A stretch of DNA of 64,000 bases from IMG/VR virus record IMGVR_UViG_3300050187_000003, positions 75,576 to 139,575 of that record. The stretch is one strand, 5' to 3'. This document shows, piece by piece, positions 1 through 64,000 of this stretch; the stretch's first letter is position 1; every line of letters starts with the position of its first letter. The translations under genes were made by a program, and so were the position numbers. The notes below the pieces were generated by a model. It was not told the origin of the DNA and did no database searches. It worked only from the letters and a program-made list of their open reading frames with translations. Origin of the DNA: a virus. Lineage: Duplodnaviria > Heunggongvirae > Uroviricota > Caudoviricetes.

Positions 1-174
1 GCCGTCGTGGCGGACGATGTAGGTGGTGACGAGGCCGACGACGTGGGCGGAAACCAGGTAGCAGCCGTCGGGGGTGGTGGCGTCGACTCCGGCCCAGAGG
101 ATGGTTTCCTGGCGAAGGATGTCGGGGATCTCGAACTCGACAGGGTCGGTCAGATGGCGGTCAAGGTTCATCGG

Positions 175-438
175 TCAGTCCTCCATCGGGATGGTGACGT
201 TGCGGGTGCGGGCGTACCGGACGAGTTCGGCGGTGAGTGCCTCGACGTTGCCACGAGCCTTCGCCCGAATCGCCTTGATGTCGCCGGGCCGATGCCCGTA
301 GTGGGTGTCGTCGCAGTGCTGGCAGATGAGCCGGCGGATTGAGTCCTCCGACTGGTGCTCCATCCGGTGCGCGAGGTAGCCGAGTTCGGCGGCCACGAGC
401 CGGATAGAGGTTTCGGTCAGCTGCTGGTCGTGTAGCAC
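175..438 (-). CDS. hypothetical phage protein
   Basis: 87-aa ORF; an AAGGAG RBS overlaps the end of the upstream gene; co-oriented with the leftward operon. Confidence 0.5.
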   Translation of the reverse strand: MLHDQQLTETSIRLVAAELGYLAHRMEHQSEDSIRRLICQHCDDTHYGHRPGDIKAIRAKARGNVEALTAELVRYARTRNVTIPMED

Positions 439-440
439 GG

Positions 441-848
441 CTACTCCTTTGGAAGTTGCCGGACGGCCAAGACGGCCCAGCGCTCGTCCGGAAAACTCCA
501 GCCGGCACCGAACGGCCGGTAGCCGGCAGCCCGGATCGCGGCGATCGTCCGGTGGTACCCCACCTTCGATTGTCCGCCGCCGCGCAGGTCGGCGTGGTGC
601 GGGATGGGGTACTCAACGTTGTTGATGGTGACCGTTGAGTTGTCCCCGACTCGGGTGTCGCCGAGAACGGCGGTGGTGAACCGCCGGTCAACGAACCAGG
701 TGCACATGTCGTGGGTGAGCATGCACCCGGGTGCGTCGTACATGGCGTCAGCGGCACCGCATAGCACGCTGACGGGGTCGGTAACCCCGCTGTCGAGGAT
801 CTTGTGGATGGCTACAAGCGCCATCTGCTCCGAGGTGGTGGCGTCCAT
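441..848 (-). CDS. hypothetical phage protein
   Basis: ORF 441-881; ATG at 848 (MDATTSEQ) chosen because a GGAG lies upstream. Confidence 0.55.
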   Translation of the reverse strand: MDATTSEQMALVAIHKILDSGVTDPVSVLCGAADAMYDAPGCMLTHDMCTWFVDRRFTTAVLGDTRVGDNSTVTINNVEYPIPHHADLRGGGQSKVGYHRTIAAIRAAGYRPFGAGWSFPDERWAVLAVRQLPKE

Positions 849-1014
849 TTCGGGGCTCCGTTCGGACGGGTCAGGCGTCAATGCGTTGCAGCGCGGACCA
901 GATTGCCTTGTCGTCGTGGTGCTGCAGCCAGCGCATGCCGTCTTCGACGTGGCGGATCTTCTGCTTCATGCTCGCCTTCGGGGGTGTTGCGGGGGTCTTC
1001 CTTGGCACCCAGAA

Positions 1015-1057
1015 CATTACTATAGGGTCATGGGGCTGGCAATACCCTAGAGTCATT
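1015..1057 (-). promoter_or_regulatory. sigma70-type promoter with tandem operator repeats
   Basis: Minus strand TTGCCA-N17-TAATGT; repeats TACTATAGGGTCATG (1018) and TACCCTAGAGTCATT (1043), 25 bp apart. Confidence 0.65.
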
Positions 1058-1328
1058 AATCTGTGGTGCGGAGCGGCCCGGCAGCCCGGCGATGCCGAGA
1101 CACCGCCTTGTTCACCGCAGGCACGCTGATCCCCAACACCTGCGCCGCGTCCGCGTACGACATCGACCTCGTCAACTCCACGACCGCCGCATCCGCCTCG
1201 GCGGACAGCAGCCGCTTCGCCTCATCGATCAACGCACGCGCGGTCCGGGCACGGGCTGCGGCCGGTAGCTGCGGCACCCGGCTGATGGTGCGGCCGAGCT
1301 CAACGGTGTTCTGCGGCGGATTGTCCAT
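1056..1328 (-). CDS. small HTH DNA-binding protein
   Basis: C-terminal HTH-like MSYADAAQVLGISVPAVNKAVSRH; TACCCT-N6-ATG suggests a leaderless start at 1328. Confidence 0.7.
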   Translation of the reverse strand: MDNPPQNTVELGRTISRVPQLPAAARARTARALIDEAKRLLSAEADAAVVELTRSMSYADAAQVLGISVPAVNKAVSRHRRAAGPLRTTD

Positions 1329-1348
1329 GACCGTAGGGTAGTCGCCTG

Positions 1349-1825
1349 TCATGCCGCGCCCACCTCCGACCAGTGCAGGTCCGGGCGGGTACAGCCGCCC
1401 AACACCAGCCGGTTACCGCAGTCGCTGCACGTTGCCCCCGGCTGGCGGCGGGACCACAGCAGCTCCCGGCGGATCTCGTACGGCCACCCCGACTCGTGCG
1501 ACCTGGTGCGGGTCCGCAGCCGCAGCAGCTCCGACTCGGCATCCAGATAGTCGACGGCCGAGAAGACGAACCCCCTGTCGGGGGCGGATGCCACGAACCG
1601 GCCGCCGTCGCGGGTCACGCACCCCTGGAACTGGGGGCTCCGGTTGGCGGGCCGCCACAGGGCTACCTCGACGAGCAGCGGGCCGGTGTCGGACACGAAC
1701 GTGCGGGCGACGGCGCCGTGTCGGGTCATGACGTAGTGCCGCACGAGGCCGGCGGTGTCATCGCCGACCACGGTCATCGTCTCGCGCTGGTAGCGGGCGC
1801 ACCTGGCGGTGTATCGGCGGGCCAC
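1349..1825 (-). CDS. hypothetical protein with C-terminal CxxC...C/H zinc motif
   Basis: 158-aa ORF, AAGGAG RBS, CSDCGNRLVLGGCTRPDLH. Confidence 0.6.
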   Translation of the reverse strand: MARRYTARCARYQRETMTVVGDDTAGLVRHYVMTRHGAVARTFVSDTGPLLVEVALWRPANRSPQFQGCVTRDGGRFVASAPDRGFVFSAVDYLDAESELLRLRTRTRSHESGWPYEIRRELLWSRRQPGATCSDCGNRLVLGGCTRPDLHWSEVGAA

Positions 1826-1929
1826 CGTTTCTCCTTCCGTCGAGCCCGTGGGGGGGCGTTCGTGGTTGTGGTGCTTCCGGCCGGATTCGATCCGACACCC
1901 TCACGGCAAACGCGGAAGCGGTCGTAGGG

Positions 1930-2172
1930 TCAGGGCTGACGTTCGGGCTGGATCTCCTTGCCGTCGTCCTCGGTGGCGACCTCCCACTCGCCGATGTCGA
2001 GCGACCACTTCGTCCCCCAGCCGGAGCACTGCCCGCAGACGTCGGAAGGCACGCTCGCGAATGCCTCCTCGATTGCGGCTTCCCGGGCGTCGTCCTCGTT
2101 GAGGCCGTCGTCGACTTCGACGGTGACGGCCACTGATGCGCCGGTCTCCAGGTAGACCCTGTACTTCGCCAT
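1930..2172 (-). CDS. small acidic phage protein
   Basis: MAKYRVYLETGASVAVTVEVDDGLNEDDAREAAIEEAF; GAGGAG RBS. Confidence 0.65.
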   Translation of the reverse strand: MAKYRVYLETGASVAVTVEVDDGLNEDDAREAAIEEAFASVPSDVCGQCSGWGTKWSLDIGEWEVATEDDGKEIQPERQP

Positions 2173-2174
2173 GG

Positions 2175-2405
2175 TCAGGTCTCCTCGGGTTGTTCGATGA
2201 CTTGGGCTCCCCAGCCGATCAGGTGGGTGATGCGTTCGCCGCTGACCTGCACGCCGGCTCCGGTGAAGGCTTGGTCGTTGGCGGGTTCCTGGCTGGTCCA
2301 CGGCCACGGGTTGTGCGCGGACGGCGGGGTCTTGCGCCAGCGGCTGCCGTCGGCTTCTTCGACGACGGTCCCGACCGGCATGAGCGTAGTCCGGTGAGGG
2401 CGCAT
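2175..2405 (-). CDS. hypothetical protein
   Basis: Short ORF tightly packed in the leftward operon. Confidence 0.5.
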   Translation of the reverse strand: MRPHRTTLMPVGTVVEEADGSRWRKTPPSAHNPWPWTSQEPANDQAFTGAGVQVSGERITHLIGWGAQVIEQPEET

Positions 2406-2747
2406 GGTCACACCTCGTCAGCAATGTCAGTGGCGTTCACGGTCACACCTTCCGGCCGAAGCGGGCGATGAACCCCGCGACTGGCCTGAGCGAGTCATGC
2501 CATACCTTGCGGGAACGCCAGCTGGAACGGCCGGCGTTCCCGCATCGGCGGCACGGCCAGGTCTCGCACGGGACGGTGGCCTTCAACCACCAGATGCGGA
2601 CGGGGCGGGCGAGTTCGTTGACGATCTTCACGGTGTGGGCTCCTTACGGCTTGTCGCCGGTTGGGGGTGGTCAGCGGTCGAAGTGGCCGTCTGCGGCCAT
2701 CAGATCGCCCTCCGGGGGTTGTGGGCGCCTTCCTTTGACACCCACAA

Positions 2748-2790
2748 CAATACCTTAGGGTCATGGTACTAGCAATACCCTACGGTCATG
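2748..2790 (-). promoter_or_regulatory. sigma70-type promoter with tandem operator repeats; paralogue of 1015-1057
   Basis: Minus strand TTGCTA-N17-TATTGT; repeats TACCTTAGGGTCATG (2751) and TACCCTACGGTCATG (2776), 25 bp apart. Confidence 0.65.
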
Positions 2791-2990
2791 AGGTGTGCGG
2801 TGAGGGCGGAGTGCCAGCGCGCTACTGGCACTCCGCCCTCAGTTCCGTCCTGCCCTACCGGACGCCTCCCGGCCGACATGCTGCCCCAGCCGGTCCTTCG
2901 CATCCTGCGACGCGTACGGGTCCTTGGCCGCTCGCTCAACCAGCCGCCGCAACTCGGCATCCGACATGCCCGCCAACTGCCGGGGCACAC

Positions 2991-3152
2991 TCAACGGCGG
3001 ACCTCCGGTGCCGGCGGCCTCGTCCTCGCCTCGGCGACCCCGCAACGCTGAGCGGGCGGACGGCCCTCCGCCCGCACCACCGCGGCGATCCTCGGCCCAC
3101 AGTACGAACACTTAGCTGTGTTGCCGCACGTGCATTGGGTACGGTCATACAT
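2991..3152 (-). CDS. small Cys-rich protein
   Basis: MYDRTQCTCGNTAKCSYCG; GAAGGAG RBS. Confidence 0.5.
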   Translation of the reverse strand: MYDRTQCTCGNTAKCSYCGPRIAAVVRAEGRPPAQRCGVAEARTRPPAPEVRR

Positions 3153-3645
3153 ACCTACTCCTTCGGGGTTGGGTTGGACTGCCTCGGTGCCCGCAGCACC
3201 AGGCAGTCCGTCTCCTGGGTTGGGAGAAAAACGAGCGGGGCGCGTTCCATCGGCCACGGCGGGACACGCCCCGCTTCTCTTCGTTACTGCCGCACCGCGT
3301 CCAGTGGCAGCGCCTCGGCAGTCGGATGTCCCTCATGGACCGTGTCGTCGTGTTGGCCGGCGCCTTGGACGGCGTCGTCCCCGTCAACGGCCTCCACCGG
3401 GCCGGTGCCGCACACCGCGCACACCGTCACCCACGTCACGACGTGCCCGACTCGGCGGCGCTGACATTCAACACCTCAACCGCGGTGGTGCTGTGCTCGT
3501 CCAACGTCGCGGTCACTTACTTCTCCTCACGTCGGTTGTTGGGGGCCGGTCGTGACCCTGTCGGGGCTACGACCAGCAGGTCAGTTGTTCTGCCAGCGGG
3601 ATCCCCGCGGTGGCGGGGTGTCGAATCCTGCGGCACCCAGTTGCG

Positions 3646-4329
3646 TTAGCCGTCAAGCATCACCTCGGCGAGGAGGTCGCGGTGGGCGGGAAACACCTCG
3701 CCGTCGTAAACGGCGACTAGGTGGCGCACAACGCAGCCGTAGTTGACGGCGGGCACCCACACGGCGCGTCGGGCGTCGTCGCCGCCGGCCACGTCGGGCA
3801 GGACGTTCCAGCCGTGACCGAGGTCGATACGGACCGGGACGGTGACCATCCACGCCTCGTCGGAGGCCCGCGGGTCTGGCACGTACCGGGCCGGCAGGGT
3901 CCTGACCCGATACGTGCCGGCGGGGTCGACGATCAGGCCGGTTTCCTCGGCCAGTTCCCGAAACGCTGCGTGCGTCGGGTCCTCACCGGGGTCGACGTGT
4001 CCGCCGGGCAGCGCCCACCCGTGGCCGTCGCCGCGTTCGACCAGCAGCAACCATCGCCGCCCGACGGGGTCCGAGGCGGTGACGATCGCGTCGGCGGCCA
4101 GGGCCTCCCCCCAGTGGCCCAGCTCGTTGCGGCCGAAGCGGATGCCGGTCGGCGCGTACGGGTTGACCGGCCGCCCGGCCACGAGTCCGAACGGGATCGC
4201 GGCGGCGGCGCGGCGAGCGGCCCAGTCGATGCGGGTGGGGTCCGTCTCCGGGTCGGCCCACGGCGCCCCGGCTGCGATGCCGGCTAGTACGGACGGGTGG
4301 GTGAAGGTGCCGCTTATCTGCTGGTTCAC
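3646..4329 (-). CDS. Nudix hydrolase, NUDT9/ADP-ribose pyrophosphatase-like
   Basis: Nudix box GGHVDPGEDPTHAAFRELAEETG; NUDT9-type motifs GRNELGHWG, DPRASDEAW and GDDA. Confidence 0.85.
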   Translation of the reverse strand: MNQQISGTFTHPSVLAGIAAGAPWADPETDPTRIDWAARRAAAAIPFGLVAGRPVNPYAPTGIRFGRNELGHWGEALAADAIVTASDPVGRRWLLLVERGDGHGWALPGGHVDPGEDPTHAAFRELAEETGLIVDPAGTYRVRTLPARYVPDPRASDEAWMVTVPVRIDLGHGWNVLPDVAGGDDARRAVWVPAVNYGCVVRHLVAVYDGEVFPAHRDLLAEVMLDG

Positions 4330-4687
4330 GTGATTCTCCCCATTTTTCGGTGGCGGGTCAGGACTGGGCGGCGTTGCGGCGCTGCGCGTTGGACGCCTTG
4401 CGCTGCTCGATGGCCTTGTCGGAGCACATCTGCGGGTTGGCCCGCACGGCGTTGCGGCTCAGATCGGCGTACTGCTGGTCGCTGATCGTGGTCGGCACCG
4501 CAGGGGTCAGGGCGCTCAACGCCAGCCTCCGGACTGGGCGATCGCGTCCCGGCGTGCGGTGCTCCGGGCCGGACGGATCTCGACCTCCCGGATACGGCGC
4601 TTGCCGACAACGAGCCGGTACGGGCGTGCCTCCCCAACCGCGTGGGTGATCGTCCGCGATGCGTACATGGCAGTTCTCCTTGTTGGG

Positions 4688-4990
4688 TTAGTCGCGGCCA
4701 GCCGCGGGCGCCAGCCAGTCCAGGGCGAGTCGGGCCATCAGCCGGCCGTTGTCGCCGTCGAACCAGGCCAGCGGGTTCCCGGACGGGTCGAGCAGCCGCA
4801 GAGACACGTCGCCTCCGGCCGGTGCGGTGACAGACAGTCGGATCGGATGCCCGTCAACATCGGTGAGAGCGATTTCGGTGCGGCACATGCCCGCGCAGCG
4901 GGTGATGTCGCACCACAGGGTGTGCCCGGTTGGGCCGGCGGTGCGGAGTTGGCGGAAGAAGTCGTCGTTCCCGTCGGCGGGGGCGGTCAT
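4688..4990 (-). CDS. hypothetical protein
   Basis: MTAPADGNDDFFRQLR; start overlaps the upstream stop codon (ATGA). Confidence 0.55.
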   Translation of the reverse strand: MTAPADGNDDFFRQLRTAGPTGHTLWCDITRCAGMCRTEIALTDVDGHPIRLSVTAPAGGDVSLRLLDPSGNPLAWFDGDNGRLMARLALDWLAPAAGRD

Positions 4991-5250
4991 CGGGCGCCGC
5001 CGACGGGGATCGTCTGCGGGTTGGTGGTGGCGGTGATGTGCCGGGCCACCGCCTGGGCTGCGTGGTGGGTGAGGACGATCTGGTTGCCGTCGTCGGCAGT
5101 CAATGTGACTGTCAGTCCGCCGTCGTCGGCGACGGTGACGGCTTTCACCTGCCCGGCTTTGATCGTGGCCCGGCACGGACCGCTGCCCGCGGCTGTCTGA
5201 CACCACGGGGCATGCTCGGTGCCGAGTTCGACCAGTGCCCCCTGGCCCAT
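4987..5250 (-). CDS. hypothetical protein
   Basis: MGQGALVELGTEHAPWC; translationally coupled at both ends. Confidence 0.5.
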   Translation of the reverse strand: MGQGALVELGTEHAPWCQTAAGSGPCRATIKAGQVKAVTVADDGGLTVTLTADDGNQIVLTHHAAQAVARHITATTNPQTIPVGGAR

Positions 5251-5947
5251 CAGCGCACCACCCGCAGGCACGGACGGTCTGAACCCTGCGGCGGGGCAGG
5301 GGTGTCGCTGGGTGCGGCGTCTCTGAAACCCTGGAGGTAGCCCTGCCACCAGGCTTTGCTGATGTCCTGCGGGTGGGTGTCGTCCAGAACAGGCGGGGGG
5401 GTGGGGGGCGTCAGCCTGACCATGCTGATCCGATCTTCGGGAGGGTGATGGTGTCGGTGAATGGGCAGAACGCTTCGGCTTCGGCCCACGGGTCGACCGG
5501 TGGCGGCGGTGCGGGCGGGGGGTGGTTCGGGCGACGTCGGGGCCGAGTCGGCAGCAACAGTGCGAGCAGGCGGGTCACCGGCCGCAGCCGATCCGCTGAT
5601 AGGGCAGCCACTGCCCGGTCTCGTCGTCGACGTCCAGGTCGGCCCACCGGCCCTGCTGCCTGTCCACGATTGCCTGGGTCATCTGGCAGGCTTCGACGCC
5701 GCTGCGGGCGTCGAACACGAACACCTGACCGGCGGGGGCGTCGGGGGTGTCGTGGATTTCGGCCCGGTAGGCGGTCACCGTTGTCCGCCGGTGGGGTACA
5801 GGCGTCCGGCGCGGCACGGCATCGCAGAAACGGGGATGGGGGTTGCGGAATGTCCGGTCGCTTCCACGGCGTCGGCGGCTGCCTGCTGGTGGTCGGGGCA
5901 GGCGGGTAGCCAGCCGACAACCACGACGGCGGCCGCGGTGCAGGTGT

Positions 5948-6253
5948 TCACAGCGCGACCTGACGAACGACGAGAGGATGGCCGGTGTCGAGGCTGACCG
6001 TCGCACCGTTGTGGGCGGTCCACAGGCTGCCGTCGGGGCGTTTCGACACCGGCAGCCACTCCCGGTGCTTGGCGTTTTTCTGGACTGTGGACACTTGGAA
6101 CGGCAGCCCGGTAATTCTGTTGCCGTCAACGTCGGTGTAGGCGGCGACCTCGAAGGTGCCGCGCATTTCCCGGAGTGCGGTGATGGTGGTCTGGAACGGT
6201 GCCCGGGGTGCGGTCAGTGTCAGTTCGCCTTCCCCGTTGAGCCTTGTACGCAT
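5948..6253 (-). CDS. hypothetical protein
   Basis: MRTRLNGEGELTLTAP; GAGGGGAG RBS. Confidence 0.55.
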   Translation of the reverse strand: MRTRLNGEGELTLTAPRAPFQTTITALREMRGTFEVAAYTDVDGNRITGLPFQVSTVQKNAKHREWLPVSKRPDGSLWTAHNGATVSLDTGHPLVVRQVAL

Positions 6254-6600
6254 GGGTTTCTCCCCTCGACGTTGGGGCGGATGGTGGGTTGCGGGGGTCG
6301 GACCGGTGTACGCCCTCCTTGGCAGCACACCGGTCCGACCCGGATCAGGAGCCGGCAGCAGGGTTCCGGTCGACGACGCCGAGTTTGCGGCGCCGCCGGC
6401 GGCGGGGTGCGTCCTGCAGCGGGAAATCGGCGACGGGCTGCCAGCGGGCGGACGCCTTGCGGGCGACGGTCAGCGGGCTCACCGGCGTAGCCCCCATCCG
6501 AATGCGACCGCCGCTGCGGTGAGGGCCAGCAGGATGACGATTCCGATCGCGTCGTCGGCGGTGATGGCGGACACCGTGAAGTGCGCGTTTGGGTTGTCCA

Positions 6601-7290
6601 TCAGGCCCCCGTTTGTCGGGCGGTGGTGCGGCGCTTCCCCGCTGGGGTGGCGATCGCGCCGATCACGACGGTGTGCCAGCGGTTGCCGCGTTCCACACGG
6701 TTGGTGACGGCGGTCAGCCAGCCGCGTTCGGGGCGGTCGCCGGCCAAGATGGTGGACACGGATGCCTTCCCGGGGCCTCGGCCGCGCATCACCATGCCGT
6801 GTTCGGCGGCGTAGGCGACGGCCCGGTCGATGGCGTCGGACGGCTGCTTCGGGATCCGCTTCAGCGGCGGCATCTGCGCCTGAACGTGGGATGGGCCGCG
6901 CAGGTTGTTGAAGTGGTTCCGGAGCTCGGCCAGCCGCTGCTTGTCGTCCGGGGTCTCCGCCCGTTCCAGAACGGCGTTGATTTCCTCGACCCGCTTGCCG
7001 GCGGCCGGACGGCGGTCGTTGAGAGCGTCTTGGAGGGCGAAGACGAGTTCGAGGTGGACCGCTTCGGCGATGTCCTCGTACTTGTGTCCGGCGAGGGCGC
7101 CGTTCTTGATGGCGGTGTGGATGAGGTCGGCGATGTGCCGGTCGGCGGTGGTGTAGCACAGCTCGTGGATGGGGTTCGGTCCTTGCATGACGGCGATGCT
7201 GAAGTGGTTGTCGACGGTGACCTGGGCAACGACGTGGTATGCGCCGAAGGTGTTGTCGACCTGGGTGACGCGGTGGGCGGTACCCTGCAC
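6601..7290 (-). CDS. hypothetical protein, first gene of the leftward early operon
   Basis: 229-aa ORF, AAGGAG RBS, downstream of the promoter at 7386-7414. Confidence 0.7.
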   Translation of the reverse strand: MQGTAHRVTQVDNTFGAYHVVAQVTVDNHFSIAVMQGPNPIHELCYTTADRHIADLIHTAIKNGALAGHKYEDIAEAVHLELVFALQDALNDRRPAAGKRVEEINAVLERAETPDDKQRLAELRNHFNNLRGPSHVQAQMPPLKRIPKQPSDAIDRAVAYAAEHGMVMRGRGPGKASVSTILAGDRPERGWLTAVTNRVERGNRWHTVVIGAIATPAGKRRTTARQTGA

Positions 7291-7378
7291 GGCAGGTACT
7301 CCTTCTGGAGTGCTGATGGGCTCCCGTGCCGGGGCTCCGCCAAGATGATCCGGCGCGGGAGTTTTACTGTCTCGCTGT

Positions 7379-7467
7379 GCCTACTACGGTAGGCATCACC
7401 TCTCGAGATGTCAACCGGGGTAGGCCGAATGTCGTAGGCATGCTTGCTTAGGCCAAAAACGGTAGGC
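7379..7467. promoter_or_regulatory. divergent promoter/operator region
   Basis: Minus strand TTGACA-N17-TACCGT (7414-7386). GTAGGC at 7389, 7420, 7434 and 7462, TTAGGC at 7448, and inverted GCCTAC at 7379. Confidence 0.65.
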
Positions 7468-7478
7468 ACCATGGGCAG

Positions 7479-7778
7479 ATGACAACCCTCGACGACGTCG
7501 TAGACGCCTGGAACGGCATCGAACAGGCCCGGCAGACCGCGACGGAGCACTACCGCGCAGTCCTCCGCCAAGCCATCGCCGAAGGCGTCAAACAGGCCGA
7601 CATCCTCAGAAGCATCGACCGCAGCCGCGAGATGCTGCGCCGCGACGCCATGCCCGAGGAAGAACGCGCCGCCCTCCGCCAGGCCGCAACCGACCGTGCC
7701 CGCCGGCAGAAGGCCGCGATGCGCACCGCCCGCAAGCGAAGCAAACCCGGCCACAACGGCACCTCTCAGGTCGACTGA
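7479..7778 (+). CDS. small putative DNA-binding regulator
   Basis: LRQAIAEGVKQADILRSIDRSREMLRR resembles an actinophage HTH; basic C-terminus; divergent from the early operon. Confidence 0.55.
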   Translation: MTTLDDVVDAWNGIEQARQTATEHYRAVLRQAIAEGVKQADILRSIDRSREMLRRDAMPEEERAALRQAATDRARRQKAAMRTARKRSKPGHNGTSQVD

Positions 7779-7902
7779 CTGTCGTACGTCAATCCCACCA
7801 AGAACCACGCCGCGAAAGAACGGCATCCAGCCGACACCTGCAAGCCATCCGATGGGCATCCACTGGGCATCCAGTGGGCACAGACCAAGAAAGGGACCCC
7901 CA

Positions 7903-9375
7903 ATGGTTCGGCGCAGCAGCGAAGCAACCCCGAACACCACCATGTGCAACCTGCGAGAATCCCGCGCCGAATCCCAAGCCGACGTGGCCGAATCACTCAA
8001 CACCCTCGCCCGCCATGCAGGTAAGAATGTGGAGGTAACCGCCCACCAAATCAGCAGATGGGAACGTGGTGTCACCAAACCAACGCACATCTACCGCAGG
8101 CTCCTCGGTGAGCACTACGGCGTCTCCGTCGACCAGCTCGGCTTCGCCGACCTACGTCCGGAACCGGCCCGCATGACCGCCGCCACGGCAGCCTTCGCCC
8201 AGGTCACCACCCAGACCGCCACCGAAGCCCCGGTTGTGGCCGCCAGCCAAACCCAGTGGCGGGCCACCCGCACCCTCCTCAACGCCCGACGGGTGCCACT
8301 CGCCCGAGCAGTCGCCGACCTGTACGACGACGCGCACTACGCCGGAACCGGAATGCTCACCCGCCCGGAATGGCTCCCCGACCAGCCGATGCCACTCGAA
8401 TGGATCGGCGTCACCACCGCAACCGCCGAGGCACCGACGTTCACCGGAGCAGAGGCCGTAACCGAACACGTCCGACCATTCTCGGCACCCGAACGCCGCC
8501 ACGGGCGGTACAGCCAAGCCATCCGGCACCTCAACAACCCGCGACTGTTCGAAAACCGGCTGTCGTGGCGGCTCGCGGACGTCAGCTGGAACGATGTCGG
8601 CGGCAAGCTCGCATTCGACCAGATGACCTACTTCGACTTGGTTGACACCGGCGAGGCCATCGCCCATGAAGCCGCCGCCCGTTACCTCACCCCCGCAGGT
8701 GACATCCGCCCCGTGTCGTGGCGGGGCCTCGGCGCCCGCAAGCAGCTCGGCGACCCGTTCGACACCGCCCGCCGCGCCGTCGCACTGGCCGTTGACACCC
8801 TCACCATCCGCCTCGACCGGGACGGGGCAACGTTCGTGCTGCATCAGCGGGACTCCGGCAACGTCGCGGTCGCCGGCGGCATGATGCACGTGATGCCGTG
8901 CGGCATTTTCCAACCGGCCTCCGTGCACCCGGCTTCGCTGGTGCAGGACTTCAACCTGTGGCGCAACATCCAGCGGGAGTACTCGGAGGAGTTCCTGGGC
9001 AACCCCGAGCACGACGGCACCGGACAGCCCGTCGACTACGACAGCGCACCGTTCAGCGACATGCAGGCTGCGGTCGACGCCGGCCGTTTGCGGACCTACT
9101 GCCTCGGCGTCGGCATGGACGCACTCACCCTCGCCGGGGAAGCGCTAACGGTCGCTGTGTGGGACGCCGACGTGTACGACCGGCTGTTCGCCCACATGGT
9201 CGACCACAACGACGAGGGCACTGTCGTGAAGACCGGGTCGGCCAGGCCGACGTCGGCGATCCCCTTCACGGGTCACATGGTCGACGAACTGTGCGACGGC
9301 GGACGGCTCGCCCCAGCGGGGGCCGGGCTGCTCCGGTTGGCGTGGCAGCACCGACACGCCCTGCTGGGCCGGTGA
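7903..9375 (+). CDS. XRE-family HTH fused to a large C-terminal domain with a Nudix-like box
   Basis: N-terminal LRESRAESQADVAE...QISRWERG; C-terminal HVMPCGIFQP...LWRNIQREYSEEFLG. Confidence 0.75.
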   Translation: MVRRSSEATPNTTMCNLRESRAESQADVAESLNTLARHAGKNVEVTAHQISRWERGVTKPTHIYRRLLGEHYGVSVDQLGFADLRPEPARMTAATAAFAQVTTQTATEAPVVAASQTQWRATRTLLNARRVPLARAVADLYDDAHYAGTGMLTRPEWLPDQPMPLEWIGVTTATAEAPTFTGAEAVTEHVRPFSAPERRHGRYSQAIRHLNNPRLFENRLSWRLADVSWNDVGGKLAFDQMTYFDLVDTGEAIAHEAAARYLTPAGDIRPVSWRGLGARKQLGDPFDTARRAVALAVDTLTIRLDRDGATFVLHQRDSGNVAVAGGMMHVMPCGIFQPASVHPASLVQDFNLWRNIQREYSEEFLGNPEHDGTGQPVDYDSAPFSDMQAAVDAGRLRTYCLGVGMDALTLAGEALTVAVWDADVYDRLFAHMVDHNDEGTVVKTGSARPTSAIPFTGHMVDELCDGGRLAPAGAGLLRLAWQHRHALLGR

Positions 9376-9380
9376 CCGGC

Positions 9381-10307
9381 ATGCATGTGCTGGTGACCGG
9401 CGCGGCAGGGTTCCTCGGCCGGGCTGTCTGCCAGGTTCTGGCCGACCACGCCCACCAGGTCACAGCCCTGACCCGCAGGGCACACCGACCCCTGCCCGGC
9501 GCACACAGGCAGTTGATGGTTGATCTGCAAGAACACTGGCAACTACAGACCCTGCGGCTCGAAGACAACGTGGACGCTGTCTGCCACCTCGCTGCGCTCA
9601 CCCGTGTCCGCGACAGTCGCGCTGACCCGATCGGCTACTTCGCCACCAACGTGGGCGGCACCGTACACAGCCTGGAGGCTGTCACCGGTTTCAAACCGAT
9701 CCCGGTGGTTCTGACCTCCACCAGCGCCGTTTACCAGCCCGGCTACTCCGGGAAACTCGACGAGGACACGGAGACGTCGCCCTGGTCGAGCCCATACGCG
9801 GCATCGAAGCTGGCTGCCGAGCAGGCTGCCCACTGGTGGGCAGAAACTGGTGCCGGCGGTGTGACGGTGCTGCGGTTCTTCAACCTCGCCGGAGCCGTTG
9901 ACGGCCACGGCGACCCCGACCGGACCCGCATCATCCCCGCCGCCCTACAAGCCGCCGCCGGCCACATCCCGTACCTGACCGTCAACGGCAACGGCACCGC
10001 CACCCGCGACTACACCCACGTGCTGGACGCGGCCGAAGCCGTCCGGCTCGCACTAGACACCACCAGGACGGGGAAAACCCGCACATACAACGTGGGCACC
10101 GGCCAAGGCGTGTCCGTCACCGACATCATCGCCGCGGCAGAACAGGCCACCGGCCGGGCGATCCCCGTCGAACGCCGGCAGCCCGCCGCAGAAGCCCACA
10201 CGCTGATCGCCGACGCCCGACGCATCCGCCAAGACCTCGGCTGGGAACACACCCGGTCCGACGTGGCGACGCTGATCGGCGACGCCTGGGCAGCAACCAG
10301 CCGCTGA
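9381..10307 (+). CDS. NAD-dependent epimerase/dehydratase, UDP-glucose 4-epimerase-like extended SDR
   Basis: GAAGFLG Rossmann motif, HLAA, STSAVY, YAASK (YxxxK), RFFNLAG, RDYTHV. Confidence 0.9.
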   Translation: MHVLVTGAAGFLGRAVCQVLADHAHQVTALTRRAHRPLPGAHRQLMVDLQEHWQLQTLRLEDNVDAVCHLAALTRVRDSRADPIGYFATNVGGTVHSLEAVTGFKPIPVVLTSTSAVYQPGYSGKLDEDTETSPWSSPYAASKLAAEQAAHWWAETGAGGVTVLRFFNLAGAVDGHGDPDRTRIIPAALQAAAGHIPYLTVNGNGTATRDYTHVLDAAEAVRLALDTTRTGKTRTYNVGTGQGVSVTDIIAAAEQATGRAIPVERRQPAAEAHTLIADARRIRQDLGWEHTRSDVATLIGDAWAATSR

Positions 10308-10320
10308 CCCGAGACAGCGT

Positions 10321-10354
10321 GAAGGCCCGGCACCGTGGATGGTGTCGGGCCTTC
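10321..10354. terminator. hairpin between convergent genes
   Basis: GAAGGCCCGGCACC-gtggat-GGTGTCGGGCCTTC. Confidence 0.7.
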
Positions 10355-10371
10355 ATCGTCGTTGCCACCTC

Positions 10372-11994
10372 TTACCCGGCCGTGGTCTCCCACGGCCACC
10401 CCGCATCCCGGCCCGCCTCAAGCAAAGGCACCATCCGAAACGCCGAATCGTTGAGCCCCCCGAACGTGTGCCGGTTCCGACCCGACGGAGCATGGCCATG
10501 CTCATAGCCGGCAAGATTCCACGTGTACATCGGCACATCGCGGGGAACCGACGCAGACACCTCCGTGATGTCGCTGCCGGCCTGCTCGTCGGTGACGATC
10601 ACTACCCGGTCATGACCGGCAAAGTGCCGGCGGAGTGCCGCCGCAGTTGCCGTGCCGCCGCCGAGGAACCAGCCGCCCGACTTCCACCGCTCGACCGCCC
10701 GAAGCAGCGACTCTCCACCTTGCAGCGGGAAAGCCTTTGTGTGGGCGCCGTGCTGATCTCCCCAGTGGCGTGCGGTCGACGAAAACGACACCACCTCCGC
10801 TGAGGCGCACCGCTGCGCCAACGCCACCCCGAAGATCACGGCAGCGTCCCAGCGTCGGAGGGTGCCGTCCTTCGAAAACCCGGCGTTCATCGACGTCGAA
10901 GTGTCGACCAGAACCAGCGTCCGGCCCGGTAGGGCAGGCACGTTCGCCACCGCATGCCCGAGGGCCTGCTCCAGCGGCCAAGCCCAGCGCAGCGACCGGG
11001 CCGCCCGGTACGCGGACAGGAACCGCATCGGCAGTTGCCGCGAACGCGTCACCTGCTCCGGGTCGGCGAGCTTCGCAGCAACCTGGGCTAGGCGCACGCC
11101 GTTCGGGACCCCGGCATCGTCGAAGTTGCGGAGGTTCCGCAGCAGCGCCATGTACCCCATCGACGGAACCAGCGCAGCCCACAGCCGCGCCTTGTTGACC
11201 TTCGACCCAACCGCCGACAGCGCGTCTTCCCACGTCATGCCCGCCTCCCGCAGCACATCCGGGTTCAACCAGTCGTCGAGGCTCCCGTCCGCGCGCAGCC
11301 GTGCGTTGCGGTGCAACATCTGCAGCTCGTCGGGGATGCCGTTGTCCCGGTTGTGCCGCCGGTCCAGCGCGTGCCCATACAGCGTGTACCGCCACGACCC
11401 GCGCACCTCCGGCCGGTGATACGCCGGCTGCGTCAAGTCGATGACGTCACCGAACCGAACCGCACGGTCACGGCCGTCGTACTTCAACAGCGACCGCTCC
11501 GTGTACAGCCGCACCACCGCATCGGCAACACCCCGCTTCACGGCGATCGGGATCTTCCGGCCGTGCCGCTGCAGCCAGTAGGCGATCAACTCGCCCGGCT
11601 CGTCTGCGCGCTGCAACGCCGCGTCCACGATCTGACGGCCGCCGCCCGGCAACCCGGCCGCCTGTCGGCCCTTGACCGTCTCCGCCGCCACCACCAGGGC
11701 GGCCGACCGCATGTTCACCTCGCCGCGAAGCCACCGCACGAACCCGACCATCCAGTCAACGTCAGCAACGGCGACCTCGTGAACAAGTTGCTCGAACCGG
11801 GTATCCCGATGGTCGGCAGTCTCGTAGAACGTGGTCTCGCCGACCATGTTCGACACAGCCAGCAGAAACAGTTCACTCTTCGCGGCGCGCGCGTACCCGG
11901 CGCCGCCTTCGTAGGTCAGCCCGGACGGCACCTGCTCGGACACGACCGGAGACGCCACGGCCGGCTTGACGGTGCCCTGGTTGAACTTCGCCAT
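10372..11994 (-). CDS. rsr: Ro60/TROVE-domain RNA-binding protein
   Basis: TROVE motifs TYEGGAGY, ELFLLAV, R..NMRS, MGYMALLRNLRN, PMRFLSAY; vWA MIDAS-like VDTSTSM and VTDEQ; Y RNAs directly upstream. Confidence 0.95.
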   Translation of the reverse strand: MAKFNQGTVKPAVASPVVSEQVPSGLTYEGGAGYARAAKSELFLLAVSNMVGETTFYETADHRDTRFEQLVHEVAVADVDWMVGFVRWLRGEVNMRSAALVVAAETVKGRQAAGLPGGGRQIVDAALQRADEPGELIAYWLQRHGRKIPIAVKRGVADAVVRLYTERSLLKYDGRDRAVRFGDVIDLTQPAYHRPEVRGSWRYTLYGHALDRRHNRDNGIPDELQMLHRNARLRADGSLDDWLNPDVLREAGMTWEDALSAVGSKVNKARLWAALVPSMGYMALLRNLRNFDDAGVPNGVRLAQVAAKLADPEQVTRSRQLPMRFLSAYRAARSLRWAWPLEQALGHAVANVPALPGRTLVLVDTSTSMNAGFSKDGTLRRWDAAVIFGVALAQRCASAEVVSFSSTARHWGDQHGAHTKAFPLQGGESLLRAVERWKSGGWFLGGGTATAAALRRHFAGHDRVVIVTDEQAGSDITEVSASVPRDVPMYTWNLAGYEHGHAPSGRNRHTFGGLNDSAFRMVPLLEAGRDAGWPWETTAG

Positions 11995-12027
11995 CAGTTA
12001 CTCAACCCCTTCGATGAGGGGAAGGAG

Positions 12028-12183
12028 AACTTCATGGGTTGCCCGACAACAAGGTCGGCGGCGGTGACAAGCTGCTCTGCCAGTTGAGCTACACAGGCCG
12101 AAACCTGCGACGGGACTCGAACCCGCACCCGCCCATTGTGAGTGGAAGTAACCGCTACCTGCACTTCGGGCACCCATGAAGTT
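12028..12183 (-). ncRNA. yrlA: YrlA-type Y RNA with a circularly permuted tRNA-like domain
   Basis: Closing stem AACUUCAUGGG/CCCAUGAAGUU; Ro-binding helix CCGAAG...UUGUCGG. The T arm (GGGUUCGAGUCCC) precedes a loop-capped acceptor stem (CGCAGG/CCUGUG) and then the D arm (UAGCUCAACUGGCAGAGC). Confidence 0.85.
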
Positions 12184-12191
12184 GTGTTCCT

Positions 12192-12254
12192 CCCGACAAC
12201 TGGTCGGCGACGGTGTCTATTCGCTGAAGAAGTAACCGTCGCCAGCACTTCGGG
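12192..12254 (-). ncRNA. second, short Y RNA without a tRNA domain
   Basis: CCCGAAGUGCUGGCGACGGUUAC...ACCGUCGCCGACCAGUUGUCGGG; shares its 5' and 3' strands with the YrlA stem. Confidence 0.75.
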
Positions 12255-12260
12255 AGTGCT

Positions 12261-12719
12261 TCAGACAAGGTAGCACCGTGTGACAGGTGAGGTCGACGGG
12301 GTTAGCTGCCGAATGTGGCGGCCGACGAGACGCATCCGCCGCAACACCCGATCCGCCCGGATCAGCGTCGTCTCACCCACCTCAACCCAGCCGACCCACA
12401 TCCCGCCGCCGTGATACTCCCCAAGACACGAACACTCACAGTCGTCCCCGGATGCGTCCCGGCATCGGCGGTCACACTTCTGCGCAGTTGAGAACTCGGC
12501 GTCCACGTCGACCGTCCCGAACCGGTCCACCAAAGCGTCGACCAGCACCCCGAAGTGGGCGCGGGCGATCATCCACCGGCGGCCGGATTTGTTCCACACC
12601 GGTTGGATGCGGGCGCCGAGAGTGCGGTGCAGCCAGCGGCGGTTCGCCGGGTCGTAGGGCATCCACAGCTGGATGCGGTCAGGGGCGAGCGGCCGGTAGA
12701 CGGTGGGAGGGGCGGCCAT
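12261..12719 (-). CDS. hypothetical protein with a Cys/His cluster
   Basis: KCDRRCRDASGDDCECSCLGEYHG. Confidence 0.65.
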   Translation of the reverse strand: MAAPPTVYRPLAPDRIQLWMPYDPANRRWLHRTLGARIQPVWNKSGRRWMIARAHFGVLVDALVDRFGTVDVDAEFSTAQKCDRRCRDASGDDCECSCLGEYHGGGMWVGWVEVGETTLIRADRVLRRMRLVGRHIRQLTPSTSPVTRCYLV

Positions 12720-13270
12720 GGCGGGGCTATCCCGTCAGGTTGACGGCGGTAGACCGCCAGTAGGTGGCCGATCGTGGACACAGTCGGCAGCCACCCACCA
12801 GCGGCGAGCCCTCTGCCGGCGCCCACGGGCCGCCTTCGCCCGCAGCAGGCGCCGTCCGCGCGGCGCTCAACCTGGACCACCGAGGCCGGCGGCGGGGCTG
12901 CGGTTCGCGCCCGTTCCACCTGCACCCGCTGCTGCCCGACCCACCAGTCGTCATTCCCGTACTGGTCGTCGTCGTGACAGTCGTCGTAGTCGCCCGGAGA
13001 CCAGCCGTCCGGACACAACCGGTCGAGCGCCTGCTCCAGGTCGCCGTCAGGTTCGACCCGCACGTCAAGCTGGTTGCCCTCGCTGCCGGAATCGACGTGT
13101 TCCCGCATGCGCCACACCGCGGCAGCCTGCGCCGCCGTCAGCGCGCCTTCTACGGCGAACGTCCGCCGGCCGGCCGTGATCGCCGCCCCTGCGGCACGCA
13201 GCATCGCCGCCACAACCGTCAGGTCCTCCACGCCAGGAACCGAGATCAGGATGCGTTCGGCGGTCACGCC

Positions 13271-13672
13271 TCAGCCCTCCTCGAACGGGATCACCGGCAG
13301 ATGCTTCCAGTCCCCGTACGCGTCCGGCTCAGCCGTGAACACATAACCGCCACAGTCGACCGCGAGCAGCAGTGCCGCAGCGGCATCGACACGGCCCAGG
13401 TCCCGAACCAACCCGGCCAGCGCCCGCCAGTCCTGCGGATCTGTGTCCGCGACAACGACGTGGGGATGCGACGTCAGCAGCACCACCCCGTCAAGTTGGT
13501 TGTCCGACAGCGGCGGTTTACGGCGGTGCACCTCAGCCAAACAGGCGAGAGGCACACCGATGCGGGCGTTCTCCTCAGCTACCTCGGCGACGATTTCCCC
13601 GACGGGCAGCGAGGTTCGGGCGTAGGCGCCGATCGCTGAGGTGTCGAGCACGATCCGGATCGGGCCGGTCAT
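13271..13672 (-). CDS. vapC: PIN-domain toxin, VapC-like
   Basis: IVLDTSAI, LAEV, VDAAA; start overlaps the antitoxin stop codon (ATGA). Confidence 0.8.
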   Translation of the reverse strand: MTGPIRIVLDTSAIGAYARTSLPVGEIVAEVAEENARIGVPLACLAEVHRRKPPLSDNQLDGVVLLTSHPHVVVADTDPQDWRALAGLVRDLGRVDAAAALLLAVDCGGYVFTAEPDAYGDWKHLPVIPFEEG

Positions 13673-13938
13673 GCGGGCCGGCGGAGGCGGTGCAGTTGGT
13701 CGCGGAGGGCTTCCCGCCGAACGGCGGGCCATTCCTGGTCGGCTTGGGCGAGGCGCTGGCGGGCGCGGGCACGGCCTTCGGGGGTGGTGGTGAACCCTTG
13801 TTGGGCGAGGATCTGGGAGGTGTTCTCCCGGTTCATCCTTTGCCGGACGGCTTCGGTGACGTAGGCGGAGGCGTTGCCTTCGTGTTGGAGGCGTGCGGCT
13901 ACGTCGTCGGGGAGGCTGACTGTGACCCGCTGCGTCAT
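13669..13938 (-). CDS. vapB: ribbon-helix-helix antitoxin, VapB-like
   Basis: MTQRVTVSLPDDVAARL...NASAYVTEAVRQRM; leaderless TACCCT-N6-ATG. Confidence 0.8.
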   Translation of the reverse strand: MTQRVTVSLPDDVAARLQHEGNASAYVTEAVRQRMNRENTSQILAQQGFTTTPEGRARARQRLAQADQEWPAVRREALRDQLHRLRRPA

Positions 13939-13956
13939 ACCCGCAGGGTAGCAGGC

Positions 13957-14436
13957 TCATACCCCGCTGGGCTTGTTCCCGGCGTTGGCGACACCCTGCG
14001 ACGTCGGCGGCAACAGGCCAACCGCACGTGCCCTGGTAATCAGGTTCGACGCGCCACCCTTACTCAATCCGAAGTGCTCCGCGACGGCCTTCACCGGCGG
14101 CCGGTGATCCTGCACAGCAGCCCGGTACATGTCGGCGACCGCCTGAAGCCTGTCAAGAGTTGACTTCCGCAGCCCTCGGACGGGGGTTGCTGCCGGCATC
14201 ATCGTTGTCCGGTCCTCGGCGATCCACTCGGCGACAGGCAGAGGGCGCAAGACGGTCGAGACGCCCAACACGATGGGCTGTCCAGTACGAGCGGGTTGGC
14301 TGATTTCCAGGCCCACGCACTCTGGTCTGCCGTCGATGTCGTCCCAGCGGAGGGTGACAACCCACGGTCCTTCTTCAGGATCCGGCCACCAATGTTGGGT
14401 GGTCTGCAGCCCGCGCGGTGGGGAGGTCACTGCCAC
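13957..14436 (-). CDS. regulator with a C-terminal HTH (DUF6214-like)
   Basis: LQAVADMYRAA...PVKAVAEHFGLSKGGASNLITRARAVGLL; the true start may be GTG at 14430 (TACGGT-N6). Confidence 0.75.
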   Translation of the reverse strand: MAVTSPPRGLQTTQHWWPDPEEGPWVVTLRWDDIDGRPECVGLEISQPARTGQPIVLGVSTVLRPLPVAEWIAEDRTTMMPAATPVRGLRKSTLDRLQAVADMYRAAVQDHRPPVKAVAEHFGLSKGGASNLITRARAVGLLPPTSQGVANAGNKPSGV

Positions 14437-14634
14437 ACCGTAGACGACTTCAGGGGGAGCAGATCAACTTCAAGGTTGGGTCGCTTCCGTGTTGCACCTA
14501 CGTCTTGCCTGTTCAGTGGCTATCCGGGCACGTGGTCCGCAACCGGCGTGCCCTAGTCCCTGCCAGCCAAACGCAAACGCTTTGCACAACCATTGCATGT
14601 TGCGGGCGTCTTGAGTTTCGGGCAGGATGATCCC

Positions 14635-14886
14635 ATGACCGACGACCACACCATCCTCATCGCCGCTGCCCGGCGACACGCCACCTCCGGCAGCGGCAAG
14701 ACGATCCGGGAAACCGCACTGCTGTCACGGGCAGAGATCGCCGCTGTCGTCGGAGTGGACGAGTCCACCGTCTGGCGGTGGGAGCAGGGCCAGCAGGTGC
14801 CTCGCGGGAAGCGGGCCGTCAAGTGGGCTCAGGTGCTGGAGCGCATCGACGGCTACAACCAGCGGCTCGCTGCGGCAGCAGGCTGA
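14635..14886 (+). CDS. XRE/Cro-like HTH regulator
   Basis: IRETALLSRAEIAAVVGVDESTVWRWEQGQQVPRG; divergent from 13957-14436. Confidence 0.85.
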   Translation: MTDDHTILIAAARRHATSGSGKTIRETALLSRAEIAAVVGVDESTVWRWEQGQQVPRGKRAVKWAQVLERIDGYNQRLAAAAG

Positions 14887-14984
14887 TGCCGTCAAAAACA
14901 ACGGCCCCGGCTGGGTCTCTCACCACCCGCCAGGGCCGCACCGCCCGAACCCTCACGCCTCGACAGCGCAGAACCGGACCTTCC

Positions 14985-15398
14985 ATGACCGACGATACCC
15001 GTACACCCAGCCTTACGGCAGGGGTCACTTTGAACGCGGTTGCCGCGTTGGTCGGCGGCCAGGAGACGTTCACCCGCGAGCAGGTCGCCTACCTGATCGC
15101 GTTGGCCTACCGCAGCGGCATGGCCGCCAGCTACGAGGAGGACGTCGCCGAACTGCACGTCTCGTGGCAGACCCGAGCCGAACGGCAGCGAGTGTACGAA
15201 CGGCGGGTCGCCCAACGAATGAAAGAAATGGAGGCCGGAGCCGCACGGGAGGCGTCCCGTAGGCGTTCGGTCGTCTCGATGCCGGCCGGGCCGTGGCCGC
15301 CCGTCGTCAAACCTGGCACCGGACGCAACTCGGACCGGAGACGAGCGCAGTCACCGGCCCCCGACGGTAGCCGCAGTAGCGGTGGGGAAGCCGCATGA
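14985..15398 (+). CDS. hypothetical protein
   Basis: MTDDTRTPSLT; coupled to the DUF3987 gene by an ATGA overlap. Confidence 0.6.
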   Translation: MTDDTRTPSLTAGVTLNAVAALVGGQETFTREQVAYLIALAYRSGMAASYEEDVAELHVSWQTRAERQRVYERRVAQRMKEMEAGAAREASRRRSVVSMPAGPWPPVVKPGTGRNSDRRRAQSPAPDGSRSSGGEAA

Positions 15399-16971
15399 CA
15401 CTCACCCCCTACCGGTTCGACTGGTCTGATGTTGGCCTCGACGACGGCCCGGAGGCCATCGGCGGCGACGCCTCGGTCGACGACAACGGCGGGGCAACCC
15501 CGTTCGTAGCCGGTACCGGCTACGCCCGACGGTTCCCCGTCAGTACCCTGCCGGCACCGATGCGGGACTACGCCTGCGACCTCGCCGTACGCAAACAGGT
15601 CCCCGTCGACCTGCCCGCACTTACCATGATCGGCATCCTCAGTTCCGTGGCCGGGCCACGAGTCACGATCCGCCGCGACCTGGACTGGCGGCAGCCCACC
15701 AACCTGTACACCGCCTGCGCACTGCCCTCCGGCGCCGGAAAGTCCCCGACCGTTGATGAGCTACGTCGCGGGCTGTGGAAGGCGTCGAAAACCCTCGCTG
15801 CAGCCCACGAACGAGCCGTCGCCGGCCGGATCGTGGAACTGACCCGGCAGGTTGAACAGATGCGCAGCAAGGCCCTCGACGCCAGCACCCACCCCGACGA
15901 GCGGGACCTACTACGTACCCAGGCCAAGGCGTTGGAGAAGGAAGCCGACGACCTCGCGGCCGAACCACCTCCGACGCCGGAGATGGTGTTCGACGGTGAC
16001 ACCACCCCTGAGGCGTTGGCTACCTCGATGGCGGCGAACTACGGGGCGGCAGCGGTTATCGACGACGAGGGCACGTTCCTGCGGAACCTCGGCGGCCAGT
16101 ACACCGGAGGCAAGACCGGCAACCTCGGCCTAGTGCTGGTCGGCTACGACTGCCGCTACTACCGGCCGCGGCGGGTTACCCGGACGGCCGAGCCGATCAC
16201 CCGGGCCGCGCTGGCGTTGGTGATCTCGCCACAGCCGGGGATCGTCGCCGACATGATGTGCGGAACCAGGTCATGGAGGAAACCGGCCTAGTGAACCGGT
16301 TCCTGGTGTGCGTTCCGGGGGAGTTGACCGGCTACCGACAAGAACGGCCCTCGACCTACTACCGGGACGCACCCGATGTACGACCGGACCGTGCCGGCCG
16401 TGACTGGTGGGCCACAGTCCTGAACTCGGTCGTTGAGTACGACATCATCGGCGACACCAACCTGGACGATGCGCCGACTATCGAACTGACGCGGCAGGCA
16501 TGGGAACTGCACCGCAGCTACGAACAGCAGGTCGAGCTTCGTCTTCGCCCGGCCGGTGACCTGCATCGGATCAGTCCGTGGGCGACGAAGCACGTCGGTC
16601 GGGTGCTGCGCATCGCCGCCCTGTTGCACCTCGCTGCTGGTAGGAGCACCGACGATGAGTTGTCGGAGGCGACGATGCGGTCGGCGATTGAGATCGGCGA
16701 GTGGTCGGTGGAGCACTTCCTCGCGGCCGGTTCGGTTGTCGGGTTGACGACGGAGGCCGGCCTGATCAAGGAGTACATCGACGGTACGGAGCTGGGGTTC
16801 GCTACTCGGACGGTGATCGCCCGTGAGGTGTTCAGGGGGCATGCCTCTGCTGCGGAGATCACTGCGTGGATTGACGAGTTGGTGGCGGCTGGCGAGTACG
16901 TGCGGGATCGGTTGGCGACTGAGGGCCGGCCGAAGGAGATCGTTCGGAGGGTTGGGGTCCGTGCGGGGTGA
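15395..16971 (+). CDS. DUF3987/YfjI-like P-loop replication protein, split by a frameshift near 16257
   Basis: FPVSTLP, TNLYTACALPSGAGKS (Walker A), DTTPEAL, DDEG, GLVNRF. ORFs 15395-16291 and 16258-16971 join if one base is restored in ATG(G)TG. Confidence 0.8.
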
Positions 16972-17370
16972 GGGGGCTTTTTACGCTTCGTACGCAGGCT
17001 GCGCAGAAAGGGGTGCCGGCCGGCGTAGGTGCTCTGACCTGCGTTTTTGCGCCGCAGGGGACCCTTGTTGCGCTTTTTACGCTTCTTACGCAGGGGTGTG
17101 CGCAAGAAGGGGTGCAGTTGATCTTGCCCTACACACATTGTCCACTTTTCAAGATCTATCTATCTATCTCTATATAGACAGGTCAGAGGCGCTGCCCGGC
17201 CAAAGTCGCGTCCTGCCGGCCCGACCGGGCAGCCGCAACCGCCCGCAGCTATGCGTAAGAAGCGTAAAAAGCGCAACAAGGCAAGGGCGGGCAGCGTCTT
17301 CGCAGGTCAACCAGCACGCCAACCCGCGCGGCACCTTGCGTAAGAACCGCGTAGAAACCGCGCACTAACC
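16972..17370. other. putative replication origin
   Basis: Perfect 30-bp inverted repeat (17063-17092 / 17252-17281), further partial copies, and an AT-rich TATC-repeat core near 17145-17178; lies between two replication genes. Confidence 0.55.
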
Positions 17371-17393
17371 ACCCGCAACCGACAGGAGCCGCC

Positions 17394-18782
17394 ATGCGCT
17401 ACCTCGACCGCATCACCGACCAAGACGCCACCCCACTCAACTGGCTCACCGAAACCCTCAACGAGGCCACCGCCCTACACGCCCAGGTCGGCTACCTCGA
17501 CTGGGCAGGCTTCCAACTCATCGCCGCACCAGCACAAGACATGCTCGACCGGGGCGGCAGCCTCCGCATCGTCGTTGACGCCCGAAACAACCTGCCCCGA
17601 CACGGCGACCTCAAACAGATCCTGGAACGCCTAGCCCCGTACGGCAAACGCGCCACCATCCGACTCGCCCAGGACGCCATGCCACTGCACTCCAAGGTGT
17701 TCCTCATCAACGACAACGCCGGATCAGTGCATGCCCTCGTCGGCTCGGCGAACCTGACCCGCGCGGGGCTCACCAAGAACTGGGAGTCCTGCATCGCGCT
17801 CGGCCCCGCAGACGCAGCTACCGCCGAAGTGCGGGCTGCGGCCGAGGCGTGGGCCAGCCACCCCTCCTGCGTCACGGTCGACGTCGGAGTCCTCTCGTCA
17901 CTGGTCACCCCTGACTCGAGAACTGGGGCAAGCGTCCGAATCGGAGCCGACCTACAGTCGGTCCTTGACCACATTGAGCAGGTCGCCGACGGCGTACGCG
18001 GCGGACTGCCCACCGGTCTCGCCTCTCTTGACAGCCTGACCGGCGGACTGTGGCCAGGAGAGATGATCCTCATCGCTGGGAGACCTTCGATGGGCAAGAG
18101 CACCTTGGCACTCGACATCCTCCGGCACACAGCTATCGGCCGTAGCCGACCTTCTGCGATGCTCTCGTTCGAGATGAGCCGTCCTGAGATCCTGAAAAGG
18201 CTGATATCAGCTCTAACGAAAATCTCGGTGCACTCCATGCGGACCGGCAAGCTAGCCGATTTCGAGCGGGAGCGGCTCACCAATCACATGGACGAGATTG
18301 CAAAACGTCCGCTGTTCATCAACGACAGTTGCAGCCCATCGATCAGACATGTCGCAGCCGAAGCCCGACGCCTGGTCGCGGAGGAGGCAGTCGAACTGAT
18401 CGTCATCGACTACGTGCAGCAACTCAACGCCGACCGTCGCGTGGACAGCCGGCAGCACGAGTTGGCCGAGGTATCGCGGGCGTTGAAGCACCTCGCCCGC
18501 GAGTTGCAGATCCCGGTCATCGTTGTGTCCCAGCTGAACCGAGGTCCCGAGATGCGAAACGACAAGCGGCCTCAGCTGTCCGACCTGCGTGACACAGGCG
18601 GCCTGGAACAGGACGCCGATGTGGTGATCCTGCTGCACCGGCCGGACTACTACGACAAGGAACACGTGCGGGCCGGCGAAGCCAACCTCATCGTCGCAAA
18701 GCAGCGCAACGGGCCAACCGACTTCACGACTGTAGCCGCGCAGCTTCACCACTGCCGCTTCGCCGACATGGTGGGCTTGTGA
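17394..18782 (+). CDS. PLD-family (HKD) nuclease domain fused to a DnaB-like helicase C-terminal domain
   Basis: LHSKVFLIND...VGSANLT...NWE; then AGRPSMGKST, SFEMS, VIDYVQ, SQLNRGPE, SDLRDTGGLEQDADVV, AKQRNGPT. Confidence 0.9.
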   Translation: MRYLDRITDQDATPLNWLTETLNEATALHAQVGYLDWAGFQLIAAPAQDMLDRGGSLRIVVDARNNLPRHGDLKQILERLAPYGKRATIRLAQDAMPLHSKVFLINDNAGSVHALVGSANLTRAGLTKNWESCIALGPADAATAEVRAAAEAWASHPSCVTVDVGVLSSLVTPDSRTGASVRIGADLQSVLDHIEQVADGVRGGLPTGLASLDSLTGGLWPGEMILIAGRPSMGKSTLALDILRHTAIGRSRPSAMLSFEMSRPEILKRLISALTKISVHSMRTGKLADFERERLTNHMDEIAKRPLFINDSCSPSIRHVAAEARRLVAEEAVELIVIDYVQQLNADRRVDSRQHELAEVSRALKHLARELQIPVIVVSQLNRGPEMRNDKRPQLSDLRDTGGLEQDADVVILLHRPDYYDKEHVRAGEANLIVAKQRNGPTDFTTVAAQLHHCRFADMVGL

Positions 18783-18891
18783 GGAGACCCCCCAATGACC
18801 ACCGCCCGCCTGCCGACCTCAATGCCGCCGCTACCGGCCCGCGCCGAACGCGGGCACGGGTGGGGGCCGCCGCGTGACGTTCCGTCGACAT

Positions 18892-18975
18892 TTGGTCCGC
18901 CTGGCGGACCAACACACGCCAAACTAGTCCGCCAGGCGGACTAACAACCCCAACCTTGGTCCGCCAGGCGGACTA
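18892..18975. repeat. three phased 15-bp palindromes GTCCGCC(A/T)GGCGGAC
   Basis: Cores start at 18895, 18927 and 18959, an exact 32-bp period. Confidence 0.9.
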
Positions 18976-19000
18976 ACCCCCGACCCACACGGAGACCGCC

Positions 19001-19738
19001 ATGACCCACACCAACCCGCTACACACCGCCGGATGGCATGCCGCCCAAGCCGAAGACCTCCTCCACACCGCCCGCTCCGCCTCCATGACCGGCTGGTGGC
19101 ACCGCCCGTACCGCCGCGAGCTGACCGCCCGCGCCCACGTCCACGCCACCCTCGCCGCCGCGCTCCCCGAAGACGACCTCCACCAGCGGGCCCTCCACCA
19201 CCAGATGGACGCCGCCGTCCAAGCAGCACGCGTTAACGAACTCACCACCCAACTCAACGAGGTGAGGGCCGCCCTCATCGGCGGCGGCCAAGACTTGCTG
19301 CGGAACGGCGACACCCTCGCCGGAGCGGTCGTCAAACTGATGGCCGCCTACTACAGCTACGACCCCGAAGGCGGCGAACTCAACGCCCTACACGTAGCCA
19401 TTGACGGCTCCGACCCGCTTAGCCGGGCCGCAACACTGAACTGGCTCGTCCGGGCCGTCCACAACCGGGCCACCGCCGGCCATTCGACTCCGCCGATCCA
19501 TGTCACCGTCAAGGACCTGCCCCAACTGTTGCAGCACCCGGTCGACCGCCGTCAGTTCGAGCGCCTGCTGGAATCTGCTGCGGCGGCGGGGGTGTCCGGG
19601 GTGGCGTACGGCGGCACCAGTTGGGATGAGATCGCCAACCGGTGGCCGCGGTTGTCGGATCGACTTCTGCCGGGCGGTCCGCTGGAGTGGAAACCGGCCA
19701 GCCTTCAGCCAGGAGCCCACGCAGGAGACCCCCGGTGA
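19001..19738 (+). CDS. hypothetical protein
   Basis: 245-aa ORF, GGAG RBS, high-GC3 codon usage. Confidence 0.7.
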   Translation: MTHTNPLHTAGWHAAQAEDLLHTARSASMTGWWHRPYRRELTARAHVHATLAAALPEDDLHQRALHHQMDAAVQAARVNELTTQLNEVRAALIGGGQDLLRNGDTLAGAVVKLMAAYYSYDPEGGELNALHVAIDGSDPLSRAATLNWLVRAVHNRATAGHSTPPIHVTVKDLPQLLQHPVDRRQFERLLESAAAAGVSGVAYGGTSWDEIANRWPRLSDRLLPGGPLEWKPASLQPGAHAGDPR

Positions 19739-20367
19739 CCACCACGCACCCGCCGTCCTACCCCGAGTACGCCGACCTTCACGCCAGGGCCACTGCATCA
19801 GCTGCAGCGGACGGCTGGTTCGTTGACCCCGTGAAGTTTCGCCGCTGGCAGAGCCTGCACCGCGGCCACGACTGGACGATCTCCGTTCTCGGCCACAACC
19901 AGCAGCACAGCCTCGTCGAAATCCACATGCTGCTTATCGCCGACGACTGGAACCTGCAGCCGCCGCTGCCCCGCTGGCTGACCGAACAGCGGGCCGAACA
20001 GCAACGGCGGGAAGCCGCCCGACGGGCCGCGAATGACGCCCGTATCGCCGCACTACGCGGCGAGTGGACCAGCCTGTGGACGGCCTTGCCGGTGCCGGTG
20101 ACGGTCGCCTACAACTACTCCGGACCCAACCACAGGGAAGGGTGGTGCCAAGGCGCAGCGCACATCCTCGCCGCTGCGGATCTGCGTGCAGGCAGGCTGC
20201 ACCGGGTGGCAGGGTCGGCGCTGTGCACGGTGTCGAGCAATGCCAAGCACCAAGATTTCGCCGACGGCCAGCCGCCGGAGGACCGCTGGCCGACATGCAA
20301 GGCGTGCCTCCGTACTGCTTCCCGGCTCACCGGCTGCGACGTGTCAACCCTGTTGAGCGTGCGATGA
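19735..20367 (+). CDS. hypothetical protein with a C-terminal C...CxxC motif
   Basis: GTG start overlapping the previous stop; ALCT...PTCKAC. Confidence 0.65.
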   Translation: MTTTHPPSYPEYADLHARATASAAADGWFVDPVKFRRWQSLHRGHDWTISVLGHNQQHSLVEIHMLLIADDWNLQPPLPRWLTEQRAEQQRREAARRAANDARIAALRGEWTSLWTALPVPVTVAYNYSGPNHREGWCQGAAHILAAADLRAGRLHRVAGSALCTVSSNAKHQDFADGQPPEDRWPTCKACLRTASRLTGCDVSTLLSVR

Positions 20368-20837
20368 CCGGCACGAAGCGCCCCTACTACGCGGTCCCGG
20401 ACCCGAACGACCCCAACCGGATGACGTACTGGCAGCGTGGACCAGCCGGCGGCCTTACCCCACACCCGCCGCGCACCCGCTACTCGCCGCGTCTGCTGCG
20501 ATCCGACGTCCCCGACTGGCTGACCGGCCGGGAACGGCAAACGTGGGTCGAGGACTGGGCACGCCAGCACGTGTGGCCCTGGTACGCGGCCATCCACGCC
20601 GCCATTGACGCTGACCCACAAGCCTGCACTGCCCGGTTCGCGGCGTTCACCACCCGCTGCTGCGAGTGCGGCCGGACGCTGCGCGATCCGGTGTCGAAGA
20701 CGTACGGCATCGGCCCGGACTGCCGCGACGGCATCCCCAACGAGGTGCTGGCGGCGATGGCCCGGATGGTCGGACAAGCCCACGCCGAAGCAGCACACCC
20801 CACGACAACCGACGACAACGAAGGAGACCCCCGGTGA
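20364..20837 (+). CDS. DUF6011-like zinc-finger protein
   Basis: RCCECGRTLRDPVSKTYGIGPDC. Confidence 0.75.
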   Translation: MTGTKRPYYAVPDPNDPNRMTYWQRGPAGGLTPHPPRTRYSPRLLRSDVPDWLTGRERQTWVEDWARQHVWPWYAAIHAAIDADPQACTARFAAFTTRCCECGRTLRDPVSKTYGIGPDCRDGIPNEVLAAMARMVGQAHAEAAHPTTTDDNEGDPR

Positions 20838-21766
20838 CCGACCCCGGACAGCAGATCGTTGCCCTCACCGACACCGACCGCACCTGGTACCTGCTCCCCA
20901 CCCGGCCGTTCGGCCCCGGCTACCAGCGCCGAGACACCACCTGGGTTACCGCCGCCGGCCACCAGCTCACCCCGGCACCGTCAGCCCGGAACGGCGGCTG
21001 GTATCACGCGCCCGGCCAGCCGCAGAACCTGACCGCCACCCAACCCGGCCCCGCCACCAAAACCGGCTACCGGCTCAACGACGACGACGCCGCCTCGATC
21101 AAGTTCCCTGCCCACCTGACACCCGCCGAGTGGATCGAACGCGACTTCGACGACGACACCGCCACCGCCCTGTACTCGGCCGTCTGGGAAGACGGTGAAC
21201 CTGTCAGCGTCGTCTTCCCGGTCGCAGACATGATCGTCGTCGGAGATGGTGAACCGGTGCCCGATGACGGCCTGCAGTGGGTGCCGAACATCCGCGACGA
21301 ACTGCGCCACCACCCGGCGGTGTGGCATCTGTTCCCCGGCCACCTGACCGGCTTCCGGCAGGCAGTCCTGGAAGCCATCAAAGCGCCACCGGCCATGGCT
21401 GTTCGGCCGGAACATTCAGGGCTCCGAGGCCCCCACGCCTGCATCGACCGGGACCATCCCGCAGTGATCGAAGTGTCGACGTACGCGGCGTACGAGCCGA
21501 GGCAGACTCGTTTCGAACGGGCGATCGGCCGTAACGGGGCGAAGCTGAAACGAGGCCGGGACGTGGTGGAGGCGACCCGGCTGGCCATCAGGGTTCCCGT
21601 CGCCGACCGGATCGAAGGCGTCACGCGGGCCGCAGCCGTCACGGCGTGGAACACCGAACTGGCCCGCATCTTGGACGCGGTCACGGAGGCGTTGTCGCCG
21701 GCTCCGTGCTGGCATTGCAAGGGCACCGGCGTGGTGTCCCAGACGAAGGCAGAGGCGAACCGATGA
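20834..21766 (+). CDS. hypothetical protein
   Basis: About 310 aa, AAGGAG RBS, C-terminal CWHCKGTG. Confidence 0.7.
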   Translation: MTDPGQQIVALTDTDRTWYLLPTRPFGPGYQRRDTTWVTAAGHQLTPAPSARNGGWYHAPGQPQNLTATQPGPATKTGYRLNDDDAASIKFPAHLTPAEWIERDFDDDTATALYSAVWEDGEPVSVVFPVADMIVVGDGEPVPDDGLQWVPNIRDELRHHPAVWHLFPGHLTGFRQAVLEAIKAPPAMAVRPEHSGLRGPHACIDRDHPAVIEVSTYAAYEPRQTRFERAIGRNGAKLKRGRDVVEATRLAIRVPVADRIEGVTRAAAVTAWNTELARILDAVTEALSPAPCWHCKGTGVVSQTKAEANR

Positions 21767-21936
21767 CCGGCCCGCAGCAGTACCCCGCCAAGGTTCGCGA
21801 ACGCGCCCAAGCCATCGTCCGCCAGTATCTCGGCCGGTCTTTGTATCGGGCCGTGGACGACCTGGCGCTGCGACTCGCTGCCGCCGTGCCGGCCCAGGCG
21901 GTCACCGTCCACCCCGCCCACCGAAGGAGCCTGACC

Positions 21937-22265
21937 ATGGCCATCTACGACCCCGAACAACTGTCGAAGCGCAGCAGATGCTCGAAGGACTCGGCTCCGG
22001 AGCCGGCCGCATCAACCTGCGGATTATCGAAGCCGCACTCCTGTCCCAGCCCGGCATGTACGGCACCGCGATCGAATGGGGCTGGAACGACACCGAGGTC
22101 CGCGACGACCTGTCCAGTGCTGTCGCCTGCATGCTGCTCGGCATCTCCGGCGAGGAGTACCGGCGGCGGTGCCACGACAGCGAGTTGCAGGTGAACGCGG
22201 ATGTGCTGGCCGCGCAGGACCGCTTTCTGGCCGCCAACCCGCCCGCCGAAGGAGCCCGACCCTGA
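21937..22265 (+). CDS. hypothetical protein with an apparent 1-nt deletion near 21963
   Basis: MAIYDPEQL continues as VEAQQMLEGLGSGAG if one base is restored; AAGGAG RBS. Confidence 0.5.
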
Positions 22266-23097
22266 TGCCCACCACCGCCATCACCGACCCCGGCCTGTGG
22301 CTACCGCGCGGCCACTACCTCACCTTCCTCGCCGACGGGACCGACGCGAAACTCGCCACTGTCTCCCACCACCCAGCCGGGGTAGTCGTCGACACCAGCA
22401 TCGACGGCGAACACTGGCAGGCCGCCGACCCCCAAGACTGGGCCACCGCCCTCACCCACGTGGCAGCGTCACCGGTGGCCGCAGCGCAAAACCACGGCCG
22501 AATCATCGGCTTCTGCCACTGCGGTGCCAGCCTCACGGGGGAGACCCGCTACCGAGGCACCTGCACCGCATGCCAGATGCCCGACCGCCGCCGCGAGCTA
22601 TCCACCTCAGGTGCTGCCGAACGCAGCCTGATCCGCGACAGCACCATCAACGAACTCACCCGCCTGTGGCACACCCGCACCGCAGGCAAGCAGCGTGCCC
22701 TGTGGAACGCCGGACCGGTCATCGTCGAAAAACTCGACGCCACCCTCCGCCACGTGGAGGCAGGCAACCAAGGCCAACCGATGCCCGCCCCCGCACACGC
22801 AATCCGGGAACAGGCCGACCCGCGCTTCACGGATCAGGTCGACGACGTCCTTGCCCGGCTTGACCGGGCAGACCCCAATCAGTTCACGCAGGCGTGGCGG
22901 TGGGTGAACGTGCCCACCATGTCATGGCCTGCCTGCGGGCTGACGGGGTCTGCGGCTACCGGAACCTGCCCTGCGACGACATCGGCGAGGCCCGGAAGCG
23001 GCTTGCCGCGGTCGCATCCAACGGCCGCCGGCTTCTGTACGGGTCGCTGTCCTGCCAGGCCGGGCTGACCCTGAGCGTCAGGTACAGCTGGGACTGA
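22265..23097 (+). CDS. hypothetical protein, probably frameshifted near 22880
   Basis: MPTTAITDPG...FCHCG...CTAC; the coding-like frame switches to ...YSWD stop. Confidence 0.5.
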
Positions 23098-23174
23098 ACG
23101 CTTCGTGTCGTGCCGCCTGACTCCACCGTTGGACGGCGCGACACCCCACCAACACCCAACCTGAGGGAGTAACC

Positions 23175-23509
23175 GTGCACGTCGACAGCGACCTACTCGA
23201 CCGCGCCGCATCCAACACCATCGCCGGCTTCGGCTGGATTGCCGCCGCCGAAGACCACCTCGGCGCCCGACGCCTCCGGCAAGACGACCCGCCCGCCGAC
23301 GTCGCCAACAGTGCGGCATCGTCGGCGCCTACGCGGCAGTCGCGATGGCACGGGCCGAGTTGGCGAAAGCCCAAGCGTTGACTGTCCTCGCACAGACTGC
23401 GGCAGCGCAGCACGAAACCGCCAGTTGGTCCGGCGACGGCGGGCAGCCCCACCAGGAACCGCAGCGCGCGTCGTGGCTGGCCCGGCTCTTGGGCGGCAGC
23501 GGCCGATGA
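23175..23509 (+). CDS. hypothetical protein with an apparent frameshift near 23308
   Basis: MHVDSDLLDRAA continues in another frame as QCGIVGAYAAVAMARAELAKAQAL. Confidence 0.45.
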
Positions 23510-23710
23510 CACCCACAACCCCGGACCGGCTCGTCCACGTCCTCGGCGCCGTCCGCGACAACACCTGGACCGGCCCCGCCAACTGCCGGTACACCGCCGC
23601 CGCCCACCAGTACGCCCACGCCAACAACCTCATCGACGGCGACCAGATCACCGACCTGGGCTACCGAATGCTTGACATCCTCGGTGGCAACCCCACGGAA
23701 GGAGTTGGCC

Positions 23711-24217
23711 GTGGATCTCGCTGACCGTCTCGCCCAGATCGGCGACAACCCAGGTTGGCCGCCCATCTACCGGATGGAGGCCAAGGAAGGGCTGACCGAC
23801 CGGACTGGTGCCGGCTTGGACCCGGCGTCGATGTCCGACGGCGACATTGGGGCCGCACTCCACGCCCGCATCGTCGCCCGCACACCAGAGCCGGCACCGG
23901 TACTGTCATCCGCTGAACGCGCCCAGGCGAACGCCGACATGGCCGAGCAGATGGCCCACGTCGCGATCGGCGACCACCCGGACGCACCAGATCCCGCCGC
24001 ACTGCAGGCGATCCTGACCGAGGCAGGCAACTTCACCGAGGCCGGGAACGGCGTGCAGTACCGCAGCCAAGGCGAAGCCGCCGCCACGTGGGCCGAGACC
24101 CGAGGTCTGACTTTCCTAGGCCAGATCACCGGCCGGGGCCGGGTCCTGCTCGACATCCTCAACCGGGCCGCCGCACTCCGTACCCAAGCCGACCAGCACC
24201 GCACCGAAGGGAACTGA
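23711..24217 (+). CDS. hypothetical protein
   Basis: GTG start with a GGAG RBS. Confidence 0.6.
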   Translation: MDLADRLAQIGDNPGWPPIYRMEAKEGLTDRTGAGLDPASMSDGDIGAALHARIVARTPEPAPVLSSAERAQANADMAEQMAHVAIGDHPDAPDPAALQAILTEAGNFTEAGNGVQYRSQGEAAATWAETRGLTFLGQITGRGRVLLDILNRAAALRTQADQHRTEGN

Positions 24218-24221
24218 CCCG

Positions 24222-24542
24222 TTGTTCACCGACCAGCAGATCGCGGACCTACGCCGCCAGCATCTGCTCGACACCGCCGAAGTGTATTCCGTCGGCTGGC
24301 TCGCCACCCTCCGTTACACGGCAGCCGCCGCCAGGCACGGCCACCGGCGAGAAGCAGCAAGCAAACTGCGGTACGAGGCCGCCGGGTCCTGGCGGCTGGC
24401 CCGCAGCGGCCAGTGGCGGGCACTCCGCATGAAGTTCAACGGCTACTTGGCCGAGATCCCAGACCACAACGCCGGCCACGGCTGGACCCGACGCAGGGCG
24501 CTCCGCAGCCTCGACCGGATCATCCGCGAGGCCGACCAGTGA
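24222..24542 (+). CDS. hypothetical protein
   Basis: 106-aa ORF in the operon. Confidence 0.6.
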   Translation: MFTDQQIADLRRQHLLDTAEVYSVGWLATLRYTAAAARHGHRREAASKLRYEAAGSWRLARSGQWRALRMKFNGYLAEIPDHNAGHGWTRRRALRSLDRIIREADQ

Positions 24543-24793
24543 CCGCGTCGACCGGCTCCGCCTACGTCACCGCTGTCGCCGAACAACTCATCGCCGCCGG
24601 CATCAACGTCGACATGGGGGAAGCCGACCTCGACGAGGAAAGCTGCAACCTGCCCATCCGCGACACCGACGGCAGCACGACGTGGCTGCACTGGTCCGCA
24701 GACCCCGACAGCGGCTGGTACCTCGACGACCACCGGGGATGGCCTACCGCCCCGATCTGCCCACCCGACACCCCTGCCGAGCAGGCAGCCTGA
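24539..24793 (+). CDS. hypothetical protein, DUF6292-like
   Basis: YVTAVAEQL...WLHWSADPDSGW. Confidence 0.55.
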   Translation: MTASTGSAYVTAVAEQLIAAGINVDMGEADLDEESCNLPIRDTDGSTTWLHWSADPDSGWYLDDHRGWPTAPICPPDTPAEQAA

Positions 24794-25262
24794 CGGCTCG
24801 CCGACTACCTCTGACCTCGAAGGAGAACAATCATGGACCTTAGGCACATTGCAGTCATCCTGGACTCCGGAGCGAAAGCCGCCGAACAGATCCAGGACGC
24901 CGCCCTCCACAAGACCCTGTCGGCGATGACCGAAACCACGGTGCGTCTCATCCTCGGCGCGAACAACGGCGGTGGCTTCAGGCCCGCCATCGACGAGGAG
25001 TTCGCCGAACTCGCGGACCGGTACCGGTGACCGCCGACGTGGAGGAGTGGCCGCCCACCTGGGTCGACGTGGAGCGGTACTGCGCCGCCTCCGGCAGGCC
25101 CGTCCACCACGAAGGGGACCGCTGCCGCAGCCACGGCGCAGCCGACCGGCCGTGCACCACCGACGTCCGGCCAGCCGGGTGCGAGTACCCGAGGCTGTCG
25201 CCGAACCACCCGTACCCGTGCTGCGAGGAATGCGGCAAGCGGCTGGATACGGAGGCCGCCTG

Positions 25263-25580
25263 GTGACCGCCGACGTGGGGGTGGCCCGGCGTGAGTGTTC
25301 GATGCCCGACTGTCCGGCCTGGTACGACGCGATCGCCGTTGCGGGTGGCGCTCGGGATGCGGCCGGGTGGAGGCGGTGGAACAGCCTGGGGCTGCTTCTG
25401 TGCCCTGAACACTCGCCGCTGTGGGACGTGCATGCCCCAAGCCTTGTCAGGCATTCCTGGGACAGCGTGGACGTGGCGTGTGGGTGCGGCTGGCGGGCCG
25501 ATGTGACCGGCCGGACCGGAAGGGAAGCGGCCAGGCTGCATGTGGGGCATCTTGTCGGGGTGGTTGTGTCGGGTGGCTGA
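25263..25580 (+). CDS. Cys/His-rich hypothetical protein
   Basis: CSMPDC, LCPEH, CGCGW...H. Confidence 0.55.
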   Translation: MTADVGVARRECSMPDCPAWYDAIAVAGGARDAAGWRRWNSLGLLLCPEHSPLWDVHAPSLVRHSWDSVDVACGCGWRADVTGRTGREAARLHVGHLVGVVVSGG

Positions 25581-25595
25581 CACCCGGCGAGTTTT

Positions 25596-25637
25596 CTACT
25601 CCCCTCGTTGACTTCGATTCAACGGGGGGAGTAGTGT
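25596..25637 (+). promoter_or_regulatory. promoter overlapped by an inverted-repeat operator
   Basis: TTGACT-N18-TAGTGT; 16-bp arms CTACTCCCCTCGTTGA / TCAACGGGGGGAGTAG with one mismatch. Confidence 0.6.
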
Positions 25638-25677
25638 TTTGGTTGTTGGAACCACTACAACGACAGGACCAGCCCAC

Positions 25678-26250
25678 ATGACCCTCCCCGCCAGCCCCAC
25701 CCGCAGCGACCTACCCGCCAACCCCGAAGCCGCCTATGGGCAGGTCGCCGAATGGCTCGAACTCCACAAGGCTGCCGTCGGCAGTCTCACCGAACTTCGT
25801 GACCAGGTGCTTCGCGAAGTCGCTGGCACTGACCGCGGCGGCGTCGCCCGAGCCGCACGCGTAGCCGGCGTCACCCACACCCAAGCCGGCAGGCTCCTCG
25901 CCGACGGCCTTGTCCGAGCTGTCCGCCGCGCCGCCACCGAAGCTGGCTGGGCGCGTGACGAATACACGATCGAGACCACCGGACAGGCGCATCCCGCCCA
26001 CGTCCTAATCACCCTCAAATTCGACGACGAGCCAGAGCAGGACGAAAACTGGGACGACCCACCCCAAGCCCACAACGCCATCAACCCCCGCTGGATCGCC
26101 CGGATGAACGCGGCCGGCGGGCTCCTCAACGAACTCCGCAAACACGGCCTCGCCGCAGCACACGACGGCCTCGGCATAGACGTTGACAGCAGCGGCCCAC
26201 GCCACGCACTCGCCGACAGACAGCCCGTCGAAATCTTCTGGTCCAACTGA
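25678..26250 (+). CDS. hypothetical protein with a probable HTH
   Basis: GGVARAARVAGVTHTQAGRLL. Confidence 0.65.
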   Translation: MTLPASPTRSDLPANPEAAYGQVAEWLELHKAAVGSLTELRDQVLREVAGTDRGGVARAARVAGVTHTQAGRLLADGLVRAVRRAATEAGWARDEYTIETTGQAHPAHVLITLKFDDEPEQDENWDDPPQAHNAINPRWIARMNAAGGLLNELRKHGLAAAHDGLGIDVDSSGPRHALADRQPVEIFWSN

Positions 26251-26268
26251 CCCACGAGGAGACCCTCC

Positions 26269-27138
26269 GTGTACACGTACGCCCTGCTCGACCCCCGACC
26301 CGCCGCACGCGCCATGACGCTCGCAGGGCTGGCCGTCACGCCGACCCTCGGCGTTGAGGTCACCATCCCCGAACTCGCCGACGCCTGCCAACTCGGCAAC
26401 ATCGACCCCCAACACGCCGGCCAGAACCCCGACCAGGCCGCGATCGAGGCCGCCCTCAACTGGCCCCCACCGCCGGCCGGCACCCAACTCGCCACCATCC
26501 GACCCGACGCCGACGCATTCGGCACCATGGCCGTCCTCACCCTCCGCGCACAAGGCCAGCCCATCACCGGCGGCAGCCTCGAACGCGCCAACCAGATCGG
26601 CACCGACGACCGCACGGCAGGGGAATGGGCACCCGGACAGGACATCAACCACGTCACCCCGTTGCAGGCGTTGAAGGCGGTCTGCTTCGACCGCCTGTCG
26701 GCCGCCGACAAGGTCGGCGCCTGCATCGGCTACCTCCGGTACGGCGAAGTCGTCGATTTCGCCGCGATCGCCGACAGCATTCGCGCCGAACGCCGCGAAC
26801 ACGCCGCCGTGGCGACCGAGGTGGTGACCACCGCAGGCGGCCGGATCGCCGTTGTTGAATCCAACTCACGGTTCGCGGTCACCGCCGCCTACCAGCGCGC
26901 CCCAGTGGTGGTCGCCGTCAACCCCCGCCACCCCTGGCCCAACGGGCTGGTCACCAGGAAGGCCACCGTCTGCCAGCAGCGGCCCGGCCAGGTTGATCTG
27001 GGAGCCGTGTTCGCCGATCTCAACGAGATCCAGCCCGGTTGGGCGGGTTCACCAGTCATCGGCGGCAGCCCACAAGGCGTCGACTGCGAGGTGCCGATCG
27101 ACACCATCGTCGCTGCGGTCGCCAAGCACCTGGTCTGA
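26269..27138 (+). CDS. hypothetical protein, possibly DHH/DHHA1-like phosphoesterase
   Basis: GNIDPQH, RPDADA and C-terminal GWAGSPVIGGSPQG; the fold assignment is inference. Confidence 0.6.
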   Translation: MYTYALLDPRPAARAMTLAGLAVTPTLGVEVTIPELADACQLGNIDPQHAGQNPDQAAIEAALNWPPPPAGTQLATIRPDADAFGTMAVLTLRAQGQPITGGSLERANQIGTDDRTAGEWAPGQDINHVTPLQALKAVCFDRLSAADKVGACIGYLRYGEVVDFAAIADSIRAERREHAAVATEVVTTAGGRIAVVESNSRFAVTAAYQRAPVVVAVNPRHPWPNGLVTRKATVCQQRPGQVDLGAVFADLNEIQPGWAGSPVIGGSPQGVDCEVPIDTIVAAVAKHLV

Positions 27139-27241
27139 GGCATCCCTGCCGGCACCGGCCTTCACCCGGTCGGTGCCCGCAGGAAGCACCTCAGCCCAAC
27201 CCCAACCCCAACCCCAACCCCCGAGAAGGAAGGAAGACGCC

Positions 27242-27688
27242 ATGGAAATGGTGGACGCAAACGCACTGGCCGAAATCATCCCGCCCACGAAGTTCGCCAC
27301 GTGGGACCTGAACAGCAACGGGTTTTGGTCCCGGTCAGCCCTGAACGAAGACCGCCCCATCATCTTGGCGGAACGTCTCGCCAGAGCAGCACGCCTCGAC
27401 GACCGGCTGTTCGTCGAACTCCCCGGCACCTACGGGTGGAACGACGAGGCCGTCGACACCGGCTACTACAACGAAGAAAACGACGAATGGCAGGAGTGGG
27501 ACGGCTACGAGCCGTGGGAGCCCACGGACTACTTCCCCGGCCGGTACAACGAATGGCAGAAGTGGACCAGCAAGGCCGAAACCGGCTCACCACGCGGCGG
27601 CGAGGAAGCCCTCGTCGTCGAGGCAGGCACCCAGATCCCGCAGGCCCTGGTGGACGAGGTCCGGGCGTTCATCCAGGCCCGCACCTGA
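27242..27688 (+). CDS. acidic, aromatic-rich small protein
   Basis: WNDEAVDTGYYNEENDEWQEWDGYEPWEPTDYF; GAAGGAAGG RBS. Confidence 0.7.
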   Translation: MEMVDANALAEIIPPTKFATWDLNSNGFWSRSALNEDRPIILAERLARAARLDDRLFVELPGTYGWNDEAVDTGYYNEENDEWQEWDGYEPWEPTDYFPGRYNEWQKWTSKAETGSPRGGEEALVVEAGTQIPQALVDEVRAFIQART

Positions 27689-27719
27689 CCGCAGCCGACC
27701 CCACCCCGAAGGAGACCCG

Positions 27720-28151
27720 ATGAGCGACAACACGGCAGCCCTGATCGCAGCCATCCCGCTGCTGCGGGACATCACCAGCTACGACATCGACTGGCAGCAG
27801 AAAGTCCGCGACCTCGCCACCGCCACCCCCGAACAGGCCGCCCCCACCATCGTCATGGTGCGAGACACCAGCCGCGCCGTCATCCGCCACCTCGGCGGCA
27901 CCGACGCCATGTGGGCCGCCGACGAGGTCATGAACACCACCTGGCTAGGCGACGCAGTCCTCGACACCCCCGACCCGATCCTGTCCCATGCCGTCCGATC
28001 GGCCCTCGTCGGCCGGTTCTCCGAGGTAATCCGGTTCGTCGTCGAATCCAACGATGGTGTTGATGACGCCACCGAGATGGACCGGCTCGTCGCCGACGCG
28101 CTTGCCGCATCGCAACGTGAACTGGCCGAAGCCCTCAAGGAGGCACGGTGA
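27720..28151 (+). CDS. hypothetical protein
   Basis: 143-aa ORF, GAAGGAG RBS. Confidence 0.7.
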   Translation: MSDNTAALIAAIPLLRDITSYDIDWQQKVRDLATATPEQAAPTIVMVRDTSRAVIRHLGGTDAMWAADEVMNTTWLGDAVLDTPDPILSHAVRSALVGRFSEVIRFVVESNDGVDDATEMDRLVADALAASQRELAEALKEAR

Positions 28152-28402
28152 ACGACAACGCCCTGACCGTCGAAGCTCGCCCCGACCCCAACGGCCGTGG
28201 CGGCAGCGTGTGGCTGTCCGACGGCACCTTCCTCGGCCAGTGGCACCAGCCGCCCGGCAGCAGCCGATGGCAGTGCATGGACCAGTACGGCACTGATCTG
28301 ACTCGGCACCCCGACGGGCGCGAACGTCACGAGGAAGACGTAAAGCGGATCCTGACCGAGCATGCCCAAAGCTGGGCACTCGCACGGCAGGCCCACAACT
28401 GA
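28148..28402 (+). CDS. hypothetical protein
   Basis: Coupled ORF, AGGAGG RBS. Confidence 0.6.
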   Translation: MNDNALTVEARPDPNGRGGSVWLSDGTFLGQWHQPPGSSRWQCMDQYGTDLTRHPDGRERHEEDVKRILTEHAQSWALARQAHN

Positions 28403-28854
28403 TGCTCGTCGCCACCGCAGGGCTGTCCGCGTCCGGGAAAACCACCTGGGCGCGGACAGTCGTCGCAGTCGACCCCGGCCGGTGGGTCCGCGCCAACCGC
28501 GACACCATCCGCGCCGAACTGTTCGCTGGGCACGTGGACTACAGCGACGGCCAGGAAGCGAAGGTCACCCTCGTCCAGCATGGGCGCATCCACACCGCCC
28601 TAGCGGCCGGCATGTCGGTGATCGTGGACGACACCAACACCAGTCGCAGCCGCCTTGACCCGTTGAAGGCGATCGCCGACCAGCACGGGGTGCCGTTCCG
28701 GGTGCGGCTGTTCGAGCTCGACGTGGACGAGGCGATCCGCCGGCAGGCCTACCGCGGCCCCGACGAGGTGTGGGTGCCGCCTCACGTGATTCGCCGGCAG
28801 GCTGCCGAACTCGCCCAACTTGACCTGAGTGGGCTGGAACTCGCGGACGCCTGA
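28402..28854 (+). CDS. AAA_33 / polynucleotide kinase-like P-loop kinase, kinase domain only
   Basis: GLSASGKTTWA, RANRDTIR, VIVDDTN, R..RG...VP..VIRRQ. Confidence 0.85.
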   Translation: MLVATAGLSASGKTTWARTVVAVDPGRWVRANRDTIRAELFAGHVDYSDGQEAKVTLVQHGRIHTALAAGMSVIVDDTNTSRSRLDPLKAIADQHGVPFRVRLFELDVDEAIRRQAYRGPDEVWVPPHVIRRQAAELAQLDLSGLELADA

Positions 28855-28903
28855 CAACAAGCCGAAGCGGCCCACCCAGCACGCGTTGGGTGGGCCGCTT
28901 TGC

Positions 28904-28946
28904 TGTCCCCTTGACGGGGACAGAGCCTGTCCCCTAAGCTGTCCCC
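28904..28946 (+). promoter_or_regulatory. promoter with four phased TGTCCCC half-sites
   Basis: TTGACG-N18-TAAGCT; TGTCCCC or GGGGACA at 28904, 28916, 28928 and 28940 (12-bp period); terminator-like hairpin just upstream. Confidence 0.65.
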
Positions 28947-28980
28947 ATAGTAGTGACACCGCGATTGAGGGGAGACCGAG

Positions 28981-29379
28981 ATGCGCACCAACAAATACGC
29001 CACCACCTGCATCACCTGCACCACCGACGTCGCCGCCGGCACCGGAGCGCTCACCAAAGCAGCAGACGGCTGGATCGTCCGCTGCGCCGCCTGCAACGCC
29101 CTCACCCCCGAAGCCAGCCGCACCACCCAGGCGCAAGCCGAAACGGACTACCTCGACTCCCGAGGATTCGACATGACCGACCCCGACAAGGTCCTCCACG
29201 CAGCCCTCATCGAGGGCGGGTTCAAAAACCCCGTCAGCGTTACCCTGCCCGCGCCAACGGCGACCAAGCCCCGACGCCCGTCAACCTCGCGTCGCCGCCG
29301 GGCGTGCGTCACCGGCGGCAACTGCTCCAGCTTCGGCAACGGCGGATCCTGCGGCGGCCACGACTGCGACGGACACTGA
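28981..29379 (+). CDS. zinc-binding hypothetical phage protein
   Basis: MRTNKYATTCITC...VRCAAC; C-terminal CVTGGNCSSFGNGGSCGGHDCDGH. Confidence 0.75.
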   Translation: MRTNKYATTCITCTTDVAAGTGALTKAADGWIVRCAACNALTPEASRTTQAQAETDYLDSRGFDMTDPDKVLHAALIEGGFKNPVSVTLPAPTATKPRRPSTSRRRRACVTGGNCSSFGNGGSCGGHDCDGH

Positions 29380-29380
29380 A

Positions 29381-29569
29381 ATGCTGATCGATCCAGTCGG
29401 AATCACCGACATCGCCCGCCGCGCCGGTGTAAAGCGGGACACGGCAAAAAAGTGGACAGAGCGGAAACCCGACGGGTTTCCCGAGCCACACCCCCAAAAA
29501 ATCGTAGGCCGACGAGTCTGGGAGTGGAGCGCAATCCACTCCTGGCTCATGAGAACCGGCCGATTGTAG
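29381..29569 (+). CDS. AlpA/excisionase-like HTH protein
   Basis: VGITDIARRAGVKRDTAKKW...FPEP...RVWEWSAIHSW. Confidence 0.8.
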   Translation: MLIDPVGITDIARRAGVKRDTAKKWTERKPDGFPEPHPQKIVGRRVWEWSAIHSWLMRTGRL

Positions 29570-29607
29570 ACCCGACCCGCTCAGCCCCAACCCCGAAGAG
29601 GCCACAC

Positions 29608-30012
29608 ATGGGACACCAGTTCATCGTCTACCGCGACGCCGACGGAACCCGAAAAATCGCCGAAGGCGACGAGGCCCGACGGCAACAACTCACCGCGACA
29701 ACCGGTGAAACCGCCATCGGGTTCACCACTTACGACCACGCCCGCCGGGAAGTAGGCGTAGAACCCAGAGAACTACGGCCCGGCGTTCGACTCTCCGGAC
29801 GTATCTGTCAATCATCCCCGCCAGGGCCGGAGCACGACCGATTCGAGCACCTGGTCGACTACCGGCCGCTGCACTCCAAGGAGAGGACTGTCTGGCACGT
29901 GTGGGCGACCTTGGACTACGATGACTTCGCCCGCCAAATGAGCGTGGCCCACGCTGTCCACAACAGCCGTTACGGCGAGCCCGTAACCAGAGATACCTAC
30001 TTTTCTGGCTGA
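29608..30012 (+). CDS. hypothetical protein
   Basis: MGHQFIVYRDADG; GAGG RBS; followed by a hairpin at 30031-30065. Confidence 0.6.
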   Translation: MGHQFIVYRDADGTRKIAEGDEARRQQLTATTGETAIGFTTYDHARREVGVEPRELRPGVRLSGRICQSSPPGPEHDRFEHLVDYRPLHSKERTVWHVWATLDYDDFARQMSVAHAVHNSRYGEPVTRDTYFSG

Positions 30013-30434
30013 ACGACAACACCAACTGTTAGCGGCCTACCTCGCACCTACGAGGTAGGCCGCTTTGTCGTACCCGGCCGTCATCATGGGCGGTGTGGAC
30101 GTCGCCCTCGTCGTACAGCCCGCCCTGCTCGCCTACTGGCGCAGGGTTGGTGCCACACAGATGCCCCAGCACCGCATGCCCCAGGTGATGCCCGAACTGG
30201 TGGCCGCCGTCCACCAGGCCCTGCCGCAGCTGCCGGACGGAACACGCTGGCACTGCCCACCGTCAGCGATCGTCGAAACCTGCCTCAGCGTCGTGTTAGA
30301 GCGTGCTGGCCGCACCGATGTGGCGGTGACGCCCGCCGGGCCTGGATGGCTGCTGTCGGAGCGGTGCGGGCTGGTGGTTCGGGTGGATCACCCAACCCAC
30401 CACCCTACAGCAGAAACGCTGTAGGGTGGTGGGT

Positions 30435-31322
30435 ATGGCAACCACCCTCCCCACCAACACCGCACACCCACTTCTCGCCGATCTAGCCAACGCAGAAGAG
30501 AACCGAATCAAACACCTAGCCGCCGAACGCGAACACTTCCAGCAGTACTTCGACACCGTCGAAGCCATCGCAACCCACGCAGCCCACAAGGCAACCAGCC
30601 AGCAACCCGCGTACTGCATACACCCCAACCGGGCCTGGGAATACCTCGGACCATACGAGTGGGACAGCGTCCGCGTGATCGTCGACCCAGATCCGCTGGC
30701 CATCGCCATCAACCTGCCCACCCGTGGTCCCGGATGGGAGCGGTCGCGGGAAACCCGAAATCAGATCTGGGCCGCAATCAGAAGCATCCACCCGCTCGAA
30801 CAGCCAACCCCGCTGCCCGCAAAGCGCTACGTAAACCTCATCGCCGCTGCCGAAAAAGCGGCCGACCTCGTCTCAACCACCCTGGCCATCGGAATCGCCA
30901 ACAACATCATCACCTGGGACACCGGCGAAACCCTGGCCGAAGCCGGGCTACGGATCGCCCGGGATGCCGCCTACCGGATGCGCGCAACCCGGCGGGTAGC
31001 CGCCACAGCGGAGGTGTTCGGCGAAGTCCTTGACATGCTCGACTGGACTGCCCGACCGCCAGCCGACTACGCCCGCGCCTACGTCGACCAGCAGACCGCC
31101 ATCGACCAGGCGGTAGACGCGGCCAGCATCGAATGGGGCATGCCCACCGTGACCGGCGATGAGGCCGCCCGGATCGCATCCATCAGCGCGTCCGGCTGGC
31201 GATCCCACGTCGCCCGCGAAGAGGCGCCACCGAAAGACGCAGGGAAGGGCTGGCGCCGGTCCACGGTCCTCGCGTGGTCACTGGGCCGTACCCGCGCTAG
31301 CCGCGCAGACGGCTGGGACTAA
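30435..31322 (+). CDS. hypothetical protein with a C-terminal AlpA-like HTH
   Basis: VTGDEAARIASISASGWRSHVAREEAPP...WRRSTVLAW; TAGGGT-N7-ATG. Confidence 0.7.
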   Translation: MATTLPTNTAHPLLADLANAEENRIKHLAAEREHFQQYFDTVEAIATHAAHKATSQQPAYCIHPNRAWEYLGPYEWDSVRVIVDPDPLAIAINLPTRGPGWERSRETRNQIWAAIRSIHPLEQPTPLPAKRYVNLIAAAEKAADLVSTTLAIGIANNIITWDTGETLAEAGLRIARDAAYRMRATRRVAATAEVFGEVLDMLDWTARPPADYARAYVDQQTAIDQAVDAASIEWGMPTVTGDEAARIASISASGWRSHVAREEAPPKDAGKGWRRSTVLAWSLGRTRASRADGWD

Positions 31323-31345
31323 CCTTCCAGCCCGGCGGGCGTCGG

Positions 31346-31540
31346 CGAAGCAAACCCGAAGCAACTTGCTTCGGGTTTGCTTCGTTTTGCTTCACGGTTG
31401 CTTGCAGCAACGAAGCAAGTTGCTTCACCCGGACCCGGCGGCTATACCGCCACGCGGTACGCCTATACCGCCTGGCGGTACGGACGGCGGCGTTTCCGCA
31501 GGTGGATAGGCTATCCGCGAAAACGGGATAGCCTATCCCT
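31346..31540. repeat. cluster of palindromes and hairpins
   Basis: Perfect 19-bp arms at 31346-31384; GAAGCAA-G-TTGCTTC at 31412; CTATACCGCC twice; 13-bp arms at 31504-31538. Confidence 0.85.
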
Positions 31541-31544
31541 CCGA

Positions 31545-31880
31545 TCACCCTGACAACGTCCGCACCGCAGCCAGCGGCCCCAGCCGGGCCGGATGCGTCA
31601 ACCGGAACCGCCACCCGCCCCCGTGTTGCTCTCGGACCAGATACCCGCCAGCCTCCAACTCCTGCAGCACCTCCGCCAGCGGCACATCGCCGAGACGAGA
31701 CGATCTCGACAAATCCGTGCCGTTGACCTCTGTCCCCTCACCGAAGGACAGCAGGTGCGTCAGAAGCCCACGGCCCGTGTAACTGACCTGCCGGTCACGA
31801 ACCCACACGCTCGGAATCCACGTCCTGTCGGCGCTGCGGGGCACAGCAACTGCGCAGACGATGTCGGGTACAGCGGTCAT
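31545..31880 (-). CDS. winged-HTH protein resembling the N-terminus of a phage replication initiator
   Basis: VRDRQVSYTGRGLLTHLLS...VLQELEAGGYLVR. Confidence 0.7.
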   Translation of the reverse strand: MTAVPDIVCAVAVPRSADRTWIPSVWVRDRQVSYTGRGLLTHLLSFGEGTEVNGTDLSRSSRLGDVPLAEVLQELEAGGYLVREQHGGGWRFRLTHPARLGPLAAVRTLSG

Positions 31881-32536
31881 GATGATCTCTCCAGTCCGTT
31901 GGCTTCCAGCCAGTCGTCGATGCCGTCGTCGTGGTCTGAGGTGAAGATGGTGTCCAGGAACCTGCCTGGCCAGCGGATCTTTTTCTGCTTCGACTTGGTC
32001 AGCGCCTTGTAGATGACGTCTGTAGGCCAGGTGCCCGTCTTGCTCCAGTGCCCTCCGGTGGTGCTGAGTTTCTCGCCGACGAACATGCGGAACTTCTCTC
32101 GGTCTTCGGCACGCCAGCTTGTCGGTACCTCGCCGGAAGGTTCGTCTTCAACGCGCTCGTGATCTTCGTCGTCTTCGCGCCCCGAGGCGAACGAAGTGAG
32201 CGGAGGGGGACAGGTCAGTTCAGGAACATCTTCTTCAACGGTTCTTCTTCTCGGTTCTTCTAAAGACCGGCCCTCACCGTCCGACGGTCCACCGTCCGAC
32301 GGTTTGGGACTTATGGTCCGACCTGCGGAAACACCAGATTCGGGGAGGTCAACGACCTGAGGGGTGTCGTAGAAGGTGTGCTCCCACCCGAACGTGCCGG
32401 CCTCGGTGCGGATACGAACCCGCTTTAGGTAGCCGGCGCGTTCCAGCTCCCGTAGCGCCGCCCGGATCGACTTGATGCCCTCGCCGGGCACGGTCGTGGC
32501 GGCCAGCGACTCGGCGGTGACCCGCCAGTTGTCCAG
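31877..32536 (-). pseudogene. HTH replication-initiator-like gene, apparently 5'-truncated
   Basis: (LDN)WRVTAESLA...EGIKSIRAALRELERAGYLKR; an in-frame TAG lies just upstream; internal repeat ACCGTCCGACGGT at 32276 and 32291. Confidence 0.6.
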
Positions 32537-32623
32537 TCGCTACCATGAACTACGGCGGGTCGCCCCGGAGAACTTGTCGCAGAGCCACCTCGCGGAGAAG
32601 GCGGCCCGCCGCACCACCCAGAC

Positions 32624-33079
32624 TCAGCTGCGAGCGTCCGCTGCCCTCCGCAGCCCGGTCCAGTGGTGCGACGGCACACCCGGCTCATCCGACATCCCGT
32701 CAACGAACGGCACCCAGCCGTCCCACACGTGCAGCGGCAGGATCTCGTTGAACACGAACGTCGTCGCCTCGCACCGCCGGATCAGCTCGTGCCGCACCGC
32801 GTACACCACCCCGTACCAGTCGGCATCCCAGCACTCCGGACGTTCAAACGAGTTGACCGCCTTCACCCTGCCGCCGGCCTCGGGCTGGTAGGCGCACCAC
32901 GCCAACGCCCTACCACCATCAACGGCAACAACCCACACCTTGTCGGGCCGCTCGTCTAGGCGAGACTCGGCCTCCCGCCACATCCGATCCAGCAACGCCT
33001 GGTCCCGACGCAGACCGCCGAACACCGGCTCGTATAGCGGGTCGCCCTGGCGGATGATCAGAACCTCAACCTGGCTCAC
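32624..33079 (-). CDS. hypothetical protein, possibly GNAT-like fold
   Basis: VWVVAVDGGRALAWCAYQP; coupled to the GntR gene. Confidence 0.65.
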   Translation of the reverse strand: MSQVEVLIIRQGDPLYEPVFGGLRRDQALLDRMWREAESRLDERPDKVWVVAVDGGRALAWCAYQPEAGGRVKAVNSFERPECWDADWYGVVYAVRHELIRRCEATTFVFNEILPLHVWDGWVPFVDGMSDEPGVPSHHWTGLRRAADARS

Positions 33080-33804
33080 AGGTTGATGACGTAGTCGAGG
33101 ACGGTGCGGTCACCGGGGATCACCAGATCCGCACCAGCCTCCACCGGCCGATCCCCGGCCAGCATGGTTCGAGTCACCACCAAAACCGGCACCGCTGACG
33201 CGATCCGCAGACTGTCACGTTCCTCCGGTGACGGCATCCGGGTCCGGACCTCCTCACGAACCTTCGTCACCTGAACTCCCAGCGACGTCAGCTGCTCGAC
33301 CACCCCGCCAGGCCACGGCTCCCGCGACGGGTCCGCCACTGGTGTGCCGGCCACCAGATCGAGCAGGACGTAGCTGGTGACCAGCAGATGTGGCACTCCG
33401 TGCGCGGTGATGAGGTACCGGCGGGCCAGCACCGGCGACCCGACCTCCACCTGTAGCCGTTCGGCGACCAGTCCGTCGGCGGTGGTCTCCGTGTGGGACC
33501 ACTCGACGTCCCCGGCGGTGAACCCGGCTCCTGGCATGCCCGGCCGGTATCGGCTGGCGTCCAACCTGCGGATCGGCCGCTGCAGGCGGACCTGCGAGCC
33601 GCGGCCCATGAACGTGTCGATCAAACCTTCGGTTTGGAGTTCGGCCATCGCTTTCCGGACGGTGCCTCGCGAACAGTCGTGGAGTTCCTGCAGTTCGGGT
33701 TCGGCTGGGATGAGTGCCCCTGGGATGAGTTCCCCGGACCGGATCCGGTTGCGGATGTCGTCTGCGACACGCCGGTAGGCGGGCAGGTCGGGTGGGGCGG
33801 CCAT
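33076..33804 (-). CDS. GntR-family regulator with a UTRA domain (Kor-like)
   Basis: YRRVADDIRNRIRSGEL.PG..IPAEPEL...SRGTVRKAMAELQTEGLI...GRGS; divergent from the transfer operon. Confidence 0.92.
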   Translation of the reverse strand: MAAPPDLPAYRRVADDIRNRIRSGELIPGALIPAEPELQELHDCSRGTVRKAMAELQTEGLIDTFMGRGSQVRLQRPIRRLDASRYRPGMPGAGFTAGDVEWSHTETTADGLVAERLQVEVGSPVLARRYLITAHGVPHLLVTSYVLLDLVAGTPVADPSREPWPGGVVEQLTSLGVQVTKVREEVRTRMPSPEERDSLRIASAVPVLVVTRTMLAGDRPVEAGADLVIPGDRTVLDYVINL

Positions 33805-33914
33805 GGCCGTCACCGTACCCGGCTGCCTTTTGCTGCGGATCACACGTCTGGACGACACGCACAGAGCATACCCATATGGACGTCCCGTAGGTACTGCCTG
33901 TATGGTCGGGGGCT

Positions 33915-35687
33915 ATGAGCGGACAGACGCTGGCCTACGACGACCCCGGAGCCACCGGGACGCCCCCGCCTGCCCCCAGCGCGTTCACACGCCTCGCAGA
34001 CTGGTTCACAGCAATCCCCACCTGGATTCTCATCACCCTCGCCGCCACCCTCGCTGTCGTCACCCTCGCGCTCCTCATCGCCGCCGCCGCCATCGCCGTC
34101 AACCGGATTCGCAACCGCGAAACCAGCAAGCGCGAATCCTGGGCCGCCGACAAAGCCATGACCTTCCTCGCGGCTGGCGTCGCCACCGCCGTCACCGGCA
34201 CCGGCATGTGGGCCTTCTTCGCCGACACCCTCGGTGTTCGTAGCCTGCCCCTGCTCGTCGGCCTCTTCGCGTTCTTCGAGATCGCGATGCTCGCCGAAGC
34301 ACTCCGCTCCCGGCTGTTCCGCATCCGCCGCGCCCGCGAAGAATCCACCAACCCCACCGACAGCGAAACCCGAGACGTCGATGTCGACGGCATCGCAGTG
34401 TGGGTACTCGCCATCATCTCCGGCGTCCTCGCAGCCACCCACGAAACCGAGTTCGGCGCCATCGCACTACGCCTCATCGCCCCCGTCATCGCAGCCTGGC
34501 TGTGGGAACGCGGCCTCGTCGGCGAACTCCAGCAGTTCCGCCGCCGCAAGCCCACCAAGAAGATCGCCCTCCGGATCTCCCTGGAACGCGTCCTGGTGTT
34601 CCTCCGGATCGCCGAACCGACCAAACGGGACGTTGACGACGTTGACCGGTCCCGGCGCAGGGCTGCCTACACGGTCGCCGCGTACCGGCTCCACACCCGC
34701 CTCACCGACAAGGCCCCGACCACGCTGGCACGTGTCGCCCGTTGGCGTCTGCGCCGTGCCGGCCTGGCCATCATGACCCGCTACGGGGTCGCCGAACTGC
34801 AGCGCGCCCGCGGCGACGTCGCCGCCCTGTACGGCATGGAGCAGTCGACCGCTCCAGGATCTGTGGCAGGGCTCGCACCATGGGCCACCGGGCACGGCGA
34901 AGTGATCGCCGGCAGCGCGGTGCCGGCAGTGGATGCCGTCGCCGGCCAGGCCGCCATCGAAGCGGCGCCCGGTCCGGTCGAGACGGACCTTCTCGACGAC
35001 TGGGCCGAGGTGGTTCCCGAAACCGCCGTTCGCCCCCACCCGCAGTCGGACTCGCACCTGAACGGCTCGCACCTCGCACATGACATTCGCAGCGGCAAAC
35101 TCGGCGGCGGCAGCACTCGCGACAGCGACTCTCGCAACGTCGATGGAAAACCCGCGCAGCAAGCCGGTGCCATTCGGGCCGCTCTCACCGGCCAGCCGGC
35201 AGCCAACACTACAGCGGTGTCCGCCGGCAACACGGGGGCGAACCGGACTGCGCCGGCCACTGCGAACGGTGCAGCCAAGACGTCCGTGAAACGTCCCGCC
35301 AGCACTACCGCGAAGCCGCTCGACAGCTTCCCTGAGCTTGGCGACGACGCACGCGAAACCGTCGACCGGCTCGCCCGCACCTTCGCCCGCTACCCCAAGG
35401 CGAAGAACCGTGAGCTGGCAAAGCGGGCTGGTCTCACTCTCGCAACCACCAACCGGTACATGGCCCGTGTGCGAGCGGAAGCAGCAGCCCGCGAAGCCGA
35501 GGAAGCGAACGAACAGCACCCGTCAGCCGCGACCGGCAGCAACGCCGAGACCGCGGTCCGCGAAGCCAACGCTCCCGCCAGCCTGCCGCCGCTCGCACCC
35601 CTACCCGCACCGGCACCGCTCGCAGTCGTCGCAGTGAACGGCCACAACCACCACTCGCACACGAAGACCGCGAATGACAACCACTGA
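33915..35687 (+). CDS. AICE/plasmid Spd-like membrane protein (DUF2637-like) with a C-terminal HTH
   Basis: Four to five N-terminal hydrophobic segments, low-complexity linker, AKNRELAKRAGLTLATTNRY. Confidence 0.7.
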   Translation: MSGQTLAYDDPGATGTPPPAPSAFTRLADWFTAIPTWILITLAATLAVVTLALLIAAAAIAVNRIRNRETSKRESWAADKAMTFLAAGVATAVTGTGMWAFFADTLGVRSLPLLVGLFAFFEIAMLAEALRSRLFRIRRAREESTNPTDSETRDVDVDGIAVWVLAIISGVLAATHETEFGAIALRLIAPVIAAWLWERGLVGELQQFRRRKPTKKIALRISLERVLVFLRIAEPTKRDVDDVDRSRRRAAYTVAAYRLHTRLTDKAPTTLARVARWRLRRAGLAIMTRYGVAELQRARGDVAALYGMEQSTAPGSVAGLAPWATGHGEVIAGSAVPAVDAVAGQAAIEAAPGPVETDLLDDWAEVVPETAVRPHPQSDSHLNGSHLAHDIRSGKLGGGSTRDSDSRNVDGKPAQQAGAIRAALTGQPAANTTAVSAGNTGANRTAPATANGAAKTSVKRPASTTAKPLDSFPELGDDARETVDRLARTFARYPKAKNRELAKRAGLTLATTNRYMARVRAEAAAREAEEANEQHPSAATGSNAETAVREANAPASLPPLAPLPAPAPLAVVAVNGHNHHSHTKTANDNH

Positions 35688-36163
35688 CAACCCGCCCCCG
35701 TCGCGAGACGTCGAGCGAACCCGACACCCGTTCGCTCGACGACATAGCGAAGGACGCCGCGCAGATCCTGCGAACCCTCCGCACACCCAAGCCCGCCGAG
35801 AAGGAGAACTGAGAAGTGACCGCGAACCTGCCCGCCCGCCGCACGGGGTCCGCCGTCGCAGTCCGGCGACCCAACCTGCCCGCCGTACCCGCATCGCTGG
35901 ACGACCAGCCGGCGAAGCCCCGACGCAGCCCTGACCTGGTCGACGTCCTCATTGGCTGTGTTGTCGCTGCCATCGCCGCCGCCCCTATCGCCGGGAGCGT
36001 CCTGTGACCAGGGCGACGTTGCCCAGCCGCAACCACGGGCCGCGAACCAGTCGGGTCATCGCCGTAGCCGTCGCATTGCTGTCCGCCGCGCCTCTGACCG
36101 GGCTACTGCTGTCCCGGATCACCTACTGACCGACACAAACGACAGAAGGAGGACGACGAGCAG

Positions 36164-36424
36164 ATGCCGTCGAAGCTGTACATCCTGCGGATCCAGAACG
36201 GAACCCGCGCGGTCACGCCGGAAACCGCGCTGGAAGCGCTTGACTTCGACCGCCCAGACGCGGTGAAAGACCTGCTCAGGCGGCATCTGCTCGCGGCAGC
36301 AGAACGAGACGGAAAGTCGAGGTCGGAGGCGCACCTGTACTACCTGGCAGTGCACGAACGCCACCGCGACGGCCGTCCAGTAAACACTGCAATGGCCTAT
36401 TTTGTCCTGCCGGTGGAGTTGTGA
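36164..36424 (+). CDS. hypothetical protein
   Basis: AAGGAGG RBS; in the transfer operon. Confidence 0.65.
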   Translation: MPSKLYILRIQNGTRAVTPETALEALDFDRPDAVKDLLRRHLLAAAERDGKSRSEAHLYYLAVHERHRDGRPVNTAMAYFVLPVEL

Positions 36425-36627
36425 TGAACCTCGTCCGACCCCGCAGGAAAGCCACCAACCGGGTCACCTACCACCAGCAGCTGATCCGCACGGCACCCAC
36501 CCCGAGGGTTTCGCTGCGGAGAGCCGTGGAATGGCTGATGTCCGAGGCACACCACGGCAACATCCCATCCCTGATCAAAGAGGTGACCGCGCTGTCGGTC
36601 CGCGAAAACGAAAGGAGCCGACAGTGA
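36421..36627 (+). CDS. hypothetical protein
   Basis: Coupled ORF. Confidence 0.55.
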   Translation: MMNLVRPRRKATNRVTYHQQLIRTAPTPRVSLRRAVEWLMSEAHHGNIPSLIKEVTALSVRENERSRQ

Positions 36628-37046
36628 CGGAAAGTGTCGTAGCACTCGGCCATGGCAGCCCCGGCAACGGGATGCAGAGGCCGCGTGCGTCTGCGCGCGC
36701 ACGCATGAAAGCAAGCGTAACCCGCCGTGATCGGCTTCGAAGAATCCGGGCCGCCAACCCCGCCGCCAAAATCCGACACATCGGACGCGTCATGTACCTC
36801 GACGCAGCCGACTCGTGGATCGTCAACACCCACAGTCCGGCACCGAAAACCGTGTGGCGCACCGACTACAACTCCGCAGTCCCAGGCGCCTACCGGCCAT
36901 TCACCACCTGGTGTCGCATCTACCGCTACCCGGCGGTCGTGTTCGGCGCGACTCTCGACGGAGCCAAATGGCTCCTCATCCACCCCCTACGGGGACCACT
37001 CACGATCACCGCCGCAGCCGCTGGCGCGGCCACCATCCTCACCTGA
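36624..37046 (+). CDS. hypothetical protein
   Basis: AAGGAG RBS, GTG start. Confidence 0.55.
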   Translation: MTESVVALGHGSPGNGMQRPRASARARMKASVTRRDRLRRIRAANPAAKIRHIGRVMYLDAADSWIVNTHSPAPKTVWRTDYNSAVPGAYRPFTTWCRIYRYPAVVFGATLDGAKWLLIHPLRGPLTITAAAAGAATILT

Positions 37047-37059
37047 AGGGAGCCACATC

Positions 37060-37467
37060 ATGGACCTCGGAACCCGCGCCGGCATGCTCGCCATCGCCGC
37101 CGCCCTACTGTTCATCGCCCTGCGGCTGCACAAGTCACACGGCAAGCACACCCGTATCACCAAACCGGCGAGCTTGGTCCTGTCGTTCTTCGCCGGCTGC
37201 GCGTTCCTCGGCACGTTCGTCGGCGACTGGGTGCGGAATCTCGCCTCCGGCACCGCCGGGGTCGCCGTCGCCGCGCTGATCATCTGCGCGGGCATCATCA
37301 TCATCGACTGGGCACTCGACAACAAACCAGACAAGCCGGCGTTCTGGGCGTCGTTCGCCCTTGCCCTCGCCCTGGTCTTGGGCGTCTCGCAGCTGCCGAT
37401 GGTCAAGACCCAGGTCGGCGACAGCCTCAACGAGGTCACCAGCCAGGTGCAGCAGGTAGGTGAGTGA
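37060..37467 (+). CDS. small multi-pass membrane protein, Spd-like
   Basis: Four hydrophobic segments; GAAGGGAG RBS. Confidence 0.75.
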   Translation: MDLGTRAGMLAIAAALLFIALRLHKSHGKHTRITKPASLVLSFFAGCAFLGTFVGDWVRNLASGTAGVAVAALIICAGIIIIDWALDNKPDKPAFWASFALALALVLGVSQLPMVKTQVGDSLNEVTSQVQQVGE

Positions 37468-37470
37468 CCG

Positions 37471-38421
37471 GTGATCGAACTGGTTATCGGGGCGATGGTC
37501 GTCAGCGGCGTGCTGATGACCGTCCCCCGGGCCGTCGCAGATGCGATCGCCACCCACCGTGCCGCCAAGGCCGGCCAGTGGGATGTGATCGACCGTCAGC
37601 GGGAACGCCGCGCCGACCTGTACCGCGAAGCGTTTGCCCGGACCCGCCGCGACCGGCACAAGAGGATCGGCGGCGACGGCAACTACCGGCCCGGCGCCCG
37701 CGACTACTTCGCTGACCTGTACCACGACTGGTGGGCAGACCGGCTGGAGAAGCGGCGGGCGAAACGCGCAGCCCGGCCCGCCTATCAGTACAACCCGGAC
37801 GGGTCGTCGAAGCGGGCCCGGCTCACGGATGCGATGCGGAACAAGGTCGATCGGCTTCGTGAGTCCCGCGGATTCCAAGCGCTGATCGACCCTGCGGGTG
37901 GACCGCGGCGTGACCCCATCCGCCCCGAACCCGACCGGTCAGACGCGCCAGCACCACACACCACACCGGCCCCCCAGCCAGCACCCAACACCACACCGGC
38001 CCCCCAGCCAGCACCACACAAAGAAAAAGACCCGGAATCCGACGATGAGGAGAACGACATGACCACCGCTACCGGCGAAGTCCACGACGTCGAAACCTGC
38101 GCCAACGAATGCAACAAACTCGCCTACGACCTGGGCACAATCGACGTCAGTCTCGACACCATCGACACTGCGGTCCGCTCCGCAGCAGCTGCCGCCGAAC
38201 TGATCGAAGCGTGGTTAACCGGCAAAAACTTCGATTCGAACACAGTCGCCGGGATGGCACTGGTCCGAGACATGCTCGGCCCGGACAAGATCCTCGCCCT
38301 GATCGACGCCGTCGGGGCGGCGAAGACCGGGGTGCAGAACACCCTCGACGCCCTCGCCCCGTACCAGGAGGCCGCCGGCCTGGTCGGCGCCGCAGACGGT
38401 TCCGCCCTCAACGGACGCTGA
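37471..38421 (+). CDS. AICE-type hypothetical protein: N-terminal TM segment, Pro-rich repeat linker, helical C-terminus
   Basis: 316-aa ORF with a tandem (H/N)TTPAPQPAP repeat. Confidence 0.7.
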   Translation: MIELVIGAMVVSGVLMTVPRAVADAIATHRAAKAGQWDVIDRQRERRADLYREAFARTRRDRHKRIGGDGNYRPGARDYFADLYHDWWADRLEKRRAKRAARPAYQYNPDGSSKRARLTDAMRNKVDRLRESRGFQALIDPAGGPRRDPIRPEPDRSDAPAPHTTPAPQPAPNTTPAPQPAPHKEKDPESDDEENDMTTATGEVHDVETCANECNKLAYDLGTIDVSLDTIDTAVRSAAAAAELIEAWLTGKNFDSNTVAGMALVRDMLGPDKILALIDAVGAAKTGVQNTLDALAPYQEAAGLVGAADGSALNGR

Positions 38422-38525
38422 CCCCGGGCAGCTTCCGTCCCGACCACCCCCCATTGCGGTGTGGCCGGGAGCGGTAGCGGACCGGCCCGGCCCCGATCAG
38501 CCACCCAACCCTTTGGAGACACCGC

Positions 38526-40892
38526 ATGTTCACCACCGACCACCGGCCGGCGCCGCTACCCAACCGCGCCGGCAACCAGCAGCCACGCCAAGCAGGCGGA
38601 TCACTGCCACCCGGCGCTGTCCGCTGGTCCACCATGTGGCTTGACACCAACGGCATGCCCCACACCGCCGACACCCCAGTGCCAGTCGACGCCGTCGACC
38701 GGCAGGTCACCACCCACACCCTGCACATCTGCCCCGGACGGATCGAAGTCGCCGGCGCCGTGCAGCCCTGCGACACCACCGCATGGCTGGCTGCCGGGCA
38801 GACCCGCTACTGCGGTGACCACGGCGTCCAGCTACAGCCCGACAAGCAAGTCACGACCCGGCCAGGATTCCCTACGCGGGAGATGGCGGCTGCCAACCGG
38901 CACCGCATCCACGCCGCCGCCGTTACAGCCGCGACGTTCGGCGCCGCCGCCGGCGCCGACTACACGACCATGCCGTGGTGGGGGGTCGCAGCCCAGTATG
39001 CGGCGATCCCCGCCGTCGTGGCGTCGTCGTGGTGGCTGACCCGCTGGTGGCTGACCCGCGACGCCGTCCGCCGCGGCCGGCTCGACTCCGGCGACGAAAT
39101 CGCAGGGAAACGCCGCCGACGACTGATCGACCGCCGCGCCCGCTACGCCGCATACTGCGCTGCGACCGCCGCTGGCTGGGTGGCGGTCGCCGACTGGGCT
39201 GGCCTCGACTTCACCACCACAACGGGGCCAGCGCTGACCGCCACACTCGGTATCGCCGCAGCAGTGTGCGCCCGCCCCTACCTGCGGTGGGCTGATCAGA
39301 AACGCGCCGCAGCCCCACCCGCCGCCCCACCGGTGGACGACCCCGACGACGGTGCCGGGCAGCCCGCCCCGGAACCGGATCCCAACAGCCTGCAGCAGCT
39401 CGCCACCTACGTCACCGCACGGTGGACCCAGTTCGTTGCCACCAGCAGAGGCCCGCTGCCAGGCACCGTCGTTGAGGACATCACCCAAACCTCCACCGGC
39501 GGGTGGTCGGCCACCATCGTCGCCACCGAAACATCCGATCTCGACCCAGAAAAGTATGTTGAGGAAAAGACGCTGCGGCGGATCGCCCGACCATTCAACG
39601 TCGGCACCAACATGGTGTCCATCACCGCCGACCCGCAAGACGCCAACCGGGCGTTCATCCTCGTCCAGCGGATCAGCCCACTACAGGGCAAAGGCCGTCC
39701 GTGGGACGGCTCCGGCATTGACCTGTCCACCGGCCGCGCCGAAACAGTAACCCTGGACGACGGCAGCCGCGGCTCCCACGAGTTTTGGCGGCCAGGCTGG
39801 GGAGCCGTCATGGAACTACTCGCGGGGGCGACCGGCTCCGGAAAGTCGGAGTACCTGAACCTGCTGCTCGCGTTGGAACGCCAGTGCGGCCATGTCGTGT
39901 CCTGGGTTGGAGACCCGCAGATGGGCCAGTCGCTGGGCGACATCCGTGACGGCGTCGACTGGTTCGCCCCCACCGTGGAGGAGATCCTGCTGATGCTCCG
40001 CACCGCACGGCAGGTCATGTTCACCCGCAACGTGCTCATCACCCGGATGCGCGCCGAGGACGACAAGGGTCGGCAGCGGCGCGTCAAGTACGTGGACGTG
40101 TCGCCCGACTTTCCGCTGCTGTCGATCAGCATCGACGAGGCGTATCTGCCGATGGGTGACCCGGACCACGGACCGGAGATTGTGAAGCTGCTGGCTTTGC
40201 TGGCCAAGTCCGGCCGTAAGTGCAACATCAAGATTCGGTTGATGTCGCAGTCTCCGCTGCTGTCCGAGCTGAAGGACTCGGTGCTGCGCGGCCAGGTCGC
40301 GTCCGGACTGGTCACTGTGTTCCGTACCGCCGACAAGCTGACGGGTAGCGCGGCGTGGCCCGGAAAGATGCCGGCCGACCCGGCGGCCCTGCCCGCGACG
40401 TGGCCAGACGGGGTCACCGCCGCCGGGGTCTGCTACATGTCGAACCAGCGTCCGCTCAAGGCCCGCACCGACTACGCCGGTGACGTGTACGACTTGATGC
40501 ACGCCGGTACGACCCTCGGTTTGGAGCCGGCTGTCCGCGCTGCCGCCGGGGTGGTGTACGCGGACCGGGTCAAGCGGCTGGCCGCGTTCGACGCTTTGGA
40601 TCCGGCGGAACTGGTGGGTGCCGAGATGCCGGACCTGAGGGTCGACGCCGCCGACGCGGGCGCGTCGAAGCCGGGGGGTCGGGACGCCGTGCTGCGGTTC
40701 CTCGCTGACCGCTGGCAGGACGGCGACCACAGCCTGACGTCGTTCGGGGACATCGACAGCAGTGTATCTGCGGTGAAGACCAGGGCACTGTCGAACGTGT
40801 TGAAGAAGCTCGTGGACGACCAACTGTTGGTTACGGAGACCGGCGCTTACGCGCTTTCGGCCCGTGGCGCTGAAGAGCTTGGGCTCGGCTAG
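38526..40892 (+). CDS. traB: FtsK/SpoIIIE-family DNA translocase, TraB/TraSA-like
   Basis: TM segments, Walker A AGATGSGKSE, Walker B ISIDEA, SQSP motif, C-terminal winged-helix-like domain. Confidence 0.85.
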   Translation: MFTTDHRPAPLPNRAGNQQPRQAGGSLPPGAVRWSTMWLDTNGMPHTADTPVPVDAVDRQVTTHTLHICPGRIEVAGAVQPCDTTAWLAAGQTRYCGDHGVQLQPDKQVTTRPGFPTREMAAANRHRIHAAAVTAATFGAAAGADYTTMPWWGVAAQYAAIPAVVASSWWLTRWWLTRDAVRRGRLDSGDEIAGKRRRRLIDRRARYAAYCAATAAGWVAVADWAGLDFTTTTGPALTATLGIAAAVCARPYLRWADQKRAAAPPAAPPVDDPDDGAGQPAPEPDPNSLQQLATYVTARWTQFVATSRGPLPGTVVEDITQTSTGGWSATIVATETSDLDPEKYVEEKTLRRIARPFNVGTNMVSITADPQDANRAFILVQRISPLQGKGRPWDGSGIDLSTGRAETVTLDDGSRGSHEFWRPGWGAVMELLAGATGSGKSEYLNLLLALERQCGHVVSWVGDPQMGQSLGDIRDGVDWFAPTVEEILLMLRTARQVMFTRNVLITRMRAEDDKGRQRRVKYVDVSPDFPLLSISIDEAYLPMGDPDHGPEIVKLLALLAKSGRKCNIKIRLMSQSPLLSELKDSVLRGQVASGLVTVFRTADKLTGSAAWPGKMPADPAALPATWPDGVTAAGVCYMSNQRPLKARTDYAGDVYDLMHAGTTLGLEPAVRAAAGVVYADRVKRLAAFDALDPAELVGAEMPDLRVDAADAGASKPGGRDAVLRFLADRWQDGDHSLTSFGDIDSSVSAVKTRALSNVLKKLVDDQLLVTETGAYALSARGAEELGLG

Positions 40893-41231
40893 GGCCGCCC
40901 GTGTGGCGCAATACCCACCAAGACAACGGTGTGCGCACCGCGAACCGCGGTACGCGTCCAGCCCTCATCCCCGGATTCGACGATGACCGCATCCATTGAC
41001 ATGCCAGCCGGCAACATCTGACAGCCCCCGCCTGCCCCCCACCTCTGAGGAGCATCAGCCCATGAGCACCGAATCCACAGTTCCGGACAGCAACGACGCC
41101 CGAGCCGTCGCAGCCCTAGCAAACGCAGCCCTCGACCAAGACGCTTTTCTCTTGCTGCGGGCGGCGGCGTCCGGCGACGGGGACCAGATCCGGGCGGCCG
41201 TCGCCGACCTGCGACAGGGGGAAACCCGGCG

Positions 41232-41981
41232 ATGATGGGTCGCACCCACGCCCTGTCCGGCGCAGCCGGATGGATCACCGGCTGCGCAGCCCTCACCGCC
41301 GCCGGACACACCCCCGACCTGCGGACCGTCGCGTTCGGATCGGCGATCGCCGCCGGACACGCCCTCCTGCCCGACATTGACCATCCCGGATCGACGATCG
41401 CCCGGTCTCTCGGCCCGGTCACCCGCATCGTCGCGGCCGGGGTGCACCGGTTCGCGGCGTGGCTGCGAACCGCCTCCTGCGGGCACTGCCGCCGCCGGCC
41501 CGACCGGGGCGGCCACCGGGCGGTCACCCACACCGGCCTGTTCGCGTTCGCTGCTGGTTTGTGCGCGGGCCTGCTCGGCTGGCTGTCCGGGTGGGTGGCT
41601 GCCGCGTTCGTTGTCGGACTGTCGGCGGCTCTCGCTGTCCGGGCGATGACCAGCCGCCGGCAGCGCGGCGCCTTCGGAGCGGCCGCCGCTGGGCTGCTGT
41701 CCGGCGGCGCGCTGTGGGTGACGAGCGCAGACGTCGCATCCTGGTGGTGGATCGGTGTGCCTGTCGCCTGGGGCACGCTTGCCCACTCCCTCGGGGATGC
41801 GGTCACCAAGTCGGGGGCGCCGTTGCTGTGGCCTGTCCGGGTTCGTGGCTGCCGCTGGTGGGGTGTGGGCACTCCTCGTTGGATGCGGTTTCGCACTGGT
41901 GGTGGGGTGGAGCGGGTGGTGTGGGTGTTGCTGCTGGTGGGTGCGGTCGGCGGGTTTGGCTGTCTGGTGGTTGCAGCCTGA
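41232..41981 (+). CDS. inner-membrane metal-dependent hydrolase, YdjM/DUF457-like
   Basis: MGRTHA, LLPDIDHP, HRAVTHT, HSLGDAVT. Confidence 0.88.
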   Translation: MMGRTHALSGAAGWITGCAALTAAGHTPDLRTVAFGSAIAAGHALLPDIDHPGSTIARSLGPVTRIVAAGVHRFAAWLRTASCGHCRRRPDRGGHRAVTHTGLFAFAAGLCAGLLGWLSGWVAAAFVVGLSAALAVRAMTSRRQRGAFGAAAAGLLSGGALWVTSADVASWWWIGVPVAWGTLAHSLGDAVTKSGAPLLWPVRVRGCRWWGVGTPRWMRFRTGGGVERVVWVLLLVGAVGGFGCLVVAA

Positions 41982-42037
41982 CCAGCCCCCACCCGTTGAT
42001 GGGTGGGGGCGCATGCGGTGAAGGGCGGCGTTGAGGG

Positions 42038-42385
42038 CTAGAGGAGGTAGCCGTCCGCGGCGAGCCTCTCCCGCACGATCGTCCGGATGGCGTCAGCCTC
42101 CACCGGCACGCCAGCGCGGCGGTCGACGTCGGTGCGGTCGGCGGCCCACCGGGCCAGCGCGTCTCTGATTGCCGGCGTGATCCGGGTTTCGGCCCGGCCA
42201 ACCCAGCTTGCTGACGGCCGTTTGGCTGCCCACTGCGTGATGGTGGACCGCAGCCACAGTGGGCTACGGCTGCCTGGTGGGCTGTCCGCCGGGGGCAGGT
42301 CACCCCGGGAACGCATCCGGTGCACAGACCGGATTTTGATCCCCAGCAGCGCCGCGACGTCGGCGCTTGTCAACATGTCATCCAT
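42038..42385 (-). CDS. AlpA/MerR-like HTH fused to an RHH-like C-terminal module
   Basis: MLTSADVAALLGIKIRSVHRMRSRGDLP...W; the C-terminus is nearly identical to that of 46824-47021; leaderless TAGTCT-N6-ATG. Confidence 0.8.
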   Translation of the reverse strand: MDDMLTSADVAALLGIKIRSVHRMRSRGDLPPADSPPGSRSPLWLRSTITQWAAKRPSASWVGRAETRITPAIRDALARWAADRTDVDRRAGVPVEADAIRTIVRERLAADGYLL

Positions 42386-42391
42386 GCACGG

Positions 42392-42460
42392 AGACTATCC
42401 TGCCATTTTGAGGTTGACAAGTGCGGGATGTCGGGCTAATGTTGTCTACATCAGCCCGAC
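42392..42460. promoter_or_regulatory. overlapping divergent promoters with an operator
   Basis: Plus strand TTGACA-N17-TAATGT (42414-42442); minus strand TTGTCA-N17-TAGTCT (42420-42392); inverted repeat GTCGGGCT...AGCCCGAC at 42430-42460. Confidence 0.75.
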
Positions 42461-42492
42461 TAACGTCAGGAGGCATCGTGAGGTCAGACATC

Positions 42493-42756
42493 GTGACCCG
42501 CATTTACCGAACGTTCGCGCTGCGGCTTAAAAACTGCCGCAGGCCACGAACCATCGTCCCCGTCGGACGAACCGCGACGCCGACGGCGATGATCGTCGTC
42601 GCGGTCGACGACGGCTGGGTGCAGGTCACGCAACACGCGTGGCACCCACGGCGCATGCAGTGGAACTCGGACCGCGGGTCGTTGATCCGCCACCCGGACG
42701 GCAATACCCGCCCGTGGGTGCCGGCGGCCGCCGTCGAGGTGACGCCGCGACGGTAA
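42493..42756 (+). CDS. hypothetical protein
   Basis: GAGG RBS, downstream of the promoter at 42414. Confidence 0.55.
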   Translation: MTRIYRTFALRLKNCRRPRTIVPVGRTATPTAMIVVAVDDGWVQVTQHAWHPRRMQWNSDRGSLIRHPDGNTRPWVPAAAVEVTPRR

Positions 42757-42846
42757 CTGACACAGACACAAAAAGGACGGGCTCCGGGGGTGTCTCACCA
42801 CCACCGGAGCCCTAGAGCAAGACAACCCGCCATCAGGGAGTCAGCC

Positions 42847-43206
42847 TTGCAAAACCCTACCTCAACACTGCTCGACGACCTGCACACCCACGGCACCCGC
42901 CGTCAGATCGCCCCCACCATGGCCGGCGCCCACACCGCCCACACCACCACCACCCAACACCAGGCGCTGCGCACCGCACAGCTGCACGGCCTGGTGGCCC
43001 GCCGCGGACCGGCCGGTGCCAGCGTCGCCACCCTGCGCGCCATCGCCCGCAAAGGACTCGCCCAGCTGCACATGGTGCCCGGCGGGCGCCCGCACGAGAT
43101 TTCCCACGCCACCCTCACCGCAGCCGGCCGGCGTGAGCTGGACCGGCTCGACCAGGCGGCCACCCAGCAGCAGACCCTACGCATGCTGGCCGGCCACCTG
43201 GTGTGA
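42847..43206 (+). CDS. probable winged-helix protein
   Basis: ATLRAIARKGLAQL...ATLTAAGRREL. Confidence 0.55.
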   Translation: MQNPTSTLLDDLHTHGTRRQIAPTMAGAHTAHTTTTQHQALRTAQLHGLVARRGPAGASVATLRAIARKGLAQLHMVPGGRPHEISHATLTAAGRRELDRLDQAATQQQTLRMLAGHLV

Positions 43207-43289
43207 CCGGCCCCGTGGTCACCCGCCACTGGCGGGTGGCACGCGGAGTCGGCCACACCACCGGCTGCGAGAGAGAGGACACACACCAC

Positions 43290-43826
43290 ATGCACATCCC
43301 AGCGGAGTACTGCCCCAGCTGTGGGGAGACACATCACCCCATGCAACCGGGCGGCCTGTGTGCACGGTGCCGCACGCACCGTGCGGCGATGCTCGACCAG
43401 GTGATCACCGCACCAGACGCCGTCCACACCACGGACGCTCCGACCCGTGACACACGCACCGTCATCGCCGCACGCCTCGCCGACATTTTCGACGCCGCGG
43501 AGTTGGCCCAGCTCCGGAAGGACTGCATCGGACTCATCGACGTCGATGACGACGAGCAGTCCGTGGAGCTCGCCGAGCTCGCCGACGCCCTGTGGTTGGC
43601 CGCGCGCGTCGATCAGGAGGAGGCGGCCGCGGCGTGGCGTCTCGCACTGCGCCTCGACCGTGCACTCGACGCCGCCCACCTGGCCGCCCTGGCCGCCGCG
43701 CAAGGGCCGTGCGCGGTGATCGACGCACACGCCAGTGTGGTGCGGCGGCTCGGGGACGCGGTGGTCGCCGCCACTGATCGGGCGGTCAGGTTGGATCGTC
43801 TCGCGGCTGGCGAGGCGTCCCAGTGA
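43290..43826 (+). CDS. hypothetical protein with an N-terminal zinc finger
   Basis: YCPSCG...LCARC; GAGGA RBS. Confidence 0.65.
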   Translation: MHIPAEYCPSCGETHHPMQPGGLCARCRTHRAAMLDQVITAPDAVHTTDAPTRDTRTVIAARLADIFDAAELAQLRKDCIGLIDVDDDEQSVELAELADALWLAARVDQEEAAAAWRLALRLDRALDAAHLAALAAAQGPCAVIDAHASVVRRLGDAVVAATDRAVRLDRLAAGEASQ

Positions 43827-43887
43827 GCGCCGTGTGGCGCGGGTGGTGGCCCGGATGCCGCGACTGGCAGCCCCGAGAGGACACCCC

Positions 43888-44721
43888 ATGATCCGGCCAC
43901 CGGTGCCGTACTTCGGCGGGAAGATGACCATCGGTCCGCGAATCGCCACCCTGTTGCCCCGACACCGCCACTACGTTGAGCCCTACGCCGGCAGCCTCGC
44001 CGTCTTGCTCGCCAAGCCGCGATCCGGACACGAGACCGTCAACGACCTCGACGGCGACCTGATGGCCTTCTGGCGCGTCCTTCGGGAACGCCCGCAGGAG
44101 CTGGCACGAGCCTGCGCGCTGACCCCGCACTCCCGCGCTGAGCTGACCGCCGCCCACGAACCCGCGACCGACCAGCTCGAGGTGGCCCGGCGCGTCTGGG
44201 TTGAGCTCTCGCAAGGCCGGGCCGGCACCAGGCGGCGGACCGGTTGGCGGCACTACGTCAAGACCGCAGCCAACCCGACCACCTCGATGCCTGACCACCT
44301 CGACGCCTACATAGACCGCATGTACGACGCCGCTGAACGGCTCGCGGGCGTCTCTCTGGAGTCGATGCCCGCACTCGATCTGGTTGCGAAGTACGGCGCT
44401 GACCCGGATGTCCTCCTCTATGTTGACCCGCCGTACCTCGGGTCGACGCGTTGTCGTTCGTGGGATGGCTACCACCACGAGATGCGCGGCGACGCAGAAC
44501 ACCGCGAGCTGGCCAGCGTTCTACGGGCCTGCCAGTCCGCAGTGGTGCTGTCCGGCTACCCCAGCGCGCTGTATGAGGAGCTGTACGTCGGGTGGGATCG
44601 GCACACGATCGCGTCCGGCACCGGGCAGGGCGCCGGCACCTGGGCGAACCGCACCGAGGTGCTGTGGTCCAACCGGCCGCTCCAGTTGGAGCCGGCGCTC
44701 TTCACCCTGGGCGGCTCGTGA
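43888..44721 (+). CDS. DNA adenine methyltransferase, Dam-like D12 class
   Basis: PYFGGK, YVEPYAGS, NDLDGDL, YVDPPY. Confidence 0.93.
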   Translation: MIRPPVPYFGGKMTIGPRIATLLPRHRHYVEPYAGSLAVLLAKPRSGHETVNDLDGDLMAFWRVLRERPQELARACALTPHSRAELTAAHEPATDQLEVARRVWVELSQGRAGTRRRTGWRHYVKTAANPTTSMPDHLDAYIDRMYDAAERLAGVSLESMPALDLVAKYGADPDVLLYVDPPYLGSTRCRSWDGYHHEMRGDAEHRELASVLRACQSAVVLSGYPSALYEELYVGWDRHTIASGTGQGAGTWANRTEVLWSNRPLQLEPALFTLGGS

Positions 44722-45311
44722 TGGCCCGGTCCCGCCCGAAGCCCGGGCGCCGACGGTTCGCCGTCGGCGAGGATCTCAACAACGCCTTCATCGACCGGAT
44801 GCAGGCCGCCCGGTCTTCGCCACCGCCGCCCGGCTGACCCTGGCGCCGGCCCGGTCTGCCGACGCCACCCCCGGCTTGGGTTCTCGACCTGATCAGCACG
44901 GCTGGGCTGACGTGGGTGACGGAGTGAGCCGGGCAGCCGATGCGGAACGGCGGGTGGCGCCCACCGCACCAGAGCTGCACTTGGCCCGACGTGAGGTCAC
45001 GGAGGCGGCACAGGCCGTGTCGTGGTGGCGTCGCTGACGGTGCCTCTGATCCCCGGGCGCGAGTCCGGGGGTTGGGGAGACCGGCAGACAGACAGATCAG
45101 CCGGACAGACGAGAGGACACACGGCATGGGCAGCAAGGACACCACCGTTTTCTGGATCGACCTGATCAAACGCGGGCGTATCTACAGGTCGCTGCGTGTC
45201 ACCGACCACCAGACGCACTCAGCAGCAGCCGGCGAGGCCGAAAAATGTCTCGCCGCCGGGGGTGAGGTGCGCGTCCGCGACGAGCACTGACGGTGCCTCT
45301 GGTGTCCCGCC

Positions 45312-45764
45312 GTGCGATCAAGAGCCCGGCCGGTGTTCACCCCCGACGACGATGAGCCGTTGCCGGATGAGGCCGCGATCCGGTCACGGATGCTGATGCA
45401 GGACGTCCCGAGGTTCACCGAGGTCCATCGATATCGGGCGGTGGTCGTGGAGAACGTCACCGACGTGCTCAAGTGGGAGCACCTCGGCGAATGGGCACTG
45501 ACCGACCCGCTTCCGGCACAGACCTCGGTAGCCGGTGACGCCCTGATCGGCACCCGCGTGCCGGTGCAGGACTGCACGTTCCGGATGCTCACCGTCGACG
45601 AGATCCGCGGTGGGATGGCGTTCCGGCCCGGCTACGTGCTACTCGGCACCTCGATTCGGGACAAGGTCCGGATGCTCGGCAACGCCGTCACCCCACCGGT
45701 CGCCCGCGACCTGGTGGCCGCCGTGGTCGAAGCGATCACCGGCGAACCCATCGACCCGACATGA
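45312..45764 (+). pseudogene. remnant of a C5-cytosine DNA methyltransferase
   Basis: Retains VVENV (motif VI) and FRMLTVDEI...MAF...RMLGNAVTPPVA (motifs IX/X); lacks motif I, the catalytic PC and the central region. Confidence 0.75.
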
Positions 45765-46194
45765 CCGGCCCGCGCCCGGCCGCTCTCGTGTGCGCGGCCG
45801 GGCGCGGCATTCCGCTACACCCGGCCGCCGCCGCGGGCGGGCACACCACCCACCCCGGATGCGACCCCGCCACCCGGCCACCGGTCGGCCGGCGGGTGGC
45901 CCGGGGGGAATGCCTGGGCGCACCTGGCGGAGGTCACCCGGCGACTCGGCAAGGGCGGGGACGCGAACGACCCGGCCTACCTGGCCGCCAACCGGGCTGT
46001 GATCGCGGCCGAGGGGGACCTGCCCTGGTGGCGCCGCTGACCTGACCAAAAGAGGGGCCCGGCATCACACCGGGCCCCTCACTCCCCACGAAGGAGCACC
46101 CACCATGCTAGTAACCCCACGCCACCCGCCGGGGGCAGCACCGACCGAGCGCCCCGAACCATTGCGGTCCGGGGCGCTCTGCTGTGTCCGGGGG

Positions 46195-46290
46195 TCAGGT
46201 GTCCCCGCCGCGACCGGCCCGCCGTGACGCCGCCTGCTGGTGGTGGTAGCCCAGCGCCACCCAGTTGCCGTTCTCGACCGCTGGCCGAGG
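46195..46290 (-). pseudogene. orphan 3' fragment homologous to the end of the Cas11c-like gene at 47624-48037
   Basis: Encodes ENGNWVALGYHHQQAASRRAG versus GNGNWVTLGYHHQQAASQRTG. Confidence 0.75.
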
Positions 46291-46302
46291 TTGGGGTTGG
46301 GG

Positions 46303-46331
46303 TTGCACAAATAAACGCCGTGGTTTATTCT
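46303..46331 (+). promoter_or_regulatory. promoter with a palindromic operator in the spacer
   Basis: TTGCAC-N17-TATTCT; AATAAAC-gccgtg-GTTTATT. Confidence 0.75.
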
Positions 46332-46374
46332 TGGCTAAGCCCGCAGGGAGCGGACCAAAGCTAAGGAGACTGAC

Positions 46375-46824
46375 ATGGCCCGGATGACCCCGAAGCAAGA
46401 AGCCCTCATCCTCAGCCTCTGCCGCCGCCTCGACGGCGGCAGCTACCGGTACGTGGAACAGGCAGCCCACCTCCTGCCGATCGGCCGCAACGCGGCCAAG
46501 GCCATGACCGTGTCCGACGCGAGCCTCTGCATTGATCACCTGCAAGCCGCCGCCGCCCCGCTGGCGGACCAGCCCGAGGCGACGACCGTGCAGCCCACCC
46601 CGGTATCGACGCCGGGCGGCCCGGACGCGGCCACCCTGATCGCCATGCTTGGTCGGCAGGTCACCGTGACCTGGACCAACTCGGCCGGCGAGACGATCGA
46701 GTGGCACGGCTCGGTGCAGACGCTGGACGTGTCCGAAACGGACGGCACGCCCAGGCTGAACCTGCTGGTCGCCGGTCGGACCCGCCAGGTCCGGGCCAAC
46801 GCCCTCGACACCTGGATCGTCTGA
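46375..46824 (+). CDS. hypothetical cargo protein of cassette 1
   Basis: 149-aa ORF, TAAGGAG RBS. Confidence 0.8.
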   Translation: MARMTPKQEALILSLCRRLDGGSYRYVEQAAHLLPIGRNAAKAMTVSDASLCIDHLQAAAAPLADQPEATTVQPTPVSTPGGPDAATLIAMLGRQVTVTWTNSAGETIEWHGSVQTLDVSETDGTPRLNLLVAGRTRQVRANALDTWIV

Positions 46825-47021
46825 TGACCGGACGCCGCCGCGGTCGCCCATCACGAGGCGACCGTGTCGAAGTGCGGCTCGACCCGGCGATCCGTGCCGC
46901 ACTCAGGGCCTGGTCGGCCGGCAGGTCTGACGTCGACCGACGTGACGGCGTGCCGGTGGAGGCTGACGCCATCCGGACGATCGTGCGGGAGAGGCTCGCC
47001 GCGGACGGCCACCTGCACTAG
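46824..47021 (+). CDS. small RHH-like regulator
   Basis: MTGRRRGRPSRGDRVEVRLDPAIRAALRAW; AT-hook-like RGRP followed by an RHH-like strand-helix pattern. Confidence 0.7.
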   Translation: MTGRRRGRPSRGDRVEVRLDPAIRAALRAWSAGRSDVDRRDGVPVEADAIRTIVRERLAADGHLH

Positions 47022-47024
47022 TTT

Positions 47025-47174
47025 CGGCGGTGAAGGGCGGCAACCGAGGTTGCCGCCCTTCACTGATGCGCCCCCAACCCTGAGGGTTGGGGGCGCATCC
47101 TGCTGTCCGGGGTCTGTCACGGCCACGTCAGCAGAGGGTGATCCCGCACCCCTGCCACCACCAGCTCATCCCGG
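47025..47174 (+). repeat. 150-bp direct repeat, copy 1, containing two strong hairpins
   Basis: Identical to 48077-48226; 15-bp stem at 47030-47063 and 16-bp stem at 47065-47099. Confidence 0.95.
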
Positions 47175-47186
47175 CGTGCGCCATCA

Positions 47187-47231
47187 AGCACGCTTGACAC
47201 CCCGTCAAGCGTGCTATAAGGTAGGGGTATG
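47187..47231 (+). promoter_or_regulatory. leaderless promoter with a 12-bp-arm operator
   Basis: TTGACA-N17-TAAGGT-N6-ATG; AGCACGCTTGAC-N5-GTCAAGCGTGCT. Confidence 0.85.
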
Positions 47232-47627
47232 GACAACGAAACCGTGAACATCCCCCGACCTGACCGCAGCGGAGCCTACCTGCCGTTGCGTGGCACCGCC
47301 CTCACCGCCCTCACCTGGTGGGAGCACAGCACCACTCAGTTTGCCGCGCCGGGCGGGGAACCCACCGCAGCAGACAGGCGGGCCGCGGCCGATCTTGAAA
47401 AAGGCGCGAGCCCTACCCTCGCCGCGCTGATCAACACCGCGCGCCGGCACGTCGCCGGCAACCCAGACGACTACTCGGCGAGGCGCTGGCGCCTCGCCGA
47501 GGCGCTCGCCGAGCACCTGGATCGGCTCCAACCGATCCAGCAGGTCATACAGGTCCCCGCTGCCGAGTCCGACCGGTGCGGCCACGGCTGGCTGTTCAGC
47601 GAGCCGTGCGATGGGTGCGAAGCATGA
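47229..47627 (+). CDS. hypothetical cargo protein with a C-terminal CxH...CxxC motif
   Basis: 132 aa; RCGHGWLFSEPCDGC. Confidence 0.75.
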   Translation: MDNETVNIPRPDRSGAYLPLRGTALTALTWWEHSTTQFAAPGGEPTAADRRAAADLEKGASPTLAALINTARRHVAGNPDDYSARRWRLAEALAEHLDRLQPIQQVIQVPAAESDRCGHGWLFSEPCDGCEA

Positions 47628-48037
47628 AGCGGACGGCGCCCGTGCTGCTCGGAGTCGACCGAGAAGCCGAGAACAACCCGGCCTACCTGTGCGGTCGGCT
47701 CGCCTCTGTGCTGGAAGATCTGGAACTGGCCGCCACCGGTGATCGCACAGCCTGGTACCAGCTGTTCCCTCAAGCCATCGCCAACGGCGCTATCGTGCTC
47801 CGGTGGGCAGACCCGACCGGCCGAGTCACGACGTGGCTTACCAAGTTGGACGCCGTACTCGCCAGCCACTACCTAGGTGAGATCACCCGGCTCACCACGC
47901 GGATTGGCAACCCTGGAACGCTGGCCGGGGCCGGCAACGGCAACTGGGTGACGCTGGGCTACCACCACCAGCAGGCAGCATCACAGCGGACCGGTCACCG
48001 CGGGAACGTGCTGCTCCCGGGAGGAGGGGAGCGGTGA
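47624..48037 (+). CDS. stand-alone homologue of the type I-C Cas8c C-terminal domain (Cas11c small subunit)
   Basis: VDREAENNPAYLCGRLASVLE...AIAN...WLTKL...HYLGEI...IGNPGTL...LGYHHQ matches the recalled Cas8c/Cas11c signature LD..PYL.GRL..VLE...A.AN...KL...EI...P..L...IGYYHQ. Confidence 0.75.
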   Translation: MKRTAPVLLGVDREAENNPAYLCGRLASVLEDLELAATGDRTAWYQLFPQAIANGAIVLRWADPTGRVTTWLTKLDAVLASHYLGEITRLTTRIGNPGTLAGAGNGNWVTLGYHHQQAASQRTGHRGNVLLPGGGER

Positions 48038-48076
48038 CCGTTGACGGTGGTGACACCGCCCCGGAGGAGGTCGTGA

Positions 48077-48226
48077 CGGCGGTGAAGGGCGGCAACCGAG
48101 GTTGCCGCCCTTCACTGATGCGCCCCCAACCCTGAGGGTTGGGGGCGCATCCTGCTGTCCGGGGTCTGTCACGGCCACGTCAGCAGAGGGTGATCCCGCA
48201 CCCCTGCCACCACCAGCTCATCCCGG
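48077..48226 (+). repeat. 150-bp direct repeat, copy 2
   Basis: Identical to 47025-47174; interrupts an ORF start (MTVDGGD) homologous to that of 49447. Confidence 0.95.
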
Positions 48227-48255
48227 AGGAGGCGCAGGGACGGCCACCCTCATCA

Positions 48256-48291
48256 AGCACGCTTGACGGGATGTCAAGCGTGCTTTAGGCT
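48256..48291 (+). promoter_or_regulatory. promoter with the same 12-bp-arm operator as at 47187
   Basis: TTGACG-N17-TAGGCT; AGCACGCTTGAC-N5-GTCAAGCGTGCT. Confidence 0.85.
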
Positions 48292-48344
48292 ACTGGCATG
48301 TCTTCGGCAAGCCGCTCGCCGAAAACCCGTAGAAAGGGGAAAAC

Positions 48345-49007
48345 ATGAAAACGCGCTACGGACTGGTCCCAGGGTGGGGAACCTGGGAGGGAGTTCCAAA
48401 AGTCGTTGAGCTGGTCGACGGCTGGTGGTGGGGGCGGGAAACCCGCCCCGGCCAGACGGCCAAACGGGGCGTAGACCTGCCCCAAAACCAGGTCATCGAC
48501 CTGGGCGAATTCTCCTCCTGGGAGGCGGCCCAGGCCGCAGCCCAGGCCACGACCTACAGCGCCCGGCGCCGGGGCTCCGTCCTCGCAACCTGGCGCGACG
48601 GTGGCCCCCGGGTCGTGCCGGCCACCGAGCCGGCAGAGCCCGGCGACCAGCCCCTGGGCTGGCACGAATCCGTCGCCGCCGCCCGGGCCGCGGCCACCGC
48701 CGCGTTTCGGGCCAGTGTCCCCCACCTCCCACGGGACCAGGCGCAGGATGTTGTGCATGACATCCTGCGCTATGACCGGGGCAATGCGCCCCGCGGTTTG
48801 ATCGAAAACCTCGCCGGCCCACTGGGCGCCACCCCGGCCAGGGTGACGGCCGGAGAACTGCGGTGGGAGGTGAGCCTCCAACGGTGGCTCACCACCCTGC
48901 CCGACCTCCAGCAGGTGATGCTGGAGGAGCACTACAACCCCCGCGCGGGAACGTGCTGCTCCCGCGCCGTGCTGCTCAGCGCGGAGGAGGCGCAGGGATG
49001 GCTCTGA
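48345..49007 (+). CDS. hypothetical cargo protein of cassette 3
   Basis: 220 aa, AAAGGGG RBS. Confidence 0.75.
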   Translation: MKTRYGLVPGWGTWEGVPKVVELVDGWWWGRETRPGQTAKRGVDLPQNQVIDLGEFSSWEAAQAAAQATTYSARRRGSVLATWRDGGPRVVPATEPAEPGDQPLGWHESVAAARAAATAAFRASVPHLPRDQAQDVVHDILRYDRGNAPRGLIENLAGPLGATPARVTAGELRWEVSLQRWLTTLPDLQQVMLEEHYNPRAGTCCSRAVLLSAEEAQGWL

Positions 49008-49450
49008 ACCGGGAAATGGTCGGGGTGGCCCACGCCATCGCCGACGCCATCGACGCCACCGACCTCGACGACATCCCATGGTCGGTCGTCTATGTTGGGC
49101 GGGGTACCCCGTCCATGGGGGAACTCCGTCCCCATCGCCCCATCACCGCCCCCCAGCTGCGTGAGCTGCTGGCACCGGTGACGGCCGAACTGCGCGGCCT
49201 CAGCGAGGCTGAGGCCGTTGACGGGTCTCTGACGGATCGAACTCGTTTTTTCCTGCACGCCGCGCCCAAACTCCAGCACGAACCCGGCTGGGCGCTCACT
49301 GACACGCCGCTCGGAGGGCCACTCCGGGCCGCGGCCTGGTACTGGGAGGTGGCGTACGGACACCTCACCGTCGGAGACCTCGCTGAGGCTGCGAAAAACC
49401 TTGCTGAGGCCGTGGCCGAGCTGGCCACGATCGGAGGAGGGGAGCGGTGA
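48998..49450 (+). CDS. hypothetical cargo protein of cassette 3
   Basis: GGAGG RBS; ends in GGGER like 47624-48037. Confidence 0.7.
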   Translation: MALNREMVGVAHAIADAIDATDLDDIPWSVVYVGRGTPSMGELRPHRPITAPQLRELLAPVTAELRGLSEAEAVDGSLTDRTRFFLHAAPKLQHEPGWALTDTPLGGPLRAAAWYWEVAYGHLTVGDLAEAAKNLAEAVAELATIGGGER

Positions 49451-49722
49451 CCGTTGACGACGGCGACGCCGAGAAGTTCAAGGAGTTGGTCACCGCACTC
49501 AGGGCCTGGTCGGCCGGCAGGGTCGACCGGGGCATGCTGGGGCTGATCCGCGCCGCCGAGAAGCAGCGCGCCGACGCTGCGTCGGCCGCGCGGAACGCCG
49601 CGGCCCGGCGTGACATGTGGATTCGGCAGGCACTGAACATGGGTGTGTCTGCCGTCGAGCTGGCCGACGCCGCTGGGGTGCGGCCAGCGCGGATCTACCA
49701 GATCCGCGACAGGCGCCGCTAA
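49447..49722 (+). CDS. small HTH regulator in an Aca-like position
   Basis: WIRQALNMGVSAVELADAAGVRPARIYQIRD. Confidence 0.8.
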   Translation: MTVDDGDAEKFKELVTALRAWSAGRVDRGMLGLIRAAEKQRADAASAARNAAARRDMWIRQALNMGVSAVELADAAGVRPARIYQIRDRRR

Positions 49723-49863
49723 GCGCCGCCTATAGCGCCTGGCGCCGGACCCAAGGCGGGGTTGGTGCTCAACAGGCGGGGCCGCGCTTACCAGCGCTCA
49801 CGGCCGGAGCCGTACCGGCGGCACAATCCGAGACCTAGCAACCCAGCCGGTCAGGCACGGCCC

Positions 49864-50139
49864 TCAGGTGGTGAGGCTGGCCAGGGTCAGCGGGTTGACC
49901 GCGCACGCGTCATCCGGTAGCCGCTCCGCCTCGGTGGTCCAGGACGCGGGGCCGTCGACGGTCACGAGGGCGCCGCCCGGCCAGGTCGCGGGCGTCGGGT
50001 CCGTGCCTTCGGGGACAGCCACCCGGGCCAGGTCGTACTCGACGAGGGTCTCGCCGCACCATCCGCACCGCTGCCGCATGTATCGATCGCTGATGGTGAT
50101 GGCGTGGGAGGCGATGTGAGTAACGGTCACGTGCGCCAC
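49864..50139 (-). CDS. hypothetical protein at the end of the late operon
   Basis: MAHVTVTHIA...QRCGWCG. Confidence 0.55.
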   Translation of the reverse strand: MAHVTVTHIASHAITISDRYMRQRCGWCGETLVEYDLARVAVPEGTDPTPATWPGGALVTVDGPASWTTEAERLPDDACAVNPLTLASLTT

Positions 50140-50361
50140 GCTCCGCGAGTGCGGCGGACGGCGCGGGCTACCGGCGCCCAGTCCTGCGGTCGCGTGGCGA
50201 TTCGCATGGGTTCCGGTCGGAACAGGTTCAGGTCGAGCACCGGAGGCGGGGCCAGCGGCGGCATAGGTGGCAGGCATCCGGTGCACGAGCCGAGGCAGTG
50301 CGGGTAGTGCAGGCTGGTGCCGTACTGCTCGGGAGTCAGCGCGGCGGTTTCTGCATGGAGG

Positions 50362-50730
50362 TCAGGCCGTTTCTTCGTCGATGTCACGGGTCTTCACCCC
50401 GGCCCGTATCGCGGACTGCTGGACATCCGTGTCCTTCAACAGTCCGAAGTAGGCTGCGACGGCGATGCCCCAGTTTACGACGACGGCGTAGCCGACCTCG
50501 GCGGCGTTGAACGTGACCCCACTGACGGTGGCAGCCAGCCACGCCTCGGCGAACGCTTTCACCGCGGCTAGTGCGAGCAGGACCATGCCCTTCGCGGTCG
50601 TGGACCAGGACTGTTTCATCAGCAGTGCGGCGCCCAGTGGCAGGAGCACGGTGAGGATCAGCGACAGGACGCCAGCTAGGTTGGGGGCGAACAGGTAGGT
50701 GGGCAGTTCGGGAAGAATAATCGAATCCAT
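50362..50730 (-). CDS. holin
   Basis: 122 aa, three hydrophobic segments, downstream of the endolysin; AAGGAGG RBS. Confidence 0.75.
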   Translation of the reverse strand: MDSIILPELPTYLFAPNLAGVLSLILTVLLPLGAALLMKQSWSTTAKGMVLLALAAVKAFAEAWLAATVSGVTFNAAEVGYAVVVNWGIAVAAYFGLLKDTDVQQSAIRAGVKTRDIDEETA

Positions 50731-50875
50731 TGGGGAAAACCCTCCTTAGATAGTGATATGCGGGTTGATGCGTTTTTGTGTGTCTCTGCCCGGGGCCCGG
50801 CCTGACCTGACGTCGGGGTGGCTCGGATCCGCCGATTCACTGGACACCGCCGGCGGACCGGACGGGGACTTCCCG

Positions 50876-51193
50876 TTACTCGCCCGGCGGACGGCAACCG
50901 AACTTGACCCGCATCTGCGCCATCGCGTCCGCCGCCGCACGCCCCGCGGGGGTTTGCGGCGGAACCGCCCGGTAGGCGTCATCCAACCCGACGATCAACC
51001 CGCACCAGCGCAGCTCGGATTCGTGCACCGCCTGCCGGGCCACCTCCTCGGCGCGCTGCGCCCGCCGCTCCGCCGTCACCGACACCACCGCGAACGCCAC
51101 CGCGGTGGCGACCAGCGACACCGCCACCACCGACGCCGCGTACACCAGCCTCGGCGGCACCCTGACCTTCACATTCCCGTGCTGTGTGGTCAT
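50876..51193 (-). CDS. lysis-cassette membrane protein
   Basis: One TM segment, a coiled coil, and WC...C. Confidence 0.65.
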   Translation of the reverse strand: MTTQHGNVKVRVPPRLVYAASVVAVSLVATAVAFAVVSVTAERRAQRAEEVARQAVHESELRWCGLIVGLDDAYRAVPPQTPAGRAAADAMAQMRVKFGCRPPGE

Positions 51194-51477
51194 CGGTCAC
51201 CGGCCGCCGACGTAGGTGGCGGCCCAGTAGACGGCACCGGCTGCGAAGGCGGCTCCGGAGACTGCGACGGCAGCCCGGTTGTAGACACGCCGCGCATCAT
51301 CGACCACAGTCCGCCGACCGCCGGGCCTCCCAGCAGCATCACGTACACCCCCAGCAGGAGTTCCGACACCTGGCCGGTCCACTGCTGGTAGGCGATGCCG
51401 CCGGCTCCGATCGCCAGCATCACCGAATCCCGGACGACCGGAGGCAGCTGCCGCTGGGGTGGTTGGACGAGTTCCAC
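51190..51477 (-). CDS. lysis-cassette membrane protein
   Basis: Two TM segments. Confidence 0.6.
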   Translation of the reverse strand: MELVQPPQRQLPPVVRDSVMLAIGAGGIAYQQWTGQVSELLLGVYVMLLGGPAVGGLWSMMRGVSTTGLPSQSPEPPSQPVPSTGPPPTSAAGDR

Positions 51478-51485
51478 GCACCGGC

Positions 51486-52373
51486 TCAGCTCTCCGCCGG
51501 GATACGCGACACCAACGCGGCGGCCAAGTCTGCGACGCGGTCGCCGAACACAGCGGCGAGGGCGGCGGCCACGTCGGCAACGTCCCGTCCGGACAGCCCA
51601 GCCAGAACCCCGGAGATGATCGCATCCTCGTCCACCCAGTCGTGACCGGCCATCGCGCGTAGTTCGGCGAGGATGACGGCGTGTCCCACCAGGAGTTGCC
51701 GGGCGGCCTCGGCTCCATCACGGCTGTGGCTGTACAGCGTTTTTCCGGTTGCGGCTGGCCAGCGGAAGTCGTTGACGGCGTGCGCAATCTCGGCGAGGGT
51801 CATGCCGGTCTCCTTCGGATGCTCAGAGGGCTTGGGCAGCGCGGTGTTGACTGTCTGAAACAGGTGGTCCCATGGAAAGTTCGGACCCGGGTCGGTGTGG
51901 GTTGTTCCCCCCCACGCCAGGCGCATGTCGTCGTGTCCGTAGAATGCTTTGACTTTAGGGTTCGCCCGCATTTCTGTGACTGATGCCCGGTGTGTTTTGA
52001 AGGATCCGTCGGGCCAGTGGTGGCGAATGATGGCTGCCAGTGCGGCGCCAAGCTTTTCCCAGGCCACCGACTGTAGCCACCGGTCCCGGGACCAGCCGTT
52101 CGCGCCGGTGATCTCCACCGATATGGCGTGGTCGTTGCCCTGCTGGCTGCCGGCGTGTCCGGCACGGGCGTCGGTGTCCAGCGACTGGGTGACAGAATCG
52201 TGGTCGACGTATAGGTGGGATGATATGCCGTCGGAGCGGCGGGTGGCGTACGACGCCTCCTGCGCGTCGGAAGCGTCGTTGCTGGTGTTGTGGATAGCGA
52301 TGCCGTATTTACGTCCGTCGCCGTCCTTGTAACTGTTGCGTCCCTGTACGTAGGGGATTCCTGGTACACGCAT
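51486..52373 (-). CDS. endolysin, N-acetylmuramoyl-L-alanine amidase (Amidase_2)
   Basis: IAIHNT, SSHLYVD, AGHAG, ISVEI, HTDPG. Confidence 0.9.
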   Translation of the reverse strand: MRVPGIPYVQGRNSYKDGDGRKYGIAIHNTSNDASDAQEASYATRRSDGISSHLYVDHDSVTQSLDTDARAGHAGSQQGNDHAISVEITGANGWSRDRWLQSVAWEKLGAALAAIIRHHWPDGSFKTHRASVTEMRANPKVKAFYGHDDMRLAWGGTTHTDPGPNFPWDHLFQTVNTALPKPSEHPKETGMTLAEIAHAVNDFRWPAATGKTLYSHSRDGAEAARQLLVGHAVILAELRAMAGHDWVDEDAIISGVLAGLSGRDVADVAAALAAVFGDRVADLAAALVSRIPAES

Positions 52374-52410
52374 CAGCGTCTCCTAACGGCTGGTGGAGCA
52401 CTGCCGCATT

Positions 52411-53106
52411 TCAGTACGGCAGTGCGATCAGGACACGATTCTGAACTGACGCCTCACCGCCGTTGACCCGGTAGCGTGCGCTCAGTGTGTAGTTGCCGGC
52501 CTCTGGCAGTTCCAAAGGTCCGCCGGGCCCCAGCAGGGTCGCCACCGTGCTGACCGCGCCGGACGCCTCCGCCCCTGTCCAGGTCGCCGCGGCCGCGTCA
52601 CCCGGCGTCGCCGAGAAGCCACCAGGGCCGTCGACCTGGAATCCCATGTAGGCGGTGGCGGTGGGAAACCCGCCGTCGTCGGTGATCGTGAGCCGCGCCG
52701 ACACCCACACCAGCATGCGGGTCGACGACCCCACCCGCACCGTCACATCAGGTCCCAACGCGTCTGCCGGCGGCGCGTAGCTTGTTGACGTGACGGTGGT
52801 CGCCCCGCCCTCACGGCCGGCGCGCACCCCGAACGCCAGCGTTGCCAGCGACACCAGCTGACCTGTGGTCGGGTCGATGGACGCCACCCCGTGGGTGCCG
52901 TCCGGTAGCACCCCGACCTGCGCCACCGGCCTGTCCAGGCTGTCCAGGGTGCGGAGACTGCCGCCCCGGATCACCACCCCGCCGGCTCCGATCGTGGCTG
53001 CTTCCAGCCGTCGCCCGGCGGTCAACTCCCGCATCTGCCGTTCCAACTCGCGGAGCCTGCGGATCACATCACCCTGGTTCAGTGCGGCATCACCGACAGC
53101 TGACAT
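52411..53106 (-). CDS. minor tail protein
   Basis: DVIRRLRELERQMREL coiled coil followed by a beta-rich domain; between the tail hub and lysis genes. Confidence 0.75.
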   Translation of the reverse strand: MSAVGDAALNQGDVIRRLRELERQMRELTAGRRLEAATIGAGGVVIRGGSLRTLDSLDRPVAQVGVLPDGTHGVASIDPTTGQLVSLATLAFGVRAGREGGATTVTSTSYAPPADALGPDVTVRVGSSTRMLVWVSARLTITDDGGFPTATAYMGFQVDGPGGFSATPGDAAAATWTGAEASGAVSTVATLLGPGGPLELPEAGNYTLSARYRVNGGEASVQNRVLIALPY

Positions 53107-55589
53107 CAGACGTCGCCTCCCGGCTCCCACAGCACGGGCTCTATGAGTCCCTCTTGGATGTTCAGGTTCCAGCCGATGACCCGGCCTTGGCCGATCAGCC
53201 CGGCCGGATGCCGGTGTCCGTGCAACTCCCACGCCACGTCATCACCCAACCCCCAGTTGACGTTGATGTTGGGGTAGGCGTCCCACCGCGCCCTAATCTG
53301 CAGCGTGTTCGTGCCGTCCCGGCGCAGGGCCAGTTCGGCGGCGGCGTGCCCGTCGAGGACCGTCTGGTCGGTGATCGACGGCCCTGGGGACCAGCGGTGT
53401 TCGAAACGTGCCTGCCCGGCGGGCACGTTCTGCGCCGGCGTTGACTGCGGTCTTGACTCGCCCTCCCCAGACGATGTGGCGACGATCCAGTTCGCGCCGC
53501 GACCATCCGAGTAGTCCTCCGTGTACTCGTAGTCCGCGTCGGCGGATCCGACGCTGGAGAACACCGACGGTGCGGTTGTCTGAAAGATTGTTCCGGGGGT
53601 GGGGCTCGCCGACCCGATCCGCGACCGAACGCGGATGATTTTCGCGATGGCGGTTTGGGTTGGGTCCGCCCAGTCGACGTCAACGGTCCACTCCGGTCCG
53701 CCGTCCACCGCCATCAACTCCCGCAGCCGCGAATACACGGTGGTGTCGTCCTGGTCCCGGTACTCCCGGTCGGCCAGCACCCCCATCGGCGGGGCGTCCA
53801 CGACCAGTCCGATGCCCTGCACGTTGGCGTCGCCGATCAGCCCGGCCGCGATCACCGACGCCATGTCACGGCCGGTCCAGGTGTGGTCGCCGACGTAGCG
53901 GCGGTCAAGGTAGCCTTCCAAGCTGAGGCAGGACAGGCGCAGTTCGGCGCTGGTGCCGCCGGCGCGGCGCAGCACAACCCCGGCCCACGACGGCACATCG
54001 TTGACAACGGTGACTATCATTGTCGTTTTGGGTGCGGTGGCCTCTTCGATCACCGTGATGGGCTGGGCGCCCGGGCCGCCGAGCGGAATTGGCAGGGTCA
54101 GCGCCGTTGACGTGTAGGCGCCCAAAACCCGGGAGATGCTGCCCCGAATCTCGGGAAGTTCGGTGATGATCCGACCGGATACCAGATCACACCCCAGCCA
54201 TGTGAGCCGGGTGCGGACCTGTGCGACCGCAACCGGTTCGGGGGCCGGGTCTGGTGGGGGGTCGGTGTCGGCGATCGCGTTCGGCACCTGAACGGCGCCG
54301 GCGAGGATCGCGTCGAGGTGCCCGAGGTCGACGGTGAGGATCCCGAGTGGCAGGTTCGTCCAGTCGCCGACCGGATCGGGTAGTTCCGTGTCCGCCGACC
54401 GGATCGGGGTGACCAGCAGCGACAGGCGGTTGGAGTCGCGCAGCGCCCGGCTGTCGAACGTCGGCTCGTAGGCGTACAGGTCGACGTTGAGGATTGCTGC
54501 GTCGCGCTGCACGGATCCGGGGGTGACCTCGCGGATCCGTAAACTACCCGGGGTGTCGACGTTGTTGCGGTAGATGATGACGACCCGGCCGGTGGAGGTG
54601 CATGCTATGCCCGGGCGGGCAATCTCACCGTTGATCACCGACACGTCGAGGGGCATGCGGTATGCCCAGTCGTCGAACACCACCGTGTTGACCCACACGG
54701 TGCCCGACCAGCGGGAGTAAAGAACCCGGGATGCGCTGCCAGCAGCGTCGTAGATGTGCGTGGCGATGTGGGGACGACCCGACAGGTCGACGTCGAGTCC
54801 GCAGGTGTTGAGGATGCCGGAGCCAGTGGGTGCGGTGGCATACACCTCGGGGGCGGTGGTGTGGTCGACCGGCAGCGTCAGAGGGGTGCCGTCCTGCGCC
54901 TGCCACGTCGCCCCACCGTCGAGGCTGACCATGTGTGACAGGTCGTTGTTCGTGGTCGCCGATCCGGACGAACGCCACACGATCGCGAGGTGGATCGAGT
55001 CGTCCGGGCCGACCCCGACATGATGGATGTAGGCGTTTTCGCCTGTGGCGGGGCCGTCGACGACCTGCAGCGGATCGGCCCAAACGCCGGCCGGGTCGTC
55101 CCACTCCTGCACCCAGATGGTGCCCAGCCCGGACACCCCAACCCGGTAAAAGATCAGCAGTCGGGTGTCGGACAGCCGCACGAACTGCGGGTAGGTGATC
55201 TCGGTTTCGCCGCCGCCGGGCCGGTTCGCCCCGGTCCACGACGTCAACGTCGCAGCCCCGACGCTGCGGCAGTAGCGCATCGGGTGGACGTGCATGTTCC
55301 CGGCGACGTGCAGACGGCCGGAACCGTCCACAGACATTGACAGGTTGTTGTGCCCGTCGTAGTCGACAGGGCTGGCCAGTGGGTTGCCCGCCACCTGTGA
55401 CAGGTCGTACGTTTCCCACCCAGATCCGCCGACGACGCGGCGGCCGACGATCGGCTTACGCGCACTGTCCCACCAGGTCGCGTACTGGTAGCCGCCCGAC
55501 TCCACAACGTTGTCCTGGATGAACGGCGCCCCGTTGTACTGCCATGTGTTGTCCGCGGTGCCGGGCAGTTGGCTGAGGCTGATCGCCAT
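53106..55589 (-). CDS. minor tail protein: N-terminal BNR_4-like beta-propeller fused to a Gp37/Tal-like tail domain
   Basis: DGHNNLSMSVDGSGRLHVAGNMH, ITYPQF, YR.G.SG.G, NAY, TNNDLSHM.S.DGG.TW; the C-terminal third is a typical actinophage minor tail (VVNDVPSWAGVVL, LRELMAVDGGPEW). Confidence 0.8.
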   Translation of the reverse strand: MAISLSQLPGTADNTWQYNGAPFIQDNVVESGGYQYATWWDSARKPIVGRRVVGGSGWETYDLSQVAGNPLASPVDYDGHNNLSMSVDGSGRLHVAGNMHVHPMRYCRSVGAATLTSWTGANRPGGGETEITYPQFVRLSDTRLLIFYRVGVSGLGTIWVQEWDDPAGVWADPLQVVDGPATGENAYIHHVGVGPDDSIHLAIVWRSSGSATTNNDLSHMVSLDGGATWQAQDGTPLTLPVDHTTAPEVYATAPTGSGILNTCGLDVDLSGRPHIATHIYDAAGSASRVLYSRWSGTVWVNTVVFDDWAYRMPLDVSVINGEIARPGIACTSTGRVVIIYRNNVDTPGSLRIREVTPGSVQRDAAILNVDLYAYEPTFDSRALRDSNRLSLLVTPIRSADTELPDPVGDWTNLPLGILTVDLGHLDAILAGAVQVPNAIADTDPPPDPAPEPVAVAQVRTRLTWLGCDLVSGRIITELPEIRGSISRVLGAYTSTALTLPIPLGGPGAQPITVIEEATAPKTTMIVTVVNDVPSWAGVVLRRAGGTSAELRLSCLSLEGYLDRRYVGDHTWTGRDMASVIAAGLIGDANVQGIGLVVDAPPMGVLADREYRDQDDTTVYSRLRELMAVDGGPEWTVDVDWADPTQTAIAKIIRVRSRIGSASPTPGTIFQTTAPSVFSSVGSADADYEYTEDYSDGRGANWIVATSSGEGESRPQSTPAQNVPAGQARFEHRWSPGPSITDQTVLDGHAAAELALRRDGTNTLQIRARWDAYPNINVNWGLGDDVAWELHGHRHPAGLIGQGRVIGWNLNIQEGLIEPVLWEPGGDV

Positions 55590-56707
55590 CAGTCGCCGGA
55601 CCCCTGGTAGACCGCCCACGCCTCCGGTGACTCCGACGCCAACGACGACAGGGTGCGGGCCGCGGACGCCGTGTTGTCCTGAAACACCCGGAACTCGATG
55701 TAGTCTCCCTGGGCGAACTTCCACAGCGTGGACACCGACACCTGCGGGCCGGCTGCCGTCGTCGGATTCGAACCCCGGCCAATCCCCGTCGTCCCGTTCA
55801 GCCGCACCGACACGAACGCCCGAATGTAGTCGGTGCCGGACTGGAACACGCCGTGGAAACCAACCAGGTACAGGCCGGCCGTGGTGAACGTGATCCGGCT
55901 CGTGTTCGAACTCGTCGAATGCATCGAGTCGGTGTCCCACCGCTCCGAGTTGAACACCACCACCGTTTCCGTCGCGTCGTTGACCGACTGTGTTGTGTTG
56001 TGGTAGATCCGGCAGGTCGGCGGGTCCACCGTGCGCTGGTAGCCGCCGACCGAGGCGACTGTTTCCCACGCCGACGCCCCGTTGTGCACCTCCAACGCGT
56101 CGCCGTCTCGCCGCCACCTGGTGGACCCGTCGTACAGTCCGCCGCTCGCGGCGGCGAGGGCGGCGTCGTCGGGAACCGGGAGGATCCCACCGGCGCACAC
56201 GGCCAGCGGGGCGTCGACCGTCAACGTCGCTGATCCGCCGCCGTTCTGCGGCACGTTCAGGTAGCCGAGCCGTACCGCCCCCGCCGGGGTGGTGGGGGTG
56301 ACCGGCGAACCGGACGGGGTACCGGCGATGTACTCCGTCCGGGTCTCACGCAGCCCCGACGAGTCCTCGTCGTCGTCGTACACGCGCAGCACCACAATGT
56401 CGACACGGGGGTTGGTGCCGTCCGGGGGATCCACCTCGTGGGTTTCCGACGGATGCGCCACCGTGTACGGCCCGGACTGTGATGTCAGCCCCGGATACAC
56501 CACTCCTTGCAGGTCCTGCACCGTCACGGTCGTACCGGACAGTGCGAGCACCGGGGTGGCGGCGGGCACAACCCCGGCTCGGGCGCCGAACCGGTCCGTT
56601 TCCCCGGCTTTTGCCCATCCGGCGCCGTCTAGACGACGCAGTTCGGCCGCGGTGTAGGCGGGCACCCCGGCCACGGCGTTGATCCACTTAGGGTCGCTGG
56701 CTGCCAT
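55589..56707 (-). CDS. minor tail / baseplate protein
   Basis: PPDGTNPRVDIVVLRVYD; C-terminal beta-sandwich (FTTAGLYLV). Confidence 0.8.
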   Translation of the reverse strand: MAASDPKWINAVAGVPAYTAAELRRLDGAGWAKAGETDRFGARAGVVPAATPVLALSGTTVTVQDLQGVVYPGLTSQSGPYTVAHPSETHEVDPPDGTNPRVDIVVLRVYDDDEDSSGLRETRTEYIAGTPSGSPVTPTTPAGAVRLGYLNVPQNGGGSATLTVDAPLAVCAGGILPVPDDAALAAASGGLYDGSTRWRRDGDALEVHNGASAWETVASVGGYQRTVDPPTCRIYHNTTQSVNDATETVVVFNSERWDTDSMHSTSSNTSRITFTTAGLYLVGFHGVFQSGTDYIRAFVSVRLNGTTGIGRGSNPTTAAGPQVSVSTLWKFAQGDYIEFRVFQDNTASAARTLSSLASESPEAWAVYQGSGD

Positions 56708-56716
56708 GTTGTCCTC

Positions 56717-57547
56717 TCACCACCACGCTGAGCGCCACGAGACGGTCAGCGTCGACGTGTTGTTGTATTCAGCCGCCGCGTAACGCACCTCGTGGGTGCC
56801 GGCGGGTAGGAGCGGCCAGTCGCCGGACGCCTGTCCACGCCGGGACGACACCCCGTTGAGGAGCACCGTCCGCGCTTTTGTGTCGATGTCCAGCCACTGT
56901 GTTGCGCCGAGCACAATGTCAACGGTCACCGTTTGCGGGGAGCCGCCAGATGAAACCAACGTGACTCGTGGTTGTGACACCGGCCCGTCGATTCGCAACT
57001 CCAGTCCGGTTTCTACCGTGCCCGCGTTCGTGATGTCGGCAAACCCCTGCGACCGGGTTGCCCCGATCGTGAACGGTGCTGTGACCGGAACCGTCAACCC
57101 GCCGGTGAACAGCGGCAGATTCAGCACCGCCTGCGACTCGGACCCGGCGTAGATCAGCGGGTCCAGGGCGACGAACCCGCAGCGGGTCACCGCATACCCG
57201 AACGCGATGTTCGTGGCGTCCGGCTCGACCAGCCGTGGCCGCCCGTACAGCAGATACTCGCCGCCGCCGATGTGGATGCGTAGTTCCACATCGGTCGACG
57301 ACGGGGCGAACGCCGCCGCCAACTGCTGGTGTGCCGTCAACCATCCGGCTGGGGTGCCGTCGGCGACTTCGACGCGCACCGGAATGGGCACCACCACCTC
57401 GTCGGCCCATTCGGCCCCGGACCACGAACCGTGTGCCCATGCCCGTGGCCCGCCCTGATCGGCGCGGACCCTACGGTTCCACGGGTTGACCTCGGCGAGG
57501 AGCACATAGTTGGTGCCGGGTCCCATCACCAGGTCCCGGATCTGCAT
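56717..57547 (-). CDS. distal tail (Dit-like) protein
   Basis: Directly after the tape measure gene; ITNAGTVETG, LDIDT..RTVLLNG. Confidence 0.8.
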   Translation of the reverse strand: MQIRDLVMGPGTNYVLLAEVNPWNRRVRADQGGPRAWAHGSWSGAEWADEVVVPIPVRVEVADGTPAGWLTAHQQLAAAFAPSSTDVELRIHIGGGEYLLYGRPRLVEPDATNIAFGYAVTRCGFVALDPLIYAGSESQAVLNLPLFTGGLTVPVTAPFTIGATRSQGFADITNAGTVETGLELRIDGPVSQPRVTLVSSGGSPQTVTVDIVLGATQWLDIDTKARTVLLNGVSSRRGQASGDWPLLPAGTHEVRYAAAEYNNTSTLTVSWRSAWW

Positions 57548-57569
57548 CTGCCCTTCGGTGATCGGAATG

Positions 57570-60500
57570 TCAGGACACCCCCTGCCAGGCCAGTTCGTCC
57601 TGCACCTGCCGCAGCGAAAACCGGTCGGAGAAGGCCCGCAGTTCGAGCCGTTCGATCGTCACCCCGCCGGATGGCTGTGACACCGCCGGCTGGGTGGCGA
57701 TGTGCCGAACCTGGATCGTCGGCTGCTCGGCGGCGGTACCCAACCCCATCCAGTCGATGGCCCTGCGTCCAGAACTGGTGATCGTCTCGTCGAGACGGTT
57801 GATGCGTTCCAGCAGCGGCAAACCCAACGCGCGGACCGCTTCGCCGCGCACCACGAACTCGTCGGGGGCGAGCAGCCGCGGTTCGGAGTCCACCCCGCGG
57901 GGTCCGGACCCGCCGACAAGCCCACCCTCGGACAGGCCCCGGTAGGTGGATCCGCGGATTCCGGTCACCGACGTGTACGGCTTCCCGAACGTCAGAAAGT
58001 TTTGCCGCACCGTTATCGAATAGGTGCCCTGCATGTTTTCCAACTCGCGGCGCAGTGTCCGTGCCTGCGACTGGGCGATCGGAAAGTTCTGCGACGTGAC
58101 CTTCACCGGCACATCGCCGGGAACCTTTCCGATTTCGAAGTTGAAATCCCGGACCTTCTGTTCCTCCGCCTTCGTGTTGGAGTCAATCTCCAGCGGCGGC
58201 ATCGCCGTGTACGTTCCAATCAGGGAAAGGATCGCCTCGTCGGTCAGATCGGCGGTGTCAAGCTCCCGCCGCAACGCGTCAATGTGGCTGTCGTACACAG
58301 CGGTTGCCGCCTCAACCGACCGGGTTTCGTCGTACTTGGCCTGCGCCGCGGCCGCCGCCGCCTCGGCTGCTTTCTGCACCGCAACCCGGTTGTCGACCGC
58401 GGCCCGCGAGTTGCCCTCAATCTTTTTGCCGTTGCGGTCGAACGCCTCCCCGACCCGTTCGATGGCGTCAATCGCGGCAAGCGCGGCCTGATCCGACGAC
58501 AGTTGCGCACCGTACAGTTCCTGCCACGCCTGCGTGTACCCGCCCGTGATGTCGATGGCGTCCTTCATCGTGCCGTTCAGCAACTGCTGCTCAGACGTCA
58601 GTCCACGGGCTCCCGCCCACGCATCCCGCAACGCCTGATTCGCCTCAGGCAGCAGCTTCGCGAACTCGTCAGCCGACAGGCCGGACCGCTGCAACTCCCG
58701 CGTGTACGCCGCCTGCGCGGCCGACACGTCATCAGTTGTTGCAGCGTAGTTCGCCAACTCCCGGTCCAGCGCGGCGATGTTCTCCCGTGCGCCACTGAAC
58801 GACTGGCCGTGGAAGAACTCCGACCACGCTCGAACAGCACCGCCCCAGATCGGGATGGACTCGTTGAACCGGTTGGTGGACTGCCACCAACCGTCACCCG
58901 CCGCCGCATAGATTTTGCGGGTCTCCTCAGCGTCCTCACCGAACTTGCGGACCAGCTCCCCGCTGCGCTGCCCAGTTTCGCCGAGTTCTTCCACCGCACG
59001 CGACAGCAGCCGCACGTTGAGTTCTGCCTCGGAGAACTGCCGCAAGGCCAACGCCGTGATCTGCAAGGCGACCAGCACCGCACCGGCAGCCCTGGCCGCG
59101 ACCACTACCCGGTCAAGGCCACGCGCCGCGGACACCCCGGCGGGACCAGCGTCCCGGAGTCTGTCACTGGCCCTACCGACTGCATCCGATAGCGAACCGG
59201 TCACGGAGGTAAGTCGGCCCCACAGGATCGCGAGGGCGACGCCCGCCAACACGGTCGACTGGATCGGATCCGGCAGGGCACCGAAGAGCTGCACGAGCCC
59301 CGCGACGATCTGTGCGCCCACCCCGACCGCGTCGAAGAACATGCGCACCGCGTCCTGCACCGCCGGGTCGGTCAGGGTTTCACCCAACACCGGCCCCAAC
59401 ACCCGGAGGACGTCGACGACCCCGGAGATCGCCTCACGGCCGGTCGCCACGATCTGCTCGACATCCGCCATCCGGTACGACTCATCGTTGAAGCGTTTCG
59501 CGGCGTCGGCCATGTCCCGCAGCAGCGTTGATCCCTCGCCGAGGCCGCCGAGCCGCGCCGCCAGCCGCACAATTTCCTTTGTCAGGTCGAGCAGGGCATC
59601 GGCCTGCTTCCCGGCATCGGCGAAGAACCGTCCCAGATCCCCCGACCGGGATGCGTCGTCAATGAAGCCGGTGAAGTCGTCAATCCACGACAGCATGCTG
59701 TCGCCGAACGCGTCAACGAACGGTGTCGACCCGCGGAACAGTTGCGCCAGCGCCTTCCCGGTGGCGGGGATACGGTCGTTGACGTTGTCGAAGAAACGAT
59801 CCGACGCCGCGAACGCGGCGTCCAGCCCGGACAGGAACTCCCGGTTGCGGCCCAACGCGGCAACCTGCCGGAACGTTTCGTTCCACGTGTCCCCGAACCG
59901 GATCACCTGCCGCCGGGCGAACGGGATGAGCACCTGCGCGGTGTCCCGCAACTCCCGGTCCATCCCGGCCAGCACCCGTGCCTGGGCGAGCCGCCGCAGG
60001 TCGGTCAACTCGCCGTACAGTGCGCCGACCTCACGGACCACACTCCGGGCTTGCGGCGCCAACCCGGCAAGTGCCTCGTTGAGGGCTTTCTGCTGGTCGG
60101 CGGTCAACTTTCCGTTGTCGGACAGCAGCCGCTGCGACTCCCACACGGCCTCAACGGCGTCGTCGAGGCCGTTGAACGCGACAGCCAGGGTTCCGATCGA
60201 CGCCGCCGACCCGGCCACCAACCCGGGTAGGGCGCCGATGGCGCCGCCCACAGCGGTGGCTGCCGCGCCCACCCCCTCAAGGGCGACCTCGGCGGCCGCA
60301 GCGGCGGCGGGAATCGCGAGCAACCCCACCGGCGCCTTCCACGGCAGCCCACGGCCGACCTCCCCAACCGCGGCCGACACCCCGCCCAGGAGACTGGTTC
60401 GGGATCGGCTGAGTCCGCGGCTGAACCCTTCCCCGAACCCTTCGCCGGCGTCCTGCCCGGAGCGAACGAATCGGACACGGGCATCGCGTAGTTTCCCGGC

Positions 60501-60689
60501 CGCATCCCGCAGCCCGGCGTCAACCTGCCCGCCGGTCTTACGGGCCGTGTCTCCAAGGTCGGCGACTTCCTTCTTCGCCTTCCGAGACTCGGCGCCGAGT
60601 TCCTTGACGTCCTTCGCCCCATCACGGACCGCACGAAACCGCGACATCTCAGCAACAAAATCGACAACCACCCGGCGACGCGACACCAC
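57570..60689 (-). CDS. tape measure protein
   Basis: 1039 aa, Ala/Gly-rich and helical, following the tail chaperones. Confidence 0.9.
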   Translation of the reverse strand: MVSRRRVVVDFVAEMSRFRAVRDGAKDVKELGAESRKAKKEVADLGDTARKTGGQVDAGLRDAAGKLRDARVRFVRSGQDAGEGFGEGFSRGLSRSRTSLLGGVSAAVGEVGRGLPWKAPVGLLAIPAAAAAAEVALEGVGAAATAVGGAIGALPGLVAGSAASIGTLAVAFNGLDDAVEAVWESQRLLSDNGKLTADQQKALNEALAGLAPQARSVVREVGALYGELTDLRRLAQARVLAGMDRELRDTAQVLIPFARRQVIRFGDTWNETFRQVAALGRNREFLSGLDAAFAASDRFFDNVNDRIPATGKALAQLFRGSTPFVDAFGDSMLSWIDDFTGFIDDASRSGDLGRFFADAGKQADALLDLTKEIVRLAARLGGLGEGSTLLRDMADAAKRFNDESYRMADVEQIVATGREAISGVVDVLRVLGPVLGETLTDPAVQDAVRMFFDAVGVGAQIVAGLVQLFGALPDPIQSTVLAGVALAILWGRLTSVTGSLSDAVGRASDRLRDAGPAGVSAARGLDRVVVAARAAGAVLVALQITALALRQFSEAELNVRLLSRAVEELGETGQRSGELVRKFGEDAEETRKIYAAAGDGWWQSTNRFNESIPIWGGAVRAWSEFFHGQSFSGARENIAALDRELANYAATTDDVSAAQAAYTRELQRSGLSADEFAKLLPEANQALRDAWAGARGLTSEQQLLNGTMKDAIDITGGYTQAWQELYGAQLSSDQAALAAIDAIERVGEAFDRNGKKIEGNSRAAVDNRVAVQKAAEAAAAAAQAKYDETRSVEAATAVYDSHIDALRRELDTADLTDEAILSLIGTYTAMPPLEIDSNTKAEEQKVRDFNFEIGKVPGDVPVKVTSQNFPIAQSQARTLRRELENMQGTYSITVRQNFLTFGKPYTSVTGIRGSTYRGLSEGGLVGGSGPRGVDSEPRLLAPDEFVVRGEAVRALGLPLLERINRLDETITSSGRRAIDWMGLGTAAEQPTIQVRHIATQPAVSQPSGGVTIERLELRAFSDRFSLRQVQDELAWQGVS

Positions 60690-60711
60690 CGGACACCACC
60701 CCCTGTCCGGG

Positions 60712-61158
60712 TCAACGGCGAGCCAACGGCTGTCCGCGGCGGCGCTTACGCACCTGCGGAATCAGCGCACGCCGCTCGTCCGGTTTCGCCGCGCCGATTC
60801 GGGCGGCGGTGCCGACGTGGCATTCGACCGGCAGGTCCGGCTGGTAGATCCACGTCGCATGCGGATTGTTCCGGTCGGCGTCCGGGGACTGGCAGTCGTC
60901 CGGGTTGCCGCCACACACCGGGCAGCGGCGCGACTCCCAGATCCGCAACGCCAGCATCCAACCGCGTTGCAGTTCATCCCACGCCGGCTCGGTGATCGTG
61001 GCCGATCGGATCAGACGGCCCTGGTCGTCGTGCTCGTGGACAGTTTCGGCTTGCGGGGTCCAGCCGTCGAACTCCCGCAAGGTGATACCGACGGTGCGCG
61101 CCGCCTCTACTCGGCCCCGCAGCTGCGGAGAATCCGAGAGGCGGCGTACGAGTTTGGG
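60712..61158 (-). CDS. tail assembly chaperone T segment, probably read by a -1 frameshift
   Basis: The -1 frame is open from the C-CCA-AAC heptamer (61158-61152): LVRRLSDSPQLRGRVEAARTVGITLREFDGW. Confidence 0.7.
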   Translation of the reverse strand, partial: PKLVRRLSDSPQLRGRVEAARTVGITLREFDGWTPQAETVHEHDDQGRLIRSATITEPAWDELQRGWMLALRIWESRRCPVCGGNPDDCQSPDADRNNPHATWIYQPDLPVECHVGTAARIGAAKPDERRALIPQVRKRRRGQPLARR

Positions 61159-61700
61159 ACGTCAACCTTGCGGATGTTCAGGTCGAGCACAGCCTGTTGC
61201 AGGTCGCTGTACTGGCGGGCCGACAGGATACCGTCTTCCGTCGCCTCACCGTCCTGTTCACGACGTGCCCGTTCGGCGACGTCGTCGCCGAACAGTCGCC
61301 GCCAGTCGTCGTCGTCCAGGTCGTCGGGGGCGACGACGCAGGCGCGGATCGCCGCGTCGAAAAACGTGTCGTCGTTGTAGCCCAGATGCCGGTCCGCGTC
61401 GGCCCCGTCGCGGGGCGGATGCTGCTCCAGCAGCCTGTTCCACACCCGTTTCGACACCGCCCGCAGTTCGAACACGAGCACATGGTCACGCATGCGTTCC
61501 CGCACCGCGGCGATCTGCTCGGCGAGCACCCGGGACTGTCCACCGCCGAGCCGTCTGTCTGTCGACTCGACGGCGACCGTTTGTTGCAGTTGCTGGTCCA
61601 GCGTCTCGAACTGGTCTTGCAGGTCGGTGTGGAGGCACACCTCAACCCGGCGGGTCGGCGCTTTCGCCGCGGCGATCTTCTGCTTCGCTGACAGTGGCAT
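61107..61700 (-). CDS. tail assembly chaperone (G)
   Basis: Between the major tail and tape measure genes; FELRAVSKRVWNRLLEQHPPR. Confidence 0.8.
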   Translation of the reverse strand: MPLSAKQKIAAAKAPTRRVEVCLHTDLQDQFETLDQQLQQTVAVESTDRRLGGGQSRVLAEQIAAVRERMRDHVLVFELRAVSKRVWNRLLEQHPPRDGADADRHLGYNDDTFFDAAIRACVVAPDDLDDDDWRRLFGDDVAERARREQDGEATEDGILSARQYSDLQQAVLDLNIRKVDVPNSYAASRILRSCGAE

Positions 61701-62203
61701 CAGCTGCCGCCCACCACCGCGTCGTCGATCGACTCTCCGGTGATGAACAGCTTCTGCGTCACCGTCAGAACCGAGTTGGCGGTCGGCTGGTTCTTCATCT
61801 GTTTGCCGCATTTGATCGGGTACACGTCGAGGAGATCGCCGTCTGCCCAGTCTGTTTCGTAGGGCGCCTGCCAGCGGGCGACGACGAACCCGACGGTCAG
61901 ATACGTCAGGGCCAGATAGGCGTCGTTGTCAGCCGGGGACAGCAGGTTGTACACGTACGACAGGGTCATGGTTTTCTGCCAACGGCCCGGCTGTTCGTAG
62001 GTGGCGCGCGAACACAGCCGGTCGTCGGTGATGACCTGTTCCTCCAACGCCGGCTGAAACCCTTCGGCGGTGATGTAGCAGGAAATGTCGACGGTGGTGA
62101 TGGCGTTGAGCTCCGTGAGCTGGGGAAACTGTGGGTCGGCGATCGTTGGTAGGTAGGCGACCCGTAGGTTGCCGTCGGCTGGCACACTGGCCGGCTGGGT
62201 CAC
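61700..62203 (-). CDS. major tail protein
   Basis: ADGNLRVAYLPTIADP..P..TEL....DISCYIT; typical actinophage tail tube protein. Confidence 0.85.
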   Translation of the reverse strand: MTQPASVPADGNLRVAYLPTIADPQFPQLTELNAITTVDISCYITAEGFQPALEEQVITDDRLCSRATYEQPGRWQKTMTLSYVYNLLSPADNDAYLALTYLTVGFVVARWQAPYETDWADGDLLDVYPIKCGKQMKNQPTANSVLTVTQKLFITGESIDDAVVGGS

Positions 62204-62484
62204 TGGTCATTCTCCTTGCTGACGGGGCGGCTGCGGCGCGGGTTCCCCGGCTTGTGGGTGACTACGGGTAGGGGGATGGGTTGTGACACTGGTGGGATGA
62301 GGTCGGCGAGCACGGCGGTGTGTTTCGGACGCCTGGGGTGAACGTTCGGCCCCTCGTTCGGGGGGTATCCGTGCACCACCTGCACGGCGCTGGCCGCGAC
62401 GAGGTGTGCGACCCGGCGGTGGTCGACGTCGTAGCGGTGCCCGGTGGCGGTGTCTTCCACCCAAATCCAGCGGTTGTAGGCCAT
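62200..62484 (-). CDS. small structural-region hypothetical protein
   Basis: WIWVEDTATGH.Y...P.PPK-like pattern; AAGGA RBS. Confidence 0.7.
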   Translation of the reverse strand: MAYNRWIWVEDTATGHRYDVDHRRVAHLVAASAVQVVHGYPPNEGPNVHPRRPKHTAVLADLIPPVSQPIPLPVVTHKPGNPRRSRPVSKENDQ

Positions 62485-62535
62485 GCGGCAGCGCACCGTC
62501 CTTCCCGGAAGGTGTCGAGGACTACGTGTGATCGG

Positions 62536-63216
62536 TCAGGTGTTGGCTTCGGCGAGCAGCGCCCGCATCTGCTTCGGGGTGCGGGCCTGCTGGTAGCGGC
62601 GTAGGAGCGACAGTGACTCCTGCGACCCCACATAGCTGGTTTGCCGGGGGGCGGGTTCGTGCCACAGATGCCACATGTCGGCGGTGCCGCGCCACGGCTT
62701 CCCGGCCAGCAACGTCAACGCGAGCGCGGTCGCTTCGTCTTCTTGACCCCAGCCGGCGAACCGTGAATCCATGGGCACGTCTTGTAGCGTGCCTGCGGGC
62801 AGCGCGAACATGCCGCCACCGGCGAACCCTGGGTAAGGCTTTCTGGCGAGTTCGCCGTGCAGGTCCCCGCCTGCCAGGACGCGGCGGGTCGCTTCTGCGG
62901 TGAGGCGACGGACATGGTGGTGAGGGATCGCCCATCCGGCGCCGTCGCACACACATTGCACGGCATTGGTGATGCCGTCTGTCCACACGTCGGCGTCCGC
63001 GACGACGAACACCTCACCTGATGCCCGGCTGGCGGCGTCCCGGACTGCGACACCTTTGCGCCATGGGCCGTCCGGGCAGTCGCCGACGACGATCTCCCAC
63101 CTTGGGTGGGTGGTGCGCCAGCGGTCCCGCATCCACCGCCACGCCTCGTCCCGGTGCGCGCCGTCGGATCGGTACGGCACCAGCACCGACACTGATGTTG
63201 TCAATGTCGGTGCCAC
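62536..63216 (-). CDS. GT-A (family 2-like) glycosyltransferase
   Basis: VLVPYR, VVADAD (DxD), GGGMF, GWGQED, HLWH. Confidence 0.85.
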   Translation of the reverse strand: MAPTLTTSVSVLVPYRSDGAHRDEAWRWMRDRWRTTHPRWEIVVGDCPDGPWRKGVAVRDAASRASGEVFVVADADVWTDGITNAVQCVCDGAGWAIPHHHVRRLTAEATRRVLAGGDLHGELARKPYPGFAGGGMFALPAGTLQDVPMDSRFAGWGQEDEATALALTLLAGKPWRGTADMWHLWHEPAPRQTSYVGSQESLSLLRRYQQARTPKQMRALLAEANT

Positions 63217-63989
63217 CGCAGGTAGGGTGCCGGGTCCTCGACCAGACCGGCGTCGAGTGGGGACAGGTACCAGAAGTGCTCACGGAACACTTCAGCGAGT
63301 GCCTCTTCGCCGTGGCGGTCGGCGATAGCGCCGTATGCCCGCCAGTGCGCGCCTTGGTCCGGGGGCAGGCTGGTGTGCGCGTAGGCACGAGCCCCGTTGA
63401 TGCTTTTGCGGACGAACTGCTCTGCGCTGCGGTACGGGAAGTGCCGCAGCTCCAACACGTCGGCGATCGGGGCGACCGGCCCCGGTAGCGTGACGCCGTG
63501 GTTACCTTGGTGGATGACCGCCCCGTCGCGCCACCGGAACGCGACCTTCGGTAGCGGCGCAGGGTTGGGCTGCCGCCACCGCATCGTCACGAACGGATCC
63601 GACCCGCCTGGGTCGATTGACGTGCAGAAATGGTTGATGAGTGTGGCAGTAACGACGTCACCGGAGGTGAGCGCCAGCACTTCACGGATGCGTCCGAGAC
63701 GGGAATACCATATTTCGTCAGCGTCGAACGGGACGATGAACTCGGCTCCGTTTCGGGCCGCTTGCTCAGCGAGCCGTGACATGCGGACGCTTTGGTGGTA
63801 CCCGATTTCAGGGTCGAAGATCACCGTGAGGGGAAGATCGCGTTTCAGGTCGTTCAGGATGTCGCTGGTGCCGTCGGTTGAACCGTTGTCAACGACCAGT
63901 AGGTGGTCGACCTCGTCCGCTGTATGCCGCAGCGTGCCAGCGATAACATCGGCTTCGTCTTTGACCGTCGATATTCCCCAGACACTCAT
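63201..63989 (-). CDS. GT-A glycosyltransferase, Glyco_tranf_2_4-like
   Basis: VKDEAD, VVDNGSTDGT, PFDADE, HQGNH, RHFPYRS. Confidence 0.88.
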   Translation of the reverse strand: MSVWGISTVKDEADVIAGTLRHTADEVDHLLVVDNGSTDGTSDILNDLKRDLPLTVIFDPEIGYHQSVRMSRLAEQAARNGAEFIVPFDADEIWYSRLGRIREVLALTSGDVVTATLINHFCTSIDPGGSDPFVTMRWRQPNPAPLPKVAFRWRDGAVIHQGNHGVTLPGPVAPIADVLELRHFPYRSAEQFVRKSINGARAYAHTSLPPDQGAHWRAYGAIADRHGEEALAEVFREHFWYLSPLDAGLVEDPAPYLRWHRH

Positions 63990-64000
63990 GTTGTGAACTC

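Follow-up and report, generated by a model that had tools for sequence, protein, structure and literature searches.

The window, that is the whole 64,000-nucleotide stretch of DNA that was analysed, belongs to a 172,930-base virus record, from a phage of soil actinobacteria, containing several prophage-like units, and it carries an intact gene for a 462-residue protein (P0001) in which a PLD nuclease domain is joined to the motor of a DnaB helicase. The features of the locus are as follows.

14635-15398, plus strand: XRE helix-turn-helix gene and a 137-residue phrog_37611 gene, head of the module
15395-16971, plus strand: DUF3987 replication gene, split over two frames (15395-16291 and 16258-16971)
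16976-17349, no strand: putative origin, an AT-rich core flanked by inverted iteron arrays
17394-18782, plus strand: PLD-DnaB fusion gene, 462 residues (intact reading frame, Pfam and fold match)
17394-17903, plus strand: single-HKD PLD nuclease domain, residues 1-170 (profile, residues, fold)
17940-17987, plus strand: DnaB linker helix (LH), residues 183-198 (helix in the model; aligns with the DnaB linker)
18003-18764, plus strand: DnaB C-terminal RecA-fold motor, residues 204-457 (profile, alignment, residues)
18258-18302, plus strand: presumed docking/determinant helix (DH), residues 289-303 (topology)
18892-18976, no strand: three 21-bp palindromes at 32-bp spacing, 3' of the fusion gene
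19001-19738, plus strand: 245-residue gene, a 43% identical homolog of which also follows the fusion at another locus, L098

The fusion reading frame is preceded by a ribosome-binding site (AGGAG, 17384-17388). An earlier note, made from the sequence alone, had read the N-terminal part of the product as a PLD nuclease of BfiI/NgoFVII-like ancestry, with an HxK motif, GSAN and the following N and E residues, and the remainder as a complete DnaB C-terminal motor without the DnaB N-terminal domain, and our analyses bore out each of these points. The PLD catalytic set is entire (H99, encoded at 17688-17690, K101, S118 and N120 within the GSAN of residues 117-120, N129, and E131), and Pfam searches identified PLDc_2 at residues 48-137 (E 2.7e-9, over the cut-off) and RE_NgoFVII at residues 70-143 (E 3.9e-7). 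DnaB_C matched residues 204-457 (E 2e-86, profile positions 1-254 of 255) with all motor residues present (Walker A K235, catalytic E260, D339, Q380, and K436-x-R438), and the DnaB N-terminal domain PF00772 gave no match at E<=0.1. In the AlphaFold model of P0001 (pLDDT 75.6, the linker at 171-201 being poorly resolved) residues 1-171 have a PLD fold, with Z-scores of 14.4-15.3 to BfiI, Nuc, NucT, and NgoAVII, and residues 178-462 have a DnaB fold (Z of 33 to 6kza). Also as previously suggested, parts of the gene are GC-poor: its GC content is 0.637, against 0.685 +/- 0.024 for 94 genes of the contig, and the dip lies in codons 171-330 (GC3 0.68-0.70), outside the PLD part.

A point absent from the earlier note is that P0001 keeps the DnaB linker helix; from topology, we take residues 289-303 to be the DnaB docking/determinant helix, which varies among fusions. 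The LH-DH module joins the protomers of DnaB and is the binding place of DnaC, lambda P, and DciA (PMC9912922), and PLD nucleases of the single-HKD kind cleave as dimers whose two chains share an active site (PMC2853115). A homodimer of the P0001 PLD domain was predicted with a score of 0.70, versus 0.00 for the best control, the mark for a dimer being one that 20 of 30 solved pairs attain, as does 1 of 23 single chains. The runs agreed on 53% or more of the contacts, with pLDDT of at least 80, and the predicted contact is the canonical PLD interface, H99 facing E131/N129 of the partner as in the solved Nuc and BfiI dimers, a likeness that the prediction may owe to solved structures. Together, the linker and docking helices and the predicted canonical dimer make the translocating ring nuclease that had been proposed a plausible one.

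Upstream, the two DUF3987 frames cover positions 1-213 and then 214-361 of the Pfam profile; the frameshift near 16255-16262, likewise absent from the earlier note, is apparently a 2-base insertion, which could be real or an assembly error. No primase domain was seen ahead of the DUF3987 gene. Directly after it, and directly before the fusion gene as the earlier note had placed it, is an array of iterated inverted repeats (16976-17349; 41-nt arms, 88% complementary, with an AT-rich core near 17126-17190) which we infer to be an origin. Scans of viral sequences with the DUF3987 gene and the 245-residue gene downstream of the fusion as neighbors gave no match. No promoter-like site was found before the fusion gene in the window, which makes its expression in a lysogen doubtful, and the gene looks like part of an early lytic operon. 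No methyltransferase was recognized beside the fusion gene in the window, the nearest recognized genes with methyltransferase motifs being more than 18 kb away.

The 21-bp palindrome (central CCWGG) that occurs three times after the fusion gene, where 0 copies are expected by chance, is of the initiator type. Elsewhere in the contig (G000 C1) an O-like initiator gene (40339-41613) with six internal palindromic iterons is followed by a full-length DnaB, and these six iterons (41109-41320, 53 kb away) are the same 21-bp palindrome; the copies are helically phased at both sites. The trio is missing at the matching place in L098 and was not found in the other fusion loci, on which grounds we rejected it as part of a conserved module, and it has no AT-rich stretch, on which ground we rejected it as an origin. 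It is a local addition, probably an operator or titration site for the O-like initiator, of a possibly remote or incA-like kind.

Several other features of the contig were observed. A degenerate paralog consisting of DnaB_C only (C1 38256-39014; L099 2257-3015) directly follows the full-length DnaB gene, another DnaB_C-only copy is convergent to the fusion in L101 (12133-13026), and extra copies of this kind are found repeatedly next to dnaB genes. On the minus strand of the window, at 31545-32600, a pair of initiator-like winged-helix genes lies side by side, the first weakly related to the initiators of loci L001 and L003 (PHROG 270/428, E about 1e-4). The contig also has three serine-recombinase-like genes and, judged by eye, a locus at C1 161242-165850 resembling type IV-B CRISPR, with a PAPS-reductase-like gene and Cas7/Cas8-like genes; similar small Cys-rich proteins, likewise noted by eye, are encoded a few kb from the fusion in the window (12261-12719) and in L001 (13720-14127). 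The contig ends (C1 1-99 and 172718-172930) match an internal repeat (36210-36668), and the record may consist of two phage genomes (about 36.5 and 136 kb) joined at a shared region.

A search for the domain architecture together with its neighborhoods, as the earlier note had proposed, was run with the PLD part and yielded some 60 PLD-DnaB_C proteins of full length, in both replication-linked and defense contexts. The named members are all actinobacterial (Micromonospora, Dactylosporangium, Glycomyces, Saccharopolyspora, Saccharothrix, Pseudonocardia, Frankia, and Mycobacteroides). There were two fusions in the family-level sample of 401 genomes and no further ones in the order- and class-level samples; among plasmids, matches were confined to Pseudonocardia plasmids and one weak match in Arthrobacter. 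No tblastn match to the fusion was obtained in 50,697 GenBank phages, none of the 80 closest viral DnaBs carries a PLD domain, and the ESM Atlas returned only generic DnaB clusters under 0.9. In databases the members are named only "DnaB-like helicase C-terminal domain-containing protein" or "HKD family nuclease," and no NCBIfam model passes its cut-off on the fusion (for instance 307 vs. 385 for TIGR00665 and 274 vs. 499 for TIGR03600). The family is undescribed, as we found no named family or account of it in the literature or databases; the nearest description is of DnaB_C proteins beside a retron lineage (PMC13712802).

The earlier note did not foresee that most members, although conserved, are without the catalytic His and some ATPase residues. 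Among the 58 members that could be scored, with ATPase state judged on six core residues, His is present in 13, 12 of which have all six ATPase residues, and it is replaced in 45 (mostly by Asn), 41 of which are without some of the six. This covariation (counts of 12/1/4/41) is inflated, because the members are kin and only three independent transitions underlie it, all concordant on the narrower definition (sign test p 0.25). The usual losses in the His-less members are K to R in Walker A and Q to E, and most of these members keep K101, GSAN, N129, E131, and the arginine finger K-x-R. The tree makes His the ancestral state, with two or more losses. The His-bearing members are divergent (26-57% PLD identity). 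Both catalytic states occur in replication-linked and in defense contexts. Three doubly dead members (P0050, P0183, and P0192) have an added C-terminal alpha/beta-hydrolase domain.

In the tree the PLD domain groups (100/100) with stand-alone PLD proteins of 400-460 residues, all of which are His-bearing, and one of these, P0009, adjoins a type II methyltransferase (E 1e-49). This grouping with stand-alone restriction PLDs shows that the recognition domain of a restriction enzyme was swapped for a DnaB motor. An uncharacterized BfiI-like PLD restriction enzyme with an adjacent methyltransferase, and IS elements on both sides, was observed in Verrucosispora (L009 6867-9260). No methyltransferase was recognized or annotated beside the fusions in the fusion loci examined. 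The motor of P0001 is 53% identical to the host DnaB and 36% identical to the contig's own DnaB, and the clade of the window groups with host-type DnaB. Repeated recapture of the host DnaB is suggested by the tree, while single origins were not rejected for either the motor (p-AU 0.115) or the PLD domain (p-AU 0.44).

Both domains are under purifying selection in both catalytic states, with dN/dS of 0.21 and 0.12 for an active pair and 0.09-0.30 for dead pairs. One relative, from another sample, is of the same length and has a 95% identical PLD. Between P0001 and its nearest relative, identity is 95% in the PLD and 86% in the distal motor and only 40-67% in the LH-to-DH block; across the clade, identity in LH and DH is about 30%, compared to about 60% in normal DnaBs, making the module about twice as variable. 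The variability could have arisen by recombination, relaxed selection, or diversifying selection.

The fusion loci fall into differing neighborhoods. In four phage loci of the window's clade (the window, L098, L001, and L003) the fusion is directly after an initiator or origin, and three different initiator types are represented. In L098 it follows an origin which itself follows the element's own helicase gene, and in the prophages L001 and L003 an O-like initiator immediately precedes it and no second DnaB lies within 10 kb. In L048 and L046 dead copies of the fusion immediately follow dnaB. An integrase element of Mycobacteroides abscessus (L114 502-18206) has a dead-type fusion two genes after a PrimPol-DUF3987 gene and origin, and several of its genes are without Pfam or PHROG match. 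The complete phage G1135 has an O-like initiator and the fusion as its only DnaB_C, at a distance of about 12 kb from that initiator and behind a divergent PIN gene; this phage and L005, L057, and L060 are stand-alone loci.

In other loci the fusion is beside pPIWI-RE and Mrr (L047), Gabija (L052), TIR and caspase genes (L101), Schlafen-Mrr and PDC-S39 (L007), or integrase and HNH genes (L008). Mobile elements carry defense genes anyway, which weakens the argument from such neighbors. Beside another fusion, at the edge of an AICE in Micromonospora, there is a VII-A2 retron (L002 11553-13361; DUF3800 and RT). The fusion was rejected as a dedicated retron subunit, since an RT occurs at one locus only, and a GmrSD_C gene near L005, which looks like a secreted nuclease, was not counted as defense.

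We consider it about an even chance (roughly 0.5) that the fusion is a DnaB-mimicking, possibly ring-forming, nuclease used by mobile elements in conflicts between replicons, a reading drawn from sequence comparisons and structural models. It is favored because of the defense-island neighborhoods and the rarity and scattered occurrence of the fusion, and because the replicons that carry it have other helicases: a full DnaB in the window's own contig, a DnaB directly upstream in L048, a helicase gene upstream in L098, and PrimPol-DUF3987 in L114. It also best explains the restriction ancestry and the conserved dead forms. Further points in its favor are a motor closer to the host DnaB than to the contig's own, the covariation of His and ATPase residues, and the predicted PLD dimer. 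By sequence and structure, the PLD of a BfiI-like type II restriction enzyme exchanged the domain that reads DNA sequence for the motor of a host-type DnaB together with its linker helix. This motor would form a ring, either alone or mixed with DnaB. The N-terminal domains of DnaB form a trimer of dimers on the ring. The PLD domains would pair where those domains normally pair, so that the ring would carry as many as three PLD sites where the primase collar otherwise is. Targeting would be achieved not by DNA sequence but by loading of the ring on melted origins or forks, or by contact with a helicase loader or initiator, after which ATP-driven translocation would feed DNA to the PLD dimers. 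The victim may be a co-infecting or co-resident replicon, or the forks of the host (abortive infection or takeover), and the His-less form may mimic DnaB without cutting, as a poison of DnaB rings, a sink for loaders, or a sensor for another effector.

A tentative and more specific version, to which we give just over one chance in four, is a decoy or "Trojan" replicative helicase, in which the LH-DH module would be bait that makes a phage or element load the nuclease ring on its own origin. The victim's initiator or loader would be one that normally recruits the host DnaB, swaps of the LH-DH block would change specificity, and the doubly dead forms would be pure decoys or sensors coupled to other effectors. 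A role in conflicts between replicons is weakened by the post-initiator slot of L001 and L003 without other DnaB, by G1135 with its sole DnaB_C, and by a covariation of catalytic states having only three independent transitions, and it leaves unexplained how the element spares its own forks. The earlier note had left the choice between superinfection defense and replication open; a part in conflict is now favored, with a replication enzyme as the alternative, whereas the case for defense exerted by a lysogen is weaker, given that the gene apparently belongs to an early lytic operon and has no promoter-like site.

As that alternative, the fusion is possibly, though with odds well short of even, the element's own replication enzyme, an N-terminal-less helicase loaded by the phage initiator whose nuclease would nick or process the element's DNA for a rolling-circle switch, fork restart, or resolution. 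Such a role best explains the post-initiator slot beside three initiator types and the situation in G1135, and it is in keeping with the initiator-type palindromes that follow the gene here and with the finding that DnaB can still unwind DNA when its N-terminal domain is missing (PMC4523182, PMC1888833). Conversely, most members are without some core motor residues, the fusion has no primase-binding domain, many fusions are in defense islands without an initiator, the other helicases named above would already be available, and even in G1135 the gene is distant from the initiator.

The prevalence of His-less members that keep the rest of the PLD motif and the trans-acting finger, and the position of dead copies directly after dnaB in L048 and L046, could also point to a family-wide non-catalytic inhibitor of DnaB or its loaders, the PLD being a dimerizing collar and the intact sites in P0001 ancestral leftovers. 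We regard this as unlikely, as His and the full ATPase set are kept together in divergent members, which argues for selection for coupled catalysis in the window's branch. An assembly chimera or decaying accidental fusion, which the earlier note had raised against its own reading, is brought to mind by the frameshifted DUF3987 gene upstream and by a contig that is a mosaic of prophage-like units. It is highly improbable for the window, and at the family level it is already refuted by sequence comparison, given about 60 independent full-length homologs, the relative of the same length from another sample, and purifying selection in both domains.

Comparison with known systems places the fusion between several of them. 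The closest stand-alone relatives of its PLD are of the BfiI/NgoAVII (NgoFVII) type, which have the same single-HKD fold and catalytic set and form a dimer with a shared active site (PMC2853115). BfiI-like type II restriction-modification enzymes have a C-terminal recognition domain where the fusion has DnaB_C, and no cognate methyltransferase was recognized beside the latter; NgoAVII and CglI, unlike the fusion, have a separate SF2 ATPase subunit. SauUSI (PDB 7clg), the best PDB match of the PLD profile (E 2.7e-7), likewise has an N-terminal PLD on an ATP-driven motor. However, SauUSI is a dimer with an SF2 motor and a methylcytosine-recognition domain, whereas the fusion has an SF4 ring-type motor and no recognition domain.

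With bacterial DnaB and helicases of the phage P22 gp12 type, the fusion has in common the linker helix and complete C-terminal motor and, in some phages, the post-initiator position; the N-terminal primase-binding domain of replicative DnaB is absent. In T7 gp4 and Twinkle, too, the N-terminal tier of an SF4 ring carries an enzyme, in their case a primase rather than a nuclease.

Among defense proteins, DISARM DrmC, PbeA, Azaca ZacB, DpdK, and Druantia DruE matched the PLD profile (E 1e-9 to 1e-4), but these matches span only a PLD fragment (DrmC scored 19.7 vs. a cut-off of 133), the helicases of these systems are SF2, and no DISARM, Pbe, Azaca, or Dpd partner genes were recognized among the window neighbors or in the loci examined. 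In Druantia, forked DNA can trigger the helicase-nuclease (10.64898/2026.05.13.724313). The retron lineage TXI_noncan_h resembles the fusion in having DnaB_C accessory proteins tied to a defense system, but its hosts are gut Bacteroidota and Bacillota and its account does not mention PLD (PMC13712802), and the retron in L002 is VII-A2. PADLOC returned only partial PLD or ATPase matches, consistent with the initial view that the architecture is outside the named defense systems. The fusion would work like motor-nucleases of the SauUSI or Druantia type, yet by sequence it belongs to none of the named families; a restriction nuclease borne on an SF4 replicative ring is, as far as we found, nowhere described, the helicase-nuclease defense proteins compared being SF1 or SF2.

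If the fusion is a conflict protein, mimicry of DnaB would serve to sense or destroy foreign replicons, and the protein would offer a handle on which actinophages borrow the host DnaB; were the decoy version true, it would be an integrated-decoy immune protein built from a replisome motor. If it is a replication enzyme, it would be a one-gene candidate for the poorly understood rolling-circle switch in temperate phages. In either case, only one gene is involved, active and inactive variants of which occur in nature, and it is directly testable in laboratory actinomycetes.

What the first reader, a model, noticed from the sequence alone, without database searches (positions are those of the whole stretch)
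46290..49730. Tandem array of interchangeable promoter-cargo-regulator cassettes held together by a 150-bp double-hairpin repeat
Seen: three consecutive units, each with a near-consensus sigma70 promoter overlapped by a palindrome (46303, 47194, 48263), one or two small orphan genes, and a terminal small DNA-binding gene (RHH at 46824, a truncated start at 48034, HTH at 49447). Units 2 and 3 share the operator AGCACGCTTGAC-N5-GTCAAGCGTGCT and an identical 150-bp upstream block with 15- and 16-bp stems. They also share a 27-bp junction, GGAGGAGGGGAGCGGTGACCGTTGACG (48020 and 49433), so both last cargo genes end in GGGER coupled to the regulator start. Inference: this is a recombinational cassette-exchange hotspot for anti-defence genes (an acr/aca island). 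The neighbours of the Cas11c-like gene (46375, 47229, 48345, 48998) become Acr candidates by association, and the HTH at 49447 probably represses units 2 and 3.
Basis: partly seen in the sequence, partly recalled or inferred. Interest (0 to 1): 0.78.

Follow-up and report, generated by a model that had tools for sequence, protein, structure and literature searches.

The report
Twin self-regulated phage counter-defence operons
A phage of high-GC bacteria has two adjacent small operons that share a terminator, promoter-operator and regulator-gene frame but carry unrelated cargo, one a copy of a CRISPR subunit; this fits the known anti-CRISPR operon design and yields untested inhibitor candidates, not a new kind of system.

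Summary
The 150-bp block (47025-47174 = 48077-48226) is identical. The 29-bp palindromic operator occurs exactly twice in the 173-kb record. The junction in front of the HTH gene is duplicated, and the cargo genes are unrelated to one another.

New here:
- Both operator-promoters sit so that the ATG is the likely transcript start (leaderless).
- The HTH (49447) belongs to an actinophage family whose genes carry a homologous, strongly conserved promoter-operator. In that family a variable N-terminal domain takes the place of separate cargo. This supports the HTH-operator pairing and modular exchange.
- The small 46824 protein is an RHH of the type fused to Cas11c-like domains elsewhere. Stand-alone Cas11c-like proteins are often fused to RHH or Xis-type HTH domains.
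- The 150-bp block is a general terminator module of this record, not specific to the array.

Limits: unit 1 uses a different promoter and regulator. No close relative of this locus could be retrieved, so cargo exchange at this site is inferred from internal relics only. Only the Cas11c-like gene has an anti-defence rationale.

Best reading: acr-aca-like operons, one regulator repressing two promoters, as described for Aca proteins in 2026. The scan has found Cas11c-HTH cassettes before on other DNA.

The parts
46052..46080 (.). GC-rich hairpin that ends the upstream operon (T-run on the minus strand)
   Evidence: sequence
46201..46279 (-). Inverted relic of the 3' end of a Cas11c-like gene, 86-89% identical to 47929-48007
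   Evidence: tblastn 64% over 33 aa
46303..46331 (+). P1: -35 at 46303-46308, 17-nt spacer, -10 TATTCT at 46326-46331. AT-rich 7-N6-7 palindrome at 46310-46316/46323-46329; its inverted pair is unique in the 173-kb record
46375..46824 (+). Unit 1 cargo, orf149, preceded by a Shine-Dalgarno site; no family match
46824..47021 (+). Unit 1 regulator: 65-aa RHH-type protein whose start overlaps the orf149 stop
   Evidence: hhalign probability 94%, E 1.4e-7, to RHH N-termini fused to Cas11c-like domains. One of those, P0026, passes the Pfam RHH_1 cut-off. Its own Pfam scan gave nothing
47025..47174 (+). Terminator module, copy A: hairpins at 47030-47063 and 47065-47099, then a 75-nt tail
47187..47222 (+). 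Operator copy 1 (47187-47215) overlapping P2: -35 TTGACA at 47194-47199, 17-nt spacer, -10 TAAGGT at 47217-47222, then 6 nt to the ATG
47229..47627 (+). Unit 2 cargo, orf132; predicted leaderless; no family match
47624..48037 (+). Unit 2 cargo: Cas11c-like protein (Cas8c C-terminal domain). ATGA overlap with orf132. The tail beyond residue 119 comes from the junction
   Evidence: Pfam PF09709 E 7.5e-8, 31.9 bits against a 27-bit cut-off; PADLOC Cas8c
48020..48075 (+). Junction copy 1 (48020-48058) and the truncated start of an HTH gene (from 48034). The frame runs into the terminator module
48077..48226 (+). Terminator module, copy B, identical to copy A
48256..48291 (+). Operator copy 2 (48256-48284) overlapping P3: -35 TTGACG at 48263-48268, 17-nt spacer, -10 TAGGCT at 48286-48291, then 6 nt to the ATG
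48298..48348 (+). 16-codon leaderless upstream ORF whose stop overlaps the orf220 start (ATGA). Its ATG is in register with the orf132 ATG of unit 2
   Evidence: (family D5)
48345..49007 (+). Unit 3 cargo, orf220; no family match. Its 3' end holds a 21-nt exact copy (48944-48964) of the Cas11c-like gene tail (47999-48019), read in another frame
48998..49450 (+). Unit 3 cargo, orf150; no family match; bracketed by GGAGGAGG-type junctions
49447..49722 (+). HTH regulator, 91 aa: long helix followed by a C-terminal HTH ending in the family motif ARIYQIRD. Junction copy 2 lies at 49433-49471
   Evidence: phrog_686 E 5e-6; alignment A4; AF2 model pLDDT 82.6
41985..42385 (-). Paralogue outside the array: an Xis-type HTH fused to the RHH-like domain of 46824 (76% over 51 aa), followed by a diverged copy of the terminator hairpin

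Best explanation
The region is the accessory end of the phage's early arm. It consists of three small self-contained transcription units.

Units 2 and 3 are two copies of one acr-aca-style frame. Its order is: twin-hairpin terminator, a promoter whose -35 box and spacer lie inside a 12-N5-12 palindrome, a leaderless start, cargo genes joined by overlapping stops and starts, and a conserved ribosome-site junction leading into a small HTH gene. Only unit 3 keeps the HTH gene; unit 2 keeps just its first codons.

Inferred mechanism:
- Host RNA polymerase fires both promoters early.
- The HTH dimer then binds both palindromes, which are centred near -28, and shuts both operons down. Unit 3 is repressed in cis and unit 2 in trans.
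- The Cas11c-like cargo most likely acts as a faulty small subunit of type I-C Cascade. The other cargo proteins are candidates by association only.

Unit 1 is a separate operon of the same logic, with an AT-rich palindrome and an RHH regulator.

The array arose by duplication of the frame and replacement of its contents, through recombination at short shared junctions.

Shown: the anatomy, the repeats, the domain identities, and the conservation of a homologous promoter-operator in front of related HTH genes. Inferred: transcription starts, binding, repression and anti-defence function.
For: - Repeats and operator statistics.
- Promoter geometry is identical in both copies, with the ATG 6 nt after the -10 box.
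- The cargo proteins are mutually unrelated but look coding.
- Seven of the 12 loci fetched only by HTH homology carry a homologous promoter in front of the HTH-bearing gene. Its left element differs by 1 nt from the operator arm here. In six colinear loci the motif columns are 95-96% conserved and the spacer 58%. The L017 version is colinear with P2, including the ATG position.
- In those relatives the content between promoter and HTH varies: at least four N-terminal domain types, plus an A+B combination.
- The Cas11c-like gene passes the Pfam cut-off.
- Among 573 profile hits the best ~30 are short proteins. At least 16 clusters carry a C-terminal Xis-type HTH and at least 3 an N-terminal RHH. 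46824 matches those RHH N-termini.
- Relics of earlier joins lie at 46201-46279, 48034-48075, 48216-48244 and 48944-48964. Five of the 14 GGAGGAGG sites in 173 kb lie within 1.4 kb.
- Literature: one Aca can repress neighbouring operons through repeated inverted repeats, RHH Aca14 exists, and co-opted cas genes occur in such operons (PMC13551039). AcrIB4 is a homologue of the last 90 residues of Cas8b and works as a faulty Cascade subunit (bioRxiv 10.1101/2023.06.24.545427).
Against: - No close relative of this locus was retrievable, so ongoing cargo exchange here is not demonstrated.
- orf149, orf132, orf220 and orf150 match nothing in Pfam, PHROGs, PADLOC or NCBIfam, and the two searched against PDB sequences (orf220, orf150) match nothing significant there.
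- The HTH matches no PDB sequence, including solved Aca proteins, at E<=10. Its fold hits are generic HTH domains only.
- The host and its CRISPR type are unknown.
- The E. coli-type promoter scan calls nothing.
- In the relatives the frame encodes a single fused protein, which could equally be an ordinary regulator with a sensor domain.
- The terminator module is not specific to the array.
Confidence: 0.55

Rival explanations
1. This is an ordinary mosaic 'moron' region. A single local duplication of a terminator-promoter-regulator segment was followed by decay. The HTH is a general phage regulator, and the cargo are ordinary early or lysogeny-expressed genes with no counter-defence role.
For: - Four of the five intact cargo genes have no functional signal.
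- Related HTH genes lie next to lysis or tail genes, or at prophage ends, where morons are common.
- The terminator module also occurs elsewhere in the record.
- The 100% identity of the 150-bp block suggests a recent event.
Against: - The cargo of the two units is completely unrelated while the regulatory frame is kept. The operator arms are 24/24 identical against 0/5 in the spacer, which points to selection on a shared regulator site.
- One cargo is a Cas subunit copy of a class shown to be anti-CRISPR.
- Cas11c-like domains are recurrently fused to RHH or HTH domains.
Confidence: 0.25
2. The units are toxin-antitoxin or prophage-encoded defence/exclusion modules. The RHH and HTH proteins are autoregulating antitoxins, and the upstream genes are toxins or effectors.
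For: - The layout fits: small overlapping gene pairs, a DNA-binding protein with a palindrome in the promoter, and a location in a prophage accessory region.
- The paralogue 42038-42385 hits a PADLOC 'mad1' model at E 1.2e-5.
Against: - No toxin or defence family matches any cargo.
- The DNA-binding gene is last in each operon, not first.
- A lone Cas11c-like domain is not a defence system.
Confidence: 0.1
3. The tandem arrangement is an assembly artefact: two alleles or two related phages chained through the 150-bp exact repeat.
For: - The record has odd self-repeats: 1-99 equals 36570-36668, its end resembles 34961-36422, and a 449-bp inverted repeat abuts the array.
- It holds three serine recombinases and one tyrosine recombinase, so it contains several elements.
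- Read depth could not be checked.
Against: - The join between the truncated HTH start and repeat copy B is unique sequence, only 90% like the full HTH gene. It cannot come from chaining identical sequence.
- The same proteins occur in an independent Logan assembly. There the HTH lies on a 1,707-bp contig. That is exactly the length expected for a k=31 unitig running from the last 30 nt of repeat copy B (48197) to the first 30 nt of the 41-nt repeat (49903). This is my arithmetic; I did not see the contig.
- Diverged third and fourth copies of the module exist.
Confidence: 0.05

Closest known systems
acr-aca operons in which one Aca represses its own and neighbouring anti-defence operons through repeated inverted repeats (Feussner et al., NAR 2026, PMC13551039; Aca2 autoregulation, PMC6765145)
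   Same: - A small DNA-binding gene is last in the operon.
- An inverted repeat overlaps the promoter.
- The same repeat stands in front of an adjacent operon that lacks its own regulator gene.
- Both HTH and RHH regulators occur.
- Co-opted cas genes appear among the cargo.
   Different: - The HTH here matches no described Aca family by the searches available.
- The host is a high-GC actinobacterium.
- The transcripts are predicted to be leaderless, so there is no 5' UTR for the RNA-level control described for Aca1 and Aca2.
- Binding and repression are untested.
AcrIB4 and other viral cas-derived anti-CRISPRs (Katz et al., 'Diverse viral cas genes antagonize CRISPR immunity', bioRxiv 10.1101/2023.06.24.545427)
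   Same: A stand-alone homologue of the C-terminal (small-subunit) part of Cas8, encoded on a mobile element outside any CRISPR locus.
   Different: - The subtype is I-C, not I-B.
- There is no sequence relation to AcrIB4.
- Function is untested.
- Here the gene sits with other cargo in a duplicated regulatory frame.
Self-regulating Acr-Aca fusion proteins (AcrIIA1, AcrIIA13-15, AcrIF24; PMC10901769, PMC9001735)
   Same: Relatives of this HTH, and relatives of this Cas11c-like protein, join an effector-like domain to an autoregulator-type DNA-binding domain in one protein.
   Different: In this window effector and regulator are separate genes. The fused relatives are uncharacterised.
Mosaic module exchange at conserved gene-boundary sequences in temperate phages (lambdoid 'linker' sequences; actinophage mosaicism) - from general knowledge, not checked in a paper here
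   Same: Short stretches of 21-39 nt at 90-100% identity lie exactly at gene boundaries, between otherwise unrelated genes. Relics of earlier joins are present.
   Different: Here the shared boundaries are ribosome-site junctions plus a regulator frame, concentrated within 1.4 kb.

Membership tests
acr-aca operon (Aca-regulated anti-defence operon) | A small HTH or RHH DNA-binding protein is encoded in the operon, usually last | tested here: met
   HTH 49447-49722: phrog_686 E 5e-6; C-terminal HTH in the AF2 model. RHH 46824-47021: hhalign probability 94% to RHH N-termini.
acr-aca operon (Aca-regulated anti-defence operon) | An inverted repeat lies within or overlaps the operon promoter | tested here: met
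   The 12-N5-12 palindrome covers the -35 box and the spacer of P2 and P3. A 7-N6-7 palindrome covers the spacer and -10 of P1.
acr-aca operon (Aca-regulated anti-defence operon) | The regulator binds the repeat and represses the operon | not testable with these tools
   Indirect only: a homologous, footprint-like conserved promoter-operator precedes 7 of 12 related HTH genes.
acr-aca operon (Aca-regulated anti-defence operon) | At least one upstream gene is a validated Acr or its homologue | tested here: inconclusive
   No Acr library was available. The Cas11c-like gene is analogous, not homologous, to AcrIB4. The other cargo genes have no hits.
Known Aca families (Aca1-Aca14) | Sequence membership in a described family | tested here: not met
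   No PDB sequence (solved Aca proteins included) at E<=10. Pfam gives only weak HTH_3 at E 0.087. Foldseek hits are generic HTH domains at E~1. No dedicated Aca HMM set was on hand.
Cas11c / Cas8c C-terminal domain (PF09709) | Match to the C-terminal ~110 positions of the Cas_Csd1 profile above the curated cut-off | tested here: met
   Residues 14-119 match profile positions 448-557 of 559, 31.9 bits against a 27-bit cut-off. PADLOC Cas8c models agree.
Ribbon-helix-helix regulators (CopG/Arc/MetJ) | Profile match to an RHH family | tested here: inconclusive
   46824 has no direct Pfam hit. It aligns at 94% probability with N-termini of which one passes RHH_1.
Integron-type cassette array | An adjacent integron integrase and attC-type recombination sites between cassettes | tested here: not met
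   The nearest tyrosine recombinase is 52 kb away and the serine recombinases are at least 46 kb away. The repeat follows the regulator genes and also occurs outside the array. attC structure was not modelled.
Intrinsic (hairpin plus U-tract) terminator | A GC-rich hairpin followed by a run of T | tested here: not met
   Two perfect 16-bp hairpins, but no T-run. Tail-less hairpin terminators are common in Actinobacteria (general knowledge), so a terminator function remains likely.
Toxin-antitoxin module | A recognisable toxin family next to the DNA-binding antitoxin | tested here: not met
   No toxin or defence family for any cargo in Pfam, NCBIfam or PADLOC.

The most novel reading that the evidence does not exclude
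The promoter-operator plus C-terminal HTH frame is a general plug-in expression platform of actinobacterial phages. Effector modules would be swapped into one self-repressing frame, either as fused N-terminal domains or as separate genes. Recombination would be channelled to the conserved ribosome-site junctions, so that phages trade counter-defence effectors without a dedicated recombinase. This window would be the first case in which two loaded frames stand in tandem under one regulator.
Probability: 0.2. Interest if true: 0.7.

Novelty: new member of a known kind. Interest (0 to 1): 0.45.

Why it matters
If the reading holds, the locus gives several things:
- A candidate new Aca-type regulator family with a defined 29-bp operator, for phages of Actinobacteria, where almost no anti-CRISPR biology is known.
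- A candidate type I-C inhibitor of the 'faulty Cascade subunit' kind.
- Four further small proteins to screen as counter-defence factors.
- A search handle for finding more such effectors in actinophage genomes: the conserved promoter-operator together with the invariant HTH tail.

It would not change concepts. One regulator controlling neighbouring anti-defence operons, and cas-derived anti-CRISPRs, are both already described.

Tried and rejected
Searches for relatives of this locus:
- Close relatives of the locus were sought without success. The HTH has only itself among 5.8 billion clusters.
- The operator and hairpin patterns are absent from IMG/VR and GTDB genomes.
- orf220, the Cas11c-like gene and the HTH have no tblastn match in 50,697 phage records.
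- orf220 and orf150 have no relatives in IMG/VR.
- Phages with a 59-70% identical endolysin carry none of the array genes.
- Genome and metagenome scans with the Cas11c alignment returned only distant full-length Cas8c genes. L034 is a phage-borne complete I-C system.
- The Cas11c-HTH fusion family is absent from IMG/VR.
The contexts of P0003, P0004, P0006, P0017 and P0026 could therefore not be read.

Readings considered and rejected:
- Small RNA or CRISPR-repeat mimic (Racr) for the 150-bp block: no Rfam family, CRISPR repeat families included, at E<=1. The stems are twice as long as CRISPR repeat stems. The third, weaker stem is not kept in the 87% copy.
- Integron-like array: no nearby integrase.
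- Paralogy between the cargo of units 2 and 3: none.

No lead obtained:
- ESM Atlas search for orf220.
- Fold search for the HTH.

Full report
**Setting**

The window is bases 75576-139575 of a 172,930-bp IMG/VR virus record with 68% G+C. Upstream of the finding lie a Dam methylase (43735-44721) and a truncated Dcm-type methylase fragment (45312-45764). Downstream, on the other strand, lie lysis and tail genes. The finding therefore sits at the end of the rightward early arm, where it meets the late arm head-on. The record holds one tyrosine and three serine recombinases, and none is within about 46 kb of the array.

**Observation**

- **150-bp block:** exact copies at 47025-47174 and 48077-48226. 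Similarity continues at 86.6% to 47231/48300.
- **Hairpins:** each copy forms two perfect 16-bp hairpins. The whole stretch folds far better than shuffles (z = -8.4).
- **Operator:** the 29-bp palindrome, with arms AGCACGCTTGAC and its complement and a 5-nt spacer, occurs twice at up to 3 mismatches, with none expected by chance. It occurs nowhere else in the record. The arms are identical in both copies and all five spacer bases differ. That is the pattern expected for a site read by a dimeric protein.
- **Junction:** duplicated in front of the HTH gene, 39 nt at 90% identity.
- **Cargo:** the cargo ORFs have a coding-type codon-position G+C pattern and are unrelated to each other.

**Added anatomy**

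- **Promoter geometry:** in both operator-promoters the -35 box (TTGACA, TTGACG) lies inside the left arm. A TANNNT-type -10 box follows after 17 nt, and an ATG follows exactly 6 nt later. Both transcripts are therefore predicted to be leaderless.
- **First ORFs:** in unit 2 that ATG starts orf132. In unit 3 it starts a 16-codon ORF whose stop overlaps the start of orf220.
- **Operator position:** with these starts the palindrome is centred near -28, a repressor position.
- **Promoter scan:** an E. coli-type promoter scan calls none of the three promoters. 'Near-consensus' therefore applies only to the -35 boxes of P2 and P3.
- **Unit 1 differs:** it has a weak -35, an AT-rich 7-N6-7 palindrome whose inverted pair is unique in the record, a normal ribosome site and an RHH-type last gene.

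**Traces of rearrangement**

Short shared stretches lie exactly at gene boundaries.

- An inverted relic of a Cas11c-like 3' end lies at 46201-46279.
- The truncated HTH start lies at 48034-48075.
- A 21-nt exact copy of the Cas11c-gene tail sits inside the 3' end of orf220 (47999-48019 = 48944-48964).
- A 29-nt near-copy of the orf150 start region follows repeat copy B (48216-48244 resembles 48974-49002).
- A 29-nt exact patch is shared by the RHH and HTH genes (46897-46925 = 49493-49521).
- Five of the 14 GGAGGAGG sites on this strand of the 173-kb record fall within 48020-49433, each at a junction.

**The 150-bp block is not special to the array**

An 87% copy follows a small membrane-protein gene at record position 12738-12884. 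A more diverged copy of its second hairpin follows the paralogous gene 42038-42385. It is best read as a general tail-less terminator module of these phages.

**The regulators**

*HTH protein (49447).*
- It hits phrog_686. It models as a long helix plus a C-terminal HTH (pLDDT 82.6).
- It matches no PDB sequence and only generic HTH folds.
- Twelve IMG/VR loci found by HTH homology alone share its last ~37 residues, with ARIYQIRD invariant.
- In seven of them the HTH-bearing gene is preceded by a homologous promoter. An element differing by one base from our operator arm is fused to the -35 box, and a second palindromic copy lies at the -10 box. In six colinear loci these parts are 95-96% conserved against 58% in the spacer.
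- The L017 version is colinear with P2 down to the position of the ATG.
- This is comparative support for pairing this HTH family with this promoter-operator type.
- In those relatives the space between promoter and HTH is filled by variable N-terminal domains of one protein. There are at least four types, and one protein combines two of them. The frame is thus conserved and its content is modular.

*The 46824 protein.* It has no direct Pfam hit. It aligns at 94% probability with RHH N-termini, one of which passes the Pfam RHH_1 cut-off.

**The Cas11c-like cargo**

- Residues 14-119 match the last 110 positions of the Cas8c profile above the curated cut-off.
- A profile search of 1.84 billion representatives gave 573 hits. 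The best ~30 are short proteins, ahead of full-length Cas8c.
- At least 16 of these clusters carry a C-terminal Xis-type HTH extension. At least three carry an N-terminal RHH. One of the three, P0003, is 64% identical to the protein here.
- Recurrent fusion to autoregulator-type domains is what is seen for self-regulating anti-CRISPRs.
- The scan has met Cas11c-HTH cassettes on other DNA before.
- AcrIB4, a homologue of the last 90 residues of Cas8b, inhibits type I-B as a faulty Cascade subunit.

**Comparison with known systems**

Feussner et al. (2026) describe Aca proteins whose inverted repeats stand before their own operon and before neighbouring anti-defence operons. They also describe an RHH Aca and co-opted cas genes in such operons. 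Units 2 and 3 are an instance of that design. The regulator family, host group and leaderless layout are new; the principle is not.

**What could not be done**

- No close relative of this locus was retrievable from any collection.
'Interchangeable cargo' at this site therefore rests on internal relics and on the modular relatives.
- Read depth could not be checked.
- Three points argue against an assembly artefact. The relic-to-repeat join is unique sequence. The same proteins occur in an independent Logan assembly. The 1,707-bp contig that carries the HTH there has exactly the length expected between the two flanking repeats for k = 31. That last point is my calculation; I did not see the contig.

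**Verdict**

This is a new member of a known kind, of moderate interest.

Noticed in passing
window 45334-45782 and record 74686-75131 (just left of the window): A 449-bp inverted repeat at 99.3% identity, covering a truncated Dcm-type methylase fragment, about 46 kb apart. It brackets the whole early arm and ends just before the array. It could mediate inversion or mark an assembly join.
   Followed up: partly
whole record (G000): Bases 1-99 equal 36570-36668 exactly. The record's end (168823-172930) resembles 34961-36422 at 87-94%. Three large serine recombinases (9.8, 66.8 and 171.9 kb) and one tyrosine recombinase (69.1 kb) are present. The 'single virus' record probably holds more than one element.
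   Followed up: partly
window 49874-49914 and record 30749-30789: A 41-nt exact direct repeat at the 3' ends of two minus-strand genes, 94.7 kb apart. The gene 49864-50079(-) encodes a small CxxC protein.
   Followed up: no
proteins P0004, P0007, P0012, P0015, P0017, P0019, P0024 and others; P0003, P0006, P0026: A family of stand-alone Cas11c-like proteins from high-GC sequence. They are fused either to a C-terminal Xis-type HTH that ends in an RPGRGARTD-like motif, or to an N-terminal RHH preceded by a GRPG motif. They score better against the profile than genuine Cas8c.
   Followed up: partly
L009:7650-8237, L010:5470-5949, L011:5270-5745, L012:7505-8114, L013:7365-8162, L017:7120-8117, L018:7650-8114: A conserved twin-operator promoter precedes a modular protein with an invariant C-terminal HTH. 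The N-terminal domains are shuffled: acidic type A, type B, A+B in one protein, a third type, and a GNAT-like type. None has a match in cultured phage records.
   Followed up: partly
window 45764-46041: A frame stays open for 92 codons after the Dcm-fragment stop, with no start codon. It contains a 22-nt stretch (45962-45983) that is 91% identical to the NPAYL-motif region of the Cas11c-like gene (47668-47689). This may be another relic.
   Followed up: no
window 42038-42385 (-): A protein joining an Xis-type HTH to the RHH-like domain of 46824. It hits the PADLOC model 'mad1' (E 1.2e-5) and Xis_Gifsy_1 (E 0.004, far below that model's curated cut-off).
   Followed up: partly
L034:5758-9830: A 124-kb viral contig carries a complete type I-C effector set (Cas5c, a 619-aa Cas8c, Cas7c) next to CRISPR-like repeats.
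   Followed up: no
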